Notes under the pieces: model-generated
Told to the model about the DNA's origin: nothing
The model's input: only the letters and a program-made list of their open reading frames with translations
Databases searched by the model: none
Assembly: GCA_963819655.1 (NCBI GenBank)
Contig: CAWFXA010000002.1
Span: 64,001-128,000, forward strand
DNA from: an uncultured Chloroflexia bacterium
GTDB taxonomy: Bacteria; Chloroflexota; Limnocylindria; Limnocylindrales; CSP1-4
Reading direction: 5' to 3'
Length of the DNA stretch: 64,000 nt
Translations under genes and position numbers: made by a program
Part shown: positions 1 through 64,000 of the stretch, one piece after another
Layout: the number at the start of each line of letters is the position of its first letter
Numbering within the stretch: the first letter of the stretch is position 1

Positions 1-819
1 TACCGAGTCGGACGGCTCCTCGCGGTCACACCCGTCGTCCCGGTGGCGCACGCGCTCGAGCTGGCCTCCGGGCCGCCGCGGTTCGTCGCGGTGCGCGGCC
101 GGATCGACACCGACCAGGAGTTCGAGGACGACGCGCACCGCCCCCTCGTCTTGCGTCGGGTCCGCTTCCAGCTCGCCGCAGGCAGCGGCTGGACCACCAT
201 CGACGAGCAGCGCCAGTCCGTGGGCTTCGAGGTCCGCGAGGGCCTTGACGCGATCGCCGTCGACCACGATGCGATCGCCGACGGGCTCATCGTCATCCCG
301 CGCCAGTCCGTGGGAACGGCTGCGGACGCGCCCGATCGCGTCCCACCCGGCACGGCGCCGGACGTTCCGCTGCGCTTGCGGGTCGAGCAGTTGTCGTCTG
401 TCGAGCACGCGACGGTGGCCGGGGTGCCGTCGATCGACCCCGCGAGCGGCATCGCGCGCATGTCAGCCGGTCTCGGGCGCCCGCTCATCGTCACGACCCT
501 CGAACGCGATGAGGCGATGCGCGTGCTCGCGGGCGACGCGCGGCGACGGCCGCTGATCGCCGTGATCGCGCTGGCGATCGGGCTCATCGCGATCACCTTT
601 GGCCTCGTGTGGGCTGTGGCCGGCGCGTTCACACGACCGGTCCTGGCCGCGACCCCGTCGCCGTCGGCCGTCCTCGGCGGCGATCCGCGCAGCAGCGGCG
701 AGGGCCCTGGGCTAGTCGGCGATCCCCTGACGGCCATCGTGCTCGTGCTCGTGATCGGCATCGGCGCCGCCGTCGCGACGGCGCTGTACGTCCGCCTGAC
801 GGGCGGTCGCCGGGCCTGA
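1..819 (+). CDS. Membrane-anchored hypothetical protein, 5'-truncated by the window edge
   Basis: Frame is open from base 1 (YRVGRLLAVTPVVP...) to TGA at 817-819. Soluble region followed by two hydrophobic helices (LIAVIALAIGLIAITFGLVWAV; AIVLVLVIGIGAAVATALYV). Confidence 0.7.
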   Translation, partial: YRVGRLLAVTPVVPVAHALELASGPPRFVAVRGRIDTDQEFEDDAHRPLVLRRVRFQLAAGSGWTTIDEQRQSVGFEVREGLDAIAVDHDAIADGLIVIPRQSVGTAADAPDRVPPGTAPDVPLRLRVEQLSSVEHATVAGVPSIDPASGIARMSAGLGRPLIVTTLERDEAMRVLAGDARRRPLIAVIALAIGLIAITFGLVWAVAGAFTRPVLAATPSPSAVLGGDPRSSGEGPGLVGDPLTAIVLVLVIGIGAAVATALYVRLTGGRRA

Positions 820-872
820 TCGCGGGGTCCCGGGCGAACATCCGACCGCCGGGACCTTCGGACTATTGGCAA

Positions 873-916
873 GAACTGTGAGATTGGTAGCCTCGGCTAC
901 GTGCACTTCACAGTTC
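873..916 (+). promoter_or_regulatory. Nested inverted repeat (leader hairpin or operator) upstream of the diguanylate cyclase
   Basis: GAACTGTGA(873-881)/TCACAGTTC(908-916) encloses GTAGC-ctcg-GCTAC (887-900) and ends 13 nt before the ATG. Confidence 0.45.
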
Positions 917-929
917 CTCCATCGAGGCG

Positions 930-3863
930 ATGAGCGCCCACCTGCCCCCGCGCCCGATCGACGCGACACTCTCCGTCACCAAGGCCGCGCGGCTCCTGGG
1001 CGTGCATCCGAACACGGTCCGCACCTGGAGCGACGCGGGTCGTCTGCGGTTCTACCGGATCAACCCGCGCGGCGATCGGCGCTACCGGCTGGGTGACCTC
1101 CAGCGGTTCCTCGCGAACGCCGAGCAGGGCGCAGCCGACTCGGCCCGGCATGCGGGTGGAGCACCCCGCCGCCAGCCGGACGGACATCGCCAGCCGCCAG
1201 TCCGGGTCGATCTGGCACCGCTCCTCGACACGACCGACGTGGAGCGCCACCGCCGGGACCTGGCGCTCATCGACGCGATCGCCCGTGAGCCGTTCGGCCA
1301 GACGACGCTCGAGGAAGACCTGGACAGGTTCGCGGACCACGTCCGTGACGCCGGCGACCGTGCGATGGTCGTCATCTGGGAGCGCCACGACGATCGACTG
1401 ATGCCAGCCGCAGTGGCGGTACCACCCGGGGTCGCCCCTCCGCGTCTGCTCGACGTCCCGAGGTCGTTCGGCGTCCTCGGACGGGCACTCGAGGCCGCGA
1501 CGCGGCGAGGGGCCCGCTCGATCGACGATGCCCCCGGCGTACTCGCCGTGGAGGCCGACAAGGGCGAGCGGGTCACCGCGACCGTGCTGCCCGGCGATCG
1601 CGAGGAGCTCGCCGCCGCGATCCCAGGGCGCGATGGGCCGTGGGGCGTCCTGCTGGTCGTCGCCGCGCCAGGGGACGGCTTCGAGCCTCTCGATCACGAC
1701 CTCGCGACCGTCCTCGCCGACGGGATCGGCGCCATCGTCGGCGTCGTCCGCCGCGAGGAGGAGGTCGCGCACCTGCTGCATCGGGCGGAGGCGCTGCGTC
1801 GCGTGGCGGGCGACATCGGCAGCGGCGTCGACCTCGACCGTATCCTCGCCGGCCTCGTCGACCACGCGATGGTGCTGTTCGAGGGTGACCGTGGCGCGGT
1901 GTTCCTGCGCCAGCCCGACGGCAAGGTCGCGGCCGAGGTCAGCCGCGGCCTGTCAGCGGCGTACACCGCCGCGGTCCGCGACTTCCCGGAGCGGTGTCTG
2001 CCGAACTACGCGATCGCCGCCCGCCGACCGCTGTTCTCGACCAACTACCGTGACGACCCGCGGGGCGCCGATGTCCGTGCGGCGGTCGTCCAGGAGGGTT
2101 TCGACACGATGTGCACGGCGCCGTTGCTCGACGGCGATCACGTGCTCGGCCTTCTCAACGTGTACCACGACGAACCGCACGACTGGAGCGCGGACGAGCT
2201 CGAGACGATCACGGCCCTCGGGACCCAGGCCAGCGTGGCCATCCGCACTGCTCAGAACTTCGAGCAGATGGCGACCTGGACGGCCCAGCTGCAGTCCATC
2301 CAGCAGCTTGGGGCACGACTCAATCACCTCTCGAACGTCCGCGACATCGGCCTGGCGATCGGCACCGAGCTCCGGCAGCTGATCGACTATCACAACGTCC
2401 GCGTCTACCGGCGGATGGGCGACGAGCTGGTCCCCGTCGCACTCCGCGGACAGGTCGGTGAGTACGTCGACGAGACGCCCGACCAGCTGAAGGTCGCGGT
2501 GGGCGAGGGCATCACGGGCTGGGTCGCCGAGCACCGCATCGCCCAGTACCTTCCCGACGCGAGCACCGACCCGCGCGCGGACACCATCCCCGGCACCGAG
2601 GACGACCTCGAGGAATCGATGCTGCTCGCACCGATGCTGTTCGAGGACGACGTCCTCGGCGTGCTCGTGCTCTCGAAGCTCGGCCTCCACCAGTTCAGCG
2701 ACGACGACCTGCGCCTGCTCGTGATCTACGCGAGCTTCGCGGCGCAGGCGATGGCCAACGCGGATGCCACGGGCCGGCTGCGGGAGCAATCGGCGGCGCT
2801 CGAGCAGCAGCTCCGCAGCCAGCGCGCGCTCCTCCAGATCACCGAGTCGATCCTGACGACGCTCGACGGCCGGGCCGTGCTGGAGGGCATCACCGAACGG
2901 CTCGGTGGGCTCATCGCTTGCGACAACGTCGCGATCGAAGTGCTCGATCCGGCGACTGGCCTGCTGACGCCGTTGACGGCGCGTGGCGTCCATGCGGCCG
3001 CGTACATGGAGCCCTGGGAACCGGGTGAGACCGGCGTCGCGACCTGGGTGGTCGAGCACAACGAACCCGTCTACATCGACGACGAGCGCAGCGACCCGCG
3101 CGTCAATCATTTCCGCGTGACTGACGGGATCGACGAGACCTCGGCGGATGGCAGCCTCATCGTCGTGCCGCTGCGCGGCCGATCCGGCGCGATCGGGGTC
3201 CTGACGATCGAGCGGCTCGGCGTCGGGAATACGTTCGCGCCCGAGGAGTTCGACCTCGTGAAACTGTTCGCGGCGCAGGTGTCGATCGCCCTGCAGAACG
3301 CGGAGGTGTATCGCGCCGTCGAGATCCGAGCCCAGACGGATGGCCTGACCGGCCTTCTCAATCACACCACGTTCGAGGACCACCTGGGTCGCGCGGTGCG
3401 CGACGGCGCGCCCTTCGGGCTCATCATGCTCGACCTCGACGACTTCCGGCAGGTCAACAACCGGATGGGCCACCTCGCCGGCGACGAGGAGCTACGGCGC
3501 ATCGCCAAGGCCTTGACGCGGTCGGGCCGCGACTCCGACCTCGTGTTCCGCTACGGCGGCGACGAGTTCGCGTTCCTGCTGCCGCACACCGACACCGCCG
3601 GCGCGCGGCAGGTCGCGGAACGGGCTGGCGCCGCGGTGCGCGGCCTCGGCGGTCCGGTCACTGCCTCGATCGGGGTCGCGACGTTCCCCATCGACGGCGC
3701 GACGGCGGCGGACGTCCTGCTCGCCGCGGACCGAGCGTGCTTCGTCGCCAAGCGCGGTGGCCGCGATCGCGTCGCGACCGCCGCCGAGGGCCTCGCCCTC
3801 GCGGCCGAGTTCCGGCCCCAGGCGCCGACGCCGGTCGACTCCGAGGTGGAAGCAGCGAGCTAG
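930..3863 (+). CDS. Diguanylate cyclase with N-terminal excisionase/BldC-like HTH and multiple GAF domains
   Basis: N-terminus LSVTKAARLLGVHPNTVRTWSDAGRL...GDRRYR (MerR/excisionase-type HTH). Three clear GAF domains plus one degenerate. C-terminal TDGLTGLLN...DLDDF...RDSD-LVFRY-GGDEF with intact A-site and RxxD I-site. Confidence 0.93.
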   Translation: MSAHLPPRPIDATLSVTKAARLLGVHPNTVRTWSDAGRLRFYRINPRGDRRYRLGDLQRFLANAEQGAADSARHAGGAPRRQPDGHRQPPVRVDLAPLLDTTDVERHRRDLALIDAIAREPFGQTTLEEDLDRFADHVRDAGDRAMVVIWERHDDRLMPAAVAVPPGVAPPRLLDVPRSFGVLGRALEAATRRGARSIDDAPGVLAVEADKGERVTATVLPGDREELAAAIPGRDGPWGVLLVVAAPGDGFEPLDHDLATVLADGIGAIVGVVRREEEVAHLLHRAEALRRVAGDIGSGVDLDRILAGLVDHAMVLFEGDRGAVFLRQPDGKVAAEVSRGLSAAYTAAVRDFPERCLPNYAIAARRPLFSTNYRDDPRGADVRAAVVQEGFDTMCTAPLLDGDHVLGLLNVYHDEPHDWSADELETITALGTQASVAIRTAQNFEQMATWTAQLQSIQQLGARLNHLSNVRDIGLAIGTELRQLIDYHNVRVYRRMGDELVPVALRGQVGEYVDETPDQLKVAVGEGITGWVAEHRIAQYLPDASTDPRADTIPGTEDDLEESMLLAPMLFEDDVLGVLVLSKLGLHQFSDDDLRLLVIYASFAAQAMANADATGRLREQSAALEQQLRSQRALLQITESILTTLDGRAVLEGITERLGGLIACDNVAIEVLDPATGLLTPLTARGVHAAAYMEPWEPGETGVATWVVEHNEPVYIDDERSDPRVNHFRVTDGIDETSADGSLIVVPLRGRSGAIGVLTIERLGVGNTFAPEEFDLVKLFAAQVSIALQNAEVYRAVEIRAQTDGLTGLLNHTTFEDHLGRAVRDGAPFGLIMLDLDDFRQVNNRMGHLAGDEELRRIAKALTRSGRDSDLVFRYGGDEFAFLLPHTDTAGARQVAERAGAAVRGLGGPVTASIGVATFPIDGATAADVLLAADRACFVAKRGGRDRVATAAEGLALAAEFRPQAPTPVDSEVEAAS

Positions 3864-3899
3864 TCGCTCCCTGCGGGCCCGGGGGACGATGCAACCCTA

Positions 3900-4037
3900 G
3901 AGATGCGCCGATATCGGCGCATCTCGGCGTTTGATCGGGCGATTCGTGCTCAGCCTCGATCGCCGCGATGACGCTGATGGCGTCGCCCTGAACGACTCGC
4001 GGATTGTGGGCCCTGGATGCGACGATTTCGGCGCATC
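3900..4037. repeat. REP-like palindrome doublet
   Basis: Perfect 26-bp palindrome GAGATGCGCCGATATCGGCGCATCTC (3900-3925) and a 22-nt copy with 2 mismatches, GATGCGACGATTTCGGCGCATC (4016-4037). Confidence 0.75.
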
Positions 4038-4095
4038 GGCGTCGGATGACGGCCGGGCGCTGGCGCCAAACGCACACACCGGCCACGATCCGGTG

Positions 4096-4590
4096 ATGCG
4101 GGAACACCTCCGGGCGCTGTCAGCGGCCATCGCGATCTTCTCGATCGTGGTCGCCTGCATCCCACCGACAGGCCGGTTCACGACGCCGTCCGAGCCGCCT
4201 GCCGCGTCGGAGGCCGTCGCGACGCCGGTGACCTCCCCAGGCGGGCCCTCGTCACGGCCGTCGTTCATCCGTCCGACGCCGACGCCGCTGCCGACCTTCC
4301 TCGTCTACACCGTCAGGCCGGGCGACACGCTGACCTCGATCGCCCGGCTGTTCGGCACGACCGCGCGCAGCATCGCGTTCTGGAACCGCGCGAACCATCC
4401 GTCGCTCGACCCGGACTCCCCGAGCTACGCGCCGGATCGCATCCAGGCCGGCTGGAACCTGAACCTGGTCCCCGATGTCGAGCTCGATCCCGAGGACCTG
4501 CCGGACCTGCCGACGGCGGCGCCGACGGGACCCAGCCGGGGCACGTCCGGCCCAGGCCCGTCCAGCTCCGCCACGCCCGTGTCGTCCTAA
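4096..4590 (+). CDS. LysM-domain lipoprotein
   Basis: Signal peptide/lipobox (IVVAC), Pro/Thr linker and LysM motif YTVRPGDTLTSIARLFGTT. CACGAT -10-like box 6 nt before ATG 4096. Confidence 0.85.
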   Translation: MREHLRALSAAIAIFSIVVACIPPTGRFTTPSEPPAASEAVATPVTSPGGPSSRPSFIRPTPTPLPTFLVYTVRPGDTLTSIARLFGTTARSIAFWNRANHPSLDPDSPSYAPDRIQAGWNLNLVPDVELDPEDLPDLPTAAPTGPSRGTSGPGPSSSATPVSS

Positions 4591-4606
4591 GTCAGAGCCG
4601 CCCGAG

Positions 4607-5371
4607 TCAGAGCCGCCCGGCGTCGATGATGCGCTGGAGGAATTGCCGCGTCCGGGGCTCGCGCGGGTCGCTGAACACCTGATCCGGCGGACCGGACTCG
4701 AAGATCACGCCCTCATCGAGGAAGCAGACGCGATCGGCGATCTCGCGTGCGAAACCCATCTCGTGGGTCGCGATCAGCATCGTCATGCCCCCGCTGGCGA
4801 GCTCCCGGATCACGCCCAGCACCTCGGCGACGAGCTCCGGGTCGAGGGCGCTGGTCACCTCGTCGAGCAGCAGCAGGTCGGGCTGCATCGCCAGCGCGCG
4901 GATGATCGCGACGCGCTGCTGCTGACCGCCGGATAGGCGATCCGGGTAGTCGATCCGCTTGTCGGCCAGTCCGAACCGTTCGAGCAGCCGGGTCGCCGCC
5001 GCCTCGGCGTCGGCGCGGGGTGTCCGCAGCACCTTCCGCGGGGCGAGCGTGATGTTGTCGAGGACCGACATGTGCGGGAACAGGTTGTAGGCCTGGAACA
5101 CGATGCCGATGCGCCGCCGGATCCGGTCCACGTTGACGTCGAGCGCGGTGATCTCGTCGCCCTCGATGACGATGCGTCCGGCGTCGATCGGCTCGATCAG
5201 GTTGATGCAGCGGAGCAGCGTCGATTTGCCTGAGCCAGACGCGCCGATGAGGCAGACGACCTCGTGCTCTGCGACGTCGAGGTCGATGCCGCGCAGGACG
5301 GCCAGCGACCCGAACGACTTCTCGAGGCCCTCGATGTGGACGGCCGGGACGGGCCTGGGTGACGCGGTCAT
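4607..5371 (-). CDS. Polar amino acid ABC transporter ATP-binding protein (GlnQ family)
   Basis: Walker A GASGSGKS, signature LSGGQQQR, Walker B LLLDE, H-loop ATHEMGFA. Confidence 0.95.
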   Translation of the reverse strand: MTASPRPVPAVHIEGLEKSFGSLAVLRGIDLDVAEHEVVCLIGASGSGKSTLLRCINLIEPIDAGRIVIEGDEITALDVNVDRIRRRIGIVFQAYNLFPHMSVLDNITLAPRKVLRTPRADAEAAATRLLERFGLADKRIDYPDRLSGGQQQRVAIIRALAMQPDLLLLDEVTSALDPELVAEVLGVIRELASGGMTMLIATHEMGFAREIADRVCFLDEGVIFESGPPDQVFSDPREPRTRQFLQRIIDAGRL

Positions 5372-6199
5372 CGTCGACCTCCGTCAGCCTGCCGCCGATC
5401 CCGCGCGATGAGGAAGTCCGTCAGGCGGGCGAGCGGGATCGTCACGACGATGAACACGAGCGCGACCGCCATGTATGGCGTGAAGTTGAAGGCGGCGGCC
5501 TGCTTGATCTGTGCCGTCCGAAAGATCTCGACCACCCCGATGGACGACACGAGCACCGTGTCCTTCTGGAGACCGATGAAATCGTTGAGCAGCGGCGGCA
5601 CGACGCGCCGCACGGCCTGCGGGACGACGACGTGGCGGAGGCTCTGCCATCGGCTGAGACCGAGCGAGCGCGCCGCGGCATCCTGGCTCGGGTGGACCGA
5701 CTCGATGCCGGCGCGGTAGACCTCGGAGACGTATGCCGAATAGACCAGCGTCAGGGCCAGGATCCCGTACAGGATCGGGGGCGTCTTTGGGTCGACGAGG
5801 CCCAGCCCCGGGATCCCGAACCCGAGGACGAAGATGACGAGCAGCCCCGGGAGGGCCCGAAAGATGTCCGCGTAGAGCGTGGCGATCAGGCGGACCGGGA
5901 AGAACACCGGCCCCGGCAGGCTGCGCAGGATGGCGATGATCAGGCCGAAGATCAGGACCAGGATCTCCGCCGCGACGAAGAGCTGGATGTTGACGAAGAA
6001 GGCCGCGACGATGCCGGGCAACGCCGCGGCAAAGACACTCGGCATCGAGGAACGAGCTTTGGACGTCCGGCCAGCCGGGAGCGTTCACGACGACCAACGC
6101 CAGCACGCCGAAGACGACGACCGTGCTGGCCAGCGCGAGGAGCGACGAACGCAACGCCCGCCGTCGATCTCGGCGACGGCGGGCGTCGGTGACGTTCAT
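5368..6199 (-). CDS. Amino acid ABC transporter permease (frame break near 6038, probably a sequencing indel)
   Basis: N-terminal part in ORF 5384-6199 (to ...FLDAE) joins ORF 5368-6045 (VFAAALPG...). EAA-type motif SAYVSEVYRAGIESV...AARSLGLS. Confidence 0.88.
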
Positions 6200-6220
6200 G
6201 TGCGGGCGCGCCCGCGCGGT

Positions 6221-7159
6221 CTACGGACCGAAGACCGGGACGGCGTCCTGGAACGGGAGGAACTGGCTGGCCAGCGCTTCGAGCGTGCCCTCGTTGATCA
6301 GCACGTCGATGGCGCCGTTGACGCACTCGGTGAGCGGGCTGTCCTTGGCGAGCACGGCGCTGAAGTGCTCGGGCGTGCCACCCTTGAACTGTCCGACGAT
6401 GATCGAGTTCTCCAACTGCACGTTGGTGATGAAGTCGGCGGTCGGCAGGTCGACGACGACACCGTCGATGGAGCCCTGGCCAAGTGCCTCGATCGCGGCA
6501 TCGTTGGTGTCGAACACCTGTGGAGCGTTGGTCGGCGCGATAAGCGTGTTGATCGCGTCGAAGCTGGTCGTGCCGACCTGAGCGCCGAACGTGAACTCCT
6601 TGAGGGACGATGTCGAGTTCACCGCGGCGATCGGGGTGCCTTGCATCGCGACCAGCGACTGGTTGCCGAAGTAGTAGCCCTTCGAGAGGTCGACGTTCTC
6701 GGCACGCTCCGGCTTGAACGACACCTGGTTGAGGTCGATGTCGAAGGTCTTCGGGCCCGGCGCGAACGAGTTCGCGAACGGGACCACGACCCAGGTGACC
6801 TCATCACGGCCGAAGCCCAGCTGATCGGCGATGGCATAGCCGACCGCGCTCTCGAACCCAGTCGCGTTGGTCGGGTCGCCGAGCTCCCAAGGAGCGGTCT
6901 TGCTCCCGTCGGTGTTCTCGAGGAAGTACGGCGGGTACGCGGGATTGTCAGTGCCGATCGTGAACGTGCCGGCCGTCACCAGGGTGAGGCTGTCCTTGGC
7001 GCACGCGCCAGGGCTTGCCACGGCCTCGCTGGGGGCGACCGACGGCTCGACCGACGGGGCGACGGGGGTCGCGCTGATGGGGGCCGCGCCAGGGCTCGTG
7101 CAGGCCGCGAGCAGGATCGCGAGCATGCCGGCGCTGGCGACGCCTGTGGTCTTGCGCAT
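6221..7159 (-). CDS. Amino acid ABC transporter substrate-binding lipoprotein (family 3)
   Basis: MRKTTG...LLAAC lipobox, GTFTIGTDNPAYPPY and GAQVGTT motifs. First gene of the SBP-permease-ATPase operon. Confidence 0.92.
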   Translation of the reverse strand: MRKTTGVASAGMLAILLAACTSPGAAPISATPVAPSVEPSVAPSEAVASPGACAKDSLTLVTAGTFTIGTDNPAYPPYFLENTDGSKTAPWELGDPTNATGFESAVGYAIADQLGFGRDEVTWVVVPFANSFAPGPKTFDIDLNQVSFKPERAENVDLSKGYYFGNQSLVAMQGTPIAAVNSTSSLKEFTFGAQVGTTSFDAINTLIAPTNAPQVFDTNDAAIEALGQGSIDGVVVDLPTADFITNVQLENSIIVGQFKGGTPEHFSAVLAKDSPLTECVNGAIDVLINEGTLEALASQFLPFQDAVPVFGP

Positions 7160-7195
7160 GGGATGCCTCTCCGAAAGGGAACGGGGACGCGCGAG

Positions 7196-7224
7196 AGTGT
7201 ACCCGCCGATGTCATAGGTGTCAG
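7196..7224 (-). promoter_or_regulatory. Sigma70-type promoter of the ABC operon
   Basis: Minus strand reads CTGACA-N17-TACACT. Confidence 0.6.
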
Positions 7225-7269
7225 GTAGGAGTTCGGCGCAGGCGATCAGTCGTTGCGCCGCCCGAAACG

Positions 7270-7311
7270 CGCCGAAGCGGCGCCGGGAGGAGGTTCGGCG
7301 CCGCTTCGGCG
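7270..7311. repeat. Perfect 16-bp stem-loop (REP-like or terminator)
   Basis: CGCCGAAGCGGCGCCG-N10-CGGCGCCGCTTCGGCG. Confidence 0.7.
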
Positions 7312-7371
7312 TTGGTCGATCGCTCGGGCGGGAGGAGGGTCGCACCCTCGCGATCGGGTGATATGCGGAGA

Positions 7372-7743
7372 TCAGTGCGGTCGGGCGGTGCCTCCGTCGG
7401 ACGGTCCGAACCGTCCGTTCTGGACCATCGCCTTGAGGAAAAGCAGTTGGTTGACCTGGCGGATCGACCATCGCCCATCGGCGACGGGGATGCCGCACAG
7501 GAATGCGGTCAGCGTGGCGGCTTCGTCAGGCGCGAGGCCCCTGCTCACCAGGAGCCGGTAGGTCGAACGCGTCTCCGGCTGGACCGTCTCGTCCCTGGCC
7601 GGTGACTGGGCCGGGGAGGGTGTCGGCTTCGTTGCCGCGGACCCAGCTCCGACCGTGGACCCGGCCCCGAGCAAGCGCACCGACGAAGCGTGGCGAGGCG
7701 ATCGCCCGCGTCCCCGTGAACCTCGCTGCGCCGGCCCGTCCAT
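7372..7743 (-). CDS. Small hypothetical protein
   Basis: The C-terminal half looks protein-like (YRLLVSRGLAPDEAATLTAFLCGIP...WSIRQVNQLLFL). Start codon uncertain. Confidence 0.55.
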   Translation of the reverse strand: MDGPAQRGSRGRGRSPRHASSVRLLGAGSTVGAGSAATKPTPSPAQSPARDETVQPETRSTYRLLVSRGLAPDEAATLTAFLCGIPVADGRWSIRQVNQLLFLKAMVQNGRFGPSDGGTARPH

Positions 7744-7924
7744 GTGTCACTGGCCTCTCGGATCCCCTCGATATCCGCCTCCGGATGGTCCGGTGCGGTA
7801 GGGGCATGCTGGTCCCGGCTGGCACCGGTCGCGATGACCCATCGGTCCTACGCCGACCGGTACTTCCGGTGACGCGCCTCCCCAACGACCCGTCCGGCCG
7901 CGCGAGAGCCCTAGACTCGGCGCC

Positions 7925-9121
7925 ATGCGCGTTCGACGCCTCGGTCTGCGGCTCATCGGATTGGCCCTGGTCTGCGCTTGGGGACTCGCCGCGGCGCTGG
8001 TGCTGCTGGCGTATCGGCCGGGCGGCCCGCTCGACCTGATCGTCGGGATCACGATGTTGCTGCCGCTGGGGATCGCGGCCCTGGCGGTCCGCTGGCCGCC
8101 CCTCGCCCGCCGCGAGGTGTCCCACGCGCTGATCGTGGCGCTCGGGTTCGCGACACTGCTCGTCCTGCTGCCGTCCATCGGCGGCGTGCTGAACCAGCTG
8201 CAGGCGTACGGCTCGCAGACGCTGATGCCGTCGCCCGAGGCTGCGTACCCGTGGCTGCTCGCACTCATCGGGACCAGCCTGTTCGCGGGCTTCGGTCAGG
8301 CCCGCCGGGTGATGGGCGGCATGGCGCGCCGTCGCCAGCGGCTGCTCCTCGGCCTGGCCATCGCCACCTCCCTGACGCTCGTCGCCGGCACGGCGTTCGG
8401 CGGCGCCGCGATCGCCAACGAGCTGAGCCTGCGCGACACCGTCCGGCCGAGCATCGGCTCGCGCTTCGGACCGACCGACATCGGCGCCGACGTGGAGCCG
8501 CCATCGTGCGACGGCGCGGTCGTGGCGGGCTCGACGGCGCGCCTTGCGGCACGGTTCGTGGGCTCGATCGACGGACGGCAGAGCGGGACGGTCGATCTCG
8601 TCGGTCACCGGTCGCGGGCGGACTTCCGCTGGCTCGCGTACGTCGCCACCAACCGTGAGCTGGGCCAGTACGGCCAAGCCCGGCGCGGCGACGCCGGGTG
8701 GCTCCGCACGCCCGCCGCCGGCTGGGTGCCCACCCTGCTGACGGTCGTCCGGGACTCGACGCTCGACCTGCAGACAGTCGCCGTCGCGCTCACCGACGGC
8801 GCCCGAGCCACCGCCGAGGACTACGGCATCGAGGTCATCGAGCGGGCGCCGGCGCGGCGCTGCCGCGTGTCCGTCGACGGGTCGATCTTCCGGGCGATCT
8901 TTCCCCCTGTCGCGTGGCTCGTCGGCGACCACGATCTCGAGCGCTGGCGGGGCCAGCTCGATTACTGGGTCTTCCTCGACGGTGCACTCGGCCAGGTCGC
9001 GGGGTCGATCAACGGCGAGGCCAGCGGGATCGAGGAGGAAGCCATCCAGGGCAAGATCGAAGTGCTGCTGACCGCGACCGAGCGCGGCCGCGACGTCGTG
9101 ATCGCGGCGCCGGCGCCATGA
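7925..9121 (+). CDS. Membrane protein, about 5 TM helices plus an extracytoplasmic beta-rich domain
   Basis: Five hydrophobic segments then a soluble domain. TAGACT -10 box 7 nt before the ATG. Stop overlaps the WYL start (ATGA). Confidence 0.8.
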   Translation: MRVRRLGLRLIGLALVCAWGLAAALVLLAYRPGGPLDLIVGITMLLPLGIAALAVRWPPLARREVSHALIVALGFATLLVLLPSIGGVLNQLQAYGSQTLMPSPEAAYPWLLALIGTSLFAGFGQARRVMGGMARRRQRLLLGLAIATSLTLVAGTAFGGAAIANELSLRDTVRPSIGSRFGPTDIGADVEPPSCDGAVVAGSTARLAARFVGSIDGRQSGTVDLVGHRSRADFRWLAYVATNRELGQYGQARRGDAGWLRTPAAGWVPTLLTVVRDSTLDLQTVAVALTDGARATAEDYGIEVIERAPARRCRVSVDGSIFRAIFPPVAWLVGDHDLERWRGQLDYWVFLDGALGQVAGSINGEASGIEEEAIQGKIEVLLTATERGRDVVIAAPAP

Positions 9122-10142
9122 CGTTCGACGCGGACGAGCGGCCGTTCGGCAAGCGCGACCGCCTCGCCCGGATGCTGCGCGTCGTCGCGGTGCTGCGCGG
9201 CCACCCCGACGGCATCCGACCCGCCGAGATCGCCCGCCGCACCGGAGTCGCGACGCGGACCGTCTACCGCGACCTGCGCGCGCTCGAGACCGAAGTGGGC
9301 GTCGCGGTCTGGTCGGAGGACGGGCTGTGGGGTGTCGTCGGCGAGGAGTTCCTGCCACCGCTCAAGCTGACCCTCGACGAGGCGATGGCCGTCGTGCTGT
9401 CGGCTCGCCTGATGGTCCGCTACGCCGACAAGTACGACCCGGACCTCGCCGCGGCGTTCGAGAAGCTCGAAGAAGTGCTGCCGCGGCCGCTCGCGGAGCA
9501 CGTCGAGCGGACTCTTGACGTCCTCGCCCAGCATCCGCGCGACGCCGCGTTCAGCGAGCACGTCCATCGGTTGACCCGGGCCTGGGCGGAGCGGCGGGTC
9601 GTGACGCTCGAGTACGAGCCGGCGCGCTACGGCCCCGATGCCGCCGCCCGGCGTGCGGTCGTCCGTCCGTACCTGATCGAGCCATCGCTCCAGACCCACG
9701 CCCTCTACCTGATCGGCTGGGACGAGACCCGCGACGCGCTGCGGACCTTCAAGATCGAGCGGATCAGGGATGTCGCGCTGACGCCGCGGACGTTCGACAT
9801 GCCGGAGGGCGACGGCGTCGAGGGAGCGCTGCGCCGGGCCTGGGACATCATCGCGGATCAGCCGCCGACAGAGATCGTTCTGCGCTTCGCACCGTCTGTC
9901 GCGACGCGTGTCCAGGAGGCGACGTGGCATCCGACCCAGCGGGTCGAGGTCGCGGCTGACGGCTCGCTGACCTGGCGGGCGACGGTCGCCGGGACGATCG
10001 AGATCCGGCTCTGGATCCTGTCGTGGGGCGACGATGTGGAGGTACTGGAGCCCGACGCTCTGCGATTTGACGTTGCCTCGACGCACCGTCGTGCCGGGGA
10101 GCGATACGGCTCGGACGGACAAGGGCTGGACGACTGGGTTAG
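9118..10142 (+). CDS. HTH-WYL-WCX transcriptional regulator (PafB/PafC/DriD-like). In-frame stop is missing, so the end is approximate.
   Basis: wHTH EIARRTGVATRTVYRDLRALE, WYL region VRPY...LYLIGWD...RTFKIERI, WCX region WILSWGDDVEVLEP. Similarity ends near 10110, and TAG codons lie at 10140 and 10145 in the other frames. Confidence 0.88.
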
Positions 10143-10192
10143 GGTAGTCCGATCACGAACCAACGTGCCCCCCACACGTAAAGGACGTGCTC

Positions 10193-10997
10193 ATGCACCA
10201 CTCGCCCGCCCGGCGGCGGCTGGCCATCGCCATGCGCGCCGCCCTGATCGCCACGTTCGCGATCACCGTCTTCGCTCCGTCAGCGAGCGCGACATCCGCA
10301 TCGACCGCGGAGTCCAGCATCATCGGCTGGATCAACAGTGCCCGATCGGCGCGCGGCCTCGTCCCGCTCAGATACGACGGCGATCTCGCCGCGATCTCGG
10401 GTCTCCGCGCCAGTCGGATGGCGTCAGCCAACGTGATGAGCCACACGATCGGCGGCAACCTCTCGTCGCAGCTCAATGCGTACAACGTGAACTGGTACCG
10501 CTACGGCGAGAACATCGGCTGGTCCACCGCAACGTGGCCGTCGACCTCCGGCCGAGCGATCTTCAACGCCTGGATGAACAGCTCCTCGCATCGGGCGCTG
10601 ATCCTGAGCAGCCGCTTCAACTACGTCGGCGTCGGCCTCGCCTATCGGTCGTCGGGCCACAAGACGTTCGGGTCGGCGGTGTTCGCCGAGACGTCCGACC
10701 ACACACGGGCGGTCGGACGGGTGACAGGCTCCTCCGCGATCCGGCGACGACGTGCGCTGGTCGTGGAGCGGCTACGACCCGCGGCTCCAGACCCACACCG
10801 CCGGACTGGCCCATTTCGACGTCCAGTACCGGATCAACTACGGGACGTGGGTGCTCCTCCGAAACAACACCTCGCAGACGTCCCTCAGCCTCGCCAACAG
10901 ATCCCACGGTCGGTCCTACTCGATCCGCGTGCGGGCCACCGACCGACGTGGCAATGTGGGTGCATGGAGCAGCGAGGCGCGTATCTGGGTCCCCTGA
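10193..10997 (+). CDS. Secreted CAP (SCP/TAPS) domain protein with C-terminal FN3-like domain (frame break near 10734)
   Basis: AAGGA RBS, signal peptide, CAP motifs INSARSARGLVPL, GENIG and WMNSSSHRALIL. After a +1 shift it continues VRWSW...FDVQYR...YSIRVRATDRRGNVGAWS. Confidence 0.85.
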
Positions 10998-11007
10998 CGA
11001 CCCAGCC

Positions 11008-12417
11008 ATGAGGCGGCACCCGTTCGCCGCCGTCAACCTCATCAGCGACCCGATCCACGGGTATATCGAACTCACGAAGCGGCTCTCGCCGTCGGAGTCG
11101 GCGGCCGCTGGACTGCCGGAAGAAGACGTCGCCGAGGAGGACCTCCTCGACACGGCGTGGCTCCAGCGGCTCCGCCGCATCAGTCAGCTCCAGAGTGCTC
11201 GGTGGGTCTTCCCGACCGCCGAGCACTCTCGATTCACCCACGGCCTCGGCGTCATGCACGAGGCCGGGCTGTGGGCCCGATCGCTGTATCCCAGCCTGCG
11301 AACCGCTTTGATCGCGGAAGGCGAGGCCGACATCCCGTCCGAGGGCCTGGTGACCGAGACCATGCGGATGGCTGGGCTGCTCCACGACGTCGGGCATGGG
11401 CCGTTCGCCCACTTCTTCGACGATCACGTGCTGTCGGCGTTCGAGGCTCCCGCAGATCCGCGCCGGCCCGACGCCAAGCGCCTGACGCACGAGGACCTGA
11501 GCGGCCGGATCATCGGTGAGCTCGGTGCGTCGCTACGCGGTCTGCGCCGGGCGCCGGGTGCCGTCGCCGAGCGGGACGCGCTGCGCGACGACGAGTCCAT
11601 CGACCCGGCGTGGGTCGCGTTCCTCATCGCGAAACCTGCCCTCAGCGATCCCGCGATGCCGCGCTGGGTCCGCTGGCTTGCGCCCCTCCTGTCCGGAGTC
11701 TTCACGGTCGACAACCTCGACTACGTGCGACGCGACGCGTACCTCACCGGGGTGACCGCGGGGCCGGTCGACGTCGAGCGGCTGCGCCGGTACACGTTCA
11801 TCGGCGGTGACGGACTCACGCTGTTCGAGCCGGGGCTCGGCGCGCTCGAGATGTTCCTGAGCGCAAGGCGATTCATGTACCAGCAGGTGTACTTCCACCG
11901 GACGGTCCGGGCCATCGACCTGGACCTCGCCGAGGTGTTCGGGTCGTCGATCCGGGCGATCTTCGGAGACGGCTCACCGGCCGATCGGCTGGCCGCCTAC
12001 GCCGACCTCGACGAGTACGCGCTGCTCCATCAGGCGGCGCGCTGGGCGCGTGGCCTCGACGTGGTGGAGCACGGCGGACGTGCGCCCGAGCCGGGCGACG
12101 GCCGGGTGGCGCCGGAGCTCGCCGCCGCGTGGCGGGCGATCCTGCTCCGCCAGCCGACCTGGCGATCCGAGGCCGAGGTACGTGCTGAATACGAGGCAGG
12201 CGATCCGCCCCGTGCTGTCATCGAGTCGCTGGGCGAAGCGGAACCGGGCCGGGTTGCGATCGACCTCGCGGTCATCGACGCCCGCCCGGCCGACGCGACC
12301 GCCACCGACCGCCTCCTCGCGCTCGAGGGCCGGGATGGCTCTGCGATGTCGCTGTCGAGGTCGCTCGGGTCGATCCCCGCCTACTGGCTGGTCGGCCGGC
12401 GCTACCGCCGCCGCTGA
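11008..12417 (+). CDS. HD-domain phosphohydrolase, dNTP triphosphohydrolase (SAMHD1/EF1143-like) family
   Basis: DPIHGYI, LQRLRRISQL, HSRFTHGLGVMH, LLHDVGHGPFAH, DNLDYVRRD, RRFMYQQVYFHRT. Confidence 0.9.
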   Translation: MRRHPFAAVNLISDPIHGYIELTKRLSPSESAAAGLPEEDVAEEDLLDTAWLQRLRRISQLQSARWVFPTAEHSRFTHGLGVMHEAGLWARSLYPSLRTALIAEGEADIPSEGLVTETMRMAGLLHDVGHGPFAHFFDDHVLSAFEAPADPRRPDAKRLTHEDLSGRIIGELGASLRGLRRAPGAVAERDALRDDESIDPAWVAFLIAKPALSDPAMPRWVRWLAPLLSGVFTVDNLDYVRRDAYLTGVTAGPVDVERLRRYTFIGGDGLTLFEPGLGALEMFLSARRFMYQQVYFHRTVRAIDLDLAEVFGSSIRAIFGDGSPADRLAAYADLDEYALLHQAARWARGLDVVEHGGRAPEPGDGRVAPELAAAWRAILLRQPTWRSEAEVRAEYEAGDPPRAVIESLGEAEPGRVAIDLAVIDARPADATATDRLLALEGRDGSAMSLSRSLGSIPAYWLVGRRYRRR

Positions 12418-12454
12418 GTTCCGTGCCGCTGACGCTGGCTTTCGGAGCTCCGCG

Positions 12455-12607
12455 CATTCGTTCCGGTTCCGTCACTAGGGCTGACATCGTCACTGTCAGT
12501 GACGAAACGCCCACGGCCGTGCACGGTCGATCGCCCATCCGACAGTCCGCCGTAGTCTGGGCGATCGGCGGACGCTCATTCGTTGCGGTTCCGTCACTGA
12601 GGCTGAC
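12455..12607. repeat. Composite direct/inverted repeat (REPIN-like) downstream of the nuclease gene
   Basis: 31-bp direct repeat CATTCGTT(C/G)CGGTTCCGTCACT(AG/GA)GGCTGAC at 12455 and 12577 (28/31 identical). Palindrome CGTCACTGTCAGTGACG at 12488-12504. Inner stem CGATCGCCCA/TGGGCGATCG. Confidence 0.8.
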
Positions 12608-12618
12608 CGGCGGACGCG

Positions 12619-13395
12619 TCAGGAAGCAAATCGCCGGGCCGCGTCTGCGTAATCGCGATATGGCGCCGGGCTCCGGCGCCCATCCAACCGCGTGGGGATC
12701 AGCCACGCTGCTCGTCGACTCGACGGGTCGATCAGCGCCAAGCCCCGATGCGGATCAAGACTTGGTATGCCATCCAGGACGGCCCGCATCTCGGTCGCTC
12801 GCATACGAAACCCTTCTCGGAGAAGGTCTCGGTCGCGACCGATGGCGTTCTCGACCTCGTCGGATTGCAGCAGCAACAGCCAGCTCACGACGCCTGACGG
12901 TCGCCACCCGAACCTGGCCACCGCGACCGCCGGTGCGGAGCGTTCGTACCACGCGATCTGCCGCTCGATGGCGCCAAGGTCATCCAGACGCGTCTTGATC
13001 TCGACGATCACGAGCGTGCGCGACCCCGGATGGAATGCGAGGAGGTCGATCCATCCGTGGGACCGTGCGTGCACGATCTCGACTTCTCGGGCGACCAGCC
13101 ACCCGCCTGACCCAAGGCGTCGGCCCACGTAGCCCGAGCATCGCGAGTGGACGACGCTCGTCGATCGCGGATCGACGACGACGGGTCGGTGGCCGACGAG
13201 CTCCAGATCGAGTCCTAGTGAATTGCCGATCCGCATGACCACGTCCAGCGATGGGTTGACCTTGCCCGCTTCGATCCCTGCGATGTACGAGCGCGACACC
13301 CCGACGACTGTCGCGAGTTCCTCCTGCGTGATGTCCAGCATGACGCGAGTCTCACGACAGAGGCGGGCGAAGCTCATCCGGAGTGGGTTCGGCAT
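12619..13395 (-). CDS. XRE-family HTH fused to a PD-(D/E)XK nuclease-like domain
   Basis: ITQEELATVVGVSRSYIAGIEAGKVNPSL (HTH_3), then EVEI...GWIDLLAFH...VIVEIKT (PD-(D/E)XK core). Start chosen at MPNPLR. Confidence 0.82.
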   Translation of the reverse strand: MPNPLRMSFARLCRETRVMLDITQEELATVVGVSRSYIAGIEAGKVNPSLDVVMRIGNSLGLDLELVGHRPVVVDPRSTSVVHSRCSGYVGRRLGSGGWLVAREVEIVHARSHGWIDLLAFHPGSRTLVIVEIKTRLDDLGAIERQIAWYERSAPAVAVARFGWRPSGVVSWLLLLQSDEVENAIGRDRDLLREGFRMRATEMRAVLDGIPSLDPHRGLALIDPSSRRAAWLIPTRLDGRRSPAPYRDYADAARRFAS

Positions 13396-13483
13396 CGTGG
13401 CAGTCAAGCACCAACCGATTGCCTGGCGATAAACCGAGTCACGGACACGCGGCCACCGACGGTATGCGACTCTGGTAGGCGCC

Positions 13484-14273
13484 ATGACTGACACCTCGCG
13501 ACCACCGATGGACGCTCCGGCATCCGCCTACGACCGGCGGTGGATCGCCACGCACCTCGCCGAGGAGCGCCAGGAAAGCTCCCTCCTCGGTGAGATCCGC
13601 GAGGTGGTGTTCGGCCTGCAGGACGGCCTGGTCTCGACGCTGGCCGTGGTGGCCACCGTCGCCGGCGCGTCGGGGCAGGCCTTTCCGGTCATCGTCGCCG
13701 GTATCGCCAGCGGCCTGGCCGGCGTGTTCTCGATGGCGGCCGGCGAGTACATCGGCAGCAAGAGCCAGCGTGAGATCTTCGACGCCCAGATCCACGAGGA
13801 GCGCCACGAGGTCGAGGAGCGGCCCGGTGAGGCCGAGGCCGAGGTAGCGTTCATGCTCACCGAGGAGGGCCTCGAGCGAGGAGGAGGCGGCTCGGATCGC
13901 CGCTCTGATGGCAAGCCATCCCGAGGTCCTCCTGCGCACGATGGTGACGCGCGAGCTCGGCATCCAGGTCGACGAGCATGGCGGCAGCGTCCTCCGTGGG
14001 GCGCTGTTCATGGGAGCGGCGTTCGGCCTGGGCGCGCTGGTCCCGATCCTGCCCTTCCTGCTCCTCCCGATCGGCATGGCGATCCCGACCGCAGTGGTCG
14101 CCACAGGGCTTGTCCTGTTCGGCATCGGCGTCGTGAAGAGTCGCTGGACTCATCGCTCCGCGTTGTCGTCCGGTCTCGAGGTCCTGATGCTGGCGGCCGT
14201 GGCCGGCATCGCCGGCTACCTCTTCGGGACCGTGCTGCCGCAGCTGCTCGGAGTCGCCGGGATCGCGGCGTAG
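13484..14273 (+). CDS. VIT1/CCC1 family iron/manganese exporter (frame break near 13880)
   Basis: IREVVFGLQDGLVSTL, AGVFSMAAGEYIG. C-terminal TM half lies in ORF 13908-14273. Confidence 0.88.
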
Positions 14274-14275
14274 CC

Positions 14276-16973
14276 CTAGCCGACCTTCGCGCCGCCGGGC
14301 GGTGCCTGCCGGATCGCCGCGAGCACCCGATCCGGCGTCGCAGGCACGACATCGATCCGGACGCCGATCGCGTCGCGGATCGCGCCGAGGATCGCCGGTG
14401 CGGTCGGGATCAACGCGGGCTCGCCGACGCCCTTCGCGCCATACGGTCCGGTCGGCTCGGCGTCCTCGATGAGGTGGCACTCGATCGGCGGTACGTCGCC
14501 GATGGTCGGGATCAGGTAGTCGTGGAGGTTGTCGGTCCGGCCGGCGTGGTACTCCTCCATGAGCGCGAAGCCGAGACCCTGCGCGATCCCACCGTGGATC
14601 TGCCCCTCGACCAGCATCGGGTTGATCGCCCGCCCGACGTCGTGCGCCGCCACGATCCGGCGGACGACGGTCGTCCCGAGCTCGATATCGACGTCGACGA
14701 CCGCGATCTGGGCGCCGAACCCGTACGTCTCGTACGGGATGCCCTGTCCGTCGGCATCGAGTGGCGTCGTCCGCGGGTCGTAGGTGCCGGTGCCGAGGAG
14801 GATGCACCCCTCGACATCGACCGGCAGCGCGGAGAGGTCCGGCCCGGCCATCTCGATCCGGCGCAGCAGGTCCGCGGCGGCGAGCTTCGTCGCGTTGCCC
14901 GACACGAACGTCTGGCGGGATGCTGACGTCTTGCCTGCGTCGGCGGTCCGGTCGGTGTCGCCGGCGACGAGATCGATGGAGGCCACCGGCGTCTCGAGCG
15001 CATCCGCCGCGATCTGGGTGAGGATCGTGTTCGAGCCCTGCCCGATATCCTGCGCGCCGCTGAACAGGACGTACGACCCGTCGGGTCGCAGGCCGATCCG
15101 GATCGTCGACGGGTTGGTCAGCGACGTGTTGCCGATGCCGTACCACATCGCCCCGATGCCGATGCCCCGACGGATCGGGCTGCCGTCGGCGGCGGCGACC
15201 CGCGTTGTGGTGTCGGGCGTCCTCCGTCCCCTCGACCCAGGCCGGGCGCAGGGCCTCGAGGCAGGGCACCAGGCCTGCGCTTGCGGCGAGCACCTGGCCG
15301 GTCGCCGTCGTCGACCCGGCTCGCAGCGCGTTGCGGAGCCGGATCTCGAGGCGATCGATGCCGAGCTCCGCCGCGACGTCGTCGACGAGGGCCTCGCCGG
15401 CGATCGCGGACTGGGGCACGCCGAAACCGCGGAAGGCACCGCAGATCGGGCCGTTCGTATAGATCGCCCGGGTCGTCGCCCGAACGGCCGGCACCTCGTA
15501 CGGCCCCGAGGCATGCACCGGGACGCGGTTGGCGACCGTCGGGCCCCAGGAGGCGTACGCGCCGGTATCGAAATCGCCGTGGAACGTCAGGGCCGTGAAC
15601 CGGCCGTCGGCGTCCGCACCGAGCGACGCGGTCATGCGCGCCGGGTGCCGCTTGGTCGTCGAGCGCATCGACTCCGGGCGGGTGTAGACGCAGCGGACCG
15701 GGCGGTCGAGAAGCCACGCGGCCACCGCGATCATCGGTTGGAGGGACAGGTCGAGCTTCCCGCCGAAGCCGCCGCCGCAAGCGGTCGGGACCACGCGCAC
15801 CCGGTCCGGCGCGAGCCCGAGGATCAGCGCGATCTCGTCGCGGTCCATGTATGGCGTCTGGGTCGACGCAACGACCTCGATCCGGTTGCCGTCGCGTCGC
15901 GCATAACCGGCCTCCGGTTCGATGTAGGCATGCTCGAGGTGACCCGTCTGGAACGTCCCGGTCGCCACGATCGTGGAGGCGGCCAGCCCCGTGTCCACGT
16001 CTCCGCGCACGACCCGGCCGCTCGTCAGGACGTTGCTGGGAAACGCGTCGTGGAACTGGGTCGTGCCGGGGGCCGCGGCGACCGCCGGGTCGAGGATCGG
16101 CTCCAGCGGCACCCAGTCGATCGGGAGGTCGCCATCATCGATGCGCCCGATCGTCTCGGCGTCGCCGACCAGGGCCGCGATCGCCTCGCCGCGGAACCGG
16201 ACGTACCCGTCTGCGAGGACCGGCTGGTCCTTGCCTGTCGCATAGATCCCGTAGAGGTTCTGGCCGGGCACGTCCCCGGCCACGAGCACCCGCACGAGCC
16301 CAGGGTTGGCGGCATGAAGCGGCGCGAGGTCGCCGATCGTGAAGCGCGCGTGGGCATGGGGCGACCGAACCGCCCGCAGATGTAGTACATCGATGGGCGC
16401 GCGATCCGCGCCGAAGGACGTCGTGCCGGTGACCTGGTCGATCCCGTCGACGCGGGCGATCCGCGCCCCGACCGCGGCACCCGTCGGCACCGGCGGGGTG
16501 TCCTCGTTCGCGCCCGCGTCGACCGCGGCCTCGACGATCTTGCGATAGCCGGTGCAGCGGCACAGGACGCCGCCGAGCGCATCCATGACCTCGGTCTCGG
16601 TCGGGTGCGCCCGCGTCGCGAGGAGGGCATCGGCGGCCATCAGCATGCCCGGCGTGCAGATCCCGCATTGCGCCGCGCCGGTCCGCAGGAACGCGGCCTG
16701 GATCGGGCGCAAGGAGTCGCCGGAGGCGAGGCCCTCGACGGTGTCGACCGCGCGGCCGTCCAGCTGACCGAGCGGGACGAGACAGGCGCACACGGGGTCG
16801 CCGTCCAGGCGAACCGTGCAGGCGCCGCAATCGCCGGCATCACAGCCGACCTTCGTGCCGGTCAGAGCAAGGTCGTCGCGCAGGACTTCGCTGAGCCGCC
16901 GCATCGGGTCGCCCTCGACCGCGACATCCTGGCCGTTGACCCTGAAGGTCGTCGGTCGGGTCGGCACGTCCAT
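14276..16973 (-). CDS. Molybdenum hydroxylase, fused 2x[2Fe-2S] and molybdopterin-binding subunit, nicotinate dehydrogenase (NdhS-L-M)-like (frame break near 15200)
   Basis: GTKVGCDAGDCGACTV, QCGICTPG, LCRCTGY, GGGFGGK, GAFRGFGVPQ, RGIGIGAMWYGIGNT (NdhM-like), DIGQG, GAKGVGEP. Confidence 0.9.
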
Positions 16974-17809
16974 CACGCGAGCACCTGCGCGACCGCGCGC
17001 CGCACCAGGGTCAGCGCAGCGTCGCGTCGGTACGCCGCCGTGGCGCGCACGTCGTCGATCGGGCTGAGGTCGGCCAGATCGGCCGCCGTGATCTCGTCGG
17101 CGAGCGCCGCCGCCGGCATCTGTCCCACCAGTCGTACCTCGGCCGCACCGACCCGCTGCGGCACTTCGGAGCACGCGCCCACCACGATCCGTGCCCTCGA
17201 GATCGCACCGTCGCCGCCTCGCTCCACCACGACCGCCACCATCGCGATCGAGATCACGAGATACGCGCGCGACCCGAGCTTGAGGAACGCCGACCGGGCC
17301 GAAGCCGCAGGGCGTGGCACGAGGACTGCCGTGACCAGTTCGTCCCGCCGCAGGGTCGTCCGGCGATTGCCGACCACGAACGCGCCGACCGGCACTTCCC
17401 GCCGGCCCGCGGCCGAGACCAGCTCGACGCGTGCGTCGAGCGCCATGAGGTTCGGCAGCCCGTCGGCGGCAGGCGAGGCGTTGCACAGGTTCCCGGCGAC
17501 CGTGCCACGGTGCTGGATCTGGACGCCACCCACGGCGCGCGCCGCCGCCTTCAGACCATCGAAGGCGGGCGGCAGGTCGGCACGGATCACGTCGGTCCAC
17601 GTCGCGAGCGCGGGGATCCGGATCACATCGTCGGTAGCGACGATGGCCCGCAGCTCGGGCAACGCCGTCACGTCCAGGATGTCGTCGCCGACCCACCGTC
17701 CGACCCGAGCCGGATAGATGTCGGTGCCACCGGCGAGCATCGTCCGCGGACGCTCGGCCAGCGCCGCCAGCGCATCCTCAAGGCTGTTCGGTCGCAGGTA
17801 GCTGGCCAT
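16973..17809 (-). CDS. Molybdenum hydroxylase FAD-binding subunit (NdhF/CoxM-like)
   Basis: YLRPNSLEDAL, LAGGTD, VGGVQIQHRGTVAGNLCNASPAAD, SPIDDVRATAAYRR. Confidence 0.93.
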   Translation of the reverse strand: MASYLRPNSLEDALAALAERPRTMLAGGTDIYPARVGRWVGDDILDVTALPELRAIVATDDVIRIPALATWTDVIRADLPPAFDGLKAAARAVGGVQIQHRGTVAGNLCNASPAADGLPNLMALDARVELVSAAGRREVPVGAFVVGNRRTTLRRDELVTAVLVPRPAASARSAFLKLGSRAYLVISIAMVAVVVERGGDGAISRARIVVGACSEVPQRVGAAEVRLVGQMPAAALADEITAADLADLSPIDDVRATAAYRRDAALTLVRRAVAQVLA

Positions 17810-17817
17810 CGGACCGG

Positions 17818-18801
17818 TCAGTCGCGGACGAGCGGTAGCACGTCGGAGGCGATCCGCTCGAGGGCGTCCGGGCTCCAGTCGAGCGGGTTGAGGATGACGT
17901 GCTCCACGCCACCGAGCGCCTCGATCTTGCCGCGGATCCGCTCAGCCAGGGCGTCGGCCTCGCCGAGGAGATAGAACTCCTGCCAGTAGTCGAGATCCAT
18001 GCCGGAGAAGGTGCGGAACTTGGCTGCGGCACTGTCCGGCGATTCGCCCGGCCCGAGGACGTGGATGAAGTTCGAGTAGACCTTGGTCATCTGGTCGGGG
18101 TTCCGCCCGAAGCCCGCCATCTCCTCCTGGATGATCGCCCAGTCGCCGGCCACCATGTCCGCGGTCGCCGACGAGTGCGGCACCCACGTCGATGCGTACT
18201 TGGCGATGCGGCGCAGCACGGGGCGGATGGTGTCGACCTGTTGGCCGTAGATCTTCTCGGACGGCTGCGTGCCACCGCCGATCCAGATCGGTGGATGAGG
18301 CCGCTGGACCGGCTTGGGCTCGATCGTCAGGTCAGCGAACCGATAGAACTGGCCCTCGTACGTGACGTTGTCGCCGGCCCACAGCGCGGTGATCGCTTCG
18401 AGCATCTCGTTCATGCGGCGGCCGCGTTCACGGAACGGGATGCGCAGCGCCGCGAACTCCCCTTCGTGCCAACCGACGCCGACACCGAGGATCGAGCGGC
18501 CGCCGGACAGGACGTCGAGCGTCGCCCACTCCTTCGCGAACGCGACGGGGTCGCGGAACGGGAGAACCAGCACCAGGGTCCCGAGGCGCATCGTCCGGGT
18601 CACGCCGGCCAGTGCGGACAACAGCGAGATCGGCTCGAGCCAGGTCGTTCGATAGGCGGGCGGGGCGACGAGTAGATGGTCGATCAGGACCGCGCTTTCG
18701 AAGCCGAGGTCCTCCGCTCGTCGGAGATACGCACCCATGTCCAGGAGACTCGCCGTGTCGTCCCCGAGCGCGAAGCTCGGCAGCCGTAGGCCGAACCGCA
18801 T
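17818..18801 (-). CDS. LLM-class (luciferase-like) oxidoreductase, probably F420-dependent (Rv2161c-like)
   Basis: MRFGLRLP, AEDLGFES..IDH, LGTLVLVLPFRDP..AKEWATLDVLSGGR, PHPPIWIGG. Start overlaps the enamidase stop. Confidence 0.9.
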   Translation of the reverse strand: MRFGLRLPSFALGDDTASLLDMGAYLRRAEDLGFESAVLIDHLLVAPPAYRTTWLEPISLLSALAGVTRTMRLGTLVLVLPFRDPVAFAKEWATLDVLSGGRSILGVGVGWHEGEFAALRIPFRERGRRMNEMLEAITALWAGDNVTYEGQFYRFADLTIEPKPVQRPHPPIWIGGGTQPSEKIYGQQVDTIRPVLRRIAKYASTWVPHSSATADMVAGDWAIIQEEMAGFGRNPDQMTKVYSNFIHVLGPGESPDSAAAKFRTFSGMDLDYWQEFYLLGEADALAERIRGKIEALGGVEHVILNPLDWSPDALERIASDVLPLVRD

Positions 18802-19988
18802 CAGTGCCCGCCCGCGCGGACCGGGGGTCCGGTGACGACCTCGGCGATCCGCCCCGCCGGCGCCGTATTGCGACTGCGCCCGATCAGCGGCACGCCGTCG
18901 ACGATCACCATCGAGACGCCGGGGAGGTCCCCGGTCGCGAGCGCCTCGAGGGCCGTCGAGCCGACGCTGCCGATGGGCGCATCCACGATGCACAGGTCGG
19001 CGACCCGACCAGGGGCGATGACACCGATATCCAGACCGTGGACGCGCGCCGTATTGCCGGTCGCAAGGGCGACGACGGTCTCTGGCGGGACGCCACCGAT
19101 CGACGCGAGATGGGCCATCAGCCGGAGGATGCCAAGCGGCACGACGCCCGTCCCCGACGGGGCATCGTTGCCGAGGATGACGCGGGCCAAGGCACCGGCA
19201 TCCGAGGCCTTGCGCAACGCCACCAGCGCGGTCCGGCCGTTCCCGCAGTGCACGAGCTCGAGCGCGATGCCGGTGTCGGCTGCGACGAGGCGATCGATGT
19301 CGGCCTCCGGGAGCGATGTCGTGCCGCCGTTGATGTGGCCGGCGATGTGAGGGTTCGCCTCGAGGACGGCATCCGCCCCGATCGCCCCCGACCCGGGTAG
19401 CGACGGGCCGCCGGTGTGGTAGGTCGACACCATGCCATGGGCGCGGCCCCACGCGACCATCGGGGCTGCGTCGGCGCCGGTCTTGACCGACCCGAGCCCG
19501 ATCTCGCCGATGAGCCGCACGCCGCCAGCGGCCATCTCGGCAAAGTCTGCCTCGACCAGTCCCTGCTCGAGGATCGGAGCGCCCGCCCGCACCTTGACCC
19601 CACCGGGGCGGAACGTCGCATACGCGCGAGCGATCGCGATGGCCAGTGACTTGAGCCCGACGATGTCCTTGGGACGGCCTGGCACGTGCGGTTCGCCGGC
19701 CGAGATCATCGTCGTGACCCCGCCGTGGAGCGACGACTCGATGAAGTCGACGGTCCGCTGGCGGGGCGTGAAGTCACCCACGACCGGGTGGGCGTGCGAG
19801 TCGATGAGGCCGGGGATGACGGTCGTCCCTTTCGCGTCGATGACGACGTCCGCGTCGCCCCGATCACCCACGCCATAGCCGACGGCATCGATCAGGCCGT
19901 CGACGATCGAGATCGAGTCGCCATCGATGAGCGGCGCGTCGATGTCGCCCGAGACGATCCGGCCGATGCCGGTGATCAGCGTCTGCAC
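18801..19988 (-). CDS. ena: Enamidase (amidohydrolase of nicotinate catabolism)
   Basis: Matches my recollection of Eubacterium barkeri enamidase along its length: IVSGDI, PGLIDSHAH, PRQRTVDFIESSLHGGVTTMISAG, GRPKD, HTGG, HINGG, GNDAPSGTG, SRNT. Confidence 0.88.
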   Translation of the reverse strand: MQTLITGIGRIVSGDIDAPLIDGDSISIVDGLIDAVGYGVGDRGDADVVIDAKGTTVIPGLIDSHAHPVVGDFTPRQRTVDFIESSLHGGVTTMISAGEPHVPGRPKDIVGLKSLAIAIARAYATFRPGGVKVRAGAPILEQGLVEADFAEMAAGGVRLIGEIGLGSVKTGADAAPMVAWGRAHGMVSTYHTGGPSLPGSGAIGADAVLEANPHIAGHINGGTTSLPEADIDRLVAADTGIALELVHCGNGRTALVALRKASDAGALARVILGNDAPSGTGVVPLGILRLMAHLASIGGVPPETVVALATGNTARVHGLDIGVIAPGRVADLCIVDAPIGSVGSTALEALATGDLPGVSMVIVDGVPLIGRSRNTAPAGRIAEVVTGPPVRAGGH

Positions 19989-19998
19989 AACGGGCGCC

Positions 19999-20571
19999 TC
20001 AGTGCAGGCCGTCCTCGCCGACGGCGTCCGCAGCGGCGAGTCCGCCGATCCGCGCATGCGGCCGGCCCGCGTTCGTCACGGCCAGGGCCAGCAACAGCTC
20101 GTCGGCGCCGGGCGCATCGGGGACCGAGATCGTGACCGCGTCGAAATGCGAGCGGATCAGCATCGCCTTGATGTGGTGCACCGGGATGTCGAGCGTGGCG
20201 CCCATCGCGGCCCGCTTCTTGACCGACGGGAGGATCGACACGCCGCTAGTGCGCGTGCGGGTCGGCTGCCCGAACTTCGGATGCAGGACGGCCGCCACGT
20301 GCTCGAGCTCCCCGTGCTCGCCGACGATGCCGCCCTTGCCATACGCCTCGACCGGCTCACCAAGGGCCTCCTGGCAGCGTCGCGTCAGCTCATCGCCAAG
20401 GAACTCCCCGAAGTCGATGAGCTCGGCAAGGTCGTCGGACCAGGTACCCGCGTAGGGGTTGGAGCAGACGACCGCCACGGCGACCCGGCGGAGCGGACGT
20501 TCGAGCTCACGCTCACCGTCGGACACGATCTCGTCGCGGAACGTCGCCCACTTGCGGATCTTGATCGTCAC
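19999..20571 (-). CDS. Amino acid synthesis family protein (AA_synth)
   Basis: IRKW..DEI, AVAVVCSNPYAG, EAYGKGGIVGEHGELEH, RSHFDAVTISVPDAPGADE. GGAG RBS before GTG 20571. Confidence 0.87.
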   Translation of the reverse strand: MTIKIRKWATFRDEIVSDGERELERPLRRVAVAVVCSNPYAGTWSDDLAELIDFGEFLGDELTRRCQEALGEPVEAYGKGGIVGEHGELEHVAAVLHPKFGQPTRTRTSGVSILPSVKKRAAMGATLDIPVHHIKAMLIRSHFDAVTISVPDAPGADELLLALAVTNAGRPHARIGGLAAADAVGEDGLH

Positions 20572-20644
20572 GGTGTCTCCTTCGACCGTCCTCGCCTCGT
20601 GACCGAAGTATGCCGTGGGACGGGTGACGCCTCCTGGACGTCCG

Positions 20645-21003
20645 TCAGGCATCACGCCAGTCGCACCAGGCCCGGACGATCGACTCGAGCTCAGGGCGAG
20701 CCGTCTCGGCCTCCGCCATGTCGGCGACCTTGATGACGCGCGACGTGTCACCGCTCCCTCGAGGCGCGGATGCGTGCCCGGGATCTTCGCTCCGAGGTGG
20801 AACATGAGGCTCGCATGCTGCCGGCTCTTCGGGTAGAAGCTGGCGATGTTGCCCTTGTACGTGAACGTCGGCGCCTGCCATTTGATGCACTCGTCGACCC
20901 GCGGATCGGCGGCCAGCACGATCTCCCGGACTCGCTGGACGACGTCCTTCATCGGGTTGTCGTACCGCTCGAACCAGGCGTCCACGTCGGGCCGTCTCGG
21001 CAT
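20645..21003 (-). CDS. DUF1801 (YdhG-like) protein (frame break near 20757)
   Basis: VREIVLAADPRVDECIKWQAPTF...LMFHLGA, continuing GSGDTSRVIKV...IVRAWCD in the adjacent frame. Confidence 0.8.
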
Positions 21004-21023
21004 CGCGGTCGCTCCTCTCGGAC

Positions 21024-21458
21024 TTACGACGGGTCGGCGAGGAGAACGTACAGCTTGTCCGGCCCGAGGCAGACGAAGTACCCGGCGAGACGCGGGTAGG
21101 CCGCCGGCGGTACCAGGAGCACCTCTCCGTGGCTCACGACCACTTTCCCGGCGGGGTCGCGGATGACTCGCTCCGCATCGGCGCCAGCCGTGAATCCGGC
21201 CGACCAAAACGTCGCGAGCGTCACGCCGGTGTTTGTAACGGCGACGACCTGCTCGGCTGCCGCGGGGTCGATGCGGAACGTCACGCTCGTGTAGTCGATC
21301 CCGATCGTGTCGCAGCCGAGGTTGGCCGGTGCTTCATGCAGCACGATCGCCGTCCCGGAGGCCGCGGAGCTTGCCGAAGGCTCCGCCGTCTGACCGGGAG
21401 AGCTGCATGCGGCAAGGGACAAGCAGAGGATCAACCAGGCGACGCGAGGACGAATCAT
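21024..21458 (-). CDS. Hypothetical lipoprotein
   Basis: Lipobox LSLAAC, Ser/Ala linker, small beta domain with a Cys pair. Confidence 0.7.
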   Translation of the reverse strand: MIRPRVAWLILCLSLAACSSPGQTAEPSASSAASGTAIVLHEAPANLGCDTIGIDYTSVTFRIDPAAAEQVVAVTNTGVTLATFWSAGFTAGADAERVIRDPAGKVVVSHGEVLLVPPAAYPRLAGYFVCLGPDKLYVLLADPS

Positions 21459-21645
21459 CGGACGGTGCCTCATCTGAGCTGAGGGGTAGGCGGCTACCGA
21501 ATGCGCGGCCCGGCGTGCCGAGGGACAGCCTAGTGGAATCCGAGGCACACCACGAACGCGCAAGTGATAGCCTCACGCCGGGTTTGCGACCACGCCTCCC
21601 AGGGCGCGGAGCCGGCGAGGAGTGAGGGAAACGGCCCAACACGGT

Positions 21646-22188
21646 ATGTGGCGGCACGTGGTGATCAACGCGACCATCGCTCATCCGGTCGACCGGGTAT
21701 TCGCCTACCTGGCCGACCCGCTGCGCTGGCACGAGTTCGCGCCGGCGTGTGTGTTCCGGCGGCAGATCGGCGATCAGCCACCTCGGATCGGCACGCGCTG
21801 GATGGCCACGGATCGTATCGGGCCGTTCCATTTCCATTTCATCGATGAGCTGGCCGAGCTGGAGCCGAACCGTCGCGTGGTCTGGCTATCGTCCGCGCCG
21901 TGGAATTCGCGCGTCGAGTACGTCTGCGCCCCGGCCGGTGAGAACACCCACATCGAAGCGCGCTACGAGGGGGACATCAGCGGCTTCCTCCGCGTTTTGA
22001 CCGCGTGGTTGCCACCGGGCGTCGTGCGATGGGTCCTGTCGCAGGACTTCCGGCGCCTTGACCAACGGCTCGAGCGGGAGGCGACGGCCGCGAGTCGTTC
22101 GCAGCGTGCCTACCAGCCCGACCTCGCTATCGAGGATGGGTTCCTGGCCATGGCCGTCGACCACGCCGATGACATGACGAGTTCCTAG
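21646..22188 (+). CDS. SRPBCC (polyketide cyclase/START) family protein
   Basis: IAHPVDRVFAYLADPLRWHEF, ELEPNRRVVW. Confidence 0.8.
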   Translation: MWRHVVINATIAHPVDRVFAYLADPLRWHEFAPACVFRRQIGDQPPRIGTRWMATDRIGPFHFHFIDELAELEPNRRVVWLSSAPWNSRVEYVCAPAGENTHIEARYEGDISGFLRVLTAWLPPGVVRWVLSQDFRRLDQRLEREATAASRSQRAYQPDLAIEDGFLAMAVDHADDMTSS

Positions 22189-22194
22189 CCCGTC

Positions 22195-22647
22195 ATGTAC
22201 CAGCTGTTGGTCTACGTCCACATCATCTGCGCCGTCATCTGGGTCGGCGGCGCGGTCTACGCCCAGCTGCTCGCCTTTCGCGTCGCCCGTTCGCCGGATC
22301 CATCGGAGTTGCCGCACCTGGCGCGTCACATCGAATTCATCGGCGCGCGCGTCTTCTCGCCGGCGGCGCTGCTCCTGTTCGTCTCCGGTGCCGCGATGAC
22401 GTTGCAAGCGTGGAGCTTCGGGCAGACGTGGATCGCAGTCTCGGTCGCCCTCTGGGTGCTCTCAGCGGTGGTCGGCGCTGTGTACCTCGGACCTCGCGTG
22501 AAGCGGGCCGCCGAGCTCTTCGAGGCCGAGGGGCCGACGTCGAAGACGGGCCGCGAACTCATCGATCGCTTGTTCGTCGTCTCGCGGCTGGAGCTCATCG
22601 GCTTCGCGGTGATCATCGCTCTCATGACCTTCAAGCCGGGAGTCTGA
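22195..22647 (+). CDS. DUF2269 family 4-TM membrane protein
   Basis: LLVYVHIICAVIWVGG...LMTFKP terminal motif. Confidence 0.82.
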   Translation: MYQLLVYVHIICAVIWVGGAVYAQLLAFRVARSPDPSELPHLARHIEFIGARVFSPAALLLFVSGAAMTLQAWSFGQTWIAVSVALWVLSAVVGAVYLGPRVKRAAELFEAEGPTSKTGRELIDRLFVVSRLELIGFAVIIALMTFKPGV

Positions 22648-22705
22648 GTCCTTCGGGCCCTGACCCCCTGCGCGCCCACGTGCGAAGCCGAGGACGAGCA
22701 TCGGT

Positions 22706-23566
22706 ATGCGGTCTGAGTTCATCAACGCGAACGGCATCCGCTTCCACTGCCTGACCGATGGCGCAGGTCCTCTGGTCGTCCTGCTTCACGGTTTCCCGCA
22801 GTTTTCGTACGAGTACCGCCACCTCGTCCCGGCCCTGGCCCGGGCGGGATATCGGGCGGTGGCACCTGACATGCGCGGTTTCGGCGAGACTAGCCGGCCG
22901 GCACGGATCGAGGACTACGCACTCCGGACCCTCGGCGATGACGTCGCGGCACTGGTCGACGCCTTTGGCGAGCGGAAAGCCCATGTCCTTGGACACGAGT
23001 GGGGCGGCATCGTTGCCGCCGAGGCGGCGCTGTCCCACCCGGACAAGGTGGACCGCCTGATCCTCGTCAACGGCCCGCCGGTTATCACCCTGGGACGGGC
23101 GATCAATCACAGCTGGCGCCAACGCGCCCGGAGCTCCTATGTCCTGTTCTACCGCATCCCGCGCCTGCCGGAGTGGTGGCTGACCGCGCTTCATGGCCGG
23201 GTCATGAGCCTGCTGCTCTCCGACAGGGCATTCAGCGCCGAGGATGTGGCTGTGTACCGCGATGCCATCTGCCTACCGCGGGCGGCCTGGGCGGGCCTGG
23301 CCTATTACCGCTCGATCGCGCACACCATCAAGGACGATGCCAACCGGCTGCGAGGCAAGCGAATCACCTCACCCACCCTGGTCCTGTGGGGCGAGCGCGA
23401 CCCGACCCTGCGCCGGGACCTGGCGCTGCGACTCGATGGGCAGTTCATGAGCCCACCGCGCAAGGTCTTCTTTCCCGACGTCGGCCACTGGGTCATCGAG
23501 GCCCGCCCCGACGAGGTCGCCCGCTTGGTGCTCGAGTTCCTCGACGAAGATCGAGTGCCCGGCTAG
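22706..23566 (+). CDS. Alpha/beta hydrolase (epoxide hydrolase-like)
   Basis: LLHGFP, APDMRGFG, GHEWGG (Glu at the usual Asp nucleophile position), LWGERD, GHW. Confidence 0.9.
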   Translation: MRSEFINANGIRFHCLTDGAGPLVVLLHGFPQFSYEYRHLVPALARAGYRAVAPDMRGFGETSRPARIEDYALRTLGDDVAALVDAFGERKAHVLGHEWGGIVAAEAALSHPDKVDRLILVNGPPVITLGRAINHSWRQRARSSYVLFYRIPRLPEWWLTALHGRVMSLLLSDRAFSAEDVAVYRDAICLPRAAWAGLAYYRSIAHTIKDDANRLRGKRITSPTLVLWGERDPTLRRDLALRLDGQFMSPPRKVFFPDVGHWVIEARPDEVARLVLEFLDEDRVPG

Positions 23567-23568
23567 CT

Positions 23569-23763
23569 TTACAGACCGAACCCAGCGGGCGGGCGAAGCG
23601 GCTGATCCGGGGACTCGACCCCGACGCGACCGACGCTCGGGATCAATAGGGCGAACACCATCAACGCGGTCAGTAGGATGGCGATCGCGGCCGCCGACGG
23701 ACCGCCGTGATGTGCCGGTTGGGATGACTTCGGGAACAACGAGTGGATGAGTCGATCGTCCAT
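23569..23763 (-). CDS. Small single-TM hypothetical protein
   Basis: GGAGG RBS before ATG 23763 and one hydrophobic helix. Confidence 0.5.
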   Translation of the reverse strand: MDDRLIHSLFPKSSQPAHHGGPSAAAIAILLTALMVFALLIPSVGRVGVESPDQPLRPPAGFGL

Positions 23764-23927
23764 GGCAGGCACCTCCAGGCTCTGAGGCGACGCTACTCTT
23801 GGACCCGAGGCGGTGTCGACCTCACGGCTGACGAAGTCCCTGTCATTTGAGCGACACGCAACGGTCTGAGCGAAGCCCTTAGAACTGCACTCGTTTCCGA
23901 CAGCTTTCCAAGCGGGCGTTTGCCTCG

Positions 23928-23944
23928 TGACTCTGGCAGAGTCA
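23928..23944. promoter_or_regulatory. Palindromic operator-like site
   Basis: TGACTCTG-G-CAGAGTCA, a perfect 8-bp inverted repeat 36 nt upstream of the PAS gene. Confidence 0.45.
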
Positions 23945-23980
23945 ATCTGACGACCTGTTCGATCTCCGCGGGGTGTAATC

Positions 23981-24376
23981 GTGGCCCAGTTGCCTCTTGA
24001 GCTGATTCTGGTTCGCCAATTGGCCTACGGCCTGGCGGTCCCGACCTTCGTGGTCGATGCGACGGGCGACCTGGTCTTCGTCAACGAAGCTGCGGAAGCC
24101 CTGCTCGGCCTCGATTTCGAGGATGTGGGCCAAGTGTCGTTTGCGGACTGGACAGCGGCCTTTGCGTCACGCACCAAGGGGCGTCAACGGGCCGACCCGG
24201 CGACCCACCCTCTTGCCGTCGCCATTCGCCAACGTACGCCGGTACACGGACCGTTGCGGATCGTGGGCCGAGACGGCGTACTTCGTTCGCTCGTGGTGAC
24301 CGCTCTCCCTCTGGAGGGCTCTCGCGGTCAGCTCCTCGGCGGCCTCGCGATGTTTTGGGAGCCGTCGACCCGATGA
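23981..24376 (+). CDS. Stand-alone PAS-domain protein
   Basis: PTFVVDATGDLVFVNEAAEALLG...LVVTALPL. Overlaps the next gene (ATGA). Confidence 0.82.
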   Translation: MAQLPLELILVRQLAYGLAVPTFVVDATGDLVFVNEAAEALLGLDFEDVGQVSFADWTAAFASRTKGRQRADPATHPLAVAIRQRTPVHGPLRIVGRDGVLRSLVVTALPLEGSRGQLLGGLAMFWEPSTR

Positions 24377-25224
24377 TCGTCCGCCTGTGGGGGACCCGCG
24401 GGTCGCTCGCCAGCTCCGGCCCGGAAACGACGGGTTACGGAGGCAACACCGCCGCGGTCGAGATCGTGAACGCCGACGGCAGCATTCTCGCGCTCGATGC
24501 CGGGACAGGCATACGTCGGCTCGGAGCCGCCATCGACCCGTCCGTCGAGCGGCTGGACATCCTCCTGACCCACCTCCACATGGACCACATCCAGGGCCTC
24601 GGCTTCTTTGCCCCGTTCTTTCGGCCCACCGGCGAGATTCATATTTGGGGCCCTGCCTCCGCGACGATGGACCTGCGGACTCGCCTCACTCGCTACCTCT
24701 CGCCGCCGCTCTTCCCGGTCCGGCTCCGCGACCTCGACGCTCGAGTCGTGCTGCATGACGCGCCCGATGAGCCGGTAAGCATCGGCGGCTTCGAGGTCGT
24801 TGCCCAGCACGTCATCCATCCAGGACCCACGGTCGGTTATCGGATCTCCGGCGACGGGGCGAGCGTTGCCTACCTGCCCGATCATGAGCCGGCGCTCGGT
24901 GCGCGACAGTTTCCCGATGAGCCGCGCTGGACGTCCGGCTTCGATCTTGCCTCAGGCGTCGATCTCCTCATCCACGACGGGCAGTACTCGGATGACGAGC
25001 GCGCGGGGCGGATCGGCTGGGGTCACAGCTCGGTCAGCGAGGCAGTCGCCTTCGCGGAGTTAGCGTCGGTTCGCCGACTCATCCTCTTCCACCACGACCC
25101 ATCCCATAGCGATGCCGTGCTCGACGAGCTGACCGAGGCGGCGCGCGCACGCGGGACCTCCATCGAGGTTGTCGCTGGTCGCGAGGGCGCTCAGTACGAT
25201 CTAGGAACCGGCGTCCACGCGTAG
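24373..25224 (+). CDS. MBL-fold metallo-hydrolase (RNase Z/phosphodiesterase-like)
   Basis: LWGTRGS, GGNT, LDAGTG, THLHMDHIQG, LIHDGQY, GWGHS, LFHHDP. Confidence 0.92.
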   Translation: MIVRLWGTRGSLASSGPETTGYGGNTAAVEIVNADGSILALDAGTGIRRLGAAIDPSVERLDILLTHLHMDHIQGLGFFAPFFRPTGEIHIWGPASATMDLRTRLTRYLSPPLFPVRLRDLDARVVLHDAPDEPVSIGGFEVVAQHVIHPGPTVGYRISGDGASVAYLPDHEPALGARQFPDEPRWTSGFDLASGVDLLIHDGQYSDDERAGRIGWGHSSVSEAVAFAELASVRRLILFHHDPSHSDAVLDELTEAARARGTSIEVVAGREGAQYDLGTGVHA

Positions 25225-25526
25225 CCGGTCGCGCTCTCCCTGCCCTCGCCATTCGGCCTCGGACATCGGCGCGCTGCCTCCGGCGCGTACGCACGTGCGC
25301 TGCGTCGTGGAGTCGACGCGCGCCCCGGGGTGATCCCAGCCGGTAGTCACCGACCAAGCGGAGTACCCCTGCAGTAGACTCCAGATGGTTGGACGGTGCT
25401 TGATCATCGGTCTAGGGTCCTGATACGGGTGCTCAACACATGCGTGTCATCCGCTCCGATACCGTTGTATTCAGGTCCCGACCGGCTCGCTTGTTCCGTC
25501 ATCTGCTGTGATCGAACACAGACAGT

Positions 25527-25603
25527 CCGCCCGTAGCTCAGTGGATCAGAGCGACTGACTTCGGATCAGTAGGTCGGGGGTTCGAATCCCTCCGGGCGGG
25601 CCA
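25527..25603 (+). tRNA. tRNA-Arg(UCG)
   Basis: Cloverleaf: acceptor CCGCCCG/CGGGCGG, anticodon arm ACTGA-CT-TCG-GA-TCAGT, T-loop TTCGAAT, encoded CCA. Confidence 0.95.
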
Positions 25604-25622
25604 CCTATTCCTCGCACGAAGT

Positions 25623-25656
25623 GACCCCGACGGGCTACCGCCGGGGGGTTTCGTTC
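25623..25656 (+). terminator. Probable terminator hairpin after tRNA-Arg
   Basis: GACCCCGACGG-gctaccg-CCGGGGGGTT followed by TCGTT. Confidence 0.45.
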
Positions 25657-25706
25657 TGCCCAGTACCACTCGCCGTACCACCTTGACGGCCTATCCTCGG
25701 GCGAGC

Positions 25707-26198
25707 ATGCGCCGACTCCGCCTGTCCATGGTGCTTGGCCTAGCCGTGAGCGTGGCTGCGTGTACCTCAGTACGGATCCGAAACGAGACGACGCAGGATC
25801 GGGTCATGAACGTTGGAACCGAGCGGTACGAGATCGACGGCGCCACTTCTGGCTCCCTTCCCGTATCTGTCGGCGACTGGCTGATCGTCGAGCGAGCATC
25901 CTGCGCCGTCGATACATCGACACGCGTTAGCGAGGGGACCGCGGTGCTTGCGCTCGTGCGCCATTCGCCGGACCCATTTACGGTCGATCGCTCGACAGTC
26001 GAGTTCGCGCGAGTCACCCCGCGACCGAACGAGACGTTCCCGCCCCTTTCGCGACCACTAGATAATCGTTGCCAATACTTTGGTGGCTCGACGCTGCCGG
26101 CCGGGTGGTTCGTGGTCATCGTCGTAATCGTCATGTCCGCGATCGCGCTCTGGCGCTCGCAACGGAGATCTGCGCCATTTTCCGGGGTTCTTCGTTAG
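25707..26198 (+). CDS. Hypothetical lipoprotein with C-terminal TM helix
   Basis: Lipobox VAAC and C-terminal WFVVIVVIVMSAIALW. TATCCT box upstream. Confidence 0.6.
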   Translation: MRRLRLSMVLGLAVSVAACTSVRIRNETTQDRVMNVGTERYEIDGATSGSLPVSVGDWLIVERASCAVDTSTRVSEGTAVLALVRHSPDPFTVDRSTVEFARVTPRPNETFPPLSRPLDNRCQYFGGSTLPAGWFVVIVVIVMSAIALWRSQRRSAPFSGVLR

Positions 26199-26269
26199 GC
26201 GCTGCGACCGAACGGGTGTGCGATCCGTGCGTACCTGACGGACATGGGCGGACGCTCCAGCCAACCCTG

Positions 26270-26310
26270 CGGGACTGTCGTCGTCGGTTCAAATCCAGCC
26301 GCCCCGGCCA
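26270..26310 (+). pseudogene. Degenerate 3' half of a tRNA-Pro(CGG)-like gene (att-site remnant)
   Basis: CGGGACTGTCGTCGTC-GGTTCAAATCCAGCCGCCCCGGCCA: T-loop, acceptor 3' strand and CCA typical of tRNA-Pro, with no 5' half. Confidence 0.65.
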
Positions 26311-26323
26311 CTTCCCGTCGACC

Positions 26324-26962
26324 CTATGCGGCCGGGTTCGCCCCACGTTGAGCAACATCGCTCACGTCGATGGTCGCCCTCATCAGCCACACCCCGAGCC
26401 AGCCGATCGCGAGGCCCAGGATGATCCCCCCGCTCAGGTAGGCAAGGCCGATGGGGATGCCGGACAGCAGGCCGCCGACCAGGATCGCGGCAGAGATGGC
26501 TGTCGGAAACACATGAGCTCGCAGGCTGGCGGCTCCGAACAAGACCCAGCCGATGCCGAGCAGGACGAAGCTCGCGAGGCCACCTACGAGCAGGCGGCCG
26601 CCCACGAATGTGGGGATCGCCTCGGGAACGACTTCCGCGATCCGAGGCACCGCGAACGCCTCGTACCACCAGTCCCCGGCCATGAAGACCGTGCCCATCA
26701 ACGCAGCCGCGAAGCCGATCAGGCCGAACCAGCCCGCGCTCGCTGCCTGGCGATCGTATATGGCGACGAGTGCGAACGCGAGCAACCCGAACGCCACGAT
26801 CGAGGCGACGCTGGTGATCGCATGAGTCGGGCCGAGAACGTATTCCGTCAGATCGCTGCCGGTAACAACGAAGAGGATCGTCGGTAGCCTGGTCGCCACG
26901 ACCAATGCGCCTGTGACGACCGCGAGTGGCCCCGCGATTCGCGACAGCGGCGACGTGGACAT
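26324..26962 (-). CDS. Hypothetical 6-TM membrane protein
   Basis: AAGGAGG RBS, six hydrophobic helices, GDWWYEAFAVP motif. Confidence 0.8.
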   Translation of the reverse strand: MSTSPLSRIAGPLAVVTGALVVATRLPTILFVVTGSDLTEYVLGPTHAITSVASIVAFGLLAFALVAIYDRQAASAGWFGLIGFAAALMGTVFMAGDWWYEAFAVPRIAEVVPEAIPTFVGGRLLVGGLASFVLLGIGWVLFGAASLRAHVFPTAISAAILVGGLLSGIPIGLAYLSGGIILGLAIGWLGVWLMRATIDVSDVAQRGANPAA

Positions 26963-27063
26963 GCCAGCCTCCTTCTAGGCCCGGAGGATCGTCTCTACGG
27001 TGTTATGAACCGGTAACGGTGTGCGAGCGCGCGGACGTCCATGTCTGCGGTCCTCCTGGACCG

Positions 27064-27873
27064 CTAGGCGGGTGGGGCAACGGCGACGACACCCGATCGA
27101 TCGTTCGGGTCTTGGCTTCCAACGCTGATCCAGCGCGACCATGACGCAAGGACGAGCGGAATCGCGACGGTCGCGAAGCCGATGGCGCTGAACACGAACA
27201 GACCCGCGACATCAGCGAGCGGGAACACGAGCGATGCGGCGAGGTTCCCGGTGCCATGCATGATCGTCGCCAGCCAAGCGCTTCGCGTGCCGAGCCACAG
27301 CCAGGTCATCAGGAATGAGAAGGTGAATACCCAGAGCGCGAAGGCCCAGAACGGGTTTCCGTACGACGGCATCCCAGGGATGAAATACAGCGGGCTGTGC
27401 CACAGCGTCCACACAGCAGCGACGACCAGGGTCGCCACGAGCGGTGACTGCCGGTTCAGCAGGCCACGCAGCAGGAATCCGCGCCAGCCGATCTCCTCGC
27501 CGATGACCAGGAAGAACAGCACGAGCAGTAACGGTTCGACGCTTCCCGGCACTGGGAGCGCCGTATTGCCCGCCAGGACGTAGAGAAAGTGGCCGATGGC
27601 GGTCCCCGCGATCGGAAGGGCCAGCGCTGCGATGTACCAGCCGGGATGGACTCGCCAGCGGGTCGTCACCGCCCACAATTCGCTAGCACCGGCTCGTCCG
27701 CGCCATATGCGCGCCACGATGAATGCCGCCGCGGCCGGTCCGAAGAGCGCGATCAGGCCGAAAAGGAGCGATACGTTGAGTAGAAGTCCGAGCGTGATCG
27801 AGAACACGTACGCCAATACGACATACGTGCTCAGCGGGTACCGCCGGATCAGCCCTGCCGTCGTCGAGCTCAA
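27064..27873 (-). CDS. CPBP family (CAAX/Abi) intramembrane metalloprotease
   Basis: GEEIGWRGF, WTLWHSPL, ATIMHGTGN. Confidence 0.9.
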   Translation of the reverse strand: MSSTTAGLIRRYPLSTYVVLAYVFSITLGLLLNVSLLFGLIALFGPAAAAFIVARIWRGRAGASELWAVTTRWRVHPGWYIAALALPIAGTAIGHFLYVLAGNTALPVPGSVEPLLLVLFFLVIGEEIGWRGFLLRGLLNRQSPLVATLVVAAVWTLWHSPLYFIPGMPSYGNPFWAFALWVFTFSFLMTWLWLGTRSAWLATIMHGTGNLAASLVFPLADVAGLFVFSAIGFATVAIPLVLASWSRWISVGSQDPNDRSGVVAVAPPA

Positions 27874-27965
27874 GTCCGACGCCCCGCGAGACCCGACGGC
27901 GATCTAGTCATCCCGGGCTCGCTCACGTGGATGGTCGCACGCATGAGCCATGCCGATAGCGCGGC
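27870..27965 (-). pseudogene. C-terminal remnant of a paralogue of the 26324-26962 membrane protein
   Basis: Translates AWLMRATIHVSE...* versus VWLMRATIDVSD in the intact gene. Its TGA overlaps the CPBP TTG start. Confidence 0.55.
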
Positions 27966-28568
27966 CTCCCTAGGGCGTCGTGGATGGAGCCGCAGCGGAG
28001 GGAGAAGCCGATCCAAAGACGTCCGAGTCGTCCGAGCGCGGGTCGCTCGCAGTGCAGCCAGCCGTCAGTGCGCCGAGGATCATCCCCGCGAGCAGCAACG
28101 ACTGGACGATCGGATGCCAGGCAGGCCCCATCTTCAGGATCTTCGATAGTCGCACTGATTTCACCCGCATCCCGCGATTAGATGCTCCGAGTCTGTTGAA
28201 CCGCAGCCATCGGGTCATGACGAGACCGTCATGTTCCTCCAGCCACGCCTCAATCGCGCGCCCGCACCGCCGGTCTCCTGGCATGGCATCCCCGACGCCA
28301 CCACGTGCGCCGCTCGCGATCCAGGCGAGGTCGCGAACCGCGGCTGTTGCGCCGCTGCAATGACCCGAGCCAGTTCTGATACTGCGGGCCGTCGTACCGG
28401 ACCACTAACGTCGATCTCTGCAAGCCGCCATGACGACCCTCGAAAAGATCCTCGAGACCAACACGTTGCGCTCGGCGCGGACCCGTGATCCCGGCAACGG
28501 CGATTTCGATGGTTTCGCACCGATCGATGACGCGACGCGGAGGAGTGATGCGATGCGCGTGCATGTCC

Positions 28569-28934
28569 ATGAACCGCGGGGCGATCAAGCCCGCTCTGAT
28601 CGCGATCCCGAGCTCCGACGCGGCCTTTCGCGACCACGTCCAGAGGCTGCGCCGAGCCGCGAGCCAAGCGGACCTCGAAATCAGGCTACGACGCATCTTC
28701 CCGCGCGTCGTGGTGCGGGAGCGTACGATCTCGGGCGAGGCCCCGGCGTGGTACGCGTATCGGGACGGCGCGTGGGGATCGTCGCTCTCCGGTTCCTGGT
28801 GGGCTGACCCTGACCTGCCCCGGCTGACCGTCTCGCCCGCCGGCTGGATCACTCGAGCGAACGCGACGGCCACCGGCCTCCTCGGCATCGAGGGCGACGA
28901 GCCCGTCTTCCGCCCGGCCGGTGGGCACGCCTGA
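28569..28934 (+). CDS. Hypothetical protein, possibly a truncated PAS-containing protein
   Basis: LIAIPSSDAAF...LRRIFPRVVVRER...WYAYRDG, then a PAS-like start (GWITRANATATGLLG) that stops abruptly. Confidence 0.5.
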   Translation: MNRGAIKPALIAIPSSDAAFRDHVQRLRRAASQADLEIRLRRIFPRVVVRERTISGEAPAWYAYRDGAWGSSLSGSWWADPDLPRLTVSPAGWITRANATATGLLGIEGDEPVFRPAGGHA

Positions 28935-28971
28935 CCCGCGTTCGAGCCCTCGGTCAGCGTTCGAGCCTCCG

Positions 28972-29502
28972 TCAGCGTTCGCGAACGAGCTCCGCAAGCG
29001 GTCGTCGTCCGGTCCCGGGACCAGTCCGCGGCCGTCGAGCCTCGTCCGTCGGGTGTCCGATCGCGACGATGGTCCGAACCCAGGCCGGCGACGCGACACC
29101 CAGCAACGCCCCGACGCCGGCCTGTTCGGCGGCGCTGTCGGCCCAGCCGATGCCGCCACCGAGACCGAGTGCGCTCGCCGCGATCAGGATCCGCTCGGCC
29201 GCTCGGCCCTCATCGTAGGTGTCCTCGTCCGGATGTTCGCCGTTCATCGAGATGGCGATCCCGATGGGAGCCTTGGCCACGTGGCGCGCATAGGGGGCGA
29301 GCTCCGCGATCCGTCGCCGGACATCCCGATCGCGTACCACGATGAACGTCCACGGCTGGCGGTTCTCCGAGCTGCCGCTCCAGCGAGCGACCTCGAGGAT
29401 GGCCCGGATCGTCGCCACGTCGACCGGCTCGTCGGTGAAGCGCCGGACCTGCCGCGTCCGCCGCAAGGCCCGCAGCACGGTCTCGGCGGAGGCGTCATCC
29501 AT
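28972..29502 (-). CDS. Nitroreductase family protein
   Basis: RRTRQVRRF, ARWSGSSENRQPWTFIVV, AASALGLGG, VAIGHP. Confidence 0.9.
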   Translation of the reverse strand: MDDASAETVLRALRRTRQVRRFTDEPVDVATIRAILEVARWSGSSENRQPWTFIVVRDRDVRRRIAELAPYARHVAKAPIGIAISMNGEHPDEDTYDEGRAAERILIAASALGLGGGIGWADSAAEQAGVGALLGVASPAWVRTIVAIGHPTDEARRPRTGPGTGRRPLAELVRER

Positions 29503-29636
29503 GGCCGGAGTGTAAGTCGTCGCGCATACCCGGACTCGTCGGGTAGCCCCAAGTACCCGCGCCTCCGAGGACCATCGCCGCGTTCCGCCAGGCGCCCGCG
29601 GCGGATACGCTGCCCCTCCCCGGGAGTGCGACGACC

Positions 29637-30740
29637 ATGACCTACCCGCCCTCGACGCTTGCGCGCGACCGCCGCTCGCTGAGCCTGCCGGACCTCGCCT
29701 CGGTCGATGTCTCGAGACTCCGCTCGATCCGATTGCTGGGGCTGGCCGTCATCGGCCTGGCCGGGCTGGTCGTGCTGCTCCTGGTCCGCACGACCGGCGG
29801 GACGCCGAATCCCCTGACCTACCTGGGCTATCTGCCCGTGCTTCTCGGCGCCTACATCTTCGGGCTGCCCGGCGGCCTCCTGAGCGCGCTGTATGTCGGG
29901 ATCCTGCTCGGACCCGTCGCACCCGCGCTCGGTCTGCCAGGCAGCCAGGAGAGCATCGAGGCGTCCGTGGTGCGCGGCGCGATCCTGGTGATCGCCGGTG
30001 CGACCACGGGTGCCATGTTCGATCGGGTGCGGAGCAACCTCGTCGACATGCGCTCGGTCACCATCGAAGTCGTCGATCGACAGCGCGACGGGATGGTCGC
30101 CCTCGCGCGCGGTGCGGAGGCGAAGGACACCGACACGGGCGACCACGTCGTGCGCATCCAGGACATCGCCACCGAGCTGGCGCTCGCGACCGGCCTGGCG
30201 TCGGACACCGCGGCCGGCATCGGTTGGTCCGCGATGCTGCACGACATCGGCAAGATCCACGTCCCGGACCGGATCCTGCTCAAGCCGGGCCCGCTCGACC
30301 GCGCCGAGTGGGAGATCATGCGGCTCCACCCGGTGTGGGGCGACGAGATCCTGGCGCAGGGCGCCGGGTTCGAGGTGGCACGACGGATCGCGCGATCGCA
30401 TCACGAGAACTTCGACGGGTCCGGCTACCCCGATGGACTCGCCGGCGATGCCATCCCGCTCGAGGCCCGGATCGTGCGGCTGGCGGATGCCTTCGATGCC
30501 ATCACGCACGGCCGGCCGTACCAGGCCGCCCGACCCGTCGACCGGGCGCTCGAGGAGATCGACCGCCACGCTGGGACGCAATTCGATCCGCACCTGGCAC
30601 GACTCTTCGTCGACATGCTCAAGGGCGACCCGGCGCTGTGGTCTCGCCTCCAGCAGGCGCGCAAGCCGGACTGCTGGGAGAGCGCCTGGACGCCGGTGCC
30701 CGGTCCGTTCGGACACATCCAGGATGAGGCGTCCCGCTGA
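29637..30740 (+). CDS. Membrane-anchored HD-GYP cyclic-dinucleotide phosphodiesterase
   Basis: N-terminal TM helices, EAKDTDTGDHVVR, LHDIGK, HHENFDGSGYPDGL, ADAFDAITHGRPY. Confidence 0.93.
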   Translation: MTYPPSTLARDRRSLSLPDLASVDVSRLRSIRLLGLAVIGLAGLVVLLLVRTTGGTPNPLTYLGYLPVLLGAYIFGLPGGLLSALYVGILLGPVAPALGLPGSQESIEASVVRGAILVIAGATTGAMFDRVRSNLVDMRSVTIEVVDRQRDGMVALARGAEAKDTDTGDHVVRIQDIATELALATGLASDTAAGIGWSAMLHDIGKIHVPDRILLKPGPLDRAEWEIMRLHPVWGDEILAQGAGFEVARRIARSHHENFDGSGYPDGLAGDAIPLEARIVRLADAFDAITHGRPYQAARPVDRALEEIDRHAGTQFDPHLARLFVDMLKGDPALWSRLQQARKPDCWESAWTPVPGPFGHIQDEASR

Positions 30741-30780
30741 GCGCTTGAGATCCGCGCGCACCGGCCTACATCTGGTGGGT

Positions 30781-31206
30781 TCAGCCGTCCTTTCGGCGCG
30801 CCTTGAGCGCTTGCGCGTAACTGTCGCGGAGCCGCTCGAACTCCATCATGAGTGACTCGGCCTCCGACGAGCCGGGCTCCGCGGTGTTCATCCTCTGCTC
30901 GATCGCCCGCCACTCCTCGAGGATGCTCGCGAGCTCCCGGGCCGGGCGCATGTTCTCGATGGGCGGCAACGAGGCGGTCGTCGACTCGCGGACGATCTCC
31001 TGCGCGGTCCGCTCCTCTTGGTGCGCGAGCTCGACGACGACCTCGGCGGCGATCCTCACGGCTCGCGCGTGTTCGAGGAAGGACGGGTCGGCCGGCCGCA
31101 TGCCGCGCTTCCGTCGCTCGCGTGCGTCGGTCTCGGCGATCGCTTGGATCAACTGATCGGAGGTCGCGCGCAGGATCGCCATCTCGTCGGACAGGTCGTC
31201 TGTCAC
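30781..31206 (-). CDS. Hypothetical helical/coiled-coil protein
   Basis: GGAGG RBS before GTG 31206 and amphipathic helical composition. Confidence 0.7.
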   Translation of the reverse strand: MTDDLSDEMAILRATSDQLIQAIAETDARERRKRGMRPADPSFLEHARAVRIAAEVVVELAHQEERTAQEIVRESTTASLPPIENMRPARELASILEEWRAIEQRMNTAEPGSSEAESLMMEFERLRDSYAQALKARRKDG

Positions 31207-31411
31207 TCGCGTCCCTCCGTCTCTCGGTGCCGTGCCCCAAGAGGGTACTCCCCGGGTTGGTACCTCCGGGTCGTTGCCCGGATGCACCGGGGCGCCCACT
31301 CTCCCGGCACGGGTCCCGTGTTGCTCCCATCACTGGGGGATCGGTCGAGCGCCGGGGCCCTAACCCTCCTTGAGCGCCGATCACAGGGGTTGGCACGGAT
31401 ACCCTCTGCGG

Positions 31412-32155
31412 ATGGCCTCGTCCCGTCTCCAGCGCGCCTGGTCGTGGCTGATCACGCCACCGACCGACCCGATCGTCGACGAGGATCGACGCACGACGGA
31501 TCTCGTCGGCCTCAGGCTGCCGGCGCGCGCCTCGGTCGCCGTCGCGGTGACGACGATGGTCCTCCTGATCGACATCTCGCGGGTGCTCCTGCCCAGTGCC
31601 GTCGTCCAGCTCGGGCGCGCGCCGGACGCCCTGCGCGCGATCGCCCTGGAACGAGTGGTGCTCTTCGCGCTCGTGCCGTTGGCGGTAATCCTGCTCGGCT
31701 TCCGCGACCGGCCGGCGCGCTACGGCTGGACGCTCGGGGACGGACGCGCGGGCGCTGTTCTCAGCGTGGCCGGCTGCATCCTGATGACCCCGATCGTGCT
31801 GTGGTTCGCGACCATGCCGGACGTCCGGGCCTACTACGCGGCCAGCGCAGCGCCGCTGCCGGACATCGTCCTCACCAACGTCATCGATCTGACGACAGCC
31901 GAATTCCTTTTCCGCGGCTTCCTGATGCTGACGCTCGTCCGAGCCATCGGCCCGATCGGGGTGCTCATCGCCGTGATGCCGTTCGCGTTCGCCCACGTCG
32001 GCAAGCCCGCGCTCGAGCTGCTCTCGACGCTCGTCGGCGGGCTGGCGTATGGCTGGCTGACATGGCGGACGCGATCGATCGTGTGGGGATCGATCGCGCA
32101 CGTGTACATCCTCAGCCTGGTCACGGTCGCGGCAGCCCAGTCGCCCGGTCCCTGA
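31412..32155 (+). CDS. CPBP family intramembrane metalloprotease
   Basis: AEFLFRGFL, FAFAHVGKP, SIAHVY. Confidence 0.87.
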   Translation: MASSRLQRAWSWLITPPTDPIVDEDRRTTDLVGLRLPARASVAVAVTTMVLLIDISRVLLPSAVVQLGRAPDALRAIALERVVLFALVPLAVILLGFRDRPARYGWTLGDGRAGAVLSVAGCILMTPIVLWFATMPDVRAYYAASAAPLPDIVLTNVIDLTTAEFLFRGFLMLTLVRAIGPIGVLIAVMPFAFAHVGKPALELLSTLVGGLAYGWLTWRTRSIVWGSIAHVYILSLVTVAAAQSPGP

Positions 32156-32158
32156 GGG

Positions 32159-32650
32159 TCAGGCCCGAGCGGCGCCCCCTGCCCCCCAGCGCTTGAGCTC
32201 GGCATCCATGTCGAGGGGCATCACGACGCCCTTGCTCTCGAACTCACCCCACGCCTCACGCGGGACGCGCCACATGATCTCGAACTCGTTGCCGTCCGGG
32301 TCCGCTCCGTACAGCGACTTGCTCACGCCGTGGTCGGAGGCACCACCGAGTGCGCCCTCGGCCGACAGGGTTTCCGCGGCCATCGCGAGATCCTCGATCG
32401 TGGGAACCTCCCAAGCCAGGTGGTAGAGCCCGACCGAGCCGCGGGGCGGGCGCGGCGCGTCCGGCCCGACTGAGAACAGGCCGAGGTCGTGGTGGTTCTC
32501 GCCGTCAGCGGACCGCATGAACACGGCCCGCCCGCCGAAGGCCGACTCGACGACCTCGAAACCGAAGACCCGGCCGTAGAACTCGGCGGCGGCCGTGGCG
32601 TCGCGCACATACAGGACTGCGTGGTTGAGGCGTGCGACCGGGATGGTCAT
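32159..32650 (-). CDS. VOC/glyoxalase family protein
   Basis: RLNHAVLYVRD, NHHDLGLF, GLYHLAWEV, SDHGVSKSLYGADPDGNEFE. Confidence 0.9.
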   Translation of the reverse strand: MTIPVARLNHAVLYVRDATAAAEFYGRVFGFEVVESAFGGRAVFMRSADGENHHDLGLFSVGPDAPRPPRGSVGLYHLAWEVPTIEDLAMAAETLSAEGALGGASDHGVSKSLYGADPDGNEFEIMWRVPREAWGEFESKGVVMPLDMDAELKRWGAGGAARA

Positions 32651-32723
32651 CAGCGGGAAGGCTAGCCCCTCCAGCTGTCGCGCGCGAGCGAGCGCGACGC
32701 GCCTGAGCCCGTACCATCCCCCT

Positions 32724-33500
32724 GTGACCCGACGCGCAGTGACGTACGCCTCGTACCTCAGGGTGCCGGAGCTGCTGTCGCTCCAGGTCGAACGCTCGGC
32801 CGGACCTGACGGTGCGGAGCACGACGAGATGCTGTTCATCGTCGTCCATCAGGTCTACGAGCTGTGGTTCAAGTCGCTCCGGCACGAGCTTCGCGGCGTC
32901 CAGCTGGCGCTCGAGGAGGGCGACACCGATCGGGCGCTCCACCTGCTGAACCGCGTCCTCAAGATCCTCAAGACGCTGGTCGCCCAGGTCGATGTCCTCG
33001 AGACCATGACGCCGCTGCAGTTCCTGTCCTTCCGCGATCGGCTGGATTCGGCGTCGGGTTTTCAGTCGGCCGGCTTTCGGGCGATCGAGGCGATGCTGGG
33101 CTCGCGCGAGCCATCGGCGGTCGACGCCCAACCGGAGGGTTCCGAGGCACGGCGGACGATCGAAGAGGCGCAGTCGGCGACGTCGGTGTGGGAATCGTTC
33201 CTCGGCTACCTCGTCGAGCGCGGCCATCCCGTGCCGGACGACGCCGGCCTGCCGGATGCACGCGTCCAGGACGTGCTGATCGCGGCGTACCGCGACGACG
33301 CGGACGCCGGCCTGGTCGCCGAGCGCCTGGTCGATCTCGACGAGGGCATCCAGGAATGGCGCTACAGGCACGTCAAGATGGTCGAACGGACGATCGGCAC
33401 GAAACGCGGCACCGGCGGCTCCAGCGGCGTCGAGTACCTGCGGGGGACGCTGTTCAGGCCGGCGTTCCCGGACCTGTGGGAGATCCGCTCCCGGCTCTAG
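32724..33500 (+). CDS. kynA: Tryptophan 2,3-dioxygenase
   Basis: YASYLRVPELLSLQ, HDEMLFIVVHQVYELWFK, SGFQS, WRYRHVKMVERTIGTKRGTGGSSGVEYL. Confidence 0.95.
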   Translation: MTRRAVTYASYLRVPELLSLQVERSAGPDGAEHDEMLFIVVHQVYELWFKSLRHELRGVQLALEEGDTDRALHLLNRVLKILKTLVAQVDVLETMTPLQFLSFRDRLDSASGFQSAGFRAIEAMLGSREPSAVDAQPEGSEARRTIEEAQSATSVWESFLGYLVERGHPVPDDAGLPDARVQDVLIAAYRDDADAGLVAERLVDLDEGIQEWRYRHVKMVERTIGTKRGTGGSSGVEYLRGTLFRPAFPDLWEIRSRL

Positions 33501-33512
33501 GCAGCCCGCCGA

Positions 33513-35447
33513 TCAGGCGGCCTGGCCCTCCCAGACGAGCCCGCGACCCCGCCGCCGGCGATCGCGCTGCGTCGAGACGTCCGCGTGGAAGACGGCGACC
33601 GCCATGGCCGCGACGGTCTTCTCCTGACCCGCCACGAACGCCAGCCCGATGTTGGCCTGGCCATCGTGGATCTCCGTGCGCCGGACCTCGACCTGCAGCT
33701 CCAGCCGGCGAGCCGGCAAGTCGAGCGTCAGCCACAGCTCGCCGGTGGAGTCGTCGACCCGAGCAGGGACGCGGATCCGTGCGCCGCTGACCGACAGGTC
33801 GAGCAGCTCGCCGTGCTGACCGGCGAGGCGTGCCGGGACATGCACCGGCAGGCGTGTGCCCGCACGGCGGTTACCCGCGAAGCGCGACGAGCGGATGCGG
33901 CGGATCGCCGACAGAAGGAGGGCCAAGTTGACGGCCATGAAGCCGGCGGCCCCGATCGCGGCCCAGGGCGTTCCGTAGCGCAGCGGCGTCAGACCCAGCA
34001 GCGTCGCCGTGAACCAGACGAGGCCGATCGAGGATGCCGCAGCCAGGACCGTCAGCAGCCGCGGGACCGGCGTCCGGTGTCCGGCGCTCGAGCTCCTGCC
34101 CTTCGGTGTGACCTTGAACGTCGCAGCCCTGTTCGGCCAGAACAGCGCGAGGGTCGCCGGCAGGACGGCCGGCATGCGCAACACCTCGAAAAGCACCGAC
34201 AGGATCGGCGGGTAGTGGCCCCGCGCCAGCAGCCGCAGCGCGATGAACTGGATGCCGAGGGTAGCCAGGAAGAACGGCGCGAAGATCGCACCCGGTGCGT
34301 CGATCGGGACCGCGCCCGTGGCGACGACCGCCAGCGGGATCGTGATATAGGCGAACGTCCGCCAGCTGTCGAACCAGCCGAACAGCGTGGTGAGGAACGC
34401 CAGGCGCTGGCCGGCCGTCAGGCCCCGCCCGAACAGCGGATTCTCCTTGCGCAGGACCTGCATCGCCCCGAGCGCCCAGCGGTTGCGCTGGATCAGGTAG
34501 GACGTCGCATCGTCCGGCGCCAGGCCGCGAGCGACCACTTCGTTGTGATACGCGCCGGTCCAGCCCTTGCGGAACATCCGCAGGGTGGTGTGGATGTCCT
34601 CGGTGACGCTGTCCGTGCTCACGCCGCCGACCGAGCGCAGCGCCTCGACTCGCACGAGCGCGCAGGTGCCGCACCAGAACGAAGCCTGCCAGCGGTTCTT
34701 TGCGGGCGCGATGACCCGATAGAAGACCGCCTCCTCGTTGAAGATCTGCCCGTTCCAGCGGCGCTGGTGCTCGAACGATTCGATGTTGTAGAAGTCCTGC
34801 GGCGATTGGACGAAAGCCAGCTGCGGATCGTGGAAGTACGGCAGGAGTGCTGTCAGGAACCGCGCCGTCGGGACGTGGTCCGCATCGAGCACGCCGATGA
34901 TGTCGGCCTTGATATGACCGAGCGCGTGGTTCAGGTTGCCGGCCTTCGCGTGCTTGTTGTCCGGCCGGGTCAGGTAGCGAGCCCCGAGCGTCTCCGCGAG
35001 GGTCCGGATCTCCTCGCGCTTGCCGTCGTCGAGGACCCAGGTCTCGTGCGCGGGCTTCAGGGCGACGGCCGCGGCGATCGTCGGCAGGAGTACGTCGGGC
35101 GGTTCGTTGTACGTCGGGATGAGGATGGCCACGCGAGCTCGTGGCGGTCGTTCGCCGGTCGCATGCGGTTGGACGTCGACGCGCCACAGGGCCACCGTGT
35201 ACAGCGTCAGGCCGAACGCGTTGTGGACCTCGACGACGAACAGCGGGATCGCGACCCACCACCACTCCGCAGAGATCGTGCCTCCCAGGCGCCACGCCAG
35301 ATAGGCGACCGTGACGCCGATGGCGAGGAGTGCCACGCCGTGGATCAGCGCCCGTCGGGCGGCGGACTCCGGCGCGGGCAGCGACCCGTCGCGGAAGATC
35401 GGCGGATCCGCTGGCACCGCCTTGGTAGCAGGCGCGGTGGTAAACAC
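33513..35447 (-). CDS. bcsA: Cellulose synthase catalytic subunit-like GT2 with C-terminal PilZ
   Basis: PTYNEP, DDG, HAKAGN, DADH, QSPQ, TED, QRNRW, FKVTPKG gating loop. PilZ RxxxR (RAGTR) and DxSxxG (DLSVSG). Confidence 0.9.
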   Translation of the reverse strand: MFTTAPATKAVPADPPIFRDGSLPAPESAARRALIHGVALLAIGVTVAYLAWRLGGTISAEWWWVAIPLFVVEVHNAFGLTLYTVALWRVDVQPHATGERPPRARVAILIPTYNEPPDVLLPTIAAAVALKPAHETWVLDDGKREEIRTLAETLGARYLTRPDNKHAKAGNLNHALGHIKADIIGVLDADHVPTARFLTALLPYFHDPQLAFVQSPQDFYNIESFEHQRRWNGQIFNEEAVFYRVIAPAKNRWQASFWCGTCALVRVEALRSVGGVSTDSVTEDIHTTLRMFRKGWTGAYHNEVVARGLAPDDATSYLIQRNRWALGAMQVLRKENPLFGRGLTAGQRLAFLTTLFGWFDSWRTFAYITIPLAVVATGAVPIDAPGAIFAPFFLATLGIQFIALRLLARGHYPPILSVLFEVLRMPAVLPATLALFWPNRAATFKVTPKGRSSSAGHRTPVPRLLTVLAAASSIGLVWFTATLLGLTPLRYGTPWAAIGAAGFMAVNLALLLSAIRRIRSSRFAGNRRAGTRLPVHVPARLAGQHGELLDLSVSGARIRVPARVDDSTGELWLTLDLPARRLELQVEVRRTEIHDGQANIGLAFVAGQEKTVAAMAVAVFHADVSTQRDRRRRGRGLVWEGQAA

Positions 35448-35654
35448 CACCGGACCGTAGGGACGCAGACCGCTCCGAAACATCACGCGGGCGACCCAGC
35501 ACGGGTGACCCGAAAGTCCCACCCGAGCGATGGCCCACCTCGGCCACGGACGCGACCGACCCCGACGAAGGCGCTAGACTTCGCCGCGACCCCAAGTGTC
35601 CCCCGCGGGCTCCCCCACGTCCGCGGTCCCGTCATCTCGGAACAGGTGGTGCCC

Positions 35655-36803
35655 ATGAAGGTCGGTGTGGCCAAGGAGACCGCGCCCGGAGAGCGGCGCG
35701 TCGCCCTGGTGCCCGAAGCGCTCGGCAAGCTGCAGGCGGCCGGGCTCGAGATCCTCGTCGAGGCCGGCGCCGGGGACGGCGCCGCCATCCCGGACAGCGC
35801 GTTCACCGACGCGGGCGCAACGATCGTGCCGACCGACGCGCTCTACCAGCAGTCCGACGTCGTGCTCCGCGTCGCCAAGCCGGACAGGTCGGAGGTGTCG
35901 AGGCTGCGCACGGGCCAGGCTGTCATCGGCTTCCTCGCACCGCTGATCGACCCGAACCTCGCCAAGGATCTCGCCGCGAACGGCGTCACGGCCATCAGCC
36001 TCGATGCGATCCCGCGGACCCTGTCGCGGGCACAGTCGATGGACGCGCTCAGCAGCCAGGCGAACGTCGGCGGCTACAAGGCGGTGCTGATCGCCGCCAA
36101 CGCGTTCGGCCGCTACTTCCCGTTGCTCACCACGGCTGCCGGAACGGCCAAGCCGGCGAACGTGCTCATCCTGGGCATCGGTGTCGCGGGGCTCCAGGCG
36201 ATCGGCACAGCACGACGGCTCGGAGCGGTGGTCAAGGCGTACGACGTTCGACCGGAGACCCGCGAGCAGGCCGAGAGCCTTGGCGCGCAGTTCGTCAAGC
36301 TCAAGACCACGATCGACGCGACCGGCGCCGGCGGGTACGCCCGCGAGCTGACCGCCGAGGAGCGCGCTGCGCAGCAGGCCGAGCTCAACGAAGTGATCGG
36401 CGGCATGGACGTCGTCATCACCACGGCCCAGGTCCCGGGCCGCAAGCCGCCTGTGCTCGTGACCGCCGACGCCGTCGCGAAGATGAAGCCTGGCTCGGTC
36501 ATCGTCGACATGGCCGCCAGCACCCTGGGCGGCAACTGCGAGCTGTCGGAGGTCGGGGAGACCGTCGTGACGCCGAACGGTGTCACGATCATCGCGCCCG
36601 ACAACCTGCCGGCCAGCATGCCGGCCGGCGCGTCCGCGTTCTACGCCCGCAACATCTCGGCGCTCCTGCTCGGGATGGTCAAGGACGGATCGCTCAACCT
36701 CGACTTCGAGGATGAGGTCACGAAAGCCACGGTCATCACCAAGGACGGCGCGGTCGTGTCCGACGCCGTGAACAAGCTGCTCAACCCCGGAGGCCAGCCA
36801 TGA
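35655..36803 (+). CDS. pntA: NAD(P) transhydrogenase subunit alpha, dI domain
   Basis: MKVGVAKE..GERRVALVP, RAQSMDALSSQAN, GIGVAGLQA, GGYAREL, GGNCE. Confidence 0.95.
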   Translation: MKVGVAKETAPGERRVALVPEALGKLQAAGLEILVEAGAGDGAAIPDSAFTDAGATIVPTDALYQQSDVVLRVAKPDRSEVSRLRTGQAVIGFLAPLIDPNLAKDLAANGVTAISLDAIPRTLSRAQSMDALSSQANVGGYKAVLIAANAFGRYFPLLTTAAGTAKPANVLILGIGVAGLQAIGTARRLGAVVKAYDVRPETREQAESLGAQFVKLKTTIDATGAGGYARELTAEERAAQQAELNEVIGGMDVVITTAQVPGRKPPVLVTADAVAKMKPGSVIVDMAASTLGGNCELSEVGETVVTPNGVTIIAPDNLPASMPAGASAFYARNISALLLGMVKDGSLNLDFEDEVTKATVITKDGAVVSDAVNKLLNPGGQP

Positions 36804-37132
36804 CCCCCGAACAGATCGACACGCTGATCACGGGGCTGACGATCTTCACGCTCGCGATCCTCGTCGGGTTCGCGGTCATCAGCAAGGTCCCGGCCACCCT
36901 CCACACGCCGCTGATGTCTGGCGCCAACTCGATCCACGGGATCGTGCTGGTCGGGGCGATGCTCATCGCAGCCGAGGCGCGCGGCGGGCTGAGCCAGGCC
37001 CTGTCGCTCATCGCGGTCGCCTTCGCAACGATGAACGTCGTCGGTGGCTACGTCGTCACCGACAGGATGCTCCAGATGTTCCGGAAGCGACCTGTCGCGC
37101 CCAAGCCGGTCGCCGACGAGCCGGAGGCCTAG
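36800..37132 (+). CDS. pntA: NAD(P) transhydrogenase subunit alpha, membrane part
   Basis: VPATLHTPLMSGANSIHG, NVVGGYVVTDRMLQMF. Confidence 0.95.
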   Translation: MTPEQIDTLITGLTIFTLAILVGFAVISKVPATLHTPLMSGANSIHGIVLVGAMLIAAEARGGLSQALSLIAVAFATMNVVGGYVVTDRMLQMFRKRPVAPKPVADEPEA

Positions 37133-37135
37133 CCG

Positions 37136-38578
37136 GTGACCACGCTCCAGCTCATCGAGATCCTCGTTCGGATCGCCTGGCTCGCGGGCGCCGTGGCGTT
37201 CGTCATCGGTCTGGCCCGGATGAACTCGCCGGCCACCGCGCGAAACGGAAACCTCGTGTCGGCCGGCGGGATGATCCTCGCGATCGTCGCCACCGCGATC
37301 CTTATCCTGTCCCGCCAGCTGCTCGCGCCCGAGAGCTTCGGGATCCGCGCCTCGGGCTGGGCCCTCATCGCGGGTGGGATCATCATCGGTGGCGGGCTGG
37401 GCCTGTACACGGCCCGCGTCGTGAAGATGACCGCGATGCCGCAGCTGGTGTCGCTGTTCAACGCGGTCGGCGGCGGCGCCGCCGCCCTCATCGGGATCGA
37501 CGATTACCTGGGTCTTGTCGGCGGCGGCCACGTCCGTCTCGATGAGCACGTCTTCGTCGTGCTCGACATCATCATCGGCTCGATCACGTTCACCGGGTCG
37601 CTCATCGCGTCCGGCAAGCTCCAGGGCCTCATCCCGGGCAAGCCGATCCTGATCCCAGGCGGCCGGCTGGTGACTCTCGCGCTCGCGGCGATCGCGGTCA
37701 TCGCCTCGGCCATCCTGTTCGTCACGGGCACGCCGAGCCTTGCCCTGATCCTGCTGATCCTCGCCGCGTCACTGATCTTCGGGGTGACGATGACCCTGCC
37801 GATCGGCGGCGCCGACATGCCGGTCGTCATCAGCCTCTTGAACTCGTTCACAGGCACCGCGGTCGCGATGGCCGGCTTCGTCCTCGAGAACCCGGTCCTC
37901 ATCATCGCTGGCGCACTCGTCGGTGCATCGGGCGCGATCCTGACCAAGCTCATGGCCGACGCGATGAACCGGTCCGTGCTCAACATCATGCTCGGTGGCT
38001 TCGGCGGGGGCGACGACGCGGCCGGTGCCGCCGTGGCAGGCGCCGGCGGCTCGGTCCGCTCGATCAGCGCGGACGACGTCGCGATCCAGCTCGCGTACGC
38101 GCAGCACGTGATCATCGTCCCGGGCTACGGCCTGGCCGTGGCGCAAGCGCAGCACGCGGTCCGCGAGCTGGCCGAGCTGCTCGAGGCGCGCGGTGTCGAC
38201 GTCAAGTACGCGATCCATCCGGTCGCCGGCCGGATGCCGGGTCACATGAACGTGCTCCTTGCCGAGGCCAACGTGCCGTATCCCCAGCTCAAGGAGATGG
38301 ATGACATCAACCCGGAGTTCGAGCGGGCGGATGTGGCCCTCGTCATCGGCGCCAACGACGTGACGAACCCGGCTGCGCGACGGCCCGGGTCACCCGTGTC
38401 GGGGATGCCGATCCTCGACGTGGACAAGGCCAAGTCGATCGTGGTCATCAAGCGCTCGATGGGCCGCGGCTACGCCGGCATCGACAACGAGCTGTACACG
38501 AACGACAAGACCGGGATGCTCTTCGCCGACGCGAAGGAGGGTCTCGCGGCGCTGACCGCGGCGGTCAAGGCGCTCTAG
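37136..38578 (+). CDS. pntB: NAD(P) transhydrogenase subunit beta
   Basis: MTAMPQLVSLFN, IGGADMPVVISLLNS, VPGYGLAVAQAQH, HPVAGRMPGHMNVLLAEA, GANDVTNP. Confidence 0.96.
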   Translation: MTTLQLIEILVRIAWLAGAVAFVIGLARMNSPATARNGNLVSAGGMILAIVATAILILSRQLLAPESFGIRASGWALIAGGIIIGGGLGLYTARVVKMTAMPQLVSLFNAVGGGAAALIGIDDYLGLVGGGHVRLDEHVFVVLDIIIGSITFTGSLIASGKLQGLIPGKPILIPGGRLVTLALAAIAVIASAILFVTGTPSLALILLILAASLIFGVTMTLPIGGADMPVVISLLNSFTGTAVAMAGFVLENPVLIIAGALVGASGAILTKLMADAMNRSVLNIMLGGFGGGDDAAGAAVAGAGGSVRSISADDVAIQLAYAQHVIIVPGYGLAVAQAQHAVRELAELLEARGVDVKYAIHPVAGRMPGHMNVLLAEANVPYPQLKEMDDINPEFERADVALVIGANDVTNPAARRPGSPVSGMPILDVDKAKSIVVIKRSMGRGYAGIDNELYTNDKTGMLFADAKEGLAALTAAVKAL

Positions 38579-38657
38579 GGAGGGTGCCTTTGCCGCGGGG
38601 CCGAGCGGCGGTCGTACGTGTACCGCGGCGCCCCTGGGCCCCTCAGCGCAGCCTTTT

Positions 38658-38786
38658 CTTGCCAAATGTCCGCCAGGCGGTCATTTGGTCAAGCACCGCG
38701 GGTCGCCACTGACGGTTCGGTGCATGGTCATGCGTCGAGCTGGATAGATCCATGCGGCACGACCGCCGACCTTGCATAGTCATGCG
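38658..38786. repeat. Intergenic palindrome plus short direct repeat
   Basis: CTTGCCAAATGTCCGCC-A-GGCGGTCATTTGGTCAAG (38658-38693). TGCAT(G/A)GTCATGCG at 38721 and 38773. Confidence 0.5.
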
Positions 38787-38899
38787 CGATCCGAGCCCGC
38801 CAGGAGTCCGCTGGGCCTGACGAGTGCTCACCTGATGATCTTTTGACAGGAACCCGGCGATGCGCAGGGTTCGGCGCGCCCGACCCGACCGGACGGGCC

Positions 38900-40039
38900 C
38901 TACGCCGACGGCACCACCGCTGCCGTCCGCGGGGCGACCGACGTGTCAGAGATCTCCAGGGGCGCGAGCGACCCGAGCGACTCGGCCACGACCACCGCGT
39001 CGTCGTCCCGCTGCAGTACGAAGTCGGCGCTCGGGTTCACGAAGGCGTGCCCGCCCCGGTTCACCGAGAGCAGGGTCGCTTGATGCTCGGTCCGGAGGCG
39101 TGCCGCGACCGCGTCGATCGACAGTCCGATGTACTCGTCGGGCAGGCCGATCCTGTACAGCTCCGATCCCTCGCCGCCTGACACGATGTCGGTGATGATC
39201 CCGGTCAGACCCGGGTACAGCGCCGACCGGGCCAGCAGATGCGAGGCCATCTTCGAGGTCACGAGCAGCTCGTCCACGTCAGTGCGCCGGAAATGGACCT
39301 CGTGCTTCGGGTTATTGACCTCGGCCACGGTTCGCACGCCTGGAGCGGCATGCTCGATCGCGAGGATCGTCAGGATCGAGTGCATGTCGGCATCGTCGGT
39401 GGCGTCGCGCGGAAAGATGAGCGCGGCCGATGCGTCCTCGATGCCGGCCCGCTTGAGGTCGTCGTCATTCGTCGGATCGCCGCGGACGAAGTACACCCCG
39501 TCGCCGGCTGGATTCTTGTCGAGATCGGCAAGCACGACGACCTTCGATCGATAGTCGTCGCCCTTCAGTTCCGCGATGAGGTCGCGCGCCGTGGTGTTCC
39601 AACCACAGACGACGATGTGGTCCTTATACCCGGAAGCACCCAAGCCCTGACCCTCCTTGAGCAGGAAATCGATGACCAGCGCGACCAGCGCGCCGGTGAT
39701 CATCCCCAGCATGGCGACCCCGAACAGGATGAGGAACCAGCCGATGAGCCGCCCGGCTGGCGACGTCACGTAGCCCGAATCGCCCTGCCCGAGCACTGTG
39801 GCGATCCCCCAGTTGAATGAGTCGAAGATCGATTCGAAGGTCCACGACTTCTCGAAGAGCGTGATCAGGACCGCGGCCACCAGGACGAACCCGATGATCC
39901 CCTGCGCGAGCGACAGGAAGAACCGGCGATCGAGCTGCCCGCGCATCCGCTGCACGTGCCACATCACGCGACGGACGAGCGGCGAATCGAGGAGCGGAAG
40001 CGACCGCGGGATCGACCGCGGCAGACGGGGTCGCCTCAT
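38900..40039 (-). CDS. 2-TM pore ion channel with RCK (TrkA-N/C) domain, MthK-like, with a non-canonical filter
   Basis: TM1, pore helix, TM2 (...TSPAGRLIG...), then HIVVCGW, FVRGDPT, LKRAGIEDA, RTVAEV. Filter region reads ATVLGQGD. Confidence 0.85.
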   Translation of the reverse strand: MRRPRLPRSIPRSLPLLDSPLVRRVMWHVQRMRGQLDRRFFLSLAQGIIGFVLVAAVLITLFEKSWTFESIFDSFNWGIATVLGQGDSGYVTSPAGRLIGWFLILFGVAMLGMITGALVALVIDFLLKEGQGLGASGYKDHIVVCGWNTTARDLIAELKGDDYRSKVVVLADLDKNPAGDGVYFVRGDPTNDDDLKRAGIEDASAALIFPRDATDDADMHSILTILAIEHAAPGVRTVAEVNNPKHEVHFRRTDVDELLVTSKMASHLLARSALYPGLTGIITDIVSGGEGSELYRIGLPDEYIGLSIDAVAARLRTEHQATLLSVNRGGHAFVNPSADFVLQRDDDAVVVAESLGSLAPLEISDTSVAPRTAAVVPSA

Positions 40040-40088
40040 CCGCCCGATCGTGCCATACGGTCAACCCCCTCGCCAGTCGCAAGCGCGG

Positions 40089-40763
40089 TCAGTCGCCGAC
40101 CGCGTGCGAGTCGTCCATCTCGACGCCTTCCGTCGCGGCGACCGCTGCCGTCATCGCGGCACCGCTCTCGACGTCGGCGGTCCGGACCTCGAGGTCGATC
40201 TCCAGGCGACCGCCGCCGGTCCCCTTGGTGGACAGATGAGCGATCGTCCCGTGCTCCTTCTCGATCAGGGAGACGAGCCGGGCGATCACGGCCGGGTCGG
40301 CGGCCCACAGCCGCATCTGGACCTGATGGCGCTCGCGGCCGCTGATCCTCTCGGTCACCAGGCCGAGCGGCCACAGCGAGAAGATGGCGATCGCCGTCAC
40401 GGTGATCGCGACGACCCATGCCCCCGCACCGGCGGCCATCCCCACCGCCGCGACGGACCACAGGCTGGCGGCCGTCGTGAGCCCCCGGACCGTGGCGCCT
40501 TCCTTGAGGATCGCGCCGGCGCCGAGGAAGCCGACCCCCGACACGACCTGCGCCGCGATCCGGGCGGGGTCTGAACCGGGCGCCGTGAACGCGGCGATGG
40601 ACAGGACGGTGAAGCCGGCCGACCCGAGCGATACGAGCAGGTGCGTCCGCATCCCTGCGGGATGCTCATGGATCTCGCGCTCGAGACCGACCACTGCGCC
40701 CAGGATCGCAGCGACGACCAGTCGGAGTGCGTAGCCGGTATCCGCGGCAAGGTCGATCGGCAT
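40089..40763 (-). CDS. MgtC/SapB family membrane protein
   Basis: GLERE..HPAGMRTHLLV, DPARIAAQVVSGVGFLGAG, GLTTAASLW. Confidence 0.93.
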   Translation of the reverse strand: MPIDLAADTGYALRLVVAAILGAVVGLEREIHEHPAGMRTHLLVSLGSAGFTVLSIAAFTAPGSDPARIAAQVVSGVGFLGAGAILKEGATVRGLTTAASLWSVAAVGMAAGAGAWVVAITVTAIAIFSLWPLGLVTERISGRERHQVQMRLWAADPAVIARLVSLIEKEHGTIAHLSTKGTGGGRLEIDLEVRTADVESGAAMTAAVAATEGVEMDDSHAVGD

Positions 40764-40775
40764 CGGACAGCCAGT

Positions 40776-41394
40776 CTACGCGCGGGCTGTGGCCACGAGC
40801 AGGCCGCCACCGACCATGTCCAGGGTCGCGTCGATGATCTTGTCGCGGTCGCTGCGCGGCAGCATCCCGTCTCCCAACAGGACGGCGGCACCGTGCACCG
40901 CGACCCACGCCGGTGCCTCGGCACCCGCCCGTGGGACGGCCAGCAGCCCGGCGCTGTCGAGCGTGTCCAGCGCGCTCTGACAAGAGCGCGTAGGGGGATG
41001 GGTCGTCGGGCACGTACAGCTCAGGCGGGCAGGCCCGGAACGCGACCTCGAACAGGCCCGGCTCATCGAGGGCGAACTCGATGTAGGCACGACCGGTGGC
41101 CCGGAGGCGGTCGACCGCGGCGCGGTCAGATCCCTCCCCGACCGCGGCGACCGCGGCGATCATCCGCCGGGCGAGGGCCTCGCGAGCCTCGGACGCGACC
41201 TGCGCGAGCAGGCCCTCGCGGGATGGGAAGTGGCGGTAGGCGGCACTGGCCGACACGCCGACGCGTCGCGCGACCTCTCGGAGCGAGACGTTCTCCGCCC
41301 CGCCGACCGCGGCGAGCTCGGTCGCGGCATCGACCAGCGCACGCCGAAGGTCGCCGTGATGGTAGGGGCGAACTGGCGCCTTCTCAGCGGTCAT
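40776..41394 (-). CDS. TetR/AcrR regulator with WHG-type C-terminus (frame break near 40974)
   Basis: YHHGDLRRAL, SLREVARRVGVSASAAYRHF, AWVAVHG in the adjacent frame. Confidence 0.87.
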
Positions 41395-41403
41395 AGCGGC
41401 CAT

Positions 41404-41450
41404 ATGTTGACATCGTTCACATCAGTCCGTAAAGTAGACACTGTTCACAT
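41404..41450. promoter_or_regulatory. Two TetR-type operator palindromes in the divergent promoter
   Basis: ATGTTGACATCGTTCACAT (41404-41422) and AAGTAGACACTGTTCACAT (41432-41450), both AT-rich imperfect palindromes. Confidence 0.7.
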
Positions 41451-41494
41451 AACAGCCTCCGGCGAGTTGATCGGCGGAGAAGGGAGCAGCGGGC

Positions 41495-42001
41495 ATGGCC
41501 GACATCCTCAGCGGTCGCCACACGGCGGCCCTCGACGACGAGGTCGTCGTCTTCATCATCGGCATGCGGATCAACCGGCTGCGCCGATTCCGATCGTGGC
41601 TGCCGGCCTTCCGGGCCATGCCGCGGATGCTGCGCGAGCTGGCCGCCGATCCCTCCCTCGGCCTGCTCAACGTGCAGACCTTCTGGGCCGGGCGGGTGAT
41701 CGTGGGGGTGCAGTACTGGCGCTCGTTCGACCAGCTCGAGGCGTTCGCCCGTGCGGCGGACCACGAGCATCTGCCAGCGTGGCGTGAGTTCAATCGACTC
41801 GTCCGGGACAACGCCGATGTCGGGATCTTCCACGAGACGTACCGGGTCGGTCCTGGCACCGCCGAGACCTTCTACGGGAACATGCCGACCTTCGGGATGG
41901 CGGCCGCGGTCGGGATCGTGCCGGTCGCCCAGCGCGGACAATCCGCCGCGCGCCGCATGGGCACGACCACCGCGGATGAACCGGCTATCGCGCCCTACTG
42001 A
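41495..42001 (+). CDS. DUF4188 family (monooxygenase/aldoxime dehydratase-like) protein
   Basis: VVVFIIGMRIN, AMPRMLREL, VQYWRSFDQLEAFA, HLPAWREFN, VGIFHETY. Confidence 0.88.
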   Translation: MADILSGRHTAALDDEVVVFIIGMRINRLRRFRSWLPAFRAMPRMLRELAADPSLGLLNVQTFWAGRVIVGVQYWRSFDQLEAFARAADHEHLPAWREFNRLVRDNADVGIFHETYRVGPGTAETFYGNMPTFGMAAAVGIVPVAQRGQSAARRMGTTTADEPAIAPY

Positions 42002-42477
42002 TCGTCGATCGAGACGTCCGCGACCGCGGCATCGAGCCCGGCGATGAGGTCCGACGGGCTGACGTGGAGGTTCACGCCGAACGCGCCCCCGCCGACCGAG
42101 ACGACCGGCTGGTCCATGACGGTCGCGTCGACGACGACCGGCCACGCCCGCGTCGAGCCGAACGGCGTGATCGTGTACCGCTCGTACCCGGTCACCGCGC
42201 GAGCCTCCTCGGCGTCGGGCAGCGTCATGCGCCGCACCCCGAGGTGGGCGCGGAGCTTCGGCCAGTCGAAGCGGCGGCCTGCGGGCACGAGCACGAACAG
42301 GTAGTCGTCGTCGCCCCGTCGGACGACGATCGTGCGCAGAAGGCCGGCGAGCGGGATCCCCTGCAGCGCGGCGGCCTCCTCGGCGCTGCCTGCCCGCTCG
42401 GTCACGACCACCCGATGCGGGATGTCGGCCGCTGCGATGGCACGCGTCGCGGCCGTCTCGGGCGTCTCGAGGTCCAT
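41995..42477 (-). CDS. YbaK/EbsC family aminoacyl-tRNA deacylase
   Basis: LLRTIVV, VLVPAGRRFD, ARAVTGY..ITPFG, SVGGG. Confidence 0.87.
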   Translation of the reverse strand: MDLETPETAATRAIAAADIPHRVVVTERAGSAEEAAALQGIPLAGLLRTIVVRRGDDDYLFVLVPAGRRFDWPKLRAHLGVRRMTLPDAEEARAVTGYERYTITPFGSTRAWPVVVDATVMDQPVVSVGGGAFGVNLHVSPSDLIAGLDAAVADVSIDDQ

Positions 42478-42499
42478 GGCCGTGGACGATACTCGGGCG

Positions 42500-43789
42500 G
42501 TGACCTACCCGCGGACTGACGGGCCTCGACTCGGCCTCCGTGCGAACGCCGGCCAGTTCGCTCTGCTGGTCGGTGTCAACTGCCTCGTCGGCGGGATGGT
42601 CGGCCAGGAGCGGACGGTGCTGCCGCTGCTCGGACGGGACGTGTTCGGGCTCGACGGGTTTGCGATCGTGCTCACCTTCCTCGTCGCGTTCGGTTTCAGC
42701 AAGGCGCTGTCCAACCTTGCCGCGGGTGCGCTGGCCGATCGCTTCGGTCGGCGGCCGGTGCTCATCGCCGGCTGGCTGATCGGCGTGCCGGTCCCGTTGC
42801 TGCTCATCTGGGCGCCCTCGTGGGCATGGGTGGTCGTCGCGAACGTGCTGCTCGGGGTCAACCAGGGGTTCACCTGGTCGACCACCGTGACCATGAAGAT
42901 CGACCTGGTCGGCCCGACCCGCCGTGGCCTTGCCCTGGGCCTCAACGAGGCTGCCGGCTACGTCGCGGTTGCCGCCACCGCTCTCGCAACCGGGCTGATC
43001 GCTGCCGAAGCCGGTCTGCGTCCAGCCCCGTTCTATCTCGGACTTGCGTTCGCCGGCCTCGGCCTGGGCGTGTCAGTCCTGTTCGTCAGGGAGACGCGTG
43101 GGCATGTCGAGCTGGAGACCCGCGGCCGACCCACGGCCGGGCCAGCGCCGCCGTGGCGCGACGTCGCGGTGCGCACCACCTGGCGAGATCGATCGCTGTC
43201 GGCGGCATCACAGGCCGGCCTCGTCAACAACCTCAATGACGGAGTGGCGTGGGGGCTGCTGCCCGTGTACTTCGCCGCGGCTGGCCTGACGCTCCCGGAG
43301 ATCGCCGTCCTGGTCGCCGTGTACCCCGCGGTCTGGGGCATCGGCCAGATCGGTATCGGCGCGCTCTCGGACCGCGTCGGACGCAAGGGGCTGATCGTGG
43401 CCGGGATGCTGCTCCAGGCCGCGTCGATCGCGGCGATCGCGCTCGCCACCGGTTTCGGTCCGTGGCTCGTCGCGGCCGTCGGTCTCGGTCTCGGTACGGC
43501 GATGGTCTACCCGACCCTGCTCGCGGTCATCGCCGACGTGGCGGCGCCGGCATGGCGGGCATCCGCGCTCGGCGTGTACCGGCTGTGGCGCGACCTCGGC
43601 TTCGCGATCGGGGCGATCGTGGCGGGCATCATCGCGGACGCAGCGGGGATCCCCGTCGCGATCCTGGCTGTTGCCGCGTTGACGGCCGTGTCCGGTCTCG
43701 TCGTCCTCCGCCGGATGCGCGAGACACTGCCGCATCCCGCGGGCGATCAGGAGGGGAACACGGTGCCGCCATTCGGCGAGAGGATCTGA
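42500..43789 (+). CDS. MFS transporter
   Basis: About 12 TM helices, GALADRFGRR and GALSDRVGRK motif A copies. Confidence 0.92.
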   Translation: MTYPRTDGPRLGLRANAGQFALLVGVNCLVGGMVGQERTVLPLLGRDVFGLDGFAIVLTFLVAFGFSKALSNLAAGALADRFGRRPVLIAGWLIGVPVPLLLIWAPSWAWVVVANVLLGVNQGFTWSTTVTMKIDLVGPTRRGLALGLNEAAGYVAVAATALATGLIAAEAGLRPAPFYLGLAFAGLGLGVSVLFVRETRGHVELETRGRPTAGPAPPWRDVAVRTTWRDRSLSAASQAGLVNNLNDGVAWGLLPVYFAAAGLTLPEIAVLVAVYPAVWGIGQIGIGALSDRVGRKGLIVAGMLLQAASIAAIALATGFGPWLVAAVGLGLGTAMVYPTLLAVIADVAAPAWRASALGVYRLWRDLGFAIGAIVAGIIADAAGIPVAILAVAALTAVSGLVVLRRMRETLPHPAGDQEGNTVPPFGERI

Positions 43790-44499
43790 CCGACGTAGGG
43801 CTCACCGCCTGGGCCCGCCAGGAAGGCGACCGTGGCCGCGATCTCGTCGGGTTCCAGGAAACGGCCGATCCGCACGCTTGCGAGCTCCGCCGCGATGGCG
43901 GCGGGGTCGTTGTCGCGCAGCATCGGCGTGTCCACCGGACCCGGAGCGACGGCGTTGACCCGGATGCCCGATGGCGCGAGCTGGTACGCGAGGGCTCGCG
44001 TGAAGCCGACCAGCGCGGCCTTGGCGGTCACGTACTGGACGCTCTGGTTGCCCAGCCAGACCGCCTCCGACGCGATGACGACGATCCGGCCACCTTCGGC
44101 GGCGAGCATCCCCGGGAGCACGGCCTTCGTCACGTGGAAGGCACCGTCGACGTGGACGTCGAGCACACCCCGCCAGTCCTCGTACGAGAGATCGACGAAT
44201 CGGCCGGCGCCCGGCACACCGGCGTTGTTGACGAGGATCGAGATCGGGCCGGCGCTCTGGGTCAGCGCGTCGATGGCTGTGCGAACGGCGTCGCGATCGG
44301 TCACCTCCGCGACGAGGGCGGTCCCCCGGCCACCGGCCGTCTCGATCGTGGCGACCACGGCTCGGGCGCCATCGCCGTTCCGATCGAGACACCCGACGAC
44401 GGCACCATCCGCCGCCAGACGGAGCGCCGTCGCCCGTCCGATCCCGGACGCGGCGCCGGTGACAAGCGCGACCTGCCCGTCGAGCGGGCGATCAGGCAT
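43747..44499 (-). CDS. SDR family oxidoreductase
   Basis: TGAASGIG, NNAG, YVTAK, VNAVAPG. Confidence 0.93.
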   Translation of the reverse strand: MPDRPLDGQVALVTGAASGIGRATALRLAADGAVVGCLDRNGDGARAVVATIETAGGRGTALVAEVTDRDAVRTAIDALTQSAGPISILVNNAGVPGAGRFVDLSYEDWRGVLDVHVDGAFHVTKAVLPGMLAAEGGRIVVIASEAVWLGNQSVQYVTAKAALVGFTRALAYQLAPSGIRVNAVAPGPVDTPMLRDNDPAAIAAELASVRIGRFLEPDEIAATVAFLAGPGGEPYVGQILSPNGGTVFPS

Positions 44500-45250
44500 C
44501 CGCGATCGGGTCGATCAGCTCGATGCGGATGCGCTTGTTGATCCGCCCCTTCGACTCGTATCCGGTGACCCTGATCTGGCCGACCTCGCGGGTGTTCGAG
44601 ACGTGCGTGCCACCATCGGCCTGCAGGTCGAGCCCGACGATCTCGATGGTCCGGATCTCCTCGATCCCGGCCGGCAACAGGTTGATCTTGGTCCGGATGA
44701 GATCCGGGATCGCGAACGCCTCGGCGCGCGGCAGCAGCGCGACGCGGACATCGCGCGCAGCCGAGAGCTCGACGTTCACGGCGGCCTCGATCGAGTCGAC
44801 CAGGTCACCCGACATCGACTCGAACTCGAAATCCATCCGGCCCGAGCCCGGTTCCATGTTGCCGCCCGTCACCTGCGCGCCGTGGTCGCGCCAGACGACG
44901 CCGCACAGCGCGTGCAGCGCCGTGTGGGTGCGCATGAGCGCGAACCGCCGCGCCCAGTCGAGATCGACCTCGAGCGCGTCACCGACGGCTGGCGGATCAC
45001 CGCCAGCCGGTTCGAGCTCATGGACGATCTCGCCGCCGGCCTTGCGCGCACCACGCACCGTCCACGTCCGGCCGTCCGATGCCCGTAGCAGAAGCCCCCG
45101 ATCCGAAGGCTGGCCACCCCCACCGGGATAGAACACGGTCCGATCCAGGACGACGAGAGGTGCATCAGCGACCTCGACGTGCCGGACGCGCGCCTCCGCC
45201 GAGCGAGCGTAGGCGTCGGTGTAGGCGAGCTGTTCGCCGACGGGCGTCAC
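44492..45250 (-). CDS. alaX: Free-standing alanyl-tRNA editing protein
   Basis: LDRTVFYPGGGGQPSDRG, MRTHTALH, DLQADGGTHV. Confidence 0.9.
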   Translation of the reverse strand: MTPVGEQLAYTDAYARSAEARVRHVEVADAPLVVLDRTVFYPGGGGQPSDRGLLLRASDGRTWTVRGARKAGGEIVHELEPAGGDPPAVGDALEVDLDWARRFALMRTHTALHALCGVVWRDHGAQVTGGNMEPGSGRMDFEFESMSGDLVDSIEAAVNVELSAARDVRVALLPRAEAFAIPDLIRTKINLLPAGIEEIRTIEIVGLDLQADGGTHVSNTREVGQIRVTGYESKGRINKRIRIELIDPIADA

Positions 45251-45732
45251 CCGGCGGTGAGTGTCCCGGTCATCGTCGGGTGCACCGTGCACAGGAACGT
45301 GTACTGACCGGCGGCGAGGGCGGGCACGTCGTACACCATCTCGGCGACGCCCGTGATGATGTCGCCCTTGAGCGGCGATGAACCACTGGCGTCCTTCACC
45401 TCGACGTTGTGCGCGATGCCGGGATCGTTGTTCTTGAAGTCGATCTGGAACGGCTGGTCGGCCGGCGCGGTCAACGCTGCCGTGTTGAACAGGATGTTCT
45501 CGGCCTCCAGCTCGAGCACGGCCCCGGCACCAGCGGAGCCGCTCGGACTCGCCGGCGCGCTCGCCGACGCGCTAGCGGAGGCGCTCGCGGGCGGCGCGGA
45601 GCCGCTCGGAAGGACGCTCGGGATGGGTGTGGGCGACGGGGCCGGAGCGTAGGTCCAGCCGGGCTGGGCTGCCGTGCACGCAGAGAGCGCCGTGACGGCG
45701 AGGACGGCGGACAGGGTTCGAAGCGTTCGCAT
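45247..45732 (-). CDS. Cupredoxin-domain lipoprotein
   Basis: Lipobox LSAC, type-1 Cu ligands HN...YTFLCTVHPTM. Confidence 0.88.
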   Translation of the reverse strand: MRTLRTLSAVLAVTALSACTAAQPGWTYAPAPSPTPIPSVLPSGSAPPASASASASASAPASPSGSAGAGAVLELEAENILFNTAALTAPADQPFQIDFKNNDPGIAHNVEVKDASGSSPLKGDIITGVAEMVYDVPALAAGQYTFLCTVHPTMTGTLTAG

Positions 45733-45818
45733 GGATTCGGGGGACCTCTCGGATCGCCTGGATGACCGCGGTCGTGTGTTCGCGACGATGCTACCGAATC
45801 GCGGCCGCCCGGGTCCGA

Positions 45819-45890
45819 CCAGTACCTCAGACCCAGTACCTCACCAGTACCATCGTCCGGATTGTTTCGGGACCATCGCGGGACTAGCCT
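45819..45890 (+). promoter_or_regulatory. Promoter with three tandem CCAGTACC boxes
   Basis: CCAGTACC at 45819, 45833 and 45844, directly upstream of TTGTTT(45862)-N17-TAGCCT(45885). Confidence 0.6.
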
Positions 45891-45951
45891 GCTCTTCCCC
45901 ATGCGGGTGCGAACAACGCGCCACAGGGGAGACCGGAGCCCGATCCGACCC

Positions 45952-46050
45952 ATGATCCGACCTGTCATCGATCGAGCCTGGCGCGTCGCCATGATCCTTG
46001 GCCCGATCCTCGCCATCGCTCTCACATTGGTCGCCGCTCGCCGCTGGTAG
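45952..46050 (+). CDS. 32-aa single-TM small protein
   Basis: MIRPVIDRAWRVAMILGPILAIALTLVAARRW, with its own promoter and terminator. Alternative ATG at 45901. Confidence 0.55.
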   Translation: MIRPVIDRAWRVAMILGPILAIALTLVAARRW

Positions 46051-46151
46051 AGCCAGCGGCCGAAAGGCCGGCCCGAATCGGTCGCGATCTCGCGGCCGAC
46101 CACCATCGATTTTCGCTCGCCGGACATTGCTGGCCGGCGATCGTCCTCATT

Positions 46152-46188
46152 CGAGACCCGGAGACCTCCCTCCGGGTCTCGCTCTTTG
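46152..46188 (+). terminator. Intrinsic terminator
   Basis: CGAGACCCGGAG-N6-CTCCGGGTCTCG followed by CTCTTTG. Confidence 0.75.
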
Positions 46189-46206
46189 TGCCGGGGGATC
46201 CGTCCG

Positions 46207-49200
46207 TCAGGCCTTCTCGGTCAGCCCCAGCCGGATCGCGACAGCGGCTGCCTCGACCCGACCCGACACGCGCAGCTTCGCCAGGATGTTGCCGACGTGG
46301 ACGCCGACGGTCTTCTGGCTGATGAACAGTCGCTCACCGATCTCGCGGTTGGTCCGGCCTCGAGAGATCTGGGCGAGGACCTCGCGTTCGCGTCCGCTCA
46401 GGCCGAACGTGTCGCGACTCGCAGGTGGCTCGACCGGTCCGCCGAGTTGCCACGCATCGGCCTGGTCCGAGCCATCAGCGCCGACCGGCATGAGCGCGGC
46501 GGCGACCGGCGCGGGGGCGATGACGCCGACCAGTTCGCGTCGTCGATCGTCCGGTCCCGCCAGGGCTTGATCGACCTCGGGTGGCAGCTGGATGAGCGCT
46601 CGACCCGCCAGCTCGCGCAGCTCGCGCAGCAGCGGCAGTGCCCCGAGCGCGAGTGCCGTGTCGACGGCTTCCATCAGCGGGATCCGGGCGTCTGCCCGAC
46701 CCGCGCGGCCGGCTCCCGACGCGAGCATCGCCTCGGACTCGTGCCACCGCGCGCGGGCGGTCTCGTACGGGATGTGCAGCGCGCTCCATGCATCGCCGAC
46801 CGCGGTCCAGGTAGCGGGGTCGTCGCGCGCATCGACGCGCCGCCGATGGGCACGTGCCGTCGACAGCCACGCGTCCGCCAGCCGGCGGGACCCCAACGAC
46901 GGAGCGACGCCGTGGCGCTTGACGATCGCCTCGGCTGCGCGGATCACGTCGCGGGCTCGCTCGCGGGCGGCGGCGAGACCGGCCAGGTCGCGCTGTTCGC
47001 GTGATTCGGCCGCGGCCGCCGCCTCGACCTCGATGACCGCGGTCGCCGTCCGCGCGGCCAGGATCCAGTCCTCCGTCTCACGGACGAGTGACCAGCCCCG
47101 ATCGGCAGCTCGACGGGCATCGGCCAGGTCGCCCCGCCACAACGCGAAGGAGGCGGAGGCGAGGTGGAGCGGCACCGCCTGCTGGGCATCCCTGACAGCC
47201 TCGAGCTCTAGCAGCGTCTGACCGAGGAGGCGGCCGGCCGCCTCGCCGGCGGACAGCTCGATCTCGACGGTCGCGAGAGAGACCAGCGCGTTGAGGAAGT
47301 TGATGCCGGCGGGCAGCCACTCGAGCGCGGTCATGCTCATCGCCCGCGCCTCCTCCCAGCGCCCGAGCAGGAAGAGCGAATCCGCCGCGTTGCCGCGCAG
47401 GACGTTGCCGTACACGGCCTCGAGGCCGGCGGCCTTGGCGGCCTCGATCCCGGCCGATGCGACCGTGACCGCATCCTCGTGCCGGCCGGCCAGCTCGAGG
47501 ACCGTGGTGAGGTTGGCATGGATGCGGAACAGCTCGTCGAGGTCGCCGAGCTCTTCGGCCATCGCCCGAGCGTCGGTCAACATCGCCAGCGCCGCCTCTG
47601 GATCCGCGCGCCAGCCGAGAGAGACGCCGAGTGTCGTCGTGGCGTGCAGCTCCCAGCGGCGCGCCGGAGGATCGCACGCCTTCGCGATCCGGATCGCGTC
47701 GCGCGCGAGTCGATCGGCCTCGGAGAACGTGCCTTCGAGCATGAGCATCTGCGCCAGTCCGGCGACGACGGCCGCTCGGGCCGGGGACGGCGTGGTCGGA
47801 ACGAGATCGACTGCCCGGCGCCGGGCTGCGAGCGAGCCCTCCGCGTCCCCGGCCACCCGGCGGAACTGAGCCAGCCGGTCGTAGATGAGACCAAGCCGCG
47901 TGCGGTCGCGGCGTCCGTCCGTGGAGGCGATCGCCGCATCGAGGTATGCCGCGGCCCGGACGGGCCGACCGGCTGCGAATGCCGCTTCGGCCGCGCGCGC
48001 GTTCATCTCGGTCGGTGGCAGCACCGGTGGGTCGCTCCGGCGCCGACCGCCGTGGCGCGATGTGACGCCGGTCGCGCTGCCGGCCGCGATCGCCAGCTCG
48101 AGCGCATCCAGCTCATCGAGCGGCGCATCGATCGCCGCGGCTGCATCGGCTGCGGCGATCGCCGCATGACGCACCGCGACAGGGTCGAGAGCGGTCCGGA
48201 AATGGTGCACGGCCACGAATGGCTGGTCGTCGAGCGCGCGCGCGACCGCTGCGTGATGGCGGATACGCATCGACGGCAGGAGGTCGGCCTCGATCGCCCG
48301 GCCGACGAGCTCGTGGCGGAGCGCCAGGCCGGTATCGTCCTCGAGGACGAACCCGTACTCGATCGCCTCGTCGAGGCCGTGGGCCAGGTCGGCGTCGAGG
48401 ACGCCGTCGCCGCGCCGCGGCGCATGGGACGAGCGCGGCGGAGCGCTCGTCAGGTCCGCCTCGAACGCTTCGGCGATCGATGCCAGGTCCGCTCGTTTGA
48501 GCGGCCGCCCGGCCGGGGCCAGCAGGCGCAGCACCCGTCGCGCCTCCGGCGAACGGGCGGCGATCCGCGCGAGGACGAGATCCTGGAACGATGACGTGAG
48601 GGACACCGTGGGCAGCTCGCGCCGTGCCGCGAGGAGCTCCTCGGCGACCAGCGGGCGCCCGCCGGAGCGCTCGGCGACCACGACAAGCACGCTCGCCGAC
48701 GGCCGCGCGTCCTCGATCGACTCGATCAGCCTCGCCAGCTCGTCGCGCCGAAGGGGTGCGAGCGTGAGCCGGGCCGGGGGTCGTGGCGCCGCGTCGAGGC
48801 TGGTCAGGTCCACCGACCACGGATCCTCGCGCCTGATCGCGTCGGCCTGGTAGGTGGCGACCACCGCGAGCCGGTGGGACCGGGCGATCCGGGCAAGGAA
48901 CGTGACGAGCGCGCGCGTCCCTGCGTCGGCGCGGTGGAGGTCTTCCATGATCAGCAGGACCGGTTGCCGCTCGCCGAGTCGGCCGACCACGCCGAGCACG
49001 CCCTCGAGCAGCCTGGCCTGACGGCGCTCCGGCACGGCGGTCAGGATCCGGCGCCCGGCCGTTCCCGGCGGCTCGACGCGTTCCGCGAGCTCCGGGATCA
49101 GCCGGACGAGCTCATCCGTCGCGGTGCCAAGGACCCTCGCGAGCTCATCGTCCGGCAGCTCCGCAAGGACGGGTCGGAGCGCGCGCACCAGCGGTTGGTA

Positions 49201-49434
49201 CGGCGCGTCGGTCCCCGGGCCGAACGCCCCGCCCCGGAGGACGGCCATCGGCTCCTGGAGGCCGGCGACGCGGCGGATCGCCTCATCGATGAAGCGACTC
49301 GTGCCGACGCCGGCCGTCCCGTCGACGAGGAGCGTCCCAGAAGCGCCCGCCGAGGCCGATCGGAGAACGGTCGCGAGCCTCGCGAATGCGTCCTCTCGGC
49401 CCACGAACCGCGCGCTCGTGTAGGTGGCGCCCAT
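46207..49434 (-). CDS. Large ATP-binding LuxR-family (LAL/STAND) regulator: AAA, TPR-like and LuxR HTH domains
   Basis: FVGRE, Walker A-like GTAGVGTS, Walker B LIMEDLHRAD, GGRPL, C-terminal LSGREREVL...NREIGERLFISQKTVGVHVGNILAKL. Confidence 0.93.
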   Translation of the reverse strand: MGATYTSARFVGREDAFARLATVLRSASAGASGTLLVDGTAGVGTSRFIDEAIRRVAGLQEPMAVLRGGAFGPGTDAPYQPLVRALRPVLAELPDDELARVLGTATDELVRLIPELAERVEPPGTAGRRILTAVPERRQARLLEGVLGVVGRLGERQPVLLIMEDLHRADAGTRALVTFLARIARSHRLAVVATYQADAIRREDPWSVDLTSLDAAPRPPARLTLAPLRRDELARLIESIEDARPSASVLVVVAERSGGRPLVAEELLAARRELPTVSLTSSFQDLVLARIAARSPEARRVLRLLAPAGRPLKRADLASIAEAFEADLTSAPPRSSHAPRRGDGVLDADLAHGLDEAIEYGFVLEDDTGLALRHELVGRAIEADLLPSMRIRHHAAVARALDDQPFVAVHHFRTALDPVAVRHAAIAAADAAAAIDAPLDELDALELAIAAGSATGVTSRHGGRRRSDPPVLPPTEMNARAAEAAFAAGRPVRAAAYLDAAIASTDGRRDRTRLGLIYDRLAQFRRVAGDAEGSLAARRRAVDLVPTTPSPARAAVVAGLAQMLMLEGTFSEADRLARDAIRIAKACDPPARRWELHATTTLGVSLGWRADPEAALAMLTDARAMAEELGDLDELFRIHANLTTVLELAGRHEDAVTVASAGIEAAKAAGLEAVYGNVLRGNAADSLFLLGRWEEARAMSMTALEWLPAGINFLNALVSLATVEIELSAGEAAGRLLGQTLLELEAVRDAQQAVPLHLASASFALWRGDLADARRAADRGWSLVRETEDWILAARTATAVIEVEAAAAAESREQRDLAGLAAARERARDVIRAAEAIVKRHGVAPSLGSRRLADAWLSTARAHRRRVDARDDPATWTAVGDAWSALHIPYETARARWHESEAMLASGAGRAGRADARIPLMEAVDTALALGALPLLRELRELAGRALIQLPPEVDQALAGPDDRRRELVGVIAPAPVAAALMPVGADGSDQADAWQLGGPVEPPASRDTFGLSGREREVLAQISRGRTNREIGERLFISQKTVGVHVGNILAKLRVSGRVEAAAVAIRLGLTEKA

Positions 49435-49534
49435 CGAACCCATCGTACACAACGGTGGGAGCCGCTCATCCGTCCGCTGACGACGCGCGTATCCCGGTCG
49501 CGACCGACGGACTGGTCGCCCGATGGAGGTGGAG

Positions 49535-49921
49535 ATGAACCCTGTCAAGGCGTGGGCCACGCTCGCCGGGATCGTTCTAGTGGCGACCGGCCTGCTCGGA
49601 TTCCTCGGAACGCCGCTGGTCGGCAGCGCATCGGGCGCCCTCGTCCCGACGGACGGGCTGCACAACGTGGTGCACCTCGGCACCGGCGCGCTGGCCCTGT
49701 GGATCGCGTTCGGAACGACCGGCAAGACCCAGGTCGATGCGCTGCTCGGCTTCGGGATCCTGTACGTCGTGATCTTCGTCGCGGTCCTCATCAGCCCGAC
49801 GCTCTTCGGGCTGTTCTCGGTGCCGGCAAACGCGGTCGTCCATGTGATCCATGCCGCGGTGGCCGTCGTGAGCCTCGGCGTCGCGCTCATGGCACGCGGC
49901 AGCGAACCGGCCCGCATCTAG
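49535..49921 (+). CDS. DUF4383-like 4-TM membrane protein
   Basis: GGAG RBS, GLLGF...LHNVVHLGTG, four hydrophobic helices. Confidence 0.78.
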   Translation: MNPVKAWATLAGIVLVATGLLGFLGTPLVGSASGALVPTDGLHNVVHLGTGALALWIAFGTTGKTQVDALLGFGILYVVIFVAVLISPTLFGLFSVPANAVVHVIHAAVAVVSLGVALMARGSEPARI

Positions 49922-49935
49922 GCCGAACCGAACCC

Positions 49936-50631
49936 TTGCCGGGCGCGCACGAGACCCACGCGTCGATCGAGGTCCTTGCCGCGGCCGTCCTGTCTGTGGG
50001 CGGCGCGGCGATCCTCGTTCACGCGTGGGTCGATCGTCGTTCCGGGCGCCGGATCGTGGGGCTCCGCACATCGCCCACTCGGCCGCGACACGACGTCGTC
50101 AGGCGCTCCGCGCGGTCCCTCGTCGTCGTCCTGTCGGCGGGCGCGGCGGCCATCCATCTCGCCGCGGGGCCCGAGCACGTCGAGGCCCTCGGCGATCTCG
50201 GGTTGGCGTTCTACTGGGCGGCCCTGTTCCAGGCCGGGTTCGCCGTCGCGTGCCTTTGGGACCGCCCGGGCCGGTTCCTGATCGTCGTCGGGATCGTCGC
50301 CAACGCCTTGCTCGTCGGGGCGTGGGGGTGGTCGCGGACCGTCGGCCTGCCCTTCGTCGCCGGCGGGCCGGAGGCGATCGGTCTGGCGGACGCCGTCGCG
50401 GTCCTGCTGGAGCTGGGCATCGTGGCGCTGCTCCTGGCGCCGGCCATAGGTCTGGGCGGGCGCCTCGCGAAGGGCGTTCGACCGAGCGCCCTCCGGACCG
50501 CCGCGACCTCGGGTGTCGTGGCGATCGCGGGCGTCGCCGTGCTCGCGGCCTCGATCGCGGTGGCCGATGCGACCGGCGCGCACCACGCTGCCGGGACCGG
50601 ACACGACATGTCGGGCATCGAGATCCGCTAG
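49936..50631 (+). CDS. Hypothetical multi-TM membrane protein (start uncertain)
   Basis: AAAIHLAAGPEH, WSRTVGLPF..GPEAIG motifs and a His-containing tail. Confidence 0.65.
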   Translation: MPGAHETHASIEVLAAAVLSVGGAAILVHAWVDRRSGRRIVGLRTSPTRPRHDVVRRSARSLVVVLSAGAAAIHLAAGPEHVEALGDLGLAFYWAALFQAGFAVACLWDRPGRFLIVVGIVANALLVGAWGWSRTVGLPFVAGGPEAIGLADAVAVLLELGIVALLLAPAIGLGGRLAKGVRPSALRTAATSGVVAIAGVAVLAASIAVADATGAHHAAGTGHDMSGIEIR

Positions 50632-50658
50632 GGGACGCGAGCGACTACGCTGCGCGTC

Positions 50659-51630
50659 GTGACTGACGGCCGCCGAGCCCCCCACCCCGACAACACCCTC
50701 AACGAACTGCCCGGCGAGGAGTGGCTCTACTTCACGAAGTCGGTCCTGACGACGGCCTATCCCTCGGAGCTCGGGCACGTGGCGCGCAAGGCGCACGGTG
50801 CCAACAAGCCACCGCGGCTCATGGCCCGCCTGATCGAGTTCTTCAGCAAGACCGATGAGCTCGTGCTCGACCCGTTCGCCGGCGTCGGCGGCACGCTGAT
50901 CGGCGCCGCGATCGCCCGCGGTCCTCGGCGTGCGCTCGGCATCGAGCTCGACCCGCGTTGGGTGGCGGTGTACGAGGAGGTCGTCGCCGGGCTGGCCGCC
51001 GAGCGCGACGGGCACGGCCCGGCCATCGCGGATCTCGGGACGGCGGATCCGGGCCCGACTCGATCGTTCGATCCGGCTGGCCTCGAGATGCGGACCGGTG
51101 ACGCGCTCGACATCCTGCCGACCCTCGCCGAGGCCTCGGTCGACCTCGTGGCGACCGACCCGCCGTACAACATCCAGCTGCCGTTGACGATGGCCGGCGG
51201 CAAGCTCGCAGAGACCCACGCCAACCGCCGGACCGACTACGCGATGATCAGCGACGCGCCGGCCGACCTCGCCAACGCTGCCGACTACGGCTCGTTCCTC
51301 GAGGCGATGGGCCGGGTGTTCGCTGAGCTCGCGCGCGTCGTGCGACCGGGCCGCTACGCTATCGTCATCGTGCGCGACGCGTACCAGGCTGGCCGCTACC
51401 AGTTCGTGGGGGCCGATCTGGCCGCCCGTGCCGACGCGGCCGGCCTCGTGCCCAAGGGCGACCTCATCTGGCACCAGGCGGGGACGCGGCTGCGGCCCTA
51501 CGGGTACCCGCGCGTGTTCGTCCCGAACATCGCGCACCAGCACATCCTGGTGCTGCGGCGCGAGCCGGTCGGGCGCGAACGGCCGCGCCGGGACCGGCCG
51601 GCTCAGCCCCGGCGGCGACTCTCCATGTAG
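50659..51630 (+). CDS. Orphan amino-(N4C/N6A) DNA methyltransferase
   Basis: Motif I VLDPFAGVGGT and motif IV TDPPY. No adjacent endonuclease. Confidence 0.85.
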   Translation: MTDGRRAPHPDNTLNELPGEEWLYFTKSVLTTAYPSELGHVARKAHGANKPPRLMARLIEFFSKTDELVLDPFAGVGGTLIGAAIARGPRRALGIELDPRWVAVYEEVVAGLAAERDGHGPAIADLGTADPGPTRSFDPAGLEMRTGDALDILPTLAEASVDLVATDPPYNIQLPLTMAGGKLAETHANRRTDYAMISDAPADLANAADYGSFLEAMGRVFAELARVVRPGRYAIVIVRDAYQAGRYQFVGADLAARADAAGLVPKGDLIWHQAGTRLRPYGYPRVFVPNIAHQHILVLRREPVGRERPRRDRPAQPRRRLSM

Positions 51631-53072
51631 GCGGCGAGGACGTCGCCATCGACGTCGTCGCCCATCGTCCACGTGTCGGCCGCGATCGGCATCGTCGCCG
51701 TCGGCGTGCTCTGGATCGGCGCCTCGCCGATCACGTCGCCGAGGGTCATCTTGTGGATCCAGCCCTGGCGACCGTCCGGGCAGAGGACGAGCCAATAGCT
51801 TCCACGCTTCTCGAGCAGCTGGACCTCGTCGCCCTGGTCGAGGAAGGCGAGCTCAGTCCCGCGCAGCTCGTCGGGCATGTCCAGCAGGCGCACGAGGTTG
51901 TAGCGGATGAGTCGACGCTCGCGCCCGTCGATCGGCCCCACCAGCCCGTGGTCGAAGGTCAGTCGTGGCGCCTCGGTCGCGTCGCGGATCGGGTCGGCCC
52001 TGCGGGCCTCGAGCAGCGACGGGCGGCGCCAGCGGGGCATCGCCATCTCAGTGTCGAGCGGGTGCGGGGCGTCCGCCACGGCGACGCCCGAGTGTGAACC
52101 GGGCGCCAGGCTCGCGGCGTAGGCGGCCGCGGCGGCGATCGCGAGAGGGCTGGAGGCGTTGTGATGGAGCACGTCGTCCGGCGCCGGCGGTTCGCCCTCG
52201 CGGCGGCGCTTGCCGAACACGCCGAACGCCAGCGTTGCGCCGACGATGCCGGACGTCGTGACGAGGGTCGCGACGAGACCGAGCGGCAGGGACGGGCGAC
52301 CACCCATCAGAAGGTCGACGCCGGCCTCGAAAGCAGCGAGTGGCCCGGTGTCCCCTCCCCCGCCGGGCGGCCCGATGGGGGCTCCCGGCTGGGTGCTGCC
52401 GCCGCCGGGCGGCGTGCTGGCCAGACCGGGCACGACCGCCACGGCGTCGTCGCTCGGCGCGGGGCTCGTCGATGGGCTGGTGGTCGGGCTTGGCGACGCT
52501 GAACTGGTCTCCGTCGGCGAGGCGGTCGGCGTCTCGGTCGGGGCGGTGGTGGGCGCAGCCGCGACCGGTGCCGCGGTCGGCTTGGGGGTCGCCTTGGGGG
52601 TCGGCTTCGGCGTCAGCTTCGGCGTCGGGCGCGGGGTCGGGCGGGGTGTCGAGCGCGGGGTCGGTTCGGGCGTCGGCGGCGCTTTGATCGTGACGGTCCC
52701 CGCGGAGATCGTGTCTGAGAACCGGTCGCGACTCATCGCCGCGATCGAGATGGCGTGCGAACCGACCGGCAATCGCCCTGCCCAGCGGAACGTGACGCCC
52801 CGCTTCCAGTTGGTGCCGCTCGTCTTGGCCATCGTGCGTGTCGAGCCGGCGACCGTGACGCGGACCCAATCGGCGGGCGATCCCTCGCGGTTCCGGTATC
52901 CGACGGTGATCGCAACAGTCGTCGTCGGGGTTCCGGAGCGCGGCGACGCGGACGGGTCGGAGAGGCGGGTCGGACCCGAGCCTGCCCATGCGGGGGCGAC
53001 GGCCGACAGCACGAGGAGGACGGCCACGATCGACGCACCGATCCGGGCCGGCCAGCGGCCTGGGTCGAGCAT
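51603..53072 (-). CDS. Secreted/membrane-anchored protein: Ig-like domain, Pro/Thr linker, TM helix, C-terminal SH3-like domain
   Basis: Signal peptide (APAWA), PTP(R/K) repeats, TM LVATLVTTSGIVGATLAFGVFG+KRRR, SH3b-like LDQGDEVQLLEKRGSYWLVLCPDGRQGWIH. Confidence 0.78.
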   Translation of the reverse strand: MLDPGRWPARIGASIVAVLLVLSAVAPAWAGSGPTRLSDPSASPRSGTPTTTVAITVGYRNREGSPADWVRVTVAGSTRTMAKTSGTNWKRGVTFRWAGRLPVGSHAISIAAMSRDRFSDTISAGTVTIKAPPTPEPTPRSTPRPTPRPTPKLTPKPTPKATPKPTAAPVAAAPTTAPTETPTASPTETSSASPSPTTSPSTSPAPSDDAVAVVPGLASTPPGGGSTQPGAPIGPPGGGGDTGPLAAFEAGVDLLMGGRPSLPLGLVATLVTTSGIVGATLAFGVFGKRRREGEPPAPDDVLHHNASSPLAIAAAAAYAASLAPGSHSGVAVADAPHPLDTEMAMPRWRRPSLLEARRADPIRDATEAPRLTFDHGLVGPIDGRERRLIRYNLVRLLDMPDELRGTELAFLDQGDEVQLLEKRGSYWLVLCPDGRQGWIHKMTLGDVIGEAPIQSTPTATMPIAADTWTMGDDVDGDVLAAYMESRRRG

Positions 53073-53323
53073 CGTGACTGGGGGTCTCGGGTGACGGTCG
53101 GGACGCTGCATCCTGAGGGCGAGGATGCGTTTCGCGCGAGAGGCGAGCAATGGTACGGGGGTCCGGTGCCGGCCCGCCGACCGGCGCGGTGCAGACGGGC
53201 ACCAGCCCACGGCCGGGCCTGTCGGGTGAGGTGTGGTCCGGTGCGGGCCGTGGTCCAACCGGCCGCAGCGGTTACCCCGGTTCGCCCATCGACGCTCGCG
53301 GGCGTGCTCCCGAGGATGGCCAC

Positions 53324-54076
53324 ATGGAGGTCATCCACCCGCCACAGGCAGCCCGGCGACCGTCGATGGCGCCGCTCCTCGGGGGCACCGTCATCGGGAC
53401 CGTGCTCATCGTCGCGGGCATCGTCCTCGCATATGTCGCCCTCGCGACGCCCCTGCTGCGGTCAGTGCTCCCGCAAGGGCGCCTCGACGCTGGTGAGATG
53501 GCGACCGGTGCCGCAGTCTGGGCGATCGCGCTCGTCGCGCCCGCAGGTTTCGTGCTCGTGGGCACGAACCGGCTCGTCCGGATCCTCGCATCGGTCCGCG
53601 GCCGGATCCCTCGGCGGTCGGCGACGATCCGCGCACTCGACGGGGTTGCCGACGACGTCATCGTCGCGACGGGCATCACGCTCCCCGACGGACGGGGCGT
53701 GTCGGAGCTCGTGATCGGGCCGTTCGGGGGCGCCGTCATCCGCGAGCTGCCGCCCACCGCGGTGACACGCATCCGCGAGGGGCACTGGGAGCTCCGCACG
53801 AGGCGCGGTTGGATCTCGATCGAGAATCCGCTCGACCGCGCCGCCCGGGACGCCGAACGCGTCCGACGCTGGCTCGGCCACGACGACGCCGACTTCGTCG
53901 TCAAGGTGTATGCCGCGGTCGTCGGACCCGAGCCGACCGTGCGACGGACGACGGACTGTGCGGTGCTCGACCAAGACCAACTCGTCGCATGGATCGAGGC
54001 GCTGCCGCCACAGCGAAGCCTGACCGAGGGCCGTCGCCAGCAGGTCGCAGAGACGGTTCGCGCCGCCGCCCGCTGA
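53324..54076 (+). CDS. 2-TM membrane protein with degenerate NERD-like domain
   Basis: Two TM helices, then LPDGRGVSELVIGPFGGAVIRE...IENPLDRA, a NERD-like layout without the D/ExK residues. Confidence 0.6.
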   Translation: MEVIHPPQAARRPSMAPLLGGTVIGTVLIVAGIVLAYVALATPLLRSVLPQGRLDAGEMATGAAVWAIALVAPAGFVLVGTNRLVRILASVRGRIPRRSATIRALDGVADDVIVATGITLPDGRGVSELVIGPFGGAVIRELPPTAVTRIREGHWELRTRRGWISIENPLDRAARDAERVRRWLGHDDADFVVKVYAAVVGPEPTVRRTTDCAVLDQDQLVAWIEALPPQRSLTEGRRQQVAETVRAAAR

Positions 54077-54097
54077 CACAGCTGGCCGGACGATGTC

Positions 54098-54173
54098 TGG
54101 TAGGGGAGCCAGGACTCGAACCTGGAACCAGCGGGATATAAGCCCGCCGCTCTAACCGTTGAGCTACTCCCCC
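54098..54173 (-). tRNA. tRNA-Ile(UAU)
   Basis: GGGGGAG-TA-GCTC-AACGGTTA-GAGC-G-GCGGG-CT-TAT-AT-CCCGC-TGGTT-CCAGG-TTCGAGT-CCTGG-CTCCCCT-A-CCA. 76 nt with A73 discriminator. Confidence 0.92.
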
Positions 54174-54222
54174 GCGGCGATGCTACACCCGGAGCGGGTG
54201 CGATCGGTCGAACGCGGCCGGG

Positions 54223-54525
54223 TCAGTCGCCGAGCAGCTTGCCGGCGATCGAGCGAAGGCTCAGGTGCCGCCCGGCCAGCCTGAGGGGCGCATCGTTGCG
54301 GCGGCCATCGGCCCGCCGACCGTCGAGAGCTCCACCACCGGGCGCCCAGGCCCGAGCCGGCAGTGCCGCGGCGAAGGCCCTGTCCGCTTCGGTCTGGAAT
54401 GCCTCGATCGGGAGATCATCCGGATCGAACGGCCGCTCCACCGTCGCCGCCACACCCGGCGGGCGGGCGTAGGCCGGTGCTCCGTAGAGCTTCGGGAGCG
54501 CGACATGCTGCTCGTCGATGGACAC
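54223..54525 (-). CDS. Small hypothetical protein
   Basis: MSIDEQHVALPKLYGAPAYARPP...PFDPDDLPIE, with GAGG before the GTG. Confidence 0.65.
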   Translation of the reverse strand: MSIDEQHVALPKLYGAPAYARPPGVAATVERPFDPDDLPIEAFQTEADRAFAAALPARAWAPGGGALDGRRADGRRNDAPLRLAGRHLSLRSIAGKLLGD

Positions 54526-54681
54526 GCGGAACCTCGAAGGATGATTGCGGTGGTCTCCCTGGATCGCCCGGAAGACACGCCGGATGATGATGCCCAGCGC
54601 AGGGTAGCGGGAATGGTACGGATGGGCTAGACGATCTGGATCGTCGGGTCGGCTTTCGTGTTGCACTTGCGCGACAAGGGC

Positions 54682-55077
54682 TCAGGCGAGCATCGGCCGG
54701 ATGAGCTGGAGCGTCACGATCATCACCAGCCAGGCGATCGGCACCGCGGCGAAGAACCCAAGCGCGGCACTCCAGACGCTCCGTCTTCGGACCGTGCCGG
54801 AGCCCGTCGGCTGGGGCACGACGAGGTAGGTGACGACGGTGCCGACCGCCAGCACGACGGCCGCATAGACGACCAATGCGAGGGGGCGCAGGTCGCCGCC
54901 GGGGACGTCGGCGCCGCGCACGAGCGCCAGATCGTAGGCCAGGTACGCGACGGCCAGCACGATGGCGATGACCAGGCTGGACAGCACCGCCCGCACGACC
55001 GGTCGGGGAGCGTTGCGGAACTGGCGCCAGCGGACCTCCGCCCAGGACCGTCGCCGGACAGGTGCCCCGTCAGCCAC
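54682..55077 (-). CDS. 3-TM hypothetical membrane protein
   Basis: Overlaps the end of the upstream PLP enzyme gene and has three hydrophobic helices. Confidence 0.72.
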   Translation of the reverse strand: MADGAPVRRRSWAEVRWRQFRNAPRPVVRAVLSSLVIAIVLAVAYLAYDLALVRGADVPGGDLRPLALVVYAAVVLAVGTVVTYLVVPQPTGSGTVRRRSVWSAALGFFAAVPIAWLVMIVTLQLIRPMLA

Positions 55078-56305
55078 TGAGGATCGTGAGCGTCCGGCGA
55101 GGCGGCATCGTCTCGGGCGTGTGGCCCGAGAGCAGCTCGACGGTGCCGGCAAACCGCTCGAGCTCGTCATCCGACGTGAAGAACCCGACGCTGATCCGGA
55201 GTGCGTCGATGAGCGGCACCGTCCGGGCGACCGCGAACACCCGGGCACTCAGCTCGTCGAGTGCGAGCTGCGCGGGCCAGCCGGCGATCCGGAACGCGAC
55301 AAGATTCGCCATCCGGTCGATCGGCGTGACCACCTCGACGCCGTCGATCGCCGCCAGCCGATGGGCGGCCGTCTGGGCGGTCGCCGCACCCCGCCCGTAG
55401 ACCCAGTCGAGGCCCAGGAACATGCTCATCCAGCCGATGGAGCGGGCCATGCCGACGATCGACGGGCGGTGATAGTTCGACGCCTCGAACCGGCGAGCGT
55501 CCGGCCACCGAACTGCCGTCCCATTCGAGTCGACGGTCTCGAACGTGAAATGACCGCCGTAGGCCGGGGTGAGGCGATCGCGGACCACCGGCGCCAGCGC
55601 GACCGCACCCATGCCCTCGGGCCCGAGCAGCCACTTCTGCGCAGGAACCGCGTAGACATCTGCGCCGGTCGCCGCAAGATCCACGGGCATGGCACCCGCG
55701 CTCTGCGCGCCGTCGACGACGAGGATCGCCCCGCGCGCGTGGGCCATCTCGGCGATCCGTGCGACCGGCAGGACCGTGCCCGAGGCCCATAGCACGTGTG
55801 AGATCGCGACGACCCGTGTCCGTTCGTCGATCGCGCGGTCGAAGTCGGCGAGGACGTCATCAGGATCGCGCGACGGCCCGACGTCGACGAAAACGATCTC
55901 GATGCCGAGCCGGTCGCGCAGGTTGTATAGGGCGCCGATCCCGCCCGGGTGCTCGAGGCTGGTCGTCACGGCCCTGTCGCCCGGCCGCCAGTCGATCGAC
56001 CAGATCCCGATGTTCATGCCGTCGGTGGTGGAATGCGTCAGCGCGATGTCGCTCACGTCGGCGGTGAGCACGGCGGCGACGGCGGCACGCGCCTCGGCCA
56101 TGCGCTGGAGCATCTCTTCGTAGTACGCGAAGTGCGCCCGGCCGGTTCGGAGCTCGTAGTCGGCCAGCTCGGCCATGACGGCCGCCGTCTCGGCCGGAAA
56201 CGGCCCCACCGAGCCCGTGTTCAGGTAGATGCCGGCCTCGAGCGCGGGGAGCGCCGCCCGGACGGCCGCGAGTCGCCCGTCGTCAGGGGGTTGGAGGGCG
56301 GCCAC
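55070..56305 (-). CDS. Class-V PLP enzyme, cystine/cysteine C-S lyase (C-DES/EgtE/CefD-like)
   Basis: IYLNTG, STTDGMN, EH, VDGAQSAG, PAQKWLLGPEG (PLP Lys), LRISVG. No NifS/SufS catalytic Cys loop. Confidence 0.87.
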   Translation of the reverse strand: MAALQPPDDGRLAAVRAALPALEAGIYLNTGSVGPFPAETAAVMAELADYELRTGRAHFAYYEEMLQRMAEARAAVAAVLTADVSDIALTHSTTDGMNIGIWSIDWRPGDRAVTTSLEHPGGIGALYNLRDRLGIEIVFVDVGPSRDPDDVLADFDRAIDERTRVVAISHVLWASGTVLPVARIAEMAHARGAILVVDGAQSAGAMPVDLAATGADVYAVPAQKWLLGPEGMGAVALAPVVRDRLTPAYGGHFTFETVDSNGTAVRWPDARRFEASNYHRPSIVGMARSIGWMSMFLGLDWVYGRGAATAQTAAHRLAAIDGVEVVTPIDRMANLVAFRIAGWPAQLALDELSARVFAVARTVPLIDALRISVGFFTSDDELERFAGTVELLSGHTPETMPPRRTLTILSG

Positions 56306-56324
56306 GGCCCGTATCATACCGACG

Positions 56325-57176
56325 ATGTCCGGCCTGGCCCGACCCGAGATCCTCGCCACGACCGAATGGCTCGCCGAGCACCTGGGCCGCTCGGGCGTGC
56401 GCATCCTGGACGCCCGCTGGCGCCCGGACGGGACAGGTGCCAACGTCCATCGCGCGGGCCACATCCCGGGAGCGGTGTCGGTCGACTGGCGCGCCGACCT
56501 CGTCGACATGGATCAGGCCGGCGATGCCATCCGCGTCGCGTCGCCCGGCCGGGTCGCGGCGACAGCAGGCAGAGCGGGCATCGGCGACGAGACGACGATC
56601 GTCATCTACGACGACACCCAGGGGCTGTACGCGGCGCGAATCTGGTGGACGTTCCGGACCTATGGCGCGGAGCATGTCCGGATCCTCGACGGCGGGTTCC
56701 CGGCGTGGAAGGCGGAGGATCGCCCGATCGAGCGCGGGAGCAGCGAGACCCCGCCGGAGCCGCTGACCCCGTTCACCCCACGCGGCCCGAACCGGCTCCA
56801 CCTGACGACGTCCGACGTCCGCGGCCTGCTCGGTGCCCCGGGGGTCACGTTGCTCGACGCGCGGGCGCCAGCCGAGTATCGCGGCTTCGAGGGCAACACC
56901 CGCCGGCTCGGTCACATCCCGGGGGCCATCAACGTCCCGGTCGGGTCGATGCACGCGGCCGGCAGCCAGCGCCTCCGCGATGGCGGCGACCTGCGCAATC
57001 GACTCCACGCCGCGAACGTCAGCCGCGGGAGCCGGATGGTGGCGTACGACGGGTCGGGCGTCGCGGCCGCGAAGCTCGCGTTCGTGCTGAGCCTGCTCGG
57101 CCACGACGATGTCGCGGTGTACGACGGCGGCTGGGCCGAGTGGGGCAACCGGCTCGACCTTCCGGTCGACCGCTAG
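56325..57176 (+). CDS. Tandem-domain rhodanese (SseA/MST-like) lacking the catalytic cysteine
   Basis: GHIPGA twice, LDGGFPAW, YDGGWAEW. Active-site loop reads YDGSGVAA instead of YCGSGVTA. Confidence 0.88.
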   Translation: MSGLARPEILATTEWLAEHLGRSGVRILDARWRPDGTGANVHRAGHIPGAVSVDWRADLVDMDQAGDAIRVASPGRVAATAGRAGIGDETTIVIYDDTQGLYAARIWWTFRTYGAEHVRILDGGFPAWKAEDRPIERGSSETPPEPLTPFTPRGPNRLHLTTSDVRGLLGAPGVTLLDARAPAEYRGFEGNTRRLGHIPGAINVPVGSMHAAGSQRLRDGGDLRNRLHAANVSRGSRMVAYDGSGVAAAKLAFVLSLLGHDDVAVYDGGWAEWGNRLDLPVDR

Positions 57177-57198
57177 GGCCGGAGGTCCGCGGCGGGAC

Positions 57199-57783
57199 CT
57201 ACCAGCCGGTCGGTTCCGGCGGCGGCGGCTCCGGTCGGGGCGTGACCTTGTCCAGCCCCGCCCACGGATCCGTCACGCGGTGCGGTGCCAGGATCTGGGC
57301 CCGTTCGTGATTGACCGCGAGAAGCTCAGCGGTCGTGCGTGCCTCGCCTAGGACGTCCGACCAATAGGTCGCGCCGGTCACGGGCAGGAAATGCCCGGTC
57401 AGCTCGGACAGGGCGTCGCGCAGGCTGCGCTCCGGCATCAGGTGGATGAACCCGGTCACCTTGAACGGCGGCACGGAGATCAACGCCTCTTCCGGGATCT
57501 TCGGCGTGCGCAGCTCCGGCGCGGGATCCACCGGCTCATTGACGACCGCGAAGAGGACCGAGGCCAGGTTGACCTGGGCGAACTCGGCCCGGATCGATTC
57601 GCCGCGCGTGCCGAACTCGTCGGTCGTCACCTCGGACAGGACCAGGAACCGATCCTCGGCCATGTTGAGCATGTCGGTCACGCGCCGCTGGCGGGTATTC
57701 AGCGAGCCGTGGATCACGAACGAATCCGTGTACAGGGTCAGCCGGATCTGCTGGGCAGGCATCCCACCGAGCGCGTCGAACAT
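57199..57783 (-). CDS. Hypothetical protein with two tandem DUF6812-like repeats
   Basis: Internal duplication (..RVTDMLN..FLVLSEV / ..SLRDALS..FLPVTGA). Confidence 0.7.
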   Translation of the reverse strand: MFDALGGMPAQQIRLTLYTDSFVIHGSLNTRQRRVTDMLNMAEDRFLVLSEVTTDEFGTRGESIRAEFAQVNLASVLFAVVNEPVDPAPELRTPKIPEEALISVPPFKVTGFIHLMPERSLRDALSELTGHFLPVTGATYWSDVLGEARTTAELLAVNHERAQILAPHRVTDPWAGLDKVTPRPEPPPPEPTGW

Positions 57784-57820
57784 CGGTCAAGGATACGCGG
57801 CGGCCGTCGTCACGGCGCGG

Positions 57821-59548
57821 TCAGACGGGCCCCGGCGGAACCGTCCGTGCACCCGCCGTCACGAGCAGCTCCGACCCGTGCTGGAGGCCCTCGTACAGCG
57901 CCGTGACGGTCGCCACCGTGTCGATCTCGTCGACGGTCTTGTCGGGTCTGAGCGCGTGGATCCTCGGGAAGCGAAGACTGAAACCGGATCCGTGTCGCTT
58001 GCTCCGGACGATCACGTCGAAGGCGATCTCGACCACCACGGTCGGCTCGACCTGACGGTAGCGGCCGAACCGGGCGATCGTGTGCGCCTCGAACCATTCG
58101 GTCATCTCGGCGATCTCGGCGTCGGTCAGCCCGCTGTAGGCCTTGCCGATGTTGACGAGCTTGCCGGTCTCCTCGTCGCGGACCGCGAAGGTGTAGTCGG
58201 ACAGCACGCCGTGGCGTTTCCCGTGACCGACCTCGACGCCGACGACCACGCAGTCGATCGTCGCGAGCGCCTTCTTCATCTTCAGCCAGCCCAGCCCGCG
58301 CCGGCCCGGCGAGTAGCCACTCGTGGGGTCCTTGACCATGAGGCCCTCGTTGCGCCGGCCGCGCGCGTCGGCGAATGCGACTTCGAGGGCGTCCGCATCG
58401 CGCGCCACGCCGAGGTGCGACCGCGTGAAGTGCCCGCCGTCCTCGACCAGTGGCAGGTCGATCCGGTCGAGCCGCTCGCGGCGCGTGCGGAGCGGCTCGC
58501 GCAGCAGCGGGTCGACGGTGGCGTCGCCGTCTGAGTCGTCACCGGGCCCGACTGCGAGCAGGTCGAAGGCCACATACACGACCGGGATGTCGGTCCTGAT
58601 CTGGTCGGACGGCGTCTTGCGGCCAAGGCGTGCCTGAAGGCTGATGAACGGCAGCACGAAGCCATCCTTGTAGGCGAGGATCTCGCCGTCGATGACGCCG
58701 GTCCAGCGCAGCGGCCGCGCGGCTTCGACGATCTCGGGGAACTGGTTGCTCACGTCGTGGAGGTCCCGTGAGTAGAGGCGGACGTCCGAACCGCGCTTGT
58801 GCAGCTGGGCGCGGATCCCGTCGTACTTGTCCTCGACCCAGACCTCGGGTCCGAGGCGGCCGATGATCTCGTCGGCGTCCTCCGCTGGTGACGCGAGCAT
58901 GAACTTGAGCGGGTGGAACAGCGCGAGCTCCGCGTCACCGAGCTTGTCGTCGCGCGCGAGGGCTGCCAGCCGGCCCATGTCGCCGGTCAGCATGCCGGCC
59001 CATTTGACGTCCTCGATCGGTCGGCCGAAGGCTTTGGCGATCGCGGCCTCGACCAGGCCGTCGCGCAGCCCGATGCGCAACTCGCCGCCGAGCACTTTCA
59101 CGATGGCCTTCGCCGTCCGCGGGTCGGCGCGCACGAGGAGCGCGTGCAGCAGCTCTGCCTTGGCGGCCGACCCAGAGGCAGTCTCGATCGCCGCGAACGC
59201 GGCGGCCACGTCGGGGAGCGTCGGGCTCACCTCGGGAGGCGGGGCGTGGCCGGCTCGTGTCAGGACGTCCGCGACCGACAGGCTCAGGTCCGAGTGGCGG
59301 TCGTACGCCTCCGCGAGGTCCTCGCGGGTGGCGCCGGTGAGCGTGCCGACTGCCGCCACGATCGACGACCACCCGAGGCCGGTGGTCCGCTGGTCGGTTT
59401 CAGGGAAGGGCCGCCCGGTCAGGAAGACGGCCGCGATCGGCAGCTCCTCGGGGCTCAGGCTGCGCAGGTAGTCGGCCAGCAGGGCGGTCTTCTCGGATGT
59501 CCGGGTCGTGGCCGCCACGCGCTCGGCCAGCTCGCTCCAGCGGCGCAT
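57821..59548 (-). CDS. ligB: ATP-dependent DNA ligase (LigB type)
   Basis: EDKYDGIRAQLH adenylation motif, IDGE, FDLL, EGLMVK, WLKMK, LRFPRI. Confidence 0.93.
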   Translation of the reverse strand: MRRWSELAERVAATTRTSEKTALLADYLRSLSPEELPIAAVFLTGRPFPETDQRTTGLGWSSIVAAVGTLTGATREDLAEAYDRHSDLSLSVADVLTRAGHAPPPEVSPTLPDVAAAFAAIETASGSAAKAELLHALLVRADPRTAKAIVKVLGGELRIGLRDGLVEAAIAKAFGRPIEDVKWAGMLTGDMGRLAALARDDKLGDAELALFHPLKFMLASPAEDADEIIGRLGPEVWVEDKYDGIRAQLHKRGSDVRLYSRDLHDVSNQFPEIVEAARPLRWTGVIDGEILAYKDGFVLPFISLQARLGRKTPSDQIRTDIPVVYVAFDLLAVGPGDDSDGDATVDPLLREPLRTRRERLDRIDLPLVEDGGHFTRSHLGVARDADALEVAFADARGRRNEGLMVKDPTSGYSPGRRGLGWLKMKKALATIDCVVVGVEVGHGKRHGVLSDYTFAVRDEETGKLVNIGKAYSGLTDAEIAEMTEWFEAHTIARFGRYRQVEPTVVVEIAFDVIVRSKRHGSGFSLRFPRIHALRPDKTVDEIDTVATVTALYEGLQHGSELLVTAGARTVPPGPV

Positions 59549-59574
59549 GGCGGGGATGGTATACGGTTCCGCCG

Positions 59575-60276
59575 ATGGCGCCGCGAACATGGTTTCCGGA
59601 GGTCCTGACGGGGTCGCTCGTTGTGCTGCGCCGTCACGCGCCGGAGAACCTCGAGGCCTTCCGGCGGTGGTACTCGGATCCGGAGATCGCCCGGCTGGCT
59701 CGCTACCAGGAAGCGCCGATGCGCGCCGAGGAGATCGAGCGGTTCTTCACGGCACGGGTCGTCGGTTCGGACGCGCTCGCGATGGCCATCCACGTCCGCG
59801 GCTCGGATCGCCTCGTCGGCACGTGCGCGTTCAGCCAGCTCGACGGGGATAACGGCTCCGCCCTCTATCACATCACGATCGGCGAGAAGGACGCCTGGGG
59901 CCGCGGCTACGGGACAGAGGCGACGCGCCTGATGCTCGAGCATGCGTTCGGTCCGCTGGGCCTGCATCGCATCGCGCTCTTCGTGTTCGAGTTCAACGAG
60001 CGGGCCATCCGGACGTACAAGCGGAGCGGTTTCGTCATCGAGGGGCGGGCGCGCGAGTCGATCTTCCGGGACGGTCGCTGGTGGGACGAGCTCGCGATGA
60101 GCGTGCTCGAGTCGGACTGGCGGCGGCTCCGTGCGGCCGAGATCGAGGATGACGCGGAGCGCGACGGCCTCCGCGAAGAAGCCGAAGCAGTCGGTGCGGA
60201 GACGGTGGGCTCGATGCCACAGCCGCCCCATCGGACGAGCGAGCTCATCCGGAGGACGGTCAGGAGGTTCTCGTGA
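59575..60276 (+). CDS. GNAT family N-acetyltransferase (RimJ/RimL-like)
   Basis: WGRGYGTEA, LHRIALFV, NERAIRTYKRSGFVIEG. Confidence 0.9.
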   Translation: MAPRTWFPEVLTGSLVVLRRHAPENLEAFRRWYSDPEIARLARYQEAPMRAEEIERFFTARVVGSDALAMAIHVRGSDRLVGTCAFSQLDGDNGSALYHITIGEKDAWGRGYGTEATRLMLEHAFGPLGLHRIALFVFEFNERAIRTYKRSGFVIEGRARESIFRDGRWWDELAMSVLESDWRRLRAAEIEDDAERDGLREEAEAVGAETVGSMPQPPHRTSELIRRTVRRFS

Positions 60277-60551
60277 CGAGTGTCGGCCCGCGAGCCGACT
60301 CGGCCCGTGGGGACGTGCGTGACCTGATCGTCGCGAAGGGCCACACGGTGGACAACGCCCGGGCCATCGTCGTGCGGCTCGAGAAGGCCTTCGACGACGG
60401 CTCGCTGGTCCTGACGTCCGAGCTCGAGCGATACCTGACTGACCTGAAGCTCGCGCTCGACCAGGACGAGGGCGAGAAGCTCGGCGGCAAGAGCGCCGAG
60501 GCGGCCAGGTTCATCCTCCGGGCCCTCGATCGGGAGCTGGATAACGCGTAG
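60273..60551 (+). CDS. Small helical hypothetical protein
   Basis: AGGAGG RBS and GTGA overlap with the GNAT stop. Confidence 0.75.
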   Translation: MTSVGPRADSARGDVRDLIVAKGHTVDNARAIVVRLEKAFDDGSLVLTSELERYLTDLKLALDQDEGEKLGGKSAEAARFILRALDRELDNA

Positions 60552-60570
60552 GGCCACAGCGACCGGGCGG

Positions 60571-60629
60571 GCACCCGGCGCCCCGTCGCCCGCGCCCGGC
60601 GCCCCGACCCGCGCCCGGCGCCCCGACCC
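60571..60629. repeat. Short GC-rich tandem repeat
   Basis: GCGCCCGGCGCCCCGACCC twice plus one degenerate copy. Confidence 0.7.
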
Positions 60630-60818
60630 TGAAATACGCGCATCAGGACAACCCTATGTCGCCCGCGAAGCTGGTCGAGGTCGCGACGCGGGCGGGTTCG
60701 GCGCCGATGCTGCGATTTCGTTGCTTCCCACGCACGACTTCGACGCGGATGTGGGGCTCGACCGGTCGGCATCGACGAGGCGGTCAACATAAGGTCGTGG
60801 TGATGCGCGTTATGTCAG
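60629..60818. mobile_element. About 190-bp MITE/REPIN-like element with ~34-bp imperfect terminal inverted repeats
   Basis: Left end CTGAAATA-CGCGCATCAGGACAACCCTATGT versus reverse complement of right end CTGACATAACGCGCATCACCACGACCTTATGT. Inner pair GTCGAGGTCG/CGACTTCGAC. Confidence 0.6.
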
Positions 60819-60863
60819 TTCGCCGATCGGCGACGGCCGGCGCCTGACACTGGGCGCTGCCCG

Positions 60864-61256
60864 TCAGCAGGCTTGCGCGTCGCCGACCCACCACGCCGGC
60901 ACGCCGTTCCCTGTCGTGAGCGTGCCGTCTTCCGCCACGTCGACCCACATGACGAGCGCATTCTCCTCACCTGGAATACGGCCGAGCAGGCGTTGCGGCT
61001 GGCCGCCATCGCTGGGCGACCGATCGAACGACAGGAGCTCCGACCCGGCCGGACCGGTCAGGCACGCCACACCGATGTCGGCTCCGAAGCCGACGGTCTC
61101 CGGCGGATCGCCGATGGGCGTGACGCCGAACCACGCCATAGCCCGTCCCTCGTTCCGCCCGTAGAGGGTGAGCCTGCCCTGGGGTCGTGGATCGAAACCG
61201 GCGCACGCAGCCAGGATCATCAACGCGACGAAGAGCACGATCGCGCGGCGGACCAC
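60864..61256 (-). CDS. Hypothetical lipoprotein
   Basis: Lipobox ILAAC and TACACT box 6 nt before the GTG. Confidence 0.7.
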   Translation of the reverse strand: MVRRAIVLFVALMILAACAGFDPRPQGRLTLYGRNEGRAMAWFGVTPIGDPPETVGFGADIGVACLTGPAGSELLSFDRSPSDGGQPQRLLGRIPGEENALVMWVDVAEDGTLTTGNGVPAWWVGDAQAC

Positions 61257-61353
61257 CTGCTGAGTGTAGGTCGGTCCTGCACGGTGTCGCGACATCCCAG
61301 CCGCGCCTAGACCTAGACTGAGCGTCCCCGCAAGTAGCACTCGGAGGCCATCT

Positions 61354-62304
61354 GTGACCGACCTCAAGACCGGCATCCTGCTGTGGAGCCAGGGTGCCAC
61401 GTGGCCCGAGATGCTCGATGCGGCCAAGCGCGTCGACCGGCTGGGCTACGACCATGTCTGGACTTGGGACCACATCTACGCCATCTTCGGCGACCCGTAC
61501 CAGCCGATCGTCGAAGGTTGGACGACGCTTGCCGCCTGGGCGATGGCGACAGAGAAGGCACGGCTGGGACTGCTCGTCGGCGCGAACACGTTCCGTAACC
61601 CGGGTCTCACCGCGAAGCTGGCCGCGACGCTGGATCACATCAGCGACGGCCGGGCGATCCTGGGGATCGGCGGGGCGTGGTTCGAGCTCGAGCATACCGC
61701 CCACGGCATCGACTTCGGGTCCGGCTTCGGCCAGCGGCTCGACTGGATGGACGAGGCCGTCGCTGCGATGCGCACCGTGCTCGATGGCGGATCGGTCACC
61801 TCGCCCCCCGGCGGTCGCTATGCCTTCGACGACCTGCGCCACCAGCCCCTACCGGTCCAGCGCCGGCTGCCGATCATGATCGGTGGCAGCGGCGAGAAGA
61901 AGACGCTCCGGACCGTCGCCAGGTACGCGGACATGTGGAACGCGATGGGGCCGCTCGACGTGATGGCGCACAAGGTCGACGTGCTCAAGCGCCACTGCGA
62001 CGACGTCGGCCGCGATATCGCCGAGATCGAATTCACGCTCGGGGTGAAGTTCACGATCCGCGACAGCGAAGCCGAGGCCGATCGGGTCTGGAAGGCCAAT
62101 ATGGAGCACAACAAGACGCCGATGTCCGAGGTGGAGGACGACGACACGTTCTGGAACGGGACACCCGAGCAGCTGGCGGACAGGCTTCGCCCGTACGTCG
62201 ACCTCGGGTTCCGCACCGTCATCTCCGAGCAGCCGGCGCCATACGACGTCGAGACGTTCGAGCGGTTCATCGGCGAGGTGAAGCCGCTGATCGAGCAGGG
62301 CTAG
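61354..62304 (+). CDS. LLM-class F420-dependent oxidoreductase (Rv1855c-like)
   Basis: VWTWDH, EGWTTLAA, FRNPGLTAK..ATLDHISDGR, PIMIGGSGEKKTLR..ARYADMWN. Confidence 0.9.
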   Translation: MTDLKTGILLWSQGATWPEMLDAAKRVDRLGYDHVWTWDHIYAIFGDPYQPIVEGWTTLAAWAMATEKARLGLLVGANTFRNPGLTAKLAATLDHISDGRAILGIGGAWFELEHTAHGIDFGSGFGQRLDWMDEAVAAMRTVLDGGSVTSPPGGRYAFDDLRHQPLPVQRRLPIMIGGSGEKKTLRTVARYADMWNAMGPLDVMAHKVDVLKRHCDDVGRDIAEIEFTLGVKFTIRDSEAEADRVWKANMEHNKTPMSEVEDDDTFWNGTPEQLADRLRPYVDLGFRTVISEQPAPYDVETFERFIGEVKPLIEQG

Positions 62305-62476
62305 GAAGGCGTCCGCAGCGCGGCACCCGAGGACCAGGTTCGTGCCCTTATCGCCGAGGTCGAGCGCGTGGCGGAGATCCCGCGCGCGATCCATGAAGGC
62401 CCGCCGATCGAGGTGCACGGGAGGGTCGTCGCCCCCGCCTGAGCGGGCCGCTGGGCGCGCCCCGCCGCCCGATCCG

Positions 62477-63664
62477 TCAGGCGGCGACCGACCCCAGGAT
62501 CGCTCGTGCCTCGTCGAGCGACGGCAAGCGCGGCGAGTTCCGGATCGCGGCGTCGTCGATGGCGTCCTGCGCGACGACGTCGAGGGCGGCGTCGTCGAAG
62601 CCGAGGGCGGCCAGGCGGTGGCGCTGCCCGACACCCGCCAGGAACCGGCGCAGTTCGCCGATCGCCGCGCCCGCGGCGGTCGCCGGCTGCTCGGTCAAGC
62701 TGGCAGCCCGGATCGCGACCCCGACGAGCGCGAGCTCGCGATCACGCAACCCGGGCTCCGCCGCGTAGAACCCGAGAACTTCCGGCAATACGGCCGCGAG
62801 GGCCGTCCCATGCGCCAGCCGACCGCGCGTGCCGAGCGCGTGCCCGAGGGCGTGGATGAGCCCGACCCCCGTCCCGCTCGCCTGCCCGACCCCGGCCAGA
62901 TGCGCGGCCATGAGCATCTGCGACCGCGCCTCGAGGTCCGTGCCGTCGGCCACGGCCTGCGGCAGCCATTCAACGACGTTTCGGATAACGCCGAGGGCCG
63001 TCGTCTCAGCGAACGGGTTTCCGTTCCGCGACAGCAGCGATTCCAGGGAGTGCGTCAGCGCGTCGACGCCGGTCGCGGCAGTCACCCCGGCCGGCAACCC
63101 GACCGTCAGCCCCGGATCCAGAATGGTCGTGACCGGCAGCAGCGACCTGTGCCCGATGTAATCCTTGCGCCCGATCTCCTCGTGCGTGATGACCGCGAAC
63201 GGGTGGGCTTCGGAACCGGTCCCAGCCGTGGTCGGCACGGCGACGATCGGTCGGCCGGGTGCCAGCGTCGGCCCGTCGTACTCGATCTCCCACAGGGGTG
63301 TGTCGTTGGCAGCTCGGAGCGCGATCGCCTTGGCCGCGTCCATCGCGGATCCGCCGCCGAGTGCCACGACCACTGTCCCATCCAGGCCAAGGGCCCGCAG
63401 CGTCGTCGCGCCAAGCTCCACGGTCGCGCCGGACGGATTCGGCTCGACGCTGCTGAACATCGTGGTCTCGATCGAGGCGGCATCGAGGACGTCGAGCGCA
63501 TCGGCGGCGATACCCGCGACGACGACCCCCGGATCGGTCACGAGGAAGGCCCGCGAGCCACCGGCTGCCTCAACCAGCTCGGGGAGTCGCCGCAGCGAAC
63601 CGACCCCGAACACGACCCGGTTGCGCAGCGTGATCTCGATCTCGCGATCGGCCAGTCGGGTCAC
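62477..63664 (-). CDS. Iron-containing (type III) alcohol dehydrogenase
   Basis: GGGSAMDAAK, PTTAGTGSE, DALTHSLES, HALGH, AHG. Confidence 0.92.
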   Translation of the reverse strand: MTRLADREIEITLRNRVVFGVGSLRRLPELVEAAGGSRAFLVTDPGVVVAGIAADALDVLDAASIETTMFSSVEPNPSGATVELGATTLRALGLDGTVVVALGGGSAMDAAKAIALRAANDTPLWEIEYDGPTLAPGRPIVAVPTTAGTGSEAHPFAVITHEEIGRKDYIGHRSLLPVTTILDPGLTVGLPAGVTAATGVDALTHSLESLLSRNGNPFAETTALGVIRNVVEWLPQAVADGTDLEARSQMLMAAHLAGVGQASGTGVGLIHALGHALGTRGRLAHGTALAAVLPEVLGFYAAEPGLRDRELALVGVAIRAASLTEQPATAAGAAIGELRRFLAGVGQRHRLAALGFDDAALDVVAQDAIDDAAIRNSPRLPSLDEARAILGSVAA

Positions 63665-63906
63665 GGTAGGACCTCGAGCACCTGGTCGATGCTCGTGTCG
63701 CGCCGCACGGTCAGCCAGCGTCGGCAGCCGTGGGCGTGGAACCAACGCTCGGTGGTCTGGCCATCGGGGTTCTCGAACACCCAGACCTCGTCGTAATCCC
63801 GCTCGTCGGGATCGGTGATGGAGTTCGGGACCACACGGCGTTCGCCGCCGAACGTGAACTCCTCGAGCGGCCGCCGACCGCAGCGCGGGCAATCGAGCCA
63901 GAGCAT
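63661..63906 (-). CDS. soxD: Heterotetrameric sarcosine oxidase delta subunit
   Basis: CPRCGRRPLEEFTFGGE, NPDG..ERWFHAHGCRRW...RDT (Cys3His Zn site). Confidence 0.9.
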   Translation of the reverse strand: MLWLDCPRCGRRPLEEFTFGGERRVVPNSITDPDERDYDEVWVFENPDGQTTERWFHAHGCRRWLTVRRDTSIDQVLEVLP

Positions 63907-64000
63907 CAGCGCGTCCCCGCCGAGCCCTGGTCGGCGATCGCGTGGTCGCGCCGGAATCGATCGAGGGCGAACGGCGCGATGAGAGCCGGCGTGCGGCCCG
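63906..64000 (-). CDS. soxB: Sarcosine oxidase beta subunit, C-terminal end (partial)
   Basis: ...PALIAPFALDRFRRDHAIADQGSAGTR*, with the stop overlapping the soxD ATG. Confidence 0.65.
   Translation of the reverse strand, partial: GRTPALIAPFALDRFRRDHAIADQGSAGTR

Follow-up and report, generated by a model that had tools for sequence, protein, structure and literature searches.

To our knowledge, ring reduction in the reductive catabolism of nicotinate is known only from 6-hydroxynicotinate reductase (Hnr), an oxygen-sensitive enzyme that depends on ferredoxin. Hnr is a ferredoxin-dependent FeS-flavoprotein, and the conversion of 6-hydroxynicotinate to tetrahydro-oxonicotinate is a two-electron reduction of the ene type. 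Among the closest known systems is the E. barkeri cluster (ndhFSLM, hnr and ena; PDB 3HRD and 2VUN), and a Sedimentibacter locus in our collection (L087) carries a cluster of this type with Hnr, enamidase (Ena) and an AA_synth protein. An aerobic 'hybrid' cluster has been described in Azorhizobium caulinodans and Bradyrhizobiaceae SG-6C; the passages of PMC3511419 that deal with it assign to it the first three steps and several conserved unknown proteins, and give the identity of the SG-6C-type Hnr homologue to E. barkeri Hnr as 42%. In the analogous loci that we collected, Hnr is 40–44% identical to the Sedimentibacter protein.

The operon studied here lies at 14276–20571 of a 64,000-nt window, the whole stretch of DNA analysed, and consists of five closely spaced minus-strand genes identified by Pfam and NCBIfam domain matches (Table 1). 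All five are where the first-pass annotation had placed them, including the stop/start overlaps of Ena with the LLM-class oxidoreductase (LLM) and of the FAD subunit with the FeS/Mo subunit: each pair shares one base of a TGATG (18801 and 16973, respectively), and the two remaining junctions are gaps of 7–10 nt. The operon's flanks contain no gene for a transporter, a regulator or a downstream step of the pathway. The same first three chemical steps as in E. barkeri are predicted for it, but NdhS, NdhL and NdhM, encoded by three genes in E. barkeri, correspond to one fused gene here, and, unlike in E. barkeri, no B12 mutase, PrpF, dimethylmalate lyase or other downstream genes are found nearby. 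Above all, where E. barkeri has Hnr, this operon has the unrelated LLM and neither Hnr nor an ApbE-like partner. The resemblance to the SG-6C/A. caulinodans type extends to an aerobic host. Loci analogous to SG-6C (e.g. L031, L034 and L054) likewise combine Ena with AA_synth, and in many of them (e.g. L054) the FAD subunit and the FeS-Mo fusion recur too; however, they keep the Hnr homologue and the ApbE-like protein in place of the LLM, and usually contain two AA_synth genes, often with a MarR gene and an ABC transporter, whereas the type found in the window has a single AA_synth.

Table 1. Genes and sites of the operon, in window coordinates
Feature	Position	Strand	Domain matches and remarks
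AA_synth / DUF1185 protein, 190 aa	19999..20571	-	PF06684, E 5.5e-63
Enamidase orthologue, 395 aa	18801..19988 (or 19991)	-	PF01979/PF07969; amidohydrolase
LLM-class oxidoreductase, 327 aa	17818..18801	-	PF00296, E 5e-49; TIGR03619 'F420_Rv2161c' family
FAD-binding subunit of Mo hydroxylase, 278 aa, NdhF/CoxM-like	16973..17809	-	PF00941, E 1.3e-37; PF03450, E 2.1e-16
Fused 2x[2Fe-2S] + molybdopterin subunit (NdhS-NdhL-NdhM in one gene)	14276..16973	-	two frames in this assembly
Domains of the FeS/Mo gene			N-part: PF00111, PF01799, PF01315, PF02738; C-part: PF20256
1-nt insertion site shifting the FeS/Mo frame	15199..15202		CCC run on the + strand

The arrangement is far beyond chance. The order AA_synth-Ena-LLM-FAD-FeS/Mo is kept in all six congeners that have ena, in two further genomes (L014 and L016) and in most of the 80 metagenome loci; another genome (L015) has the cluster with a different Mo enzyme. 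Of the metagenome loci centred on the LLM, 59 of 64 informative ones have Ena or AA_synth upstream, and 56 of 60 have an XDH-family subunit downstream; nearly all orthologues at 57–91% identity sit between Ena/AA_synth and a Mo hydroxylase. Within 401 sampled genomes of the phylum, every genome whose Ena is at least 68% identical (6/6) has the LLM directly beside it. This fixed association with enamidase sets the clade apart from the rest of the TIGR03619 family, and it is missing in the 15 others of the 16 LLM paralogues in the genome.

The first-pass annotation had noted the lack of hnr in the window, and this holds for the rest of the genome as well, by profile search and by tblastn, the latter returning only matches to the ferredoxin domain (best E 5e-4). 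Hnr was defined as an N-terminal 2x[4Fe-4S] domain followed by a catalytic part of about 450 aa; the profile was built from 12 Hnr-like proteins and applied at E<=0.01 or E<=1e-5, and relatives of the Hnr query bear the source labels '6-hydroxynicotinate reductase' or 'hnr'. It matched none of the 14 LLM-type genomes (the one containing the window and 13 others), but 22 of 25 other enamidase genomes, none of which had been used in building it; conversely, an LLM orthologue was found in none of these 25. Among 80 enamidase loci, the LLM occurs in 3, Hnr and/or the ApbE-like protein in 48, neither in 29 and both in none, and none of 80 LLM loci has Hnr or its ApbE-like partner. The distribution of the LLM and Hnr is therefore strictly complementary, in line with the mutual exclusivity around ena for which the first-pass annotation had proposed a survey. 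Apart from a MarR gene (18/39 Hnr-type loci) and a second AA_synth copy (25/40), the conserved gene sets of the two cluster types differ only by the LLM on one side and Hnr plus the ApbE-like protein on the other. Since the Ena tree needs only about three changes of the LLM label, the pattern represents few evolutionary events rather than dozens of independent ones.

Because the cluster lacks Hnr and the LLM was never found together with it, the LLM standing in Hnr's place in this soil bacterium is a testable candidate for a new type of pyridine-ring reduction. Both the exclusivity and the synteny support the earlier proposal of a non-orthologous ring reductase, and the operon as a variant of the known reductive nicotinate pathway with the LLM in the ring-reductase position. 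We found no description of an LLM replacing Hnr in nicotinate clusters in the searchable literature. In the pathway that we propose, the FAD/FeS/Mo nicotinate dehydrogenase would convert nicotinate to 6-hydroxynicotinate. The LLM would then reduce the 2-pyridone ring at its C4=C5 bond, yielding 1,4,5,6-tetrahydro-6-oxonicotinate; most likely, F420H2 would donate a hydride to C4, and C5 would then be protonated. Enamidase would open the ring to 2-formylglutarate and ammonia, and AA_synth would probably act on or with the enamidase product. Hnr and its ApbE-like partner would thus have been displaced by the LLM in Limnocylindria-type Chloroflexota and Rokubacteria-like bacteria. We infer the substrate, the reaction direction and the cofactor of the LLM from comparative genomics, and consider it more probable than not that this candidate, unrelated to Hnr, is the 6-hydroxynicotinate (2-pyridone) reductase of the operon.

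The LLM might instead act after ring opening, as an F420-dependent aldehyde/alcohol oxidoreductase on 2-formylglutarate, either reducing it to 2-(hydroxymethyl)glutarate, the reaction of E. barkeri Hgd, or oxidising it, with ring reduction left to an unlinked enzyme. Fgd, Adf and hydroxymycolate dehydrogenase target alcohols or carbonyls, Fgd1 and Fgd2 are among the structural neighbours of the LLM, and no Hgd-like gene is present in the operon or its flanks. However, such a role would leave ring reduction without a candidate in the 14 genomes lacking Hnr, would not account for the LLM occurring exactly where Hnr and the ApbE-like protein are missing and never otherwise, and has no conserved counterpart in the Hnr-type clusters of Proteobacteria and Acidobacteria. 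We therefore regard it as unlikely. Characterised F420-dependent LLM enzymes mostly use alcohols and carbonyls as substrates; this preference would suit a step after ring opening and was counted against the ring reductase.

A second alternative is that the operon serves another N-heterocyclic acid, such as an isomeric or substituted pyridine carboxylate, whose ring the LLM would reduce and whose related lactam Ena would open. The substrate of a Mo hydroxylase cannot be read from its sequence; in type-B clusters (L015 and relatives) the Mo large subunit is a different one, only about 32% identical, and in L090 and L092 Ena-like genes and AA_synth occur in a third context without a Mo enzyme. 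On the other hand, Ena aligns with the characterised E. barkeri enzyme (2VUN) over residues 3–385 of 386 (phmmer E 1.2e-128, about 57% identity), the next PDB match being only E 5.7e-06, and Enas of Hnr-type clusters show a comparable 50–58% identity. Residues H66, H68, H192, H219 and D276, which we take to be the amidohydrolase metal ligands (HxH, two more His and Asp), are invariant in an alignment of 15 diverse sequences (39–85% identity). Ena is accordingly predicted to hydrolyse 1,4,5,6-tetrahydro-6-oxonicotinate to 2-formylglutarate and NH3. The C-terminal part of the Mo subunit is far nearer to NdhM (E 2.5e-66) than to any other solved enzyme (next best 2.3e-39), and the MWYGIGNT motif on which the first reading had relied is indeed present, aligned with the same stretch at the NdhM N-terminus (3HRD_B). 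The N-terminal Mo part alone matches NdhL at E 8.4e-82, an E-value bettered by that of D. gigas aldehyde oxidoreductase, whose match also spans the FeS part, and NdhS is matched at E 1.5e-36. The FAD, 2x[2Fe-2S] and molybdopterin-binding domains are all present (families in Table 1), and the best NCBIfam match, 'selenium-dependent xanthine dehydrogenase', scores 435.7 bits, under its cut-off of 830. These matches support the prediction of a nicotinate dehydrogenase closest to NdhL, NdhM and NdhS of 3HRD. The nicotinate assignment is based on the closeness of Ena to the characterised enzyme and on NdhM being the best solved match of the Mo C-part. A cluster of this kind is also present, according to the relevant passages of PMC3511419, in the nicotinate-mineralising SG-6C and A. 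caulinodans, and we consider a different substrate less likely again than a role after ring opening.

The first-pass annotation had taken the FeS/Mo fusion as read, without noticing that the gene is broken by a 1-nt shift at 15199–15202 and is not a single open frame. The frame switches near 15208–15224, coinciding with the point at which E. barkeri NdhL and NdhM are split. A division into separate L and M polypeptides was rejected: the M part has no start codon of its own, and relatives have FeS, L and M in one frame. The gene is read through in one frame in five of six congeners (L008, L009, L010, L012 and L013) and is a single 940-aa ORF in L036. Contigs of four public runs (X1–X4) lack one base at 15201/15202, in the CCC run, and this gap recurs in the alignment with L009. 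Because the shift is absent from the five congeners and from these contigs, it is probably an assembly error, and we therefore took the operon as intact.

The LLM scores 207.1 bits against TIGR03619 (curated cut-off 166.9), followed by TIGR03560 and TIGR03621, so that its best-scoring NCBIfam models are of the F420 type; its orthologues in public records carry only the generic TIGR03619 name. We know of no TIGR03619 (Rv2161c-type) member with an assigned substrate. Membership of the LLM in the Hnr family (EC 1.3.7.1) was rejected, the LLM being an unrelated TIM-barrel PF00296 protein, yet it may work like Hnr. Its AF2 model (pLDDT 87.5) has the TIM-barrel LLM fold, and Foldseek places FMN monooxygenases (SfnG, SsuD, RutA) alongside F420 enzymes (Mer, Fgd) at TM 0.71–0.81; the modelled fold does not discriminate between F420 and FMN. 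The genome contains a cofD-cofC-cofE operon with all three genes above cut-offs, which together with the family assignment favours F420 as the cofactor. Support for the probable F420H2 dependence claimed earlier is thus partial: TIGR03619 membership and cofC/D/E speak for it, but searches of this genome (91% complete) detected neither of the FO synthase genes, cofG and cofH, and the fold is indecisive. FO synthase was likewise not found in G041 and G043, nor cofH in 14 congeners, so that F420 would have to be made from imported FO; the whole genus apparently has F420 tail-building genes without FO synthase. A search of the genome for F420H2 suppliers revealed neither Fno nor a true Fgd. Matches to cofE are present in all nine other LLM-type genomes tested, but F420 capacity does not separate the cluster types, because 10 of 25 Hnr-type genomes have cofE as well. 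Least likely of all is an FMN-dependent two-component monooxygenase oxidising an intermediate in an oxidative branch: although SfnG, RslO1, SsuD and RutA are among the top Foldseek and phmmer PDB matches and searches of the genus revealed no FO synthase, the best-fitting family models are of the F420 type, cofC/D/E are present, the operon encodes no flavin reductase, and the enamidase orthologue needs a reduced ring, for which no reductase would remain.

F420H2-dependent LLM enzymes are hydride transferases, and NpdI of picrate degraders is an F420H2-dependent hydride transferase acting on an electron-poor ring. HxnT, from nicotinate catabolism in Aspergillus nidulans, is an OYE-type reductase (PMC9304392). 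Both set a precedent for the transfer of a hydride from a flavin or deazaflavin to an activated ring or ene system in the catabolism of N-heterocycles and nitroaromatics, but their substrates and pathway positions differ from those proposed for the LLM. More tentatively, and with somewhat less than an even chance in our estimation, the LLM clade may be an F420H2-dependent, oxygen-tolerant and ferredoxin-independent 6-hydroxynicotinate ene-reductase, with the first substrate of the TIGR03619 type. Such an enzyme would enable aerobic Chloroflexota and Rokubacteria of soils to use the 'anaerobic' reductive nicotinate pathway. In the boldest form of this idea, the neighbouring nicotinate dehydrogenase would reduce F420 directly through its FAD subunit, closing a redox-neutral F420 loop from nicotinate and H2O to tetrahydro-6-oxonicotinate; as these organisms lack a detectable FO synthase, the FO headgroup would be scavenged.

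If the ring-reductase reading is true, a non-homologous LLM ring reductase would represent a new reaction type among F420/LLM enzymes, provide the large TIGR03619 family with a first substrate and offer biocatalysis a simple single-subunit pyridone/ene reductase. Since metagenomes from soil and sediment are rich in the LLM clade (at least 120 clusters, formed at 90% identity, are at least 78% identical) and enamidase relatives number in the thousands, such an enzyme would also bear on the turnover of vitamin B3 and pyridines by widespread uncultured Chloroflexota.

Finally, AA_synth is a conserved companion of enamidase, present in 57 of 80 enamidase loci across all cluster types and single-copy in all 21 LLM-type loci. 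It matches PDB 2QTP, an 'uncharacterized protein', at E 1.7e-49. Both DUF1185/AA_synth and the ApbE-like protein can be linked to the nicotinate pathway.

Comparison of enamidase gene neighbourhoods supports the earlier proposal that the LLM oxidoreductase of this operon is a non-orthologous ring reductase, standing in for Hnr, the ferredoxin-dependent 6-hydroxynicotinate reductase of E. barkeri; on this comparative genomics we regard the assignment as on balance probable. The joint proposition, that it is the ring reductase and also uses F420, is more tentative, and we place it somewhat short of an even chance. What would be new is a non-orthologous enzyme at one step of an otherwise known pathway: searches of the open-access and bioRxiv literature turned up no description of an LLM or F420 enzyme at 6-hydroxynicotinate reduction. 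In the proposed scheme, nicotinate dehydrogenase (Ndh) would convert nicotinate to 6-hydroxynicotinate, the LLM protein would deliver a hydride (from F420H2 in the favoured version) onto C4 of the 2-pyridone tautomer, with protonation at C5 yielding tetrahydro-6-oxonicotinate, and enamidase (Ena) would then open the ring. Since the overall conversion of nicotinate and water to the tetrahydro compound would be redox-neutral, it is conceivable that the FAD subunit hands reducing equivalents directly to the LLM cofactor. AA_synth, the fold of which is chorismate-mutase-like according to PMC2954203, accompanies Ena in all cluster types and may therefore process the product, be it the enamine or 2-formylglutarate.

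The window (G000:C2:64001-128000) belongs to a 3.49 Mb genome in three contigs, 91% complete and with a G+C content of ~70%, and the nearest relatives of both Ena and LLM bear the names Chloroflexota or Candidatus Limnocylindrales. The five-gene minus-strand anatomy described in the first-pass annotation was borne out, both in gene positions and in the two overlaps: a single base (TGATG) is shared by Ena and LLM, and likewise by FAD and Mo, and the remaining junctions are gaps of 7-10 nt. The amidohydrolase matches E. barkeri enamidase (PDB 2VUN) over its full length with E 1.2e-128, against E 6e-06 for the second-best PDB match, and is by sequence an enamidase orthologue. For the C-terminal part of the Mo subunit the best solved match is NdhM of E. 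barkeri Ndh (PDB 3HRD; E 2.5e-66 vs 2.3e-39 for the runner-up), and the MWYGIGNT motif, previously taken as a mark of NdhM, indeed aligns with the same NdhM stretch; for the N-terminal part the counterparts are NdhL (E 8.4e-82) and NdhS (E 1.5e-36). The LLM protein scores 207.1 bits on TIGR03619 'F420_Rv2161c' (cut-off 166.9), its orthologues carry just the generic TIGR03619 name in public records, and a PDB sequence search with it returned distant matches only (best E 3.5e-21). The window neighbours of the operon (a GAF-GGDEF regulator, a polar amino-acid ABC transporter, a WYL/PafC-like regulator, an HD protein, an XRE regulator, an SRPBCC protein and an alpha/beta hydrolase) include no downstream nicotinate genes. 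The first of these regulators, a 977-aa MerR-HTH/GAFx3/GGDEF protein, and the WYL/PafC-like one show no linkage to the operon in relatives.

Genes of the operon and other features of the window mentioned in the text
Feature	Position	Strand
MerR-HTH/GAFx3/GGDEF protein	930-3863	+
WYL/PafC-like regulator	9100-10020	+
VIT1/CCC1-like gene	13484-14273	+
Fused 2x[2Fe-2S]/Mo subunit	14276-16973	-
FAD subunit	16973-17809	-
LLM oxidoreductase	17818-18801	-
Amidohydrolase (Ena)	18801-19988	-
AA_synth/DUF1185 (PF06684)	19999-20571	-
DUF1801-like ORF	~20572-21003	-

While the five-gene observation stands, the first-pass annotation had missed a frameshift in the FeS/Mo gene: the frame switches near 15208-15224, the upstream frame having no stop and the downstream frame no start codon. 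We conclude that the assembly is indel-prone and that the Mo gene is probably intact, the frameshift being a likely artefact, because five of six congeners carry the gene in a single frame (the sixth, L011, is riddled with frame changes), one base at 15201/15202 (a CCC run) is absent from the contigs of four public runs, from three studies, and the neighbouring VIT1/CCC1-like gene is also split, lying in two frames here and in one in the congeneric loci L008 and L009. These four runs represent relatives, mostly 90-95% alike, and were used solely for the indel; the share of sampled words was at most 0.23 in each public sequencing run and at most 0.07 in RNA runs. The DUF1801-like ORF 5' of AA_synth, whose coding signal fades about halfway and which continues in the AA_synth frame, is, like the VIT1/CCC1-like gene, a further sign of indel errors in the assembly. 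A real recent mutation in the Mo gene is a less likely alternative. The switch coincides exactly with the NdhL/NdhM division point of E. barkeri, and a natural split of this kind was rejected for the missing start and stop and for the in-frame relatives.

The first-pass annotation had reported no hnr in the window, and the search was widened to whole genomes. As a stand-in for E. barkeri Hnr we used a 505-aa protein with N-terminal 2x[4Fe-4S] from Sedimentibacter acidaminivorans (L087). It is encoded in an E. barkeri-type cluster, in which a B12 mutase, PrpF, MutL and a PEP-mutase-family lyase are followed by the Hnr reference, an ApbE-like protein, Ena and AA_synth, and its relatives are named '6-hydroxynicotinate reductase' (P0463, 65% identity) or 'hnr' (P0506, P0510) by their sources. 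Its Bradyrhizobium homologues share 43-44% identity with it, in keeping with the 42% that PMC3511419 reports for E. barkeri Hnr against its SG-6C counterpart. In G000, tblastn with the Hnr reference gave ferredoxin-domain matches only (best E 5e-4), and with the L087 ApbE-like protein no match. Nor did a profile built from 12 Hnr-like proteins (A2; E<=0.01 or, for part of the genomes, E<=1e-5) find anything in G000 or in 13 other genomes with LLM-type clusters (G007, G015, G019, G021, G023, G024, G041-G043, G192, G288, G342 and G436). As a control, the same profile was run on 25 further enamidase genomes that had played no part in building it, and it matched 22 (21 of 24 without the unpublished G050), missing G048, G062 and G063.

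Two surveys of gene neighbourhoods, one centred on Ena and one on LLM, bear out the mutual exclusivity of LLM and Hnr. The former comprised 80 loci obtained by a profile search of genome contigs with a 15-sequence Ena alignment. By tblastn (E<=1e-8), an LLM orthologue is present in three of them (L014, L015, L016), Hnr and/or the ApbE-like gene in 48 (both in 44), neither within the fetched stretch in 29, and LLM together with Hnr in none. Among the 'neither' loci whose genomes were searched (n=8), Hnr lies elsewhere in five. None of the 25 control enamidase genomes has an LLM orthologue, the best matches being 34-44% identical and mostly partial. AA_synth occurs in 57/80 loci, spanning Firmicutes, Proteobacteria, Acidobacteria, Chloroflexota and Rokubacteria. 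The LLM survey covered 80 metagenome loci, 79 at 57-90% identity to LLM and one (L168) at 44%. Where the sequence upstream of LLM runs to 300 bp or more (64 loci), it contains Ena or AA_synth in 59; where the downstream sequence runs to 400 bp or more (60 loci), it contains an XDH-family subunit in 56. The exceptions are the more distant members (57-77% identity). Neither Hnr nor the ApbE-like gene was found in any of the 80.

Two gene orders recur. Type A, the Chloroflexota arrangement that the window shows, is AA_synth-Ena-LLM-FAD-FeSMo; type B, the Rokubacteria arrangement of L015, is Ena-AA_synth-LLM-Mo large subunit with a BCAA-type ABC transporter. In type B clusters (L015:5800-19000 and metagenome loci L135-L153) the Mo large subunit is a stand-alone protein of 789 aa, ~32% identical to that of the window, and the cluster is preceded by the BCAA-type transporter and a DUF169 gene. 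In a sample of the phylum, 21 of 401 genomes have an Ena-like gene (E<=1e-60). All six with Ena at 68% identity or above have a directly adjacent LLM and none Hnr; in the small genome G253 (1.4 Mb), whose Ena is 53% identical, Ena adjoins Hnr and LLM is missing, so both solutions exist within one phylum; the other 14, with Ena-like proteins at 39-51% identity, have neither. The Hnr match of G253 (C18:3290-6151) comes in two pieces ~1.4 kb apart within one 978-aa open frame, which may reflect an inserted domain. A third context of Ena-like and AA_synth genes (L090:7700-12500, L092:7900-11950) features an isochorismatase-family hydrolase, an RraA-like protein, ADH or SDR genes and an ABC transporter; it has no Mo hydroxylase, Hnr or LLM, its host genomes also lack Hnr and LLM, and it may serve a different lactam.

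The conserved gene sets were compared by reference-based conservation profiles of 40 Hnr-type and 21 LLM-type loci, which replaced an all-against-all ORF clustering made noisy by shadow ORFs and single linkage. AA_synth forms a tandem pair in 25 of the 40 Hnr-type loci; the remaining 15, like every one of the 21 LLM-type loci, have a single copy.

Conservation of genes in the two types of enamidase cluster
Gene	Hnr-type (others)	LLM-type
Ena	39/39	21/21
AA_synth	39/39	20-21 of 21
Fused FeS-Mo	27/39	21/21
FAD subunit	24/39	16/21
Hnr	39/39	0/21
ApbE-like	35-39 of 39 (by reference)	0/21
MarR gene	18/39	0/21

The MarR gene and the second AA_synth aside, the sets thus differ in Hnr plus the ApbE-like gene versus LLM, which is the core of the case for non-orthologous displacement. 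The ApbE-like protein (~270 aa; L087:6871-7707 and homologues beside Hnr in 44 loci) stays below cut-off both in Pfam (E 1e-4) and on a PRK04334-type 'hypothetical protein' family of NCBIfam (212 bits). Its gene nearly always comes after Hnr, and in LLM-type clusters the two are lost jointly; the protein may assist Hnr in flavin attachment or maturation.

How many independent events underlie this pattern was assessed on a quick IQ-TREE phylogeny of Ena with 90 rows, from which ten loci with a best HSP below 330 aa or running across a stop were left out (L023, L026, L034, L035, L040, L041, L045, L052, L074 and L081). LLM-associated Enas fall, in 22 of 23 cases, into adjacent groups, a 16-row clade (98* support) and Rokubacteria-type groups, placed between the Firmicutes/Deltaproteobacteria Hnr clade and the Proteobacteria/Acidobacteria one; L168 alone falls outside, on a long branch. 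The LLM label requires three changes on the tree, two of them forced by starred branches. The complementarity of LLM and Hnr is therefore real but traces to few events, and is not statistical proof.

As to the cofactor, we consider F420 the likelier one, with FMN a substantial alternative. The highest NCBIfam matches of LLM are F420-type LLM families. The AF2 model of LLM (pLDDT 87.5) resembles FMN monooxygenases and F420 enzymes alike (TM 0.71-0.81), and fold comparison was discarded as a discriminator since FMN- and F420-dependent LLMs rank together. The search for F420 biosynthesis genes was positive in part: G000 has a cofD-cofC-cofE operon, each gene above cut-off, flanked by two TIGR03560 LLMs (the genome has 16 LLM paralogues), whereas searches of this 91% complete assembly for cofG and cofH came up empty. 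Matches to cofE occur in each of nine other LLM-type genomes (seven above cut-off) and also in 10 of 25 Hnr-type genomes. Neither Fno nor a bona fide Fgd was found, the best Fgd match reaching 206.8 bits (cut-off 420). Of the LLM-type genomes G041-G043, G042 has cofH, and the other two gave no match to it. The genus itself has cofD-cofC-cofE (G000:C1:139200-141600, L174) and many F420-type LLMs, yet cofH was found in none of 14 congeners; the presence of these tail genes and LLMs without detectable cofG and cofH suggests that it depends on scavenged FO.

What the first reader, a model, noticed from the sequence alone, without database searches (positions are those of the whole stretch)
54098..54173. 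Rare bacterial tRNA-Ile with UAU anticodon
Seen: a complete 76-nt cloverleaf with anticodon loop CU-UAU-AU, A73 and encoded CCA, in an ordinary chromosomal context with its own -10 box. Established: nearly all bacteria read AUA with lysidine-modified tRNA-Ile(CAU) made by TilS, and UAU isoacceptors are exceptional because U34 risks misreading AUG. U38 in place of the usual A38 also departs from the U36-A37-A38 context favoured for t6A. Inference: this lineage may have lost tilS and solved AUA/AUG discrimination differently.
Basis: partly seen in the sequence, partly recalled or inferred. Interest (0 to 1): 0.75.

Follow-up and report, generated by a model that had tools for sequence, protein, structure and literature searches.

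The report
Lysidine-free AUA-reading isoleucine tRNA
This is a real isoleucine tRNA with the rare UAU anticodon, and it belongs to a whole order of GC-rich soil and freshwater Chloroflexota that has dropped the 'near-universal' lysidine enzyme TilS, which extends a known rarity to a new, large, free-living lineage.

Summary
Confirmed. Window 54098-54173 (minus strand) encodes a 76-nt tRNA-Ile(UAU) (ARAGORN; Rfam 71.9 bits) with loop CUUAUAU, A73 and an encoded CCA. It is not a sequencing error. The same tRNA, with compensatory stem changes, is present in 44/44 sampled genomes of the family and 5/6 of its sister family.

The genome has no tilS and only two CAU tRNAs (initiator and elongator Met). 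In a 151-genome class sample, tilS and the UAU tRNA exclude each other:
- tilS: 0/44 and 0/6 in this order; 45/49, 47/50 and 1/1 in the sister families.
- UAU tRNA: the reverse pattern.

The tRNA is closest to the sister families' Ile2(CAU) tRNA, but it has lost the TilS acceptor-stem marks and never has A38 (U 20, C 30, G 1 of 51).

IleRS is the eukaryote-like type 2. That type is nearly universal in the phylum (391/401), so it may permit the loss but does not explain it. At least three other Chloroflexota lineages lost tilS independently.

Named relatives are Candidatus Limnocylindrales. This is a new member of a known kind (Mycoplasma mobile, Bifidobacterium type). The scan has already noted this tRNA in Limnocylindria on other DNA (three notes); the tilS test is new here. 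How AUG misreading is avoided remains untested.

The parts
54098..54173 (-). tRNA-Ile(UAU) gene, 76 nt. It has G1.U72, G3-C70, A73 and an encoded CCA.
   Evidence: ARAGORN and Rfam RF00005 at 71.9 bits. Covariation in 10 of 21 pairs across 17 orthologues. Present in 44/44 family genomes and 5/6 sister-family genomes.
54136..54142 (-). Anticodon loop C32-U33-U34-A35-U36-A37-U38. The anticodon UAU lies at 54140-54138, and U38 at 54136 replaces the usual A38.
   Evidence: Sequence. Positions 32-37 are invariant in 17 aligned orthologues. Position 38 is U in 20, C in 30, G in 1 and A in 0 of 51 matches. Contigs of 4 public runs show no alternative letters here.
54179..54189 (-). Conserved upstream block GGTGTAGCATC. 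It holds a -10-like hexamer TAGCAT (54180-54185), 6 nt before the mature 5' end. It is the likely promoter of a monocistronic tRNA gene.
   Evidence: Conserved in 19 of 19 genus loci amid diverged flanks. It does not match a full sigma-70 consensus (0 sites).

Best explanation
The gene encodes the only AUA-decoding tRNA of this organism. It is a tRNA-Ile with a genomically encoded UAU anticodon that pairs directly with AUA.

Its lineage is an order of Chloroflexota, class Limnocylindria by the titles of named relatives. The order has lost both TilS and the lysidine-dependent tRNA-Ile2(CAU), which its sister orders still carry.

The tRNA most likely descends from that tRNA-Ile2 by a C34-to-U change. 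After that, the TilS recognition pairs in the acceptor stem were erased (C4-G69 and C5-G68 became G4-C69 and G5-C68), G1.U72 appeared, and A38 was replaced by a pyrimidine.

It is presumably charged by the lineage's single type-2 (eukaryote/archaea-like) IleRS. That enzyme reads the wobble base with a C-terminal domain different from the zinc-binding domain of the bacterial type.

AUA is very rare here (about 0.5 per 1000 codons). Any residual U34.G misreading of AUG would therefore be limited by competition with abundant tRNA-Met, and possibly also by the ribosome, by the unusual 32-38 pair, or by an unknown U34 modification.

Shown: the gene, its conservation, the absence of tilS and Ile2(CAU), the IleRS type, and Ile-like use of AUA. 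Inferred: charging by IleRS2, the modification state, and the discrimination mechanism.
For: 1. Real tRNA: (10/21 pairs compensatory).

2. No tilS in G000: the best TIGR02432 hit is 18.8 bits against a cut-off of 93.6, and the best PF01171 hit is 19 bits against 27.

3. tRNA set of 50 genes with Ile(GAU), Ile(UAU) and only two CAU tRNAs. One CAU tRNA has C1xA72, A11 and a GGG/CCC anticodon stem, so it is the initiator. The other has C3-G70, so it is the elongator Met (using the discriminators in PMC1635315, passages read).

4. Complementary distribution in the same 151-genome class sample:
- tilS: f1 0/44, f2 0/6, f3 45/49, f4 47/50, f5 1/1.
- UAU-tRNA pattern: f1 44/44, f2 5/6, f3 0/49, f4 0/50, f5 0/1, with zero hits of the reversed control pattern.

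5. Order sample of 81 genomes at least 90% complete: the CAU-type pattern occurs twice in 63, once in 9 and three times in 9.

6. Ancestry:
- In 3 of 5 tilS+ sister genomes, the best BLAST hit of the UAU tRNA is a CAU tRNA with G3-C70, C4-G69 and C5-G68, that is, the Ile2 type.
- The nearest non-UAU relatives by identity are these tRNAs (75.7% and 75.3%), against 71.2% for the genome's own elongator Met.

7. AUA behaves as Ile. At 89 ATA sites (305 paralogue-aligned pairs) the partners are I 22%, V 20%, L 19%, M 7%. This resembles ATC sites (I 25, V 24, L 21, M 3) and not ATG sites (L 25, M 17, V 12, I 9).

8. IleRS is 1103 aa. It matches TIGR00392 at 645.9 bits and has the DUF5915 C-terminal domain. 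Its best solved relatives are 8c8w and 1ile, that is, type 2.

9. Precedent: in PMC3575796 (Discussion read), the tilS-less Bifidobacterium and Neorickettsia also have the eukaryote-type IleRS.
Against: - No direct evidence of expression, charging or modification. RNA-library contigs cover the gene but cannot show transcription.
- G000 is 91% complete and in 3 contigs, so absence in this one genome is not proof. The argument rests on the clade pattern.
- One genome of the order (G552) carries an Ile2-type CAU tRNA on a 4.6-kb contig yet has no tilS. This is either contamination or a relic, and it is unresolved.
- Ile2 ancestry is only moderately supported. In the two f4 genomes the best BLAST hit was tRNA-Trp. 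The acceptor stem differs from the genome's own elongator Met at only one pair. Identity margins are small on 73 nt.
- Type-2 IleRS cannot be the cause. It is present in 150/151 class genomes and 391/401 phylum genomes, most of which keep tilS.
- AUA rarity is not specific to the tilS-less order either: about 0.75-1.5 against 0.85 per 1000 in small samples.
- M at ATA-aligned sites (7.2%) is higher than at ATC sites (3.3%), on a small sample.
Confidence: 0.85

Rival explanations
1. Assembly or consensus error: the true anticodon is CAT, so this is an ordinary tRNA-Ile2 or tRNA-Met.
For: None found. A single C-to-T change would produce it, and the genome is a 3-contig assembly of an uncultured organism.
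Against: - ARAGORN finds TAT in 29 of 30 relatives' loci.
- The UAU pattern is in 44/44 + 5/6 genomes of the order.
- Contigs of four independent runs show no other letter at 54136-54142.
- The acceptor stem lacks the C4-G69 and C5-G68 of the sister families' Ile2.
- tilS is missing.
Confidence: 0.01
2. A redundant extra decoder: the UAU tRNA coexists with a lysidine-like system that the searches missed. That system would be either a very divergent or non-homologous C34-modifying enzyme together with a CAU tRNA-Ile2, as in Lactobacillus casei or Cyanothece, which carry both.
For: - Coexistence does occur in the phylum. ARAGORN-confirmed tRNA-Ile(UAU) genes are present in the tilS+ genomes G276, G481 and G182.
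- G552 of this order has an Ile2-type CAU tRNA.
- PMC3575796 lists bacteria that have both.
Against: - Only two CAU tRNAs in G000, and two CAU-type matches in 63 of 81 genomes of the order. Most third matches are duplicates or are not called as tRNA.
- tilS is over cut-off in 0 of 41, 0 of 50 and 0 of 5 genomes of the order.
- The TilS acceptor-stem determinants are erased in the UAU tRNA.
Confidence: 0.04
3. Same tRNA, different discrimination mechanism: U34 is not bare, as it is in M. mobile, but carries a modification that restricts pairing to A. Candidates are 2-thiolation by the MnmA present in the genome, pseudouridine as in the eukaryotic psi-A-psi anticodon, or an unknown group. The switch from A38 to a pyrimidine would be part of the recognition or tuning.
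For: - MnmA/TrmU is present (329 bits).
- Position 38 is never A in 51 orthologues, while loop positions 32-37 are invariant in the 17 aligned orthologues. This suggests selection on the loop context.
- The independent tilS-less lineages f27, f56 and G531 keep A38, so the pyrimidine at 38 is a lineage-specific elaboration.
Against: - MnmG is not found and CmoB is not found, so the usual xm5U and cmo5U routes are missing.
- MnmA normally acts on Lys/Glu/Gln tRNAs (recalled, not tested here).
- No candidate new enzyme was identified.
- The one characterised bacterial case has unmodified U34 (PMC3575796 abstract and section 14).
Confidence: 0.3
4. The tRNA derives from the elongator tRNA-Met by duplication and a C34-to-U change (tRNA remoulding), not from tRNA-Ile2.
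For: - The acceptor stem GGGGGAG/CUCCCCU differs from the genome's elongator Met (GGCGGAG/CUCCGCU) at one pair only.
- Both share the unusual G1.U72 and A73.
- Identity to the elongator Met is 71.2%.
Against: - The pair that differs is 3-70. G3-C70 is the Ile-type discriminator, whereas Met and fMet have C3-G70 (PMC1635315).
- The anticodon stem, variable loop and T arm resemble the sister families' Ile2(CAU), and identity to it is higher at 75-76%.
- In f27 and f56 the UAU tRNAs clearly keep the Ile2 acceptor.
Confidence: 0.12

Closest known systems
Mycoplasma mobile tRNA-Ile2(UAU) system (Taniguchi et al. 2013, PMC3575796; abstract, section 14 passage and Discussion read)
   Same: There is no tilS and no tRNA-Ile2(CAU). 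A gene-encoded UAU anticodon reads AUA. The tRNA is inferred to derive from tRNA-Ile2 by a C-to-T change at the wobble position.
   Different: M. mobile has a bacterial type-1 IleRS that adapted through an Arg in the zinc-binding domain. Here IleRS is type 2 with DUF5915. M. mobile is a reduced, AT-rich parasite. Here the genomes are free-living, 3.5 Mb and 69% GC, with AUA at about 0.5 per 1000 codons. The trait spans an order of at least 23 genera. Position 38 is a pyrimidine. The modification state of U34 is unknown here.
tilS-less Bifidobacterium and Neorickettsia species with eukaryote-type IleRS (as described in the Discussion of PMC3575796)
   Same: tilS is lost, a tRNA-Ile(TAT) gene is present, and IleRS is of the eukaryote/archaea-like type. 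This is the closest parallel in enzyme background.
   Different: The phylum is different. I could not see their tRNA sequences (Supplementary Table S1 was not read), so A38 and the acceptor features cannot be compared. In Chloroflexota, type-2 IleRS is ancestral and nearly universal (391/401), not a special acquisition.
Canonical bacterial TilS / tRNA-Ile2(LAU) lysidine system
   Same: The task is the same: read AUA as Ile without reading AUG. The tRNA body resembles the sister families' Ile2, with G3-C70, a similar anticodon stem and a similar T arm.
   Different: The anticodon is TAT, not CAT. C4-G69 and C5-G68 are replaced by G4-C69 and G5-C68, and A38 is replaced. No tilS is present.
Eukaryotic minor tRNA-Ile(psi-A-psi), charged by eukaryotic IleRS
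   Same: The anticodon is UAU-type and the IleRS is of the same broad type, as noted in the Discussion of PMC3575796.
   Different: In eukaryotes both anticodon uridines are pseudouridylated. Nothing is known here. No intron is present in this gene.
Bacillus subtilis tilS-deletion suppressor (Kohrer et al. 2014, PMC3919564, abstract only; Fabret suppressor as described in PMC3575796)
   Same: It shows experimentally that a UAU-anticodon tRNA-Ile can replace TilS and Ile2.
   Different: The suppressor derives from tRNA-Ile1(GAU) in the laboratory. Here the replacement is natural, ancient and fixed, and the tRNA resembles Ile2.

Membership tests
tRNA (Rfam RF00005) | The cloverleaf covariance model scores above the gathering score. 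| tested here: met
   71.9 bits against 29. ARAGORN calls it. 10 of 21 pairs covary.
TilS-independent AUA decoding by tRNA-Ile(UAU) | The tRNA gene has anticodon TAT and Ile-type body features. | tested here: met
   Anticodon tat. G3-C70 is the Ile discriminator of PMC1635315. A73 is present. The nearest non-UAU relatives are Ile2-type CAU tRNAs.
TilS-independent AUA decoding by tRNA-Ile(UAU) | No tilS gene. | tested here: met
   No hit over cut-off in G000. In the order: 0/41, 0/50, 0/27 and 0/5. Sister families: 93/100. The genomes are incomplete (G000 is 91% complete), so this means 'not found in those searched'.
TilS-independent AUA decoding by tRNA-Ile(UAU) | No tRNA-Ile2(CAU). | tested here: met
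   G000 has two CAU tRNAs, classed as initiator and elongator Met. 63 of 81 genomes of the order show two CAU-type matches. One exception is G552.
TilS-independent AUA decoding by tRNA-Ile(UAU) | AUA codons are present and read as Ile. | tested here: met
   401 ATA codons in 2243 ORFs. The paralogue-aligned residue profile is Ile-like, not Met-like. This evidence is indirect.
M. mobile subtype | Type-1 IleRS with a basic residue at the wobble-contacting site of the zinc-binding domain. | tested here: not met
   IleRS is type 2. It has a DUF5915 C-terminus and no zinc-binding domain hit, and its best solved relatives are 8c8w and 1ile.
Bifidobacterium/Neorickettsia subtype | Eukaryote/archaea-like (type-2) IleRS is the only IleRS. 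| tested here: met
   Only one locus passes the TIGR00392 cut-off, and it carries DUF5915.
TilS-independent AUA decoding by tRNA-Ile(UAU) | U34 is unmodified, and the ribosome rejects AUG. | not testable with these tools
   This needs tRNA mass spectrometry and ribosome binding assays. The only evidence here is on gene content: MnmG and CmoB were not found, and MnmA is present.
tRNA-Ile2 (lysidine type) | CAT anticodon, with the C4-G69 and C5-G68 TilS determinants. | tested here: not met
   The anticodon is TAT, with G4-C69 and G5-C68.

The most novel reading that the evidence does not exclude
This order has evolved a third bacterial way of separating AUA from AUG, different from both lysidine and the bare-U34/ribosome solution of M. 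mobile. The order is ancient and has many genera. In it the tRNA was rebuilt: A38 is always avoided, G1.U72 is fixed, and the TilS marks are erased. On this reading, either the C32-pyrimidine38 loop geometry or an undiscovered U34 modification enforces A-only reading. The tilS+ sister orders of the same class would offer a natural before-and-after comparison.
Probability: 0.2. Interest if true: 0.8.

Novelty: new member of a known kind. Interest (0 to 1): 0.5.

Why it matters
TilS is treated as essential and almost universal in bacteria. A 2026 paper still speaks of 'rare cases' of tRNA-Ile(UAU) and cites only the Mycoplasma work (PMC13752280, passage read).

Here a whole order of free-living, normal-sized, GC-rich bacteria lacks tilS, and at least three further Chloroflexota lineages lost it independently. 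Lysidine-free AUA decoding is therefore neither confined to reduced parasites nor a one-off.

The clean split inside one class (tilS + CAU against UAU alone, on the same type-2 IleRS background) gives a comparative system for three questions:
- What makes tilS dispensable?
- How does a type-2 IleRS read U34?
- Does position 38 tune decoding?

There is also a practical point. Annotation pipelines and essential-gene or completeness marker sets that expect tilS and three CAU tRNAs will misjudge these genomes.

Tried and rejected
It was too short. Only 8 of the 80 listed loci were tRNA-Ile(tat) and the rest were chance. Those 8 did give the only taxon names: Candidatus Limnocylindrales, 'Chloroflexia' MAGs and a Chloroflexi MAG.

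2. The first strict UAU pattern (W38 plus GGTTCGA) found only 14/44 family genomes. This looked like absence in 9 genera, but it was a pattern artefact (C38, other T loops). Searches corrected it.

3. My first CAU pattern had one N too many. It missed most CAU tRNAs but happened to reveal the elongator Met gene next to tilS.

4. The strict promoter and terminator scan found 0 sites.

5. ARAGORN with introns allowed gave spurious intron-bearing 'tRNAs', which I ignored.

6. Read laying: RNA-library contigs of X15 and X16 cover the tRNA, but contigs cannot show transcription, so I make no expression claim.

7. Type-2 IleRS as the cause of tilS loss is rejected, because it is near-universal in the phylum.

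8. High GC or AUA rarity as a sufficient cause is rejected. The tilS+ sisters have similar GC (68% against 64-71%) and similar AUA use (small samples).

9. Literature search was badly framed, because the taxon names alone matched. It was replaced.

Full report
THE OBSERVATION

ARAGORN finds two tRNAs in the window. One is tRNA-Ile, anticodon tat, at 54098-54173 on the minus strand. Rfam's tRNA model scores it 71.9 bits against a gathering score of 29.

Read on the minus strand, it is a 76-nt cloverleaf with these parts:
- acceptor GGGGGAG/CUCCCCU (G1.U72, G3-C70)
- D arm GCUC/GAGC
- anticodon stem GCGGG/CCCGC
- loop C32 U33 U34 A35 U36 A37 U38 (54142-54136)
- a 5-nt variable loop
- T arm CCAGG/CCUGG
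- A73
- encoded CCA.

Folding of the single sequence is only modestly better than shuffles (z -2.29). Comparative data carry the argument.

IT IS NOT AN ERROR, AND IT IS UNDER SELECTION

- A BLAST of the 76 nt over 40 relatives returned full-length matches of 96-100% identity in 18 of 24 genomes of the same genus, and of 81-87% in 10 of 16 genomes of a sister family.
- ARAGORN called tRNA-Ile(tat) in 29 of the 30 loci fetched. The 30th is a Thr/Tyr/Thr cluster.
- In an alignment of 17 distinct orthologues from both families, 10 of 21 cloverleaf pairs show double compensatory changes. Loop positions 32-37 are invariant, and G1.U72 is kept in 16 of 17.
- Contigs of two DNA runs (soil, sediment) and two RNA-library runs cover the gene and show no alternative letter at 54136-54142. 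The differences they do show include a compensatory pair, 54133 with 54145 (tRNA positions 41 and 29). Contigs cannot prove transcription.
- Upstream, a block GGTGTAGCATC with a TANNNT-type hexamer (TAGCAT, 54180-54185) is conserved in 19 of 19 genus loci while the flanks have diverged. A strict sigma-70 scan finds nothing.

THE GENOME'S DECODING SET

The window lies in a 3.49-Mb, 69% GC, 3-contig assembly that is 91% complete. ARAGORN lists 50 tRNAs, among them Ile(GAU), Ile(UAU) and just two CAU tRNAs.

- One CAU tRNA has C1xA72, A11 and a GGG/CCC anticodon stem. It is the initiator.
- The other has C3-G70.

Silva et al. 2006 (PMC1635315, passages read) give the discriminators. G3 or A3 with C70 or T70 marks tRNA-Ile(CAT). 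C3-G70 marks Met and fMet. C4-G69 and C5-G68 are frequent in Ile(CAT). By these rules the second CAU tRNA is the elongator Met, and no Ile2(CAU) is present.

tilS was sought with TIGR02432 and PF01171 in six frames. The best hits were 18.8 and 19 bits, far below the cut-offs of 93.6 and 27. The control search found tilS over cut-off in all ten bacterial control genomes.

THE CLADE PATTERN

In one 151-genome sample of the class, tilS was found as follows:
- 0/44 in the window's family (f1, 13 genera)
- 0/6 in family f2, which is in the same order
- 45/49 in f3
- 47/50 in f4
- 1/1 in f5.

In the same sample, a pattern spanning the UAU anticodon loop to the T loop was found in 44/44, 5/6, 0/49, 0/50 and 0/1, with no hit of the reversed control pattern.

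My earlier, stricter pattern had suggested absence in nine genera. That was an artefact. ARAGORN confirmed tRNA-Ile(tat) in 5 of 5 genomes of those genera.

In an order-wide sample of 81 genomes at least 90% complete, the CAU-type pattern occurred twice in 63, once in 9 and three times in 9. The third matches fall into four groups:
- duplicates (G121, G549, G535)
- sequences that do not look like tRNAs (G087, G143, G556; judged by eye)
- sequences that ARAGORN did not call (G130, G542)
- one Ile2-type CAU tRNA on a 4.6-kb contig, in G552.

G552 and four other genomes of the order have no tilS over cut-off. This single exception is unresolved; contamination is the simplest reading.

The f3 and f4 tallies include genomes that the tool flags as unpublished (G139, G145, G102, G126, G156, G131, G122).

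WHO THEY ARE

The only names come from the genome-contig scan of a 14-mer. The 8 of 80 listed loci that hold this tRNA are titled Candidatus Limnocylindrales (3), 'uncultured Chloroflexia' MAGs (4) and a Chloroflexi MAG (1). Three earlier notes of this scan on other DNA reached the same taxon.

WHERE THE tRNA CAME FROM

The tilS+ sister families carry three CAU tRNAs:
- the initiator
- a GGCUGGG... tRNA (C3-G70, elongator Met), encoded next to tilS
- a GGGCCCG... tRNA (G3-C70, C4-G69, C5-G68, so Ile2).

The Ile2 tRNA is the best BLAST hit of the UAU tRNA in 3 of 5 sister genomes. In the two f4 genomes the best hit was tRNA-Trp. After the order's own orthologues, the nearest sequences by identity are these Ile2 tRNAs (75.7% and 75.3%), ahead of the genome's elongator Met (71.2%) and Thr(UGU) (68.5%).

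The UAU tRNA keeps G3-C70 but has G4-C69 and G5-C68. The pairs that E. coli TilS requires (as stated in PMC1635315) are therefore gone.

The margins are small on 73 nt. The acceptor stem differs from the elongator Met at only one pair. Descent from Ile2 is the better-supported reading, not a proven one.

POSITION 38

In the 51 matches, position 38 is U in 20, C in 30, G in 1 (G172, confirmed) and A in none. The Ile2(CAU) tRNAs of the sister families, the genome's own Ile(GAU) and both of its CAU tRNAs all have A38.

Because positions 32-37 never vary in the 17 aligned orthologues, a position that varies freely but avoids A looks like negative selection against A38. The purpose is unknown. I recall from the literature, and did not test, that the 32-38 pair tunes A-site affinity, and that A38 is an identity element for E. 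coli IleRS.

IS AUA USED, AND AS WHAT?

I built an ORF set of 2243 ORFs of at least 120 aa, chosen for GC3 above 0.80. That choice biases against A-ending codons.
- ATA occurs 401 times, or 0.47 per 1000 codons. ATC is at 46.3 and ATG at 15.9.
- 345 ORFs hold at least one ATA.
- In a self-BLAST of these ORFs, 89 ATA sites (305 aligned pairs) face I 22%, V 20%, L 19% and M 7.2%. This is close to the ATC profile (I 24.9, V 23.9, L 21.2, M 3.3) and unlike ATG (L 24.9, M 16.9, V 11.6, I 9.1).

AUA is therefore used, rarely, in an Ile-like way.

THE SYNTHETASE

One locus passes the IleRS model. It encodes 1103 aa and matches TIGR00392 at 645.9 bits. Its Pfam domains are tRNA-synt_1, Anticodon_1 and the C-terminal DUF5915. 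Its best solved relatives are 8c8w (E 1.3e-178) and T. thermophilus 1ile, and it resembles MupA and MupB. This is the type-2, eukaryote/archaea-like IleRS.

Taniguchi et al. (PMC3575796, Discussion) note that the tilS-less Bifidobacterium and Neorickettsia have this type, while M. mobile adapted a type-1 enzyme.

However, DUF5915 is found in 150/151 genomes of the class and 391/401 of the phylum sample, and most of those genomes keep tilS. Type-2 IleRS is an ancestral, possibly permissive background and not the trigger.

MODIFICATION GENES

MnmG was not found and CmoB was not found. MnmA/TrmU is present at 329 bits. This is compatible with a bare U34, as in M. mobile, but proves nothing.

THE WIDER PHYLUM

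The phylum sample holds 401 genomes at least 85% complete. tilS was matched in 359. The 42 without a match are the 28 of this order and 14 others.

Among those 14:
- Family f27 is 0/3 for tilS.
- Family f56 is 0/4. This includes G473, which is flagged unpublished.
- G531 also lacks tilS.
- ARAGORN confirms tRNA-Ile(tat) in G261 and G285 (f27), G361, G466 and G508 (f56), and G531.

Those tRNAs keep the Ile2-type acceptor (C4-G69, C5-G68) and A38, so they look like younger, independent conversions.

Confirmed UAU tRNAs also occur in the tilS+ genomes G276, G481 and G182. This is the 'both' state that Taniguchi et al. proposed as the transition. Five further pattern matches were not called by ARAGORN.

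GC content and AUA use do not separate tilS-less from tilS+ members of the class (small samples).

WHAT IS KNOWN

Taniguchi 2013 counted nine species in three clades. PMC13752280 (Oct 2026, passage read) still refers to 'rare cases'.

My searches of the held library found:
- no paper with Limnocylindr* and lysidine
- four papers with lysidine and Chloroflex*, none on this topic by title (listing only)
- none with tilS, UAU and 'metagenome-assembled'.

Subscription journals and bioRxiv supplements were not searchable. Earlier notes of this scan report the same tRNA in Limnocylindria (three notes; two of them state that tilS could not be tested) and similar systems across CPR bacteria. For two of the CPR notes, a later check marked that part of the claim fell. 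I did not test the CPR claims.

VERDICT

This is an order-wide, lysidine-free AUA decoding system of the known tRNA-Ile(UAU) kind, in a new phylum and on a type-2 IleRS background. The tRNA is visibly remodelled: no A38, G1.U72, and the TilS marks erased. How AUG is protected from U34 is not known.

I class it as a new member of a known kind, of moderate interest. It carries a minority chance (about 0.2) that the remodelling reflects a new discrimination mechanism.

Noticed in passing
window 25527-25603 (+) and G000:C2:1608777-1608852: The genome's arginine tRNA set is UCG (in the window), CCG, GCG, UCU and CCU. ARAGORN finds no tRNA-Arg(ACG) among the 50 tRNAs. Most bacteria use ACG, edited to ICG, and lack GCG (statement in PMC8007984). 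A TadA-like deaminase is present but scores 108 bits, below the 150-bit cut-off (G000:C2:1614843-1615268). CGN decoding may also be unconventional here.
   Followed up: partly
L256 (G052), L258 (G055), L202-L206 (family f3 and f5 genomes): In the tilS+ sister families, tilS lies directly beside the elongator tRNA-Met(CAU) gene and an initiator tRNA gene. It does not lie beside its substrate tRNA-Ile2, which is elsewhere.
   Followed up: no
G552:C102:2356-2428 (locus L284:47-119): One genome of the tilS-less order carries an Ile2-type CAU tRNA (G3-C70, C4-G69, C5-G68) on a 4.6-kb contig, with no tilS found. It is either a binning contaminant or a relic.
   Followed up: partly
G059:C1:192844-192919 and G059:C2:2831-2906: One genome of the family has two identical copies of the tRNA-Ile(UAU) gene.
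   Followed up: no
G361, G466, G473, G508 (family f56): In this independently tilS-less family, the IleRS C-terminal DUF5915 domain scores far lower (E 1e-10 to 1e-13) than in the rest of the phylum (typically 1e-20 to 1e-55). Its anticodon-reading domain may have diverged strongly. G473 is flagged unpublished.
   Followed up: no
G000:C2:1010835-1010931 and G000:C2:1366936-1367030: ARAGORN also calls a tRNA-SeC(UCA) and an odd 95-nt 'tRNA-???' with a two-base anticodon. The second is not in the Rfam tRNA list.
   Followed up: no
window 54226-54666 (-) and 53150-54076 (+): The ORFs that flank the tRNA (147 aa upstream on the same strand, 308 aa convergent downstream) have no Pfam match. The stop codon of the upstream ORF lies in a stretch (CTGA) that aligns in most of the 19 genus loci.
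   Followed up: no
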